Below, one piece after another: positions 1 to 32,000 of a stretch of 32,000 bases of DNA; the stretch's first letter is position 1, and each line of letters opens with the position of its first letter. The translations under genes and the position numbers were made by a program. The stretch is from Zygophlyctis sp. KS116 (Eukaryota; Fungi; Chytridiomycota): NCBI GenBank assembly GCA_054661495.1, contig BAAFSQ010000061.1:15661-47660 (forward strand). Reading direction: 5' to 3'. Below the pieces are notes generated by a model. It did not search any database. It saw only the letters and a program-made list of their open reading frames with translations, and was not told the origin of the DNA.

Positions 1-227
1 CTTAGAATTGCCTTGAAAGTATTTTTATGATTGACTATAGATAGCGAGACTGGGCCTCTATGAGATTCTAGAGATAAGAAATTTAAATGTGGTCTTGATA
101 AAAACATATCTCTATACCACAGAATATCTTTTTCTAGTTCTTCAGATAGTGGTTGTTGTAGAGAAGAGACTTGAGAGTTTACACTTGTGTTTAATAAAAT
201 GAATTCTGAGCCTCCCGTTGTCATCAT
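1..227 (-). CDS. Rap/Ran-GAP (Rap1GAP-like) protein, 5' part, runs off window edge
   Basis: Open minus frame from ATG 227 to position 1 reads ...WYRDMFLSRPHLNFLSLESHRGPVSLSIVNHKNTFKAIL, resembling the Rap1GAP segment YRxxFLGKEHxNY...LG.L..S.....LR..LR (family recalled from memory). The start could be ATG 297 via a 25-nt intron (212-236). Confidence 0.55.
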   Translation of the reverse strand, partial: MMTTGGSEFILLNTSVNSQVSSLQQPLSEELEKDILWYRDMFLSRPHLNFLSLESHRGPVSLSIVNHKNTFKAIL

Positions 228-299
228 TTTATTCACAGCCAATGAATGACCTTGACTCTTTGCTACAAATCTCAAAATTGTATTTTATATCTTGCATTT

Positions 300-1308
300 T
301 TAAGCTGAATATTCAGTAAATTCTGCATGTCCAGTCTCCATTGCATGCTTTTGAGCCTCATTTTGTCCTATTAATCCCATTCTACAAATTCCACATCTTA
401 GACTAAAATTTGCCAAATCTGTATACTTGTGCTTCTCTTTTAATCTACTTGCTAATCTTAATGCAGCATCTAATATTTCAGTCTTGAAACTTGAAAACAC
501 TGTCACATCAAAATCTTTAGGTCCATCTTGTAAAGGTGAAATCGCCAAAACATCATAATGAATTCCAGAATATAATAATAAAACTCTAGAATCGTATTTA
601 TCTTGTCCAAATCTATCTACTCTTAATGTAGATATATCTATAGAATCTATTTCTAATCCTATAAATATTTTTAAAATTACCAGTTTTATAATATTCTGAA
701 AATATAGCTAATTCTATTCCACCACCCCAAGAATTTAAATTTGTAATCCAATTACAGTATTCTATAGGATCTCTTCCTAATATAACTTTAGGATATTCTA
801 TAGGATTCTCTAGAATATAATCTCTTACAATTTGTCGTTGTTTACTATGTAACTCTACATTTCTTTCTAGCACATATGCAATAGAACGAAATAAACAAGA
901 ATTATCATCCTTCATTTCTCTAATTACCAAGAATCCATCTTGCAACTTTTCACTTTTAATATTGTCCTTGTTGGTTGAAATATCATTATCATTACGAGCA
1001 ATACTAGTAGTACCAGTATTAAGCGTACTTTGGGCGCTAGTATCAAGTGTACTCTTAACAATAAGAGTACTTTTAGAATTAAGAGTATCAAGAGAGGGAA
1101 ATATAAGAATCTGATCGCCATTTCTAATAGAGTCTGATATTCTAGATCCGCCCAGTGTTGACGGTGGAAATCCAACTTTTAATTCAAAATTTGAAATTCC
1201 AGTGACAGAAATTACAAGAGCATGTAGTTCTTGTAAACTTGCTGTTGGATCTACTTGTTGTAGTGTCCATTTATCACCAGATTTTGGATTTTTAACTGAA
1301 ATTCTCAT
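300..1308 (-). CDS. OTU1: Ubiquitin thioesterase OTU1/YOD1 (UBL + OTU + C2H2 zinc finger), about 326 aa
   Basis: DDNSCLF catalytic Cys, WGGGIELAI, YSGIHYD, C-terminal CxxC...HAMETGH. One 28-nt intron (653-680) joins the two ORF pieces in frame. Confidence 0.93.
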
Positions 1309-1421
1309 GGTTAAACTAGAATTTCTTAAGAATTTCTTTGAGACGAGAGGCTATAAGAATTAATAGTATTTAATTTTACAATATTATAGCACTAAAGGAA
1401 ATTGGAGCTTCGGAAGTTAAA

Positions 1422-3745
1422 ATGGATAATTACAAGAGCTGGAAAGGAATTACAAACTATTCCAGTCTTTCAGACTCTACAGAATTTCATTTAAAGACTT
1501 GGAAGGCTTCAGACAAGTCTTGGGTTACAAGTAGAAATGGTGTTTTTAGAAAACCATTAGATACTAGAGGTCAATCTAATAAGAAGGGAGTACAAGATGT
1601 TTCTATTAAAACAGAAAATGTAAAACTTAATGTACAAAATCACTCTGAGAATCAGTCTAATACTGTCAATACTAATAATTCTCTGTTGGAAAATCTGTCC
1701 GAAAATCTGAATTATGGTCAATCAAGGAATCAAGTTGATAGACTAGACTTGGAAGAGTATAGTACGCGTTTAAAGAACTTGGCTGCTCAAACGGCTCTGG
1801 AAAGGAAAAGAGATGGTAAAAGAGTATTTATTCTGTAAAATAATTTTAATAGTTGTTGTCAAATGATAGGACAATGTTGTTACAAAATGAAAGACAAAGA
1901 TATGATGCTTTAGAATCAGATTATCAGACTCTATTAGGACAAGTTGAAAAATTACAAAATTCGCATTCAGTAGAGATTTCTACAATTTTAAAGAAATCAA
2001 AGACGGCTCAAAGAGCTTTAGGACATGCATTGGATTTAAAGTCTTTGGAAATTGTAGAATTAAATAGAAATGTAAAAGAATGGCAGTCTAGGTATGCCGA
2101 TGAATCTGCTAAATGGGTTTTTGCAAATCAAGGATTAAAAGAAAAATTTCATCCATTACAAGTTCAAGTCAACGAAATTAGAGGGGATTTGGAATCTAAA
2201 GAAAAAATTATATCTAAATTAAAGGAAAAGTTGACTCAATCGGTTCAAAATTATGAAATTAAACAAGATGAATTAAACAGGTTTGTAAAGTCTTTTAGAA
2301 GGACAGAGTCAAGTTTTAATAGGGAAAGAGAGGCATGGTTAGACTTGAAAATGGAATTATCGGACAAAAATAGGGAATTAGAAACTCTAAAAAAGGAGAA
2401 TGAAGATTTGAAATTGGGAATATCTAAAAGTAATCAGACAATAACGGATATTTCTTCGCTTAAACCTGTTTTAGATGAAGCTAAAAGGAAAATTCAGATT
2501 CTATTAGAGAGAGAACAGGACTATTTAGATAAGTTGGAGGATCTTTCTATAGAGAATACAAAATATTTACAAGAAAATCAAGTGCTAAAAGACTCTATGC
2601 AGTCTCTAGAAAAAGAATTTTTGGTTTTAAATGGGAATTATGGAATTTCTTTAAAAGAAATTGAGTCTTTAAGAATTTCTAATCAAGAAAATTTAGATTT
2701 AAATTCTAAATTAAACAATACTAAAGATCAGGATATTTGTCATATTAACGATTTAGCATCAAAATTAGATTTGTTAAAAACTGAAAACATCAAAAATCAA
2801 GAAAAAGCATCTGGACTGTCACGGCTTAATGAAGAATTGACACGACAAAATCGACAGTTGCAAAAGGAAATTGAATATTCTAAAACTTGCTCTGGAGAAT
2901 ACTATAATAGGATAGAATCTTTAATGCAAGAAAAATCAGCAATGTCATCTACACTCTTACTAGTCCAGCAGGATTTGTATGATCTGACAAACAGATTTCA
3001 AGAACAATCGGAATTGTTAGATCTTGAAAAAAGTAGTAAAGCAGGATTTATCAAGGAAAATTCTATCAAATTTCAAAATGTTACTAGTCGAATTAATAAT
3101 CTTCAATCCACAATCGAAGAAACATCAAAATTACTCGCAGAATACAAAAACAATGAAATAACTCTTCGTGGAAATCTGTCTGAAAGAAATGATTTACTTC
3201 AAGAAAAAGAGTTGGAAATTTTACAATTAAGAAACTCTTGTATCTCTCTACAAGACTCTCTTTCAAATCAATCCAAAGAATTTAAAGATGTAACGGAATC
3301 TAGAAAACTTCAAGTTTCTAGACTCTCTGAAATGTATGAATCTGATCTTGAATCCTTCAAAACCAAGATTTCTAATTTATTGTCTGAATTAGAGTCTAAA
3401 AAGACTCATATTAATGAATCTAAAATCGAAGTTACTAATCTCAAGTATGAAAACGCTAGTCTGGTTGGTGAAATCAGTCATTTAAGGAGTGAAATACAAA
3501 AGGGAGAGTCTGGAGAGACAAGTTTAAAATCAAGACTGGCATCTCTAGAGTCTTTAATTTCAACATTTGAATCTCAAGTTTCAATGTATAAATCTAAAAT
3601 ATCTAGTCTAGAGTCTCAAATATCAGTTTTAGAAAAGGAATCTCAAATATCCAAAAAGAATTTCAGTTTTGAACCATTGAGTTTGGGAAAACTTCAAGAA
3701 AAATTAACTCAACAATTGGATTCAATCGTAGAAAATCAATTCTGA
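1422..3745 (+). CDS. Long coiled-coil protein of unknown function, about 764 aa
   Basis: Heptad-rich E/K/L/S composition. Phase-0 29-nt intron 1824-1852 (gtattt...aatag) joins ORFs 1422-1838 and 1853-3745. Confidence 0.8.
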
Positions 3746-3900
3746 GATTTTATTGGTTCTAGAATCTGTAGCAAGTGAAGAACATCTTTTTCAATTTCAG
3801 CTTCCTTCAAGGCTGCCAAGGCTGATAATTTTTGAAGAGAAATTTTTGAATTTTCTATTGGTCTGACTGGTAATTTTTGAACTGGTTCAAGTAGACAAGG

Positions 3901-4335
3901 ATGCAAGACTTTGGACCAAGACTTCCGCCTCATTTATTGAAGAGAAAAGCAGAAGAAAACCCCAAATTTAAATCTAGAGCTAGTAGTAGTTCTAGATCAA
4001 GTGGTAGTGATGATTCTAGTGGTAGTTCTAGTGATGACATGATTGGACCAGTTCCAGTCTCTCAATCTCTGCCAGTATCTAAAAAAAAGAAGAGAGAATC
4101 TCAAAAGAGTGCAGTCAGGACTGTTGATAATCCTCTAGATAAAACTCTGCAAGTTGCTCAAGACAAGGATGAAACCAAAAAATCTCTCTTGCAACAACAT
4201 CAGTCAACGAATATGGGAAATAAATTACCTCTAGATCTTAACCAAGTCAGAAACATTATGGCTCCACTAAAAAGAGAATCAATAATTGAACAAGCTAAAT
4301 CTCTAGATTCTAGATTTACTAAAAATTCTTTATAG
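3901..4335 (+). CDS. GPALPP1/DUF3752-like protein, 144 aa
   Basis: N-terminal FGPRLPPHLL and MIGPVP motifs, Ser/Asp tract, KSLLQQHQ motif and LDSRF end. Confidence 0.65.
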   Translation: MQDFGPRLPPHLLKRKAEENPKFKSRASSSSRSSGSDDSSGSSSDDMIGPVPVSQSLPVSKKKKRESQKSAVRTVDNPLDKTLQVAQDKDETKKSLLQQHQSTNMGNKLPLDLNQVRNIMAPLKRESIIEQAKSLDSRFTKNSL

Positions 4336-5239
4336 ATTCCTCTTGTTTTAAATCACTCTTGAGAAAAGAATAATGTAGATAAACTAGAGGTATAGTACTT
4401 AAATGCCATATAGAATGTGCATCTAAAATTCCAAAAATTGGTGAAAAATCAAATACTTCCAAACACATTGCGCAAGTAATTAAAATAACAAATGCAACTT
4501 GCTTTAGTCCATAATCAGTCTTGATTCCAACTCTAAAATACCATAAAATCCATTGTAAATTAGTTAAAAACCCAAAACTTATTCCAATAATCATATTATA
4601 AGAATAATCAAATGCTCCAAAAGACAAATATAATACATGTCCTATATAGTAAATAGTAAGAAATCTCTTTAGAGTCTTTTGAGATTTTAGAGATAAATTC
4701 CAAGATTTTACAGTAGCAATAAAAAAAGAATATTCTAAACCCATGATTGCCATGTAATAATCTGCTTTTTCTGTAATTGGGAAATCTCTAGAATGAAATA
4801 TTGTCGAAGCAATCCATAAAAGTATAGAAATTCTAGAAAAATTCATGTAAATATTTCGTAAATGAGATTCTCTAAAACTTTCTAGTACTTTATAGCCTTT
4901 TAAATGAGCAATCATATTTCCTAGAGAGAAAATCACTGAAGCTGGTTCCTGTATTCCTAAAATTCTAGTAAATGGCCATTTCCCATAGTATTGTAGCAGT
5001 GGCAGTCCTTGAGAAGAGCGAACAGAAGAAAAATACTGCATGCAAGTGTATTTACAATTATCCAAACAAGACCAACCAGTTAATTTCAAGAATAAATTTA
5101 GATCTGAAATACAATTATTAGATTTACATTTTTCCTGTCTTATACAAGCCTGAAATTCTTGTAGTCTATCTCCTGCTGAGCCTGAAACTATTCCAAATAT
5201 TACTATTAATACTACCAGTTTTAGAAACACTCTAATCAT
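4319..5239 (-). CDS. PER1: Per1/PGAP3 GPI-remodelling membrane protein, 306 aa
   Basis: SAGDR...C, WSCLDNCKYTCM, QYYGKWPF.RILGIQEPASVIFS, FHSRDFPITEKADY, LDAHSIWH. Intronless. Confidence 0.95.
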   Translation of the reverse strand: MIRVFLKLVVLIVIFGIVSGSAGDRLQEFQACIRQEKCKSNNCISDLNLFLKLTGWSCLDNCKYTCMQYFSSVRSSQGLPLLQYYGKWPFTRILGIQEPASVIFSLGNMIAHLKGYKVLESFRESHLRNIYMNFSRISILLWIASTIFHSRDFPITEKADYYMAIMGLEYSFFIATVKSWNLSLKSQKTLKRFLTIYYIGHVLYLSFGAFDYSYNMIIGISFGFLTNLQWILWYFRVGIKTDYGLKQVAFVILITCAMCLEVFDFSPIFGILDAHSIWHLSTIPLVYLHYSFLKSDLKQEESIKNF

Positions 5240-5309
5240 TTTAAAAGTCGATATCTTTTTTTTTTAAATTTAAATTGTAAAATTATCTACTTAAAGTAGA
5301 CTATAGTGA

Positions 5310-5922
5310 CTATAGTCCTTTAGAGACAAACAAGACATGATCTACAATATCTGTAATAGATTCTTCAAATTTAAATTCTTTTGGAGATTTCTCAGTCACT
5401 TTTAAAGGTAATAACCATCCTATATCATAAAATATTAAAATTATTACCTGCTCCTGCATCAATATCCCAATTTCTTTCACGTACAGATTTACCAATTAAA
5501 TCAGTTGGAATTCCTAGTATAGACGATGCTTTTCCAGGTTCAATTGAAATATATACTTTAGAGAGTCTAGAGAATTGTGATTCTCCTAAAGAGACTTTAA
5601 AATGTTGAATTAAAATAGAATTAATTTCATAGTTCCAAGTGAAATTAGAAATTCTGAGGAAAAGTTTCCTATATTGAAATGAAGCTAATAAAGTAGCAAT
5701 TTCAGACCATTGATTGCAATCATGATCAGTTTTAGAAATTCTTTTAATCAAGAATCTTAATGGAACAATTTGATTTAAAATACAATAAATTCCAGCTAAA
5801 ATACAAGTAAATTCAGGAGTTGATTCATTTCCTAGACTGTAAGTTTGTAATTCATAGTCTTGAAGAATATTTTGAATCTTGTAATAGTCTTTTGAAGCGA
5901 GTAAATATGATATTTCTTGCAT
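5310..5922 (-). CDS. CSN8/PSMD8/eIF3k-family PCI protein (COP9 signalosome subunit 8-like), about 194 aa
   Basis: LRFLIKRI, LSKVYISI...ASSILG...RNWDID and C-terminal helix IVDHVLFV. 28-nt intron 5420-5447. Confidence 0.65.
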
Positions 5923-5990
5923 TTTTGCTCTTTCACTTCTAATTTATTCACAACAAACTCAATACTCACATAAAAAATCTTAAAAAAGTC

Positions 5991-6695
5991 TTACAATCGA
6001 TCTATAATTTTCAAGACAATCAAATACACAAATAAACTTGATAATACCAACAGTTTCCAATCAATGACAGATCGAACGTTGCTAGAAGGGGTGACTACAG
6101 GCGCAGGACCACTGTGAGATGGGAGAGCAGGAGAGGCGTTGGGTGGGGTAGAATGAGAGTTTGAAGCAAGATCTGGAAATACTTTTAGAAATTTTGGGTT
6201 TGATCTATTGAATTCAAAAGATGATTTGGCCAATTGTTTTTTTGTAGCTACAGATGTATCTATAGATCCAGTAGTAAATGTATCTTCTACTATAATATTA
6301 TTATTTTTTAAAAAATTACACATAAATGAGAGTAATCCCGTTAAAATTGTTGATACAGACCATGCAGGATTCCAAGTTCCAGGATGGAAATCAGACATTG
6401 ATAGGCATAGACGTGTATTAGTTGCAAATCTACCATTGGGAGTAATCATTTTAATAGCTAAAAGTAAGTTGAGAATATAATTCTTACTGGGAGGTTTATA
6501 AGGATAGTCGGATGGAAAGATTAATTTCCCATGATATTCTCCACCTTCAAAAGGAGTTTCTGGAGGGCCCTGAATCACATAATGAAATTCTAAAATGTTG
6601 GATTCTAATGGTCGAGCTAATATAAATGGCGGTGGGTTTTTCTCAAGTGCTAGAGCTTCTTTTGTGAGTCTTTTAAGTGCTGATTTTGACGCCAT
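5991..6695 (-). CDS. UBC6: Tail-anchored ubiquitin-conjugating enzyme E2 (Ubc6/UBE2J2), 214 aa spliced
   Basis: TPNGRF.TNTRLCLSMSDFHP.TWNPAWSVSTILTGLLSFM plus C-terminal TM. Two 30-nt introns (6458-6487, 6290-6319) that are read through in the ORF track. Confidence 0.95.
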   Translation of the reverse strand: MASKSALKRLTKEALALEKNPPPFILARPLESNILEFHYVIQGPPETPFEGGEYHGKLIFPSDYPYKPPSKNYILNLLLAIKMITPNGRFATNTRLCLSMSDFHPGTWNPAWSVSTILTGLLSFMCNFLKNNNIIVEDTFTTGSIDTSVATKKQLAKSSFEFNRSNPKFLKVFPDLASNSHSTPPNASPALPSHSGPAPVVTPSSNVRSVIDWKLLVLSSLFVYLIVLKIIDRL

Positions 6696-6718
6696 TTTTT
6701 AAGGTTTTTTCAAGTTTT

Positions 6719-8083
6719 TTAATATGGTAAACTATCAAATAGAAAACTCACAGATTCTCCATTGTGAATTCTTCTAATAGCTTCCGCAAACAGAGTTTTT
6801 ACTTCCATAACTTTCATTTTTGGGCAGTATTTTAAATGTTCTTCTTGAGGAACAGTGTTGGATACGACAACTTCATCTATAAATGATGCATTGATTCTTT
6901 CAATAGCATTACCAGACATGATACCATGTGTAATAAGTGCAATTATTCTTATAGCACCATGATCATGAAGGTATCGGGCTGCTTTAGTAATTGTAATTGA
7001 AGTATCTGCAATATCATCAACCAAGATACAAACTGTAAAATTAATGAGTATGATTTACCTTTTCCCGTGACATCTCCAATAATGTTCATATTATCTCTAC
7101 TTTCAAAATTTTCTCGTTCACGATGAATTAGTGCAAAATCCATCTTTAGCTTATTTGCTATACTAGAAGCTCTTTTAGCACCTCCAGCATCTGGTGAGAC
7201 AATAACAGCAGATTTATAATCTGGAACTTTTTCTCTAATCCATTTTACTAAAAGTGGTTTTGAATAAAGGTTATCTACTGGGATATCAAAAAGACCTTGA
7301 AATTGAGGATCATGAAGATCCATTGTAATAATATGATCTGCTCCTAAATATTAAAATTTCTAAAATATTAACCTGCTGCAACCAACATATTTGCAATCAA
7401 TGTTCCACTTTTAGCAGTCCAGTGATGATAACCATTACTTGAATCATTTGCTATAGAATGAAGTGGTATCATACTATCAACTGAAGGCGCTTGATGTAAA
7501 GATAATACTTCAATATTTGGAAAACTAGTACTTCTAGTTGACATTCGCGGATTATCCTTTGCAATTGTTGAGGATGTACGTTTTCTATTGACAGGTTTTT
7601 CAATTTCATTTGGAAATTTAATATGAAGCTGTTTCCTATCTGGAGATGGACAAGGACTCGTAGCTCCCTGAACTAAATCCTGATATTTTGCATATGAATC
7701 TGCATTCATTCTAGATAAATTTTGACTTGAAACTGTACCATTTCTCTTTGAGAATGACTGATCAGGCTGTCTTGCATAAGGAAAACATGGTAATACAACT
7801 GTAATCTTTCTAGCAGATGCAGTCCTACAGGCAGCAATCTATAATCAATACTCATCTTAAATACCATGATCAGTAATTCCATGAAAACATCATTAACTTC
7901 TCCACAACCAGAAGACACGATATAAGTGTCAATATCTCTCACAGATTCTCCAATCTCTACATTAGTTTCCTTGTTTGAAAACTTTGATAGCTTCACTCGA
8001 CCTAGAGAGATTCCTAAAGTTTCAGCGATCGACTGTGAAAGCGTTGGATGTGCAGATCCACTAAAAAGGACAATATTTCTCAT
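6719..8083 (-). CDS. PRS5: Ribose-phosphate pyrophosphokinase, Prs5-like (long insertion in flexible loop), about 427 aa
   Basis: [62 protein letters not shown]. Introns 7839-7864, 7344-7372, 7033-7058. Paralog assignment rests on the insertion position. Confidence 0.88.
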
Positions 8084-8186
8084 TATCTCGGATCAATTTT
8101 CTCACAAATTTGATTTCCTAGTGCATCAGCGACCCATTGGCGACCTATGACCAAGTCACGTCACGCGCACCCGTTCAAACGCAAAA
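8084..8186. promoter_or_regulatory. 103-bp bidirectional promoter (PRS5-like / DIS3L2)
   Basis: Divergent ATGs at 8083 and 8187. Locally GC/CpG-rich, with ATTGG (reverse CCAAT) and GTCACGTCACGCG. Confidence 0.6.
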
Positions 8187-11100
8187 ATGCAATCGACAGA
8201 CAGTGGAATATCATTCTCTTTAATCAAACGACCCACAGAAGAGTCGAGTTCAAGTAAAAGTGAAAATTCTCAAAGAAAGCCATTTAAGAATGTTCCTATT
8301 ATACAGAAAGGAGGACCGAGTCTCGCCAATGCAGACGGGGAAAATTCAAAGGATCAGTCAAGTCAAAGAAAAGGAAAGGGGAAATTTAGATCAGATAATG
8401 AATCTGCTCTCAAAAGTAATCATCCCAAGGATGCTTATAAAGGAAAGGGTAAAAAAAGTCTGAAAGATGAGAAACGTGTTCATGAGCATGCAAGTACAGA
8501 ATCTGTTGGTATTTTGATACACCAAGATGATGTATCAGGCACAGGGCGCTCCAAATCTAACAGAAAAGGAAATACCCGATCTTCTCAAAATGAACGCAAT
8601 ACCAGATCTTCCCAGAATGAAGGAAATGATAGATCTTCCCAGAATGAAGGAAATGATAGATCTTCTCAAAATGAACGCAATTCCAGATCTTCCCAGAATG
8701 AAGGAAATGCTAGATCTTCTCAAAATGAAGGAAATGCTAGATCTTCCCAGAATGAAGGAAATGCTAGATCTTCTCAAAATGAAGGAAATGCTAGATCTTC
8801 TCAAAATGAACGCAATACCAGATCTTCCCAGAATGAACGCAATACCAGATCTTCTCAAAATGAAGGAAATACCAGATCTTCCCAGAATGAAGGAAATGCT
8901 AGATCTTCCCAGAATAAAGGAAATGATAGATCTTCTCAAAATGAAGGAAATGCTAGATCTTCTCAAAATGAACGCAATACCAGATCTTCCCAGAATGAAG
9001 GAAATACCAGATCTTCTCAAAATGAAGGAAATGCTAGATCTTCTCAAAATGAAGGAAATGCTAGATCTTCCCAGAATGAAGGGAAGAGACGATATTATAA
9101 AAAAAGAGGTGCGGGCCAAGAAGAAGTTCCAAAAGTAAGTGGTGGGCTATATAGACCGCAAAATTCTGGAAGAGGACAAAGATCACATGATCCAAGAGAT
9201 CGAAAAATTAAAGGATCTCGTGCTGATGGAGAAGCGCCAAAAGAAGGAGTCAGAACGCTATACAAACATCATTATTCACTCAAGCAGGTAGAAGAAGGTT
9301 TAGAGGCAAAAACACTGTTTCAAGGTACTCTGCGTATTAACAAGAAAAATCGGTATTTTTTGATGACTCATTATAGAGCTGAGTCTTATGTCACGGTAGT
9401 AGGGAGAGACGATGATGTATTCATTCAAGGAGTAGTCGCTAGAAATAGAGCACTTAATGGTGATATCGTCGTTATAGAGCTACTAAATGGAAAAGAGCAT
9501 GATGCTGAGATGGTGAAACTAAAAAAAAATCGTCAAGAAAAATTAGAAAAGGATCAGGAAAGACAAAGTAAAGTTGCTATAGCAGATGACGAAGATCTTT
9601 TTGTAGACGAAATTGTTGAGAATGAAATAGATGATGAATTAGAAGGCGTGCCGATTACTGACATCACGGGTAAGTTTTACTAAGGTTTGACATCAAGCTG
9701 ATAAAGTAATGTTTGGTAGAGTGGTCTACATAATTACCCGAACATTTAATCATAATGTGGCTGGAACTCTTCAAATTGAAAATTTTGGAGCACAGGATCC
9801 AAAGAGGATATGGTTTAAACCGGTAATGTCGCAATTTTTGAAATATAGATTGATAAAAGGATGCCGTTTTTTGTGGTTTCGAGGGAAATTGCTCCAAAAG
9901 AATTTTTGGAAAATCCAGAAGATTTTAGTAAAACTTTTTTCACGGCATCGATTACAAACTGGAATGCTCATTCAAGGCTCCCTTTAGCGCAAGTAACAGG
10001 GAAGCTTGGGCAGATGGGGGAACTTCCTATTGAAACACAAGCACTTTTGGCGGATGCAGGAGTTACTTGGAATGATTTTGATGATGTGATACTAAAAGAT
10101 TTGCCTGCAACGGTATTTTTCGGTTCTAGTAACGACAATAGCCCTGGGAAATTCCACAGTCTGAAGTTGCTATACGAAGAGATTTTAGAAATGATTCCGT
10201 TTTCTCAATTGATCCTTTGACGGCAAAAGATCTTGTATTTTAATTTATTATTTTAAAAAAAAGGATGATGCGATATCTGTAAAATATTTAGATAATGGAC
10301 TGATGGAAGTCGGTGTTCACATTGCTGACGTTTCACATTTCGTCAAGTCCGGTACTGAATTGGATAAGGAAGCTCATTTCCGTGCGACCACAGTTTATTT
10401 AGTTCAACGTGCTATTCCTATGCTGCCTCGTTTACTCTGTGAACAGCTATGTAGTCTGAATCCTGATGTTGATAGACTCTCATTTTCAGTTGTTTGGATG
10501 ATGAATTCTAGTGCTGAAATCGTCGGAGAACCCTGGTTTGGAAAATCAATTATACGTTCCAGGGCCAAATTAGCCTATGAGCATGCCCAGGCCATTATTG
10601 AGGGGAAGGATTGGTCAAACTTGCCTCATGTATTGATGTCAAAAGATATTACCTTTGAAGAAATCAAAAGGAATGTATTGACATTTTATCAGTTAAGTAA
10701 ACATTTGCGTAAAAGGCGATACGATAATGGTGCCTTATCTATCCAGTCAATAAAACTTTGGTTTTCTTTAGATGATTTAGGCAATCCGACAAAAACTGGA
10801 ATATATCAGATTAAAGATAGTAATCGATTGATTGAAGAGGTAAATGGCCTATCAAAAGTCTAAATTTAGTTTATGCTTCTTGCAAATATGGCGGTTGCTC
10901 ACAAAATAAGCTCTACATTTTCAGAAGCTTCATTGCTAAGATGCCATCCACCTCCGCTTCAGAAAGGACTGGACAAATTTTTAGAATTGGCAACAAAAGT
11001 TGGCTATGAATTTGATGCATCTTCATCTGGCTCATTACATGAATCTTTTGAAAGAATTCAAGACCCTGTATTTTTCATTTTATTTCTAAATATCTAGATT

Positions 11101-12004
11101 ATAAGGCATACATGGAGACTATTATCAATTAAGGTTATGAAAAGGGCAGCATATTTTAATACTGGAACACATGAATTGAATGCATTCAAACATTATGCCC
11201 TTTCTGTACCATTATATACTCACTTTACATCTCCAATTCGTAGATATGCAGATTTAGTAGTTCATAGAATGCTTCATGCAATTCTTCAGGGCGAAGAAAA
11301 TCCTTATGATTCATCCAATGTTGTTGAAATCGCAAAGCAGTGTAACATTAGAAAAGAAACTGCAAAGACTGCCCAAGATGCTAGTATGAATTTATATCTG
11401 AGTAATTTTAAAAATCTAATACTTAGTTTCTCTTTTAAATAATCTCTCAAAAGTGGAAGATCTTTGTGAATATGCAATAGTGACAGAAATTGGTAATCGT
11501 TCAATTGATGTAATTGTTCCTCGTTTTGGAATTGAAAAACGTGTTTGGATTGAAGACCTTGTATCTGAAAATTCAGCCATTGGATGTCAATTAGATTCTA
11601 AAACCATGACTCTCAAAGTTCATTGGAAAAAAACCAAAAACTCGTTGTCTTCTCTTTCATCTAAATTACAAGATATGAAATTAGAGGATCAACTTAAAAA
11701 TGAAGTATTACTTGCAGAAGATGATAATGATGACAACTGGGAAGATCTCACAGAGAATGATACGCCTGTAGAAACCAAGGTTCAGTCCATTCGAATGTTT
11801 GACACGGTTAAAGTACGAATCCTTCCATTACTTGAACGATCACCACCAACACTTCAATTGATTCTATTGTACCCAGCTCAAAATTATTCTACAAATGATA
11901 TATTTTCAGTCGTGGAAGATATTTTTATTTTCAACTCTAAAGAAGGGGAATCACTGACTCAATCGTCAGCATCATGCCCAGGAATGGCTGATGATCGAGA
12001 CTAG
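8187..12004 (+). CDS. DIS3L2: DIS3-like exonuclease 2 (RNase II/RNB family) with repetitive N-terminal extension
   Basis: [10 protein letters not shown], intact catalytic [65 protein letters not shown]; no PIN domain. Introns 9353-9376, 9670-9697, 9823-9848, 10113-10141, 10235-10263, 10840-10869, 11068-11097, 11402-11426. Confidence 0.9.
8571..9083 (+). repeat. Coding minisatellite, 19 x 27 bp, encoding N(T/A/D/S)RSSQN(E/K)(G/R)
   Basis: Unit AAT(GCT/ACC/GAT)AGATCTTC(T/C)CA(A/G)AATGAA(GGA/CGC). 19 units counted in the translation, 513 nt. Confidence 0.95.
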
Positions 12005-12058
12005 TATTGAAATAAAATACATTATTTTATCAGCCGGTCGGGCCTTGAGAGTTTTAAA

Positions 12059-14611
<2,553 letters not shown>

Positions 14612-15025
14612 AGAATTCTTATTCATTTTAATGATCAGTTCACTTGAAATTTCATATCCATAGCCATGTTTGACCATTCATGTATTTCCTCTTCTCTTAT
14701 ATTTTGAGATATCTTCCAAATCTACATATCCGATGATTATTGCTGCTGAATTTCACTCGAATTCAAATGCTATTTTGGACTCTTTCATTGGACAAGACAA
14801 TCTTTGTATTGAAAGAAAAATGCATTCCGATGAAACTCTGGCACTAAAAGAAGAATATTGTCCGAATGCCATTGTTCATCCGCAGCTTAATCAAGTAGAA
14901 CAATGCACAAACTATTCATTCAAAAAATAAATAATGATTCATCTTATACGGAAAATAGAGAGTTCAGATCCATTCGTAGTTAACTGAGCCGATTTCCTAT
15001 GGAGCGTCATTGGTTAGGCTGACAA

Positions 15026-18403
<3,378 letters not shown>

Positions 18404-18586
18404 AAGATTTAATTTTAATTTTTTATCGAAGTTGATCCTATTGAATAGCTGCGATTGTTTGCAGGACAATTCATGTTTCAGCATTAGGGATATACAGGTT
18501 TTAGAATAACCTGCTAGATTTAGCATATCCTGCCGCTTTACAGTTTAAATTCAAAGTCCCAGAAATCATGTACCAAGTTAAAGGTG

Positions 18587-18792
18587 GCCAGTTATTCTGG
18601 TTTTGCACCCGTATTGATTGGTTTCGCAGTCTTTGCTCTCCATTTATCTGGCGTTACAATTTATGAGGAGTTGCAGTCACTGGTAAATGGGGCAATCATT
18701 GGATATTCTGGGCCGGACCTATCTTAGGAGGCTTATTAGCTGCCGGATGCTTTACGGTATTCATTCAGTCGAGAAAGCTTTCCAAGGATTAA
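18587..18792 (+). pseudogene. Aquaporin (MIP family) C-terminal remnant, frameshifted, second NPA loop deleted
   Basis: Frame A reads SGFAPVLIGFAVFALHLSGVTI (TM5). After a frameshift near 18665, frame B reads GVAVTGKWGNHWIFWAGPILGGLLAAGCF...* (loop E end + TM6). The expected GxxxNPARSF segment is absent and no intact upstream exons are visible. Confidence 0.75.
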
Positions 18793-18905
18793 GAATTATC
18801 CTAATTAATCAGAATAATATTTTTCCTGGTGAACTTGCTCAGAGTAACTCTTCCAATGTTGCAAGATTTATTTTCATTGAGCTTCAGTTTAGTGTAGCTT
18901 ATAAA

Positions 18906-19819
18906 TCATGGTGAAATTCCCTTGTTTGGAGGACAATCGGACACATCTGAAACACACATTTCTTCAAATGAGAATTCATGTTCAAGCATCACTGATCTAA
19001 ATTCCATTTCAACTTCAGGAGGGATCTCATCAATTCTTGAAGAAGATCGTGAAACAATTGATGCTCCTCCATATTCACCAGCCGGCGTGTATCCACCTTT
19101 TGTTAATAAAACCAACTTACAATACACATAAAGCATCCAATCTGGATGAGGCCAGGAAAGCACAATCCAATCCTCATTTTGAGGGAGTAAAGGAGCGTCT
19201 TTGTAAATATGTGTCATGACTCCAGGAGAAGTTATTTCGACATCAGCAAAAGTGTGAACAAATGAAGTTGTACACGTACTGTTAGATCCACCACAGTATT
19301 CAATCGAATCTCTCCATTTCCCATCATTAGCTGATTTATAAAATCTATCTGATTGACAAGGAAATGCATCGAAAGCAGCAGGCCATCCTGGTTGTCCACA
19401 GTTTAGCCTAGAAACTTATAAAACCAATATTACCCTTTCAGAATCCACCAAGTCCCTTCTAATTGATTCAAATGAGTCAATTCCTTTATCCCATCTTCCT
19501 TTTTAGCCAAACATTTACCATCGGGAGGCAACTTTGGCAAACAACCATTTTTAGACATACAACGTAAAAGATTTACATACTGTGTATTTTGATAACCATC
19601 TGTTAACTGACACAATAGATTGCATGCCGCTGCATTATCCGATTCTAAACATTTTCGATTACACATGATTGCTTTTCTACATTTTGTATTCTTTACGCAT
19701 GCGCCAAACGGCAAAACGCACCGTTGAGTGATACAAGAAAAACTGGCCAAGTTTGAGATCGCAGAAGCCTTGGAGGTAACTGATTTTAGCAAAAGAGTAA
19801 CGATTAATAACAATTTCAT
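18906..19819 (-). CDS. Violaxanthin de-epoxidase-like (VDE/VDL family) lipocalin with signal peptide, 287 aa
   Basis: Signal peptide; Cys domain Cx4Cx6Cx5Cx5Cx3Cx8Cx3Cx16Cx5C; GTWWILKGLN, FDAFPCQ, QNEDWIVLS, LYVYCG, EYGGA, terminal D...C. Introns 19408-19433 (26 nt) and 19097-19120 (24 nt). Confidence 0.85.
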
Positions 19820-19943
19820 TAAAAGATTATAATTGTTTTCTCGATCCTATTGTCCGGGAGGCTTTCTAACCTCACTGTTGCTTACAAACGTGTATTAAAA
19901 TCGATGTAATCGTTAATCTGTTTATTTTAATATGCTAAAATTT

Positions 19944-20708
19944 CTAGTATGGTTTAAATTTCCTGCTTTCCTTGAGCTTTTGAATCTTTAATTTATCTTG
20001 TTCAAACTTATTCTTTAATTCTTGCAATGCAGTCTTTTTAGAATCTCTTTTTTGGAATCTATAGAAATCAACGAGTACTTTGTCTTTTGGTTTTACATTT
20101 TTCAATTCTCTTGGATCTATTGCAGACATTATTGCACCTGATTCATCCTTATTTGTATTTCTTCTTCCTTTTCTAGTGACTGTAACAAACCCATCTTTAT
20201 CAGGTAAATTTCTAGACTCTAGTGCTGTTAATTTAACTTGTCTTTCCATTTCTTCAAATTCCAAGAGTTCTTTATCAATAGATTTTCTTAAAGATTGCGA
20301 ATCAGGAATCATATCCAAGTACTCTTGAATCCATTTTTCTATCCCCTGTGGTTGAGATGCATCACTGGGATAGATTATATTTTCTGTAATTTCCATAATC
20401 TTTTCTACAGCATCATCTTCCTTAAAAATCAAATGTGCATTTGTTCCTGATTTTAGAGGAAACTGTTTAGGAGAAAACCCAAATTCAGATTTCTCTTTCA
20501 GAACAAGTTTTTCTAGAGTGCCACAATTTTCAAAGATTTTTTTTAAAACTTTAGAGTTTGCATCAACTGGAAGATTCAGGACAAACAATGTTCTTCCGTC
20601 TGGGAGATGATCTGATTTGACTCTTGTAGAATGCTCTTTTAGATACATGGCATGAATAGCTGATCCTGGCATTTCCAAATTCAAAACATTGAAATCTTGA
20701 AATTTCAT
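19944..20708 (-). CDS. RRP7: Ribosomal RNA-processing protein 7 (RRM + RRP7 domain), 254 aa
   Basis: RTLFVLNLP, PDKDGFVTVTR, DFYRFQKRD, FEQDKLKI...RKFKPY. True ATG at 20708; the ORF track extends to an upstream TTG. Confidence 0.93.
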   Translation of the reverse strand: MKFQDFNVLNLEMPGSAIHAMYLKEHSTRVKSDHLPDGRTLFVLNLPVDANSKVLKKIFENCGTLEKLVLKEKSEFGFSPKQFPLKSGTNAHLIFKEDDAVEKIMEITENIIYPSDASQPQGIEKWIQEYLDMIPDSQSLRKSIDKELLEFEEMERQVKLTALESRNLPDKDGFVTVTRKGRRNTNKDESGAIMSAIDPRELKNVKPKDKVLVDFYRFQKRDSKKTALQELKNKFEQDKLKIQKLKESRKFKPY

Positions 20709-20928
20709 TTTAAAATTTTTGCGACTAAATCGTGTATTAGGTCTTGAATTTACTGTAGTCTCTGGTTTCTCAAGTAAGTTTCTCAAGCTTCTCAAGCTTC
20801 TGGTTTAAATAAAAGTACTGGATTTTCTTTTTTGATCGCTTGTTTTTACAGAGAATATACTTAGGTCCCTAGAAAAATCTCAAAATTTCATGTAATTATC
20901 GGACACTTTTTCTTTGGCAAATAAAAAA

Positions 20929-21201
20929 ATGAGTATGGCAGAGGTAGATATAAATTGTCTTAAAGTCAAGGACGAGAGTGAATTAGTCTATATAAAGTCT
21001 CAGGAATTTTTAATCGCACTTACAGCTAAAAACTATGAGTCTGCGCTTACTCTAGCGCGAGAAATCCTTGTTCTGGATCCAAAGAATGATCTTTTTAATG
21101 AATATCAGACTATTCTTTTACAAAAAATTCAGATGGAAGACTCTTCAGAATTGTCATCAGATAATAGTTCTAGTAGTGACAGTAATTCAGGCTCTGATTA
21201 A
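20929..21201 (+). CDS. Small ERICH2-like helical-hairpin protein with acidic/Ser tail; 5' structure uncertain
   Basis: EFLIALTAKNYESALTLAREILVLDPKN...EYQ resembles ERICH2 (EFL.A...Y..A..L...IL..EP.N, recalled from memory). The 5' part may contain an intron. Confidence 0.45.
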   Translation: MSMAEVDINCLKVKDESELVYIKSQEFLIALTAKNYESALTLAREILVLDPKNDLFNEYQTILLQKIQMEDSSELSSDNSSSSDSNSGSD

Positions 21202-21266
21202 ACAATAAATATGCAGCTATAATCTCATCAAAACTCATACTATAAAAATCAAAAAATATGCATTGA

Positions 21267-22398
21267 TTAAACATCTTTAGGATCGCCTATTCCATCAGCA
21301 TTGATTGAGAAGAGAGTCTCGCATTCTGGAAGACATGGTGAATCATAAATTTTGCAAATTCTAGTTTCTCCACGACCCTTTTTCAAGTATAAGCGGGTTG
21401 TAGAAGCATGTCTACTAAATTAATCTTATTTAAATAGTACGCTATTATATTCCCTCCTATAGGTTTCTTTGGATCAGGATTAAACATGGCTGCACCTCCA
21501 TCGACTTGAGCTACTACTTGATTTGTTATAACAATAGCAACTCCAAATTCATCTGCTAGCCTTGAAAGTCCACGAAGAAACTGTGCCAAATGCATTTGTC
21601 TTGCAGAGAGTTCTCCACGACCAGAATAATCTGTACGGTAGAGAGCCGTTGCAGAATCTACGATTAAAAGCGAATATCGCATTTCGGACATCATGGCAGC
21701 AGCTTCTTGTAATAATTTCAATTGATGATCAGAATTATAAGCTCTAGCACAGTGAACATTGTCTAAAACTTCTTCTCCATCAACACCATATCTATTGTTA
21801 AACTCTAGAAATACCGTTCTGCAACCGAGAGTAACCTTTCAGGTCTAAAAGTACCCTCTGTATCAATATATAAACATTTTCCTTCACCCCCTCCCATATC
21901 TAGAGGTAACTAAAATTAGATAATGATGCATTATACCTGGCATGTTACAGCTAAAGTATGACATATTTGAGTTTTTCCGGTTCTAAATTCACCAAATAGT
22001 TCAGTGATCGCGCCTGTTTCAATCCCACCACCGAGTAATTCATCCAAGTTTTTAGATCCTGTTGTAATCATAATCAAATCTCCACGCTGTCTATGAATTT
22101 CCGTTGCAGGAACAAATCCCATCGGCACAAGTTTTGAGGCTTCAATTAGAATCTTATCAACCTTTATTTCTGAAAAACCTTTTATTGTAAGTAACTGCTT
22201 CTTTGGTGTAAAAGCAACAGATTCAACTGTATGAAGGCCGGCTGATTTCAATTTTGCTATATCACCAGAACTGAACCCAAATTGCTATTACATAAGGATT
22301 AAATGAACTACCTCAAGTTTCTCGATAAGCATTGGTCCTACTGCCATCTCTTCTTGCTCTTCAGACACTACAGCATGATCACTTTGTCTTTGTGCCAT
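21267..22398 (-). CDS. RAD51: DNA repair recombinase RAD51
   Basis: [66 protein letters not shown] (RAD51-type rather than DMC1-type residues). Introns 22285-22311, 21910-21936, 21792-21814, 21412-21440. Confidence 0.96.
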
Positions 22399-22490
22399 TT
22401 AGTTAAATTAAGGCGGCGAATTGGATTTTAATCTCGTCCAGACTTTGTCTGATCATGTCTGAATGACAAAAAACAATGATCATGAACATT

Positions 22491-23298
22491 TTATATTAGC
22501 TTTTGAGATTTAATTTGACGGTCATGATCAATAATAATCTCAAGATGTCTTCCCGGATTGGGCATTGCAGTCTTCCTTAATCCTTCAACTCCGATTGAGT
22601 ATACGGGTATGAAACGATTAATAAAATCTATAAGTTCATGATTACTTAGTCCAGCATTTGGATCTCCTTTAATTTTCCTTAGTGACTCTTCTTGTTCTAA
22701 CCTCCAATCATAAACATAATTTATATCTTGTGCCACAATATGAATAAATGCGCTAAAATATCCATTCAGAAACTCAAAATCCTTCAAGTTTTCATTAATA
22801 ACTCTTAGATAAGGATCTTGGACATAATCATCAGTAGATCTGAAGCCCAAACACCATCCTTCCAGTATGACTATTTGAGGCTTAAAATCAATCAGTGTCC
22901 ATGCATCCAGGGGACAGCGATCACCACGACCATTGAATGCTGATTTATCATATTGAGGAATTCTAGTAGTTTTTCCCGAAGCTAAATCTTTTAAAACTCC
23001 TTGATAATGAGAAAAATAAATTACCATTTAACAAAGATAAATCATGCGTCCCGGGACATCCACGATACTGAAGAAACGGATTATCGGGATTTGCATTTGC
23101 TATAGTTAATAGATCGTCATGTCCATAATAAAAATCATCCAAACTGAATGAAATTATAGTCGAGGATTTAGATAACCTGTTTGTCAGTAGCGTTTTACCA
23201 CAGCCTTGAGGCCCAGACAGTCCAACAATTAAAGGACGATCGCTTATTTCTTTAAGCCAGAAATCCAACTGATTCGTAATAAGATCAAAAATATTCAT
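22491..23298 (-). CDS. TDA10: Tda10-like P-loop kinase (glycerate kinase class III-like)
   Basis: GLSGPQGCGKT, SLDDFY, RGCPGTHD, PQYDKSAFNGRGDR, ILEGWCLGF, VYDWRLEQE. 25-nt intron 23000-23024. Confidence 0.88.
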
Positions 23299-23328
23299 AA
23301 AGTTTATTCTTTGCTATTATTCTAACCT

Positions 23329-24760
23329 TTAAAACATTAATTCCTCGTCCTGCTCTTCTATAACATTTTTCTTCTTACTCCTGATTGTACTTGTAGTAGC
23401 TGACATTGACCTTGTCCGATCTAGTATTATTGGATCGCCCCTCATATTCCTTCTGATAGTTTGTAGAGAACCTGATGGTAAACTTTCTCCCCAACTTGTT
23501 TTACGAGGTCCTTTAATTGGAGAAATAGGCTCTCCTGCCAATAGCTGACGATATTCATCCCCAAATTGTGGAGGACTTGAAATATCCATATTATAAATCT
23601 CTGAATTACTAAACGGGTCTGGTTTTGAGGTTGAAAGGGTAAGCTGTTCTTGTGAATTTGTCAATTTAAGAGATGATCCTTTTGTTTTCATAGACGCAAA
23701 ATGCCACAAGGCTGAAAGAGAATCGCAAGCCTCAGATTTGACTGATTTTAATATTTTGTCTGACACGAATCCAACAGAACTTAATTTCTTTAGTAATTTT
23801 GAATTTTCAGAAATTCCTTGATTCGTATCATCTTTATAAATTTTAATTTCAGAGTCTATAGCTTTCAAATCATTAAACCATGGATGCTGTAAAACATCCT
23901 CTAAAGGCAATCTTTCATCTGGATCACGAACAATCATACCATTGAGTAAATCAATTGTATCTTTTATTTAGAAATTAAAGTAAAATACCTGGCTGCAAGT
24001 TTGAAGGGATTGTAAAATCCATTCCCAAGACTTTTTTATGCATATCTTTTTCATCATCTTCATCAAATGGTAAATATCCCACCACCATTGTATAAAATAT
24101 AATGCCCAAACTCCATATATCAGCAAATTTCCCAGAATACTTTTTTGCAGAAATTATTTCTGGAGCAGCATATGCAGGCGATCCACAAAAAGTGTCTAGT
24201 AGTTTATTATTTTCCATATTCCTTGTAAATCCAAAATCAATCACTTTTACATTGAAATTTTTATCCAATAGTATATTTTCCAATTTCAAGTCTCTTTTGA
24301 TTAATATTATGAATTACCGATGACAATAATTTTTATCGTGACAATATCGTATTGCATCAGCCATTTGCCAAAACATTTTTTTAGTTTTGATTGCAGTATC
24401 ATCCATTTTTTTATATTTTGAGATATAATCAAAAAACTCCCCCCATTCTGCATATTCAAATACCAAATAAATTTTAGTTTCTGTTGTTAAAACTTCATAT
24501 AATTGTGCGATATTAGGATGCCTTAATCGCCTGAGAGTTTCAATCTACACGATTAGATTTAACTTGGTACTTCCTGATAAACGACCGGCGCATGAATCTT
24601 ATCAATAATTTTTATAGCAACGACTTGTCCTGTAAACGTATGATAAGAAAGTTTTACTTTTCCAAATGAGCCTATAGTTATGATGACTGAGCCAACCTTG
24701 TCCAATTGTTTTCCCCAACGAGTAACTTCCAACTTGAGACAAATCACTAGACGACAGCAT
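23329..24760 (-). CDS. CAMK/AMPK-related Ser/Thr protein kinase with UBA-like region
   Basis: IGQGSFGKV, VAIK, HRDLKLEN, DFG, TFCGSPAYAAPE. Introns 24672-24696, 24545-24570, 24294-24317, 23961-23988. Confidence 0.9.
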
Positions 24761-25009
24761 TTGTTTTAGCTCAGACTACATCTCAATACTCTATAATGCT
24801 TACTTCTGAATTCCGTCGTGTTCTCATTTGTAGAAATGTATTGAATGAGTTTTATGTCCGGAATAGTCTTGAAAATCTTCACGTTCCAGTGTTTTTAAGC
24901 GTGAAAATTTTCAGATTAAATGTGAGAATTTTTACTGGAAAATGAATCCGGAAAACGATAAATCCTTGAAAAATTGCTCTTAGACAATCAATTTTTATTT
25001 TTTTTTGAA

Positions 25010-26781
25010 ATGCAAGCTGATAAACATGATGATCCATTGAATACTGGCTTGGATTTTATTCATTCAACTTTAGAAAGTGAACATGCATCTCTTAAAGACT
25101 TTAAATCTTTGAATATCAATGATGATGAATCTGATGATGAAGAAATCATTTACCAAAAGCCAGCATTTGGAAAGAGATCTACAAAAAAACTCATTATTGA
25201 TCTCTCAATTTGGATCATTCTAACAATTTATGCCGGTTTGTTAATGGCTAGAGGAAAAGGTAAAGATGGATATGTATTGGCAATCTTGATCTACATTTTC
25301 ATTTCACTTCGGCTTTTGGCTAGGCATGTCTCGATTTCTATATTGGTCTACAGGCATATCGGAAATGCATTCAGTTTTATATATGATAGAACTGCAGGAA
25401 AAATTAATCCTGCTACGAGAATATATACTCTTTTTGGAGTTACTTTTTGTGCGCTGTTTTTAACTGCATTGCTTGCTTCTATAGATCCGGAAATTAGTTC
25501 AGTCGCAGAAAGAATTCAATCGCTTTTTGGAGTTGTGGTCATACTGGTTGTAATGACTTTTACATCAGAAGATCGATTTAGCATTCCATGGCATACAGTT
25601 TCAGTTGGACTGTTTATGCAGTATTTAATTGCAATGTTTGTATTGAAAACTGCAGTAGGAATTCAAGTATTTCAATTTTTATCAAGATTAATTACAAATT
25701 TCCTGGAAACATCTTCAGTTGGATTGGAATTTCTTATTGGTCCTTATGCTCACACTTCTTTTGCAGTGAATGTTTTGCCTGCCATTATCTTTTTTTGTGC
25801 ATTTATTAGTGTTGTTTACTATTTTGGAGGAATGCAATATATCGTGGTCAAAATGGCTTGGTTTATGATGAGATTAATGGATACTTCAGGATCAGAGTCA
25901 GTTGTTGCTGCTGCTTCTCCTTTTGTTGGACAAGGTGAATCAGCACTGCTAGTCAAACCTTTTGTAGAGTATATGACAAAATCTGAATTACATTCAACAA
26001 TGACTTCTGGATTTTCTACAATTGCTGGGTCTGTTTTATTGGCTTATATTGGGTTTTTGGATGATGCAAGCTCATTACTATGTTCTTGTGTCATGTCTAT
26101 TCCTGCATCATTGCTTTTATCAAAAATGCGATATCCAGAAAAAGAACAGTCAATCACCAAAGGAGAAGTTAAAATCCCACCTTCAGAAGAAAAAGAAGCT
26201 AATTTCTTACATGCTGCAGGAAATGGATCTGGAACAGGAATTCATCTTGTTTTATTGATTTGTGCCGCACTTTTGGCAATAGTAACATTATTTACTGTTT
26301 GTGATGAATTTGTGGGTTGGGCCTTTGGTATGATTGAAGTTTATGATTTTGTTAATGGCCCAAACTCTGATGGTTCCATGAAACCTATTAGCATTCAACT
26401 ATGCCTCTCATACTTATTTTATCCTTTCGCATGGTTGATTGGAATGCCAGCTGTTGATGCTCGTAAAGCAGGTGAAGTTATGGCAGTTAAAATGGTTGTG
26501 AATGAATTCTTAGCCTATAGTCAGTTGGCAGATCTTCGCAATCAAGGGCTAATACAACCAAGAAGTATATTTTATTATTGTATTAATTATTAGCTGTTAA
26601 ATTACTTACGTATGCTCTTTGTGGATTTGCAAATGTTGCATCAATTGGTATTCAATTGGGTTGCTTGGGTGTTATGGCACCAACTAGAAAACATGATTTA
26701 TCACAATTAGCAATGTCTGCCATGATAACTGGAACTGTTAGTACGTGGTTATCAGCAGCAGTTGCAGGAACTCTCTTATAA
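25010..26781 (+). CDS. Concentrative nucleoside transporter (CNT/SLC28 family)
   Basis: FAVNVLPAIIFF, SGSESVVAAASPFVGQGES, SGFSTIAGSVL, VNEFLAY, YALCGFAN. 29-nt intron 26565-26593. Confidence 0.94.
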
Positions 26782-26807
26782 ATTCAAACTTGAAAGTTTA
26801 AGGTTTT

Positions 26808-28027
26808 ATGACAATTGATCAGATCCAGAGTTTGCCATTATTTGAGATTGAAGAGTCTTTTAATTCTCTGAAAGAGTTCTTCTTTTCAATGTATTATGAT
26901 GATAAATCATACCATACTAGACTGCATTTAGAGAATGATGCGATCAAGTGTCAAAATGAAGATCAAGCGCCTCTTGAGTTTGCAATGCAAGGAAATGTAT
27001 GTATTACAAACTTATTTTTAGGATTTGCAAGTTGTATTCGATGGTAAAATAACAGCTATTTCTCCAGTGAATAAGATCAATATCGGCTTTACAGTAACCT
27101 CACTTGCTGTTTCTCACGATGGATCTTGGATTGCTATTGGAGGAGAGAATGGAAAACTTGGAATTTATAATTCACAGATGGCTTTGCAGGTAGAATGTAT
27201 TGGACATAAGAGCGATATTTCAATGACCAAATTCTTTCCTTCTGGTCAAGTTGTTTTATCTGGATCTATTGATATGTCTCTTAAAGTATGGGGAATGGAT
27301 GGAAGTAATCCAGTCACTTTAACAGGTCATACTAGAGCAATCACGGATGCTGAAATGGTTGATCGAGGTATGATTATTATCATGAACTAAGATTTAAGGA
27401 AGATTAATTTTATCTAGTTCTTTGGATGGAACTATTAAATTATGGCATATAGCTTCATCATCTGTATTACATACATTCTGTCCAACAGAAACTAGTGGAG
27501 TTACAACCATTAAGCTTTTAGATTGTCCGTGGTTAAATTCACCGAATGAACTTAAAGATGATCCTGAATTGGATTTAACTAGAAATAAACTTTTAGTGGT
27601 TGGAACAGTTGCAGGATATATTTACGGATTCAATCTTTACGATAAAAGTTTATTGTTTACAGCGTCTGTACCAGAGAATGTAAGAATTAGGAGCTTAGAT
27701 TGTTCTCTTGAATACTCAAGAATCTGGGTTGGTTTAGAAAATGGAGTTTTGGTTGTATTCTCTCTCAAGGAAGATTTTAAAGTTTGTATAGAATCTTTAT
27801 ACCGTCGTTCTAAATCTCCTCTTTTTATCTCGCATTTACCATGTAAGAACTCGCCTTGTCTCTGGTTATCTTGTAGTGATGGATCATGTGCATTATGGTC
27901 TTTTGAAAATAATCAAATTCTAAAAGAACTTGCTGTAAGTTCTACTCAATCATCATGCGTGTATGCATTTGGAGATGAAAGATTAGTATGTTCTGGATCA
28001 TCTGGGATTTTATATATGGAAAAATGA
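26808..28027 (+). CDS. RPN14: WD40 proteasome-assembly chaperone Rpn14/PAAF1
   Basis: GHKSDISMTKFFPSGQVVLSGSIDMSLKVW...GHTRAITDAEMVDRGRLILSSSLDGTIKLW matches the PAAF1 signature. Introns 26997-27021 and 27368-27398. Confidence 0.82.
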
Positions 28028-28143
28028 ATTACTAGATTGTAGTATTATAGTTTTGAGTTGACAAGATATTAAGAGACTAGGCCACAGGTGTCACGTATTG
28101 ACAAACAATAAACAAACTAGAGTTGAGTTCTTACACAAGGAAA

Positions 28144-29401
28144 ATGACGATAGGCTCTCAGCTTATGGAAAGAATAAAGTATTATAGTGGATATCCGCAG
28201 ACTTCAGTTTCATTATCGCAAATGGTAAAGTTTGGACAGAATTTAGATCCGATTAAATTACTCAAGGGAAGTAAGTTTGTTCATAGAGAACTTCCTGTGC
28301 GGCTGGCCCATAGAGTGGTAGAATTAGAGAATCTTCCCCATAACTTGTCTGCGATGCCATCCATCTTGACTGTCAAAAGATGGTATACAGAGTCGTTTAG
28401 AGATTTAATGGAACTTCCGGAATACAAATTGGACTCATCGTTTGAATTAGAAAAGTCGAAATATTTTTCTGAAAAGCCAGAAACTCTTCCTCTGCCTGAG
28501 GGGGCTGCAGATTACATAAAGACTTTTACTAAAACAATTGAAATTATAAAGAAACGGCACGATCCGACACAAATGACAATTGCTCAGGGAATACTAGAAT
28601 TAAAAGATTATCGATCAAAAAATGTAAAACAAACAGTAGGGGATGATGAAAGACTTCCGGCATCAGTACAGTCTTTTTTAGATCGTTTTTATCTCTCAAG
28701 AATTGGAATTAGAATGTTGATTGGACAACATGTTGCTCTGACTAAATCTTACTTTGATCCAGCTTCTACTCCAAAGGATTATGTTGGAATAATTTGCACA
28801 AAAACAAACATTGGACATATTGGTATTTTGCATATTGTATTTAATTCAAAGCTCAAGAAGCAATAGATAATGCAAGGTTTATATGTCAGGAATACTATGG
28901 ATTATATGATGCACCTCAAGTAAAATTAATGGGAACTCCAAATATATCATTTATGTATGTTCCGTCACATCTACATCAAATGCTTTTTGAACTGTTGAAA
29001 AATTCACTTCGAGCTGTGGTTGAAAGGTTTGGAACGGATTCTGAAGAATTTCCTGAAATAAGACTGGTGATTGTTGAAGGAAATGAGGATATTACAGTCA
29101 GTAAGATTTAATTTTTTCAACTTTTTTAGAAATTTCAGATGAAGGCGGTGGGATTCCCAGATCTGATCTTTCTCTAATTTGGACTTATATGTATACAACA
29201 GCAGATAATCCTATGAAAAATGATTCTTATTCTGGATCATATGTTGTACCTATGGCTGGATATGGATATGGGCTTCCGATTTCTAGACTTTATGCTTCAT
29301 ATTTTGGAGGAAATTTAAATTTGATATCAATGGAAGGATTTGGGACTGATGCATACCTCCATCTTCGTAGATTAAGTGACTCTGATGAACCTCTTACTTG
29401 A
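28144..29401 (+). CDS. Mitochondrial alpha-ketoacid dehydrogenase kinase (PDK/BCKDK family)
   Basis: ELPVRLAHRV, FLDRFYLSRIGIRMLIGQH, FELLKNSLRA, ISDEGGGI, MAGYGYGLPISRLYA.YFGG, EGFGTD. Introns 28823-28851 and 29101-29129. Confidence 0.94.
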
Positions 29402-29447
29402 AAAAATACTGCTAAATTTCATTTTTTGGTGAAAACAAAAAAACCAT

Positions 29448-30003
29448 CTACTCTCCCAATGAGATTTTCTTGTGAGAGAAATCTTGCGTTTTTGGTATTT
29501 TCACCTCCAACAATCCATTTTCTGATTTGGCTTCTACTTTCTGAGCATCAATACCGGATGGAAGACGAACTATTTTACGAAATCGTCCGATTGCTCTTTC
29601 ACGAACTCTAGACGATGCAGATTCAAAGCCTTGAACGCCTTTATGATTCCCTTGAATAATCAATTCATCATTGAACACGTCTATATTGATTTCTTCTTTC
29701 GGGACTTGTGTGATTAAAAGTCTTAATTACCTCCTGGAAGATCACAATGCACTACAACATGTGCATCGGTCTCGTAGATATCAGTTGCCGGACGCCAAAG
29801 TAAATCCCCATCAGCTGTTTGAATAACTCTTATCTAATTAATGATATCAATTACCTCGAAGCAACATGTCTTGGAAATCTACTTGCAATATCCATTCCTA
29901 ATGGCGCTGAGAGTCTAGAAACCACTGGAGAGAATCCAGTAAAATCAAATGTAGGATCATAAAAGGGATCAAAAGTAGAAGAAGATACTGGCCACAAGCT
30001 CAT
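29448..30003 (-). CDS. HSP20: Small heat-shock protein (HSP20/alpha-crystallin family)
   Basis: WRPATDIYET, DLPGVPKEEI, RERAIGRFRK..RLP, AKSENGLLEVKIPK. Introns 29829-29854 and 29705-29730. Confidence 0.92.
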
Positions 30004-30079
30004 TTTTTTTAAAACTCTGAAAAGCTTCTCAGTCACTCTTAAATATTAAAAACTCTCTAGCTTTTTTGGGGAGACAGCA

Positions 30080-30913
30080 ATGACGACATCAAACAATATG
30101 AAATTAAACAAGATCAAACCCATCTTTTCAAATTCTAAAAAACAAAATGATACAGCTATTGAAGACTCATTCTCTGATTCTAGTGACAATGACTTTATTC
30201 AAATTGTAAAGAAATTATATGCAAACCAAGGAATTTCTGAATTTTCGGATAATGAGATCAGTAAATGGTTAATTGCATCTGATTTAGATGTAAAAAAGGC
30301 TATAGAATCTATAAATGAAACTTTATCATGGAGAAAAACAATACAAATACAATCTATAATACATCATGATTATTCGGACATGTCCGAACTTGGTAAAATA
30401 GTACTAAAAGGAAAATCATTAGATGGATCTCTTTTACTATGGTGGATTGGTAATAAAAACCAATGGTCAAATTCAAAAGACAGAGAAATAAAGTATTTCA
30501 TTCACTTGATTGAAAAATCACGAAAAGAAGATTCCTCACTCTCAAAATTAACTCTAGTGTATGATTTAAATGGAACAAAATCTGAAAAATCCGATATAAA
30601 CTTGATATTTAGCATCTTGGAAATTCTAGGAAAACATTTTCCTGAAAGTCTAAGTCGAATTTTTATTTTTCCAAAATCATCATTTACCTCTATGTTTATG
30701 AAAATGTCACCAGTCAATTTAAAACCAGAAATTTTGTCTAGAATAACTATATCTTCTGGCCCTGAAACTTTATTTGCTTGTATTAGTACTGATAATATTC
30801 TAACAAAATATGGAGGAAATCTATCATTACCTGCATTAACTGAAACAACACCTGCATTACCTATAAAACCCATCATTGAACAAATTTGGGTTGCACCTGA
30901 TGATCTATTGTAA
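30080..30913 (+). CDS. CRAL-TRIO (Sec14/MOSPD2-like) lipid-binding protein
   Basis: KWLIA...DVKKA......TLSWR, LVYDLNG, HFPESLSRIFI, YGG. Confidence 0.82.
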   Translation: MTTSNNMKLNKIKPIFSNSKKQNDTAIEDSFSDSSDNDFIQIVKKLYANQGISEFSDNEISKWLIASDLDVKKAIESINETLSWRKTIQIQSIIHHDYSDMSELGKIVLKGKSLDGSLLLWWIGNKNQWSNSKDREIKYFIHLIEKSRKEDSSLSKLTLVYDLNGTKSEKSDINLIFSILEILGKHFPESLSRIFIFPKSSFTSMFMKMSPVNLKPEILSRITISSGPETLFACISTDNILTKYGGNLSLPALTETTPALPIKPIIEQIWVAPDDLL

Positions 30914-30943
30914 ACCTTGTCATTGGTAGATATAATCTTTAGA

Positions 30944-31513
30944 ATGGAAAATTATAAATTTAAATCTTTGGAATCTCAATTATCTACAGATTTCAAAGTC
31001 CCTAAAAGACTAAACTCCCGTCCTAATTTCAATAATTTAGATTTATATACAAATTTCATTAGAGATTATGATATTCCTGAATTACAAGTAGAAAATGAAT
31101 TTAAAATTGACTATCTAGAATTAAGGAATATACAAAATAGAGATTGGGCAATTTATCTAGTTTCTCAAGGAGTAGATTTCGCAAACTCTAATGATTATGA
31201 AAAGGCTTTTATCAAGTATAAAACTGCTCTAGATCTTGATAATGAATGTGTTTCTGCTTGGATAGCACAAGGAATAGCATATGCAAACAATCGACAATAT
31301 ACAGATGCAATTAAAAACTTTAAAAAGGCATTAGAAATAAATCCAAATCATTCAAAAGCTCTGGAATTTCTCAAAAGTACAAAATCCTTTTATAATAATT
31401 TGGAATTGGAAAGAGAATCTGCATACTCTGGTGAATTTCTATTATCAAGTGATTATGATTCAAAATCACAAACAGAAAAAGAATTCAAATTAACTAGCAA
31501 TCTATTTCTCTAA
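30944..31513 (+). CDS. TPR protein, TTC14-like
   Basis: LRNIQNRDWA..LV..GV followed by TPR repeats (AWIAQGIAYAN...AIKNFKKALEINPNH). Confidence 0.75.
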   Translation: MENYKFKSLESQLSTDFKVPKRLNSRPNFNNLDLYTNFIRDYDIPELQVENEFKIDYLELRNIQNRDWAIYLVSQGVDFANSNDYEKAFIKYKTALDLDNECVSAWIAQGIAYANNRQYTDAIKNFKKALEINPNHSKALEFLKSTKSFYNNLELERESAYSGEFLLSSDYDSKSQTEKEFKLTSNLFL

Positions 31514-31515
31514 AA

Positions 31516-31706
31516 TTACAAGTGATCTTTATCTAAAATGCTATAGTAATTTTCTTCATCTAGAGGATCATTTTCAAATCCCAAATCATAATTCATATGA
31601 GCTGTTTGTGTTGAAGATTCTAAATCATAAACCATTTCAGTTGGTTTCTTGACATTTTTTAATGAAGAATTCTAAGTTTTTACTTCAACTGTCTTACAGA
31701 GTCCAT
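31516..31706 (-). CDS. Putative small acidic protein (54 aa, two exons)
   Basis: caaATG GAC TCT, then a 26-nt gtaag...cttag intron (31672-31697), then a 156-nt exon ending TAA. No family recognised. Confidence 0.4.
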
Positions 31707-31862
31707 TTGTAGAGTGCAAAATTAAATTTAACAGTTTGACCTACTGATATCTATCGACTCAAACAGTCACTCTGATTGCATTGTGTTGACAATCTTTAAA
31801 TAGATTCCACCGCTGATTCTAAACTAAGATAACGGTTCTATTTATATCTTTAAAAAATAAAT

Positions 31863-32000
31863 ATGAAAATGATTTCAATGATTAATTTTGCATTATTGCC
31901 TCTACTCAGTTTAGCTCAAAGGGTGACGAGAGGCAATTATTTTAGAAGCAATACTAATATCCCTTCAATAAACATTCCTGCTCTTTCTCGTGAATGCCAG
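31863..32000 (+). CDS. 5' end of a putative secreted protein (runs off window)
   Basis: MKMISMINFALLPLLSLAQ... is signal-peptide-like and the frame is open to the window end. Confidence 0.5.
   Translation, partial: MKMISMINFALLPLLSLAQRVTRGNYFRSNTNIPSINIPALSRECQ

Follow-up and report, generated by a model that had tools for sequence, protein, structure and literature searches.

Why should the genome of a zoosporic fungus encode a protein of the violaxanthin de-epoxidase (VDE) family, and what might such a protein do in an organism without a plastid? This question is raised by a locus of Zygophlyctis sp. KS116 (Chytridiomycota), which lies in the window, that is, the whole stretch of 32,000 nucleotides that we analysed. 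VDE, VDL and VDR have been described as a family of photosynthetic eukaryotes in reviews up to 2026, and when an oyster EST that fell near VDL was noted in 2008, as the sole animal sequence, it was dismissed as probable algal contamination (PMC2483416). The first-pass annotation of the window had proposed that two introns of 24-26 nt join anonymous open reading frames into a secreted or lumenal VDE-family protein of 287 residues, which might have been acquired from an alga. We have investigated the gene model, the protein it specifies and its relatives.

Results

Gene structure and splicing

The gene runs on the minus strand from 19819 to 18906 and consists of three exons separated by introns of 26 and 24 nt; its coding length is 864 nt, from the ATG at 19819 to a TGA stop, and the product has 287 residues. 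Exon 1 (19434-19819, minus strand), defined by translation of its ORF and by Pfam, begins with the start codon at 19819-19817, holds 128 whole codons and two further bases, and encodes the signal peptide, the Cys-rich domain and the first strand of the barrel (GTWWILK). Its ORF is terminated by an in-frame TAA (19432-19430) within intron 1 (19408-19433, minus strand). This intron of 26 nt and phase 2, GTAATATT...TTTCTAG (GTAAT...CTAG), was placed by homology and the HMM, and no read contig spanning it was found in any run searched. Its removal gives ILKGLNCGQ, the reading of the orthologues, with a seamless junction in alignment A1 (19 rows, 12 of them full-length orthologues), and the Pfam profile positions then run on colinearly from 101 to 103. 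Exon 2 (19121-19407, minus strand) encodes the core of the lipocalin barrel, gives a Pfam E-value of 3.3e-6 alone and is matched by an RNA contig at 19119-19401. It contains FDAFPCQ, with the equivalents of D114, C118 and Q119 of VDE, NEDW, with Glu at the position of D177 and the equivalent of W179, and the equivalent of Y198.

Intron 2 (19097-19120, minus strand; 24 nt, GTAAGT...AAAAG, phase 1) is in frame and free of stops. If it were translated it would add eight residues, an insertion found in no orthologue of alignment A1, and these residues coincide with a stretch of low pLDDT in the model of the read-through product (blocks 91-110, means 76 and 63). In a lake metatranscriptome contig, a single one of low depth, 19121 is joined straight to 19096 and the intron is gone; on one side of this joint stand 12 letters of exon 3, ten of them loose and two ambiguous (19085-19096). 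Two DNA contigs from two other studies, X4 and X7, retain the intron. Exon 3 (18906-19096, minus strand) supplies the last barrel strands (GEYGGA), a C-terminal helix, two terminal Cys and the stop TGA at 18908-18906, and carries the Pfam match to position 240 of 242. The codons split at the two junctions are GGG (Gly) and TGT (Cys).

Both splice junctions are fixed by the orthologue alignments, and the removal of intron 2 is also seen in RNA. The spliced reading proposed at the outset was thus confirmed, with Pfam colinearity as further evidence, and all the motifs quoted for it were found: GTWWILK/G/LN over junction 1, FDAFPCQ, EDWIVLS, and YVYC/GGYTPAGEYGGA over junction 2. We conclude that this is a real gene, located in the nuclear genome of a freshwater zoosporic fungus and transcribed. 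Introns of only 24-26 nt also prompted us to consider a ciliate-type genetic code, which we rejected because long ORFs read without interruption in the standard code and because the rhodopsin-cyclase architecture indicates a zoosporic fungus.

Domains, predicted fold and conserved residues

As in all our searches, the exon pieces were scanned separately against the Pfam VDE profile, PF07137. Exon 1 matched profile positions 3-101 (E 6.6e-12, 45.9 bits) and exons 2 and 3 together matched positions 103-240 (E 2.1e-9, 37.7 bits); both scores exceed the cut-off of 25.7 bits, the matches are colinear over intron 1, and membership of the VDE family is supported. The N-terminus has the look of a signal peptide (residues 1-20; 19760-19819, minus strand), with MK, a core of nine Leu, Ile or Val residues and KSVTSKASA, and is likely to be cut after ASA. 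This assignment was made by eye and by a hydropathy scan, which peaks at 3.4 over residues 3-11, and the N-termini of the orthologues are hydrophobic too.

Alignment with Arabidopsis VDE locates the ten-Cys N-terminal domain at residues 29-93 (19541-19735, minus strand). The spacing Cx4Cx6Cx5Cx5Cx3Cx8Cx3Cx16Cx5C was verified, with Cys at residues 29, 34, 41, 47, 53, 57, 66, 70, 87 and 93, and these correspond one to one to C9, C14, C21, C27, C33, C37, C46, C50, C65 and C72 of the Arabidopsis protein, the ten conserved Cys listed in PMC13181403. The equivalents of C118 and C249 are also kept, and six extra Cys could form three additional disulfides. The particular residues named by the first-pass annotation were borne out as well: Glu replaces D177 and Asp replaces H121, Y198 is conserved, the lipocalin has extra Cys, and the Glu-rich tail is absent, the protein terminating nine residues past the last conserved Cys. 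Further changes are R138 to Cys, Y214 to Val, D117 to Pro and Q153 to Val, with a gap at F155, and D114, Q119, F123, W179 and Y198 are all present. Across the 28 members of the clade to which the gene belongs (clade W, below), D114, Glu177 and Y198 are invariant (28/28), and W179 and Q119 are each found in 27.

The lipocalin domain of Arabidopsis VDE (3CQN) was matched at the sequence level with an E-value of 2.8e-4. An AF2 model of the orthologue P0007, which is 61% identical, has a pLDDT of 90.5 and finds 3cqn as its top fold match in the PDB (TM 0.73 by target); in the Atlas it matches a VDE cluster labelled Porifera with a TM of 0.80 and plant VDE with 0.74. In this model the ten-Cys domain forms a unit of four helices, with pLDDT values above 90. 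The exon 2-3 piece of the window protein itself is modelled as a lipocalin (pLDDT 84), with the VDE chains 3cqn and 3cqr among the top matches. The models thus predict an eight-stranded lipocalin barrel that follows a ten-Cys helical domain, with a short C-terminus and no acidic tail.

Relatives and phylogeny

We found 36 orthologues with identities of 47-61%. In a careful maximum-likelihood tree, in which the two exon pieces were entered as separate rows and canonical VDE represented the characterised enzymes, each piece independently grouped with P0005 (100/97) within clade W (98/96). The canonical VDE clade, with Arabidopsis, Selaginella, Raphidocelis and Rhizochromulina, was separate (100/100) and the window gene fell outside it. 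Clade W consists of proteins of about 285 residues from demosponges, Chromera velia and many uncultured aquatic eukaryotes, so that the uniqueness implied by the first-pass annotation is not supported. Among the relatives with names, which cluster look-ups gave for 6 of 30 while the best 150 matches of the exhaustive search carried none, Chromera velia is the nearest, as sister to the window gene and P0005 (87/81). A search by name based on the alignment yielded canonical plant VDEs almost exclusively, and these provided anchors. A wider clade of 37 rows (100/96) contains Polarella, a dinoflagellate, and a Euglena mutabilis cluster.

The clade W genes of demosponges lie on contigs of which one reaches 1.83 Mb, and the same sequence cluster recurs in the Halichondria panicea run SRR15711138 and in the sponge metagenome JAHZIO. 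The sponge members are 55-58% identical to the window protein and are encoded by single intronless ORFs. Other clades of the family include a chiton gene (XP_064612532.1, on a scaffold of 36.6 Mb) and a diplonemid transcript. The fungal genome itself holds three VDE-family members in two clades, and forcing them into monophyly was rejected (AU p 3e-5); the two deeply divergent paralogues lie on other contigs, and one of them has an intron-like break in its ORF. Other studies of fresh and estuarine water contain sequence at least 99% identical to the window gene, and beyond such close strains the best identity is 61%. The gene belongs to a distinct, well-supported clade W, apart from canonical VDE and from both of its own paralogues.

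Conserved synteny was not found when the PRP22 and RRP7 genes of the window were compared by tblastn with the orthologue contigs L005-L013, the only match being a weak one to a different DEAH helicase on L006. The neighbours of orthologues include a cytochrome-b5-flavin amine oxidase (L015) and a TPR gene (L014), which offer no functional lead.

Discussion

Origin of the gene

Could the gene be a recent acquisition from an alga, or not be fungal at all? That an algal contaminant was stitched into a fungal contig is extremely improbable. The assembly is metagenome-derived, and among the read contigs searched the gene was not bridged to RRP7 or PRP22 in one independent contig, but both of its introns are of the 24-26-nt GTA...AG type also found in PRP22, its GC content is the same as that of PRP22, two paralogues lie elsewhere in the genome, one with a typical intron break in its ORF, and practically the same sequence was recovered by other freshwater and estuary studies. 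The description of the introns as host-style was accordingly upheld: the neighbouring PRP22 has the same 24-nt GTAAT...TAG kind, and the GC contents compared are 38.2% and 38.1%. Horizontal transfer of the gene, or of the whole of clade W, from an alga into the fungal lineage, with later domestication by host introns, deserves more thought, although we regard it as unlikely. The nearest named relative is an alga, Polarella and a Euglena mutabilis cluster lie inside the wider clade, the distribution among eukaryotes is patchy, the sponge copies are intronless single ORFs, and the literature views the family as belonging to photosynthetic eukaryotes. Against this, sponge nuclear contigs fall within the same clade and the chiton and diplonemid represent others, the closest sequence outside close strains is only 61% identical, and introns and GC content are wholly host-like. 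Moreover, the rejected monophyly of the three fungal members, which occupy two clades, means that at least two transfers would be required, and since most clade members carry no taxon label, a donor cannot be named.

The proposal of acquisition from an alga is therefore unsupported in the form in which it was made. Broad presence in opisthokonts had been named as an observation that would speak against it; sponges, in the gene's own clade, and a chiton, in another, now provide this in part, while an ancient transfer may still lie behind the gene. Judging from the sequences, the gene appears to be part of a little-noticed branch of the VDE family in non-photosynthetic organisms, and a one-off algal theft is disfavoured because close relatives also occur in sponge genomes.

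Proposed function

The view that this is not a VDE of the xanthophyll cycle was sustained. Glu stands in place of Asp177, the pH-switch and dimer residues H121, Y214, R138 and D117 are missing, as is the Glu-rich domain of about 100 residues, and the tree puts the gene in a separate clade. What, then, might the protein do? We consider it probable that this disulfide-rich protein of the secretory pathway is an enzyme, most likely one that opens epoxides by means of an acid and a Tyr, and that it acts on a carotenoid-like lipid which probably comes from algae or other food. The Glu that occupies the D177 position in the cavity would, with Tyr198, Trp179, Asp114 and Gln119, protonate and open the 5,6-epoxide of such a lipid, and the constancy of these five residues, each present in 27 or all 28 of the clade members, argues for an enzyme. 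The reaction could be a tautomerisation of the VDL type or an ascorbate-dependent de-epoxidation, and it may take place in the secretory pathway, in an acidic vesicle or outside the cell; as the thylakoid pH switch (H121, R138, Y214, D117) is absent, activity would proceed without such control. An exogenous substrate seems probable because phytoene synthase (PSY), the desaturase CrtI and lycopene cyclase are not recognisable in the assembly of 1175 contigs, and neither is RPE65, yet it does encode a Blh-type beta-carotene dioxygenase (PF15461, 102 bits) as well as rhodopsin-guanylyl cyclases, in which rhodopsin and guanylate cyclase lie on one strand. As a counter-point to the enzymatic reading, most lipocalins are carriers, and conservation of the five residues fits binding too.

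A secreted, non-catalytic carrier or scavenger of a hydrophobic ligand (a carotenoid, retinoid, sterol or fatty acid), in which the VDE-type residues are kept for binding, is in our opinion doubtful, even though ApoD, RBP, L-PGDS and nitrophorin score nearly as high as VDE in fold matches. The loss of the VDE residues for pH switching and dimerisation and the three extra putative disulfides would suit a stable extracellular binder, and the organism needs beta-carotene for Blh and its rhodopsins and apparently does not make it. However, the buried acid and Tyr are invariant in all 28 clade members exactly at the catalytic positions of VDE, and the ten-Cys domain, without which VDE is inactive (PMC13181403), is fully retained. 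Is it possible instead that the protein is an enzyme with another kind of substrate, such as an epoxy-sterol, an epoxy fatty acid or oxylipin, or another terpenoid epoxide? A source of epoxy-carotenoids was not found encoded in the assembly, residues that line the violaxanthin cavity are changed (Q153 to Val, a gap at F155), and family members occur in heterotrophs as diverse as sponges, chitons and diplonemids. Nevertheless, the characterised members (VDE, VDL1, VDL2 and GtVDL) all act on 5,6-epoxy-xanthophylls, 27 of the 28 clade members retain W179, on which the carotenoid mainly stacks, and the heterotrophs named all encounter algal pigments in their food, so that we find this reading quite unlikely.

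An enzyme opening epoxides of carotenoid-like lipids remains our preferred reading. It can be extended, quite speculatively and with a rather low probability, to the VDE-family lipocalins of algal feeders and parasites of algae in general (the chytrid, sponges, molluscs and diplonemids). These proteins would act on xanthophylls taken up with food, for instance violaxanthin, diadinoxanthin and fucoxanthin, and open their 5,6-epoxides, the three secreted fungal paralogues serving pigment salvage in a carotenoid-auxotrophic cell. If this were true, the salvage route would supply beta-carotene or retinal for Blh and the rhodopsin-guanylyl-cyclase photoreceptors.

Significance

The gene taken alone is a modest result, a further member of a clade already sequenced but unstudied, whose function we infer. 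More generally, the nuclear genomes of heterotrophs (chytrid, sponge, chiton, diplonemid) contain expressed genes for short, apparently secreted members of the VDE family, and the assumption of a plastid-tied origin or function of the family is therefore weakened. Where carotenoids come from food only, these proteins are also specific candidates for the enzymes that modify them.

Comparison with known systems

With VDE/NPQ1 of Arabidopsis (3CQN/3CQR) the window protein shares PF07137, the ten Cys of the N-domain in near-identical spacing, C118, C249 and the lipocalin barrel, and D114, Q119, F123, W179 and Y198 are common to both. It differs in the replacements D177 to Glu, H121 to Asp, R138 to Cys, Y214 to Val and D117 to Pro, which abolish the pH switch and the contacts of the dimer, and in having no Glu-rich domain, six extra Cys, a signal peptide only and a host without a plastid.

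VDL and VDR were compared with it by their described features. VDL1, VDL2 and GtVDL come from chromalveolate algae and are tautomerases that act between violaxanthin and neoxanthin and between diadinoxanthin and allenoxanthin; in both VDL and VDR residue 177 is Glu and Y198 is conserved, and VDL works without ascorbate (PMC13181403, PMC7056318). By the criteria of PMC13181403 the window protein resembles VDL1, VDL2 and GtVDL in its Glu at 177, its Y198 and the lack of an acidic tail. However, VDL proteins have about 450-555 residues, a larger lipocalin domain and an uncharged C-terminal domain, and PtVDL1 keeps six of eight Cys (PMC2483416, PMC7056318), whereas the window protein has 287 residues, all ten Cys, no C-terminal domain and only short barrel insertions relative to VDE. 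The VDR proteins of plants and algae also combine a Cys-rich N-domain with a lipocalin and have Glu at 177, but they are plastid-located, have about 520-590 residues and were described in 2008 as lacking the PF07137 signature (PMC2483416); the window protein, at 287 residues, differs in length and predicted targeting and matches PF07137 in both halves.

There is a further likeness to unnamed animal and protist proteins annotated as VDE lipocalin domain-containing, such as chiton XP_064612532.1, the clusters labelled Porifera and Mollusca in the ESM Atlas, and those of Namystynia and Polarella (A0A813HXZ1), which belong to the same family, have about 270-300 residues and no tail, and carry Glu at 177. 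The chiton and diplonemid sequences fall in other clades, and, unlike the single-ORF genes of the sponges, the chytrid gene is interrupted by two very small introns.

Results

In this work we have examined the structure of the VDE-family gene of the window, which lies on the minus strand and is read as three exons with 864 nt of coding sequence. Exon 1 starts at the ATG at 19819 and opens a 129-codon ORF whose TAA is located within a 26-nt GTAAT...CTAG element; removal of this element as intron 1 (19433-19408) gives an in-phase join to exon 2 (19407-19121). Intron 2 (19120-19097, 24 nt, GTAAGT...AAAAG) keeps the frame and contains no stop; exon 3 begins at 19096 and ends with the TGA (18908-18906). 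The split codons are Gly and Cys, and the product has 287 aa. The first-pass annotation had proposed two introns of 24-26 nt and a 287-aa protein, and the motifs it quoted were all found in our translation. The gene was queried as separate pieces, exon 1 (19436-19819, minus strand) and exons 2 and 3 with intron 2 read through (18909-19406, minus strand). Both matched PF07137, the Pfam VDE model, exon 1 over profile positions 3-101 (E 6.6e-12) and exons 2 and 3 over positions 103-240 (E 2.1e-9), so the profile runs on over intron 1 without loss. We aligned 19 rows, of which 12 are full-length orthologues: the exon-1/exon-2 joint reads identically to that of the orthologues, and the 8 residues encoded by intron 2 are an insertion present in no orthologue; the confidence minimum of the read-through exon 2-3 structure model falls on the same stretch. 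An RNA contig from a lake metatranscriptome library spans 19119-19401 and continues with 10 letters equal to 19085-19094, with two ambiguous letters compatible with 19095-19096. In this contig exon 2 is joined to exon 3 and intron 2 is spliced out, and transcription of the gene is well supported. Intron 2 is retained in DNA contigs of two further studies. The proposed structure is thus borne out by profile colinearity, the alignment and RNA, the last for intron 2 and not for intron 1.

Could the gene be a contaminant or a product of chimeric assembly? Its borders are bridged by no independent contig, but several observations make this very unlikely. One neighbour is a DEAH helicase which, given its S1, DEAD, Helicase_C, HA2 and OB_NTP_bind domains, is of the PRP22/DHX8 type, and it holds a 24-nt GTAAT...GTAG intron (17351-17374, plus strand) whose removal restores GPGK-CYRLYTE. 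The introns of the window gene are of the same class and therefore host-style, as had been claimed, and the gene matches PRP22 in GC content (38.2% against 38.1%). The colinearity over intron 1 and the splicing of intron 2 in lake RNA also speak against a chimera. The PRP22 intron interrupts helicase motif VI. PRP22 and the window gene are separated by 660 nt, in which we observed aquaporin-like pieces in two reading frames (18560-18790, plus strand), one of which ends ...HWIFWAGPILGGLLAAGCF... followed by a stop; the one ORF scanned had no Pfam match, and we read the pieces as the final small exons of a MIP gene or, alternatively, as a remnant. The second neighbour, RRP7 (20204-20589, minus strand), has two contigs in the same lake RNA library at 95-99% identity, which shows transcription by the organism or by a close strain in the sample. 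DNA of the window also occurs in freshwater and estuary metagenomes.

Membership of the VDE family, as first proposed, is well supported by PF07137 on both pieces, by cysteines, by a sequence match of the exon 2-3 piece to 3CQN, the Arabidopsis VDE lipocalin domain (E 2.8e-4), and by the fold. Each of the ten Cys given for the VDE N-domain (C9...C72; PMC13181403) has a Cys counterpart in exon 1, C118 and C249 are retained, and six additional Cys are clade-specific. An AlphaFold2 model of P0007, a 61%-identical orthologue, made from a 95-row alignment including the window pieces (pLDDT 90.5, pTM 0.86), shows four helices, an eight-stranded barrel and a C-terminal helix. Its top PDB match was 3cqn (E 4e-9, TM 0.73 by target), above ApoD and other lipocalins; in the ESM Atlas it matched a Porifera-labelled 'VDE lipocalin domain-containing protein' cluster (TM 0.80) and plant VDE (TM 0.74, 256 residues). 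The window exon 2-3 piece was itself modelled as a lipocalin (pLDDT 84), with 3cqn and 3cqr among the best matches and having the top sequence identity.

A word-based search with this piece found 36 proteins, mostly of 280-290 aa and 47-61% identical, and one further match (93% identity) from a close strain. An exhaustive profile search gave 949 cluster representatives at E <= 1e-3, 68 of them at E <= 1e-30, only a few of the matches having taxon labels. One cluster (P0042/P0044) was found in an ENA assembly, on a contig of 1.83 Mb at 161x, in Halichondria panicea run SRR15711138 (PMC8994243) and in sponge metagenome JAHZIO, with the same PEMT/ICMT neighbour each time. These sponge copies, which adjoin the PEMT/ICMT-type methyltransferase gene in three independent data sets (L007 6001-6588, L008 848-1435, L013 6001-6876), are single uninterrupted ORFs, unlike the chytrid copy with its two introns. 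Other relatives come from Chromera velia (P0050, Cvel_6806), Polarella glacialis (P0080), a cluster including Euglena mutabilis (P0063), the chiton Liolophura sinensis (P0166, XP_064612532.1, on a 36.6-Mb scaffold) and the diplonemid Namystynia karyoxenos (P0185).

The tree (IQ-TREE, LG+C20+F+G4 PMSF; 75 rows, 268 columns, the window pieces as separate rows) is unrooted, most rows carry no taxon label, and characterised VDL and VDR are not among them. Both window pieces group with P0005 (100/97) within clade W (27 rows, 98/96), which includes sponge sequences; Chromera and P0055 are sister to the window pieces and P0005, with moderate support (87/81). Dinoflagellate and euglenid sequences join in a wider 37-row clade (100/96). 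Canonical VDE, anchored by Arabidopsis, Selaginella, Raphidocelis and Rhizochromulina, forms a separate clade (100/100), and chiton and diplonemid sequences fall into two further clades. Two tandem clade-W genes of 286 and 283 aa (L006 6001-6861 and 7074-7925; ENA ERZ26695902, a 603-kb eukaryote contig) branch earliest in the clade as drawn with a midpoint root.

The assembly that includes the window (12.7 Mb, 1175 contigs) holds two more VDE-family genes, a single 292-codon ORF with 95 bits to Pfam (C60:20040-20738; L001 1390-2268, plus strand) and a two-exon gene (C44:24730-25059 and a downstream exon; L003 1345-1851 and 1929-2312, plus strand). They share just 22-33% identity with the window gene and belong to a different clade (100/99). 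Constraining all copies of this genome together cost 249 log-likelihood units, and a single clade was rejected (AU p 3e-5). The nearest relatives of the two genes, 69-70% identical, come from two metagenome assemblies.

Discussion

The window gene adds a further member to a known family, and the unstudied clade to which it belongs was already represented in sequence databases. The family has been described as belonging to photosynthetic eukaryotes (2026 review, PMC13181403), and in 2008 a lone oyster EST was put down to contamination (PMC2483416). Our literature search brought up no publication on fungal VDE-family genes. The first-pass annotation was right in its observation and in reading the gene as a VDE-family member with host introns that is not a xanthophyll-cycle VDE, but the algal origin it proposed is not supported in the form given. 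Recent algal transfer is not supported, because the same clade occurs in sponge nuclear DNA, heterotrophs carry other clades and the fungus itself has deep paralogues. The gene may nevertheless have come by an old transfer, for which the Chromera neighbour in the tree and the patchy distribution speak. The value of the result is less in the single gene than in showing that heterotrophs, fungi and animals included, carry expressed VDE-family genes.

What could such a protein do in this organism? The genome has four rhodopsin-domain matches. Two rhodopsin genes stand in tandem (C71:25549-28121; L017, L018), one of them preceding a guanylate-cyclase catalytic domain on the same strand, an architecture known, to our knowledge, from zoosporic fungi only. 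A Blh-type beta-carotene dioxygenase (C42:26057-26989; L022), a squalene synthase and an NDUFAF6-like SQS_PSY protein are also present. A whole-genome family search of the 1175 contigs found no phytoene synthase, CrtI-type desaturase, lycopene cyclase of either type or RPE65 oxygenase. This suggests a possible carotenoid auxotroph which still makes retinal and, if the absences are real, needs carotenoids from outside; it would then be plausible that the three putatively secreted VDE-family proteins have a role in handling algal xanthophylls. The secretory character of the window protein, claimed from a signal peptide, is well supported as a sequence-based prediction. Since the lumenal pH switch is lost and the signal peptide stands in a plastid-less cell, the protein would act extracellularly or along the secretory pathway. 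It may instead be a pure carrier or act on a non-carotenoid substrate. Catalysis is favoured because the buried acid and Tyr are invariant and accompanied by W179, D114 and Q119; VDE/VDL-type catalysis would protonate and then open a 5,6-epoxide.

That the protein is not a canonical, xanthophyll-cycle VDE, as had been proposed, is well supported. In Arabidopsis VDE numbering, with residue roles from PMC13181403, D114, Q119, F123, W179 and Y198 are retained, whereas D177 is replaced by Glu, H121 by Asp, R138 by Cys, Y214 by Val and D117 by Pro, in agreement with what had been claimed for Y198, D177 and H121; the six extra Cys add to these differences. D114, Glu177 and Y198 occur in 28/28 members of the clade, and W179 and Q119 each in 27/28. 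VDE has a Glu-rich C-terminal domain, which the window protein lacks. VDL1 does not require ascorbate, and at neutral pH about 20% of its activity remains (PMC7056318). According to the 2026 review, VDL and VDR are marked by Glu at 177, a retained Y198 and loss of the acidic tail (PMC13181403), and in all three features the window protein resembles them.
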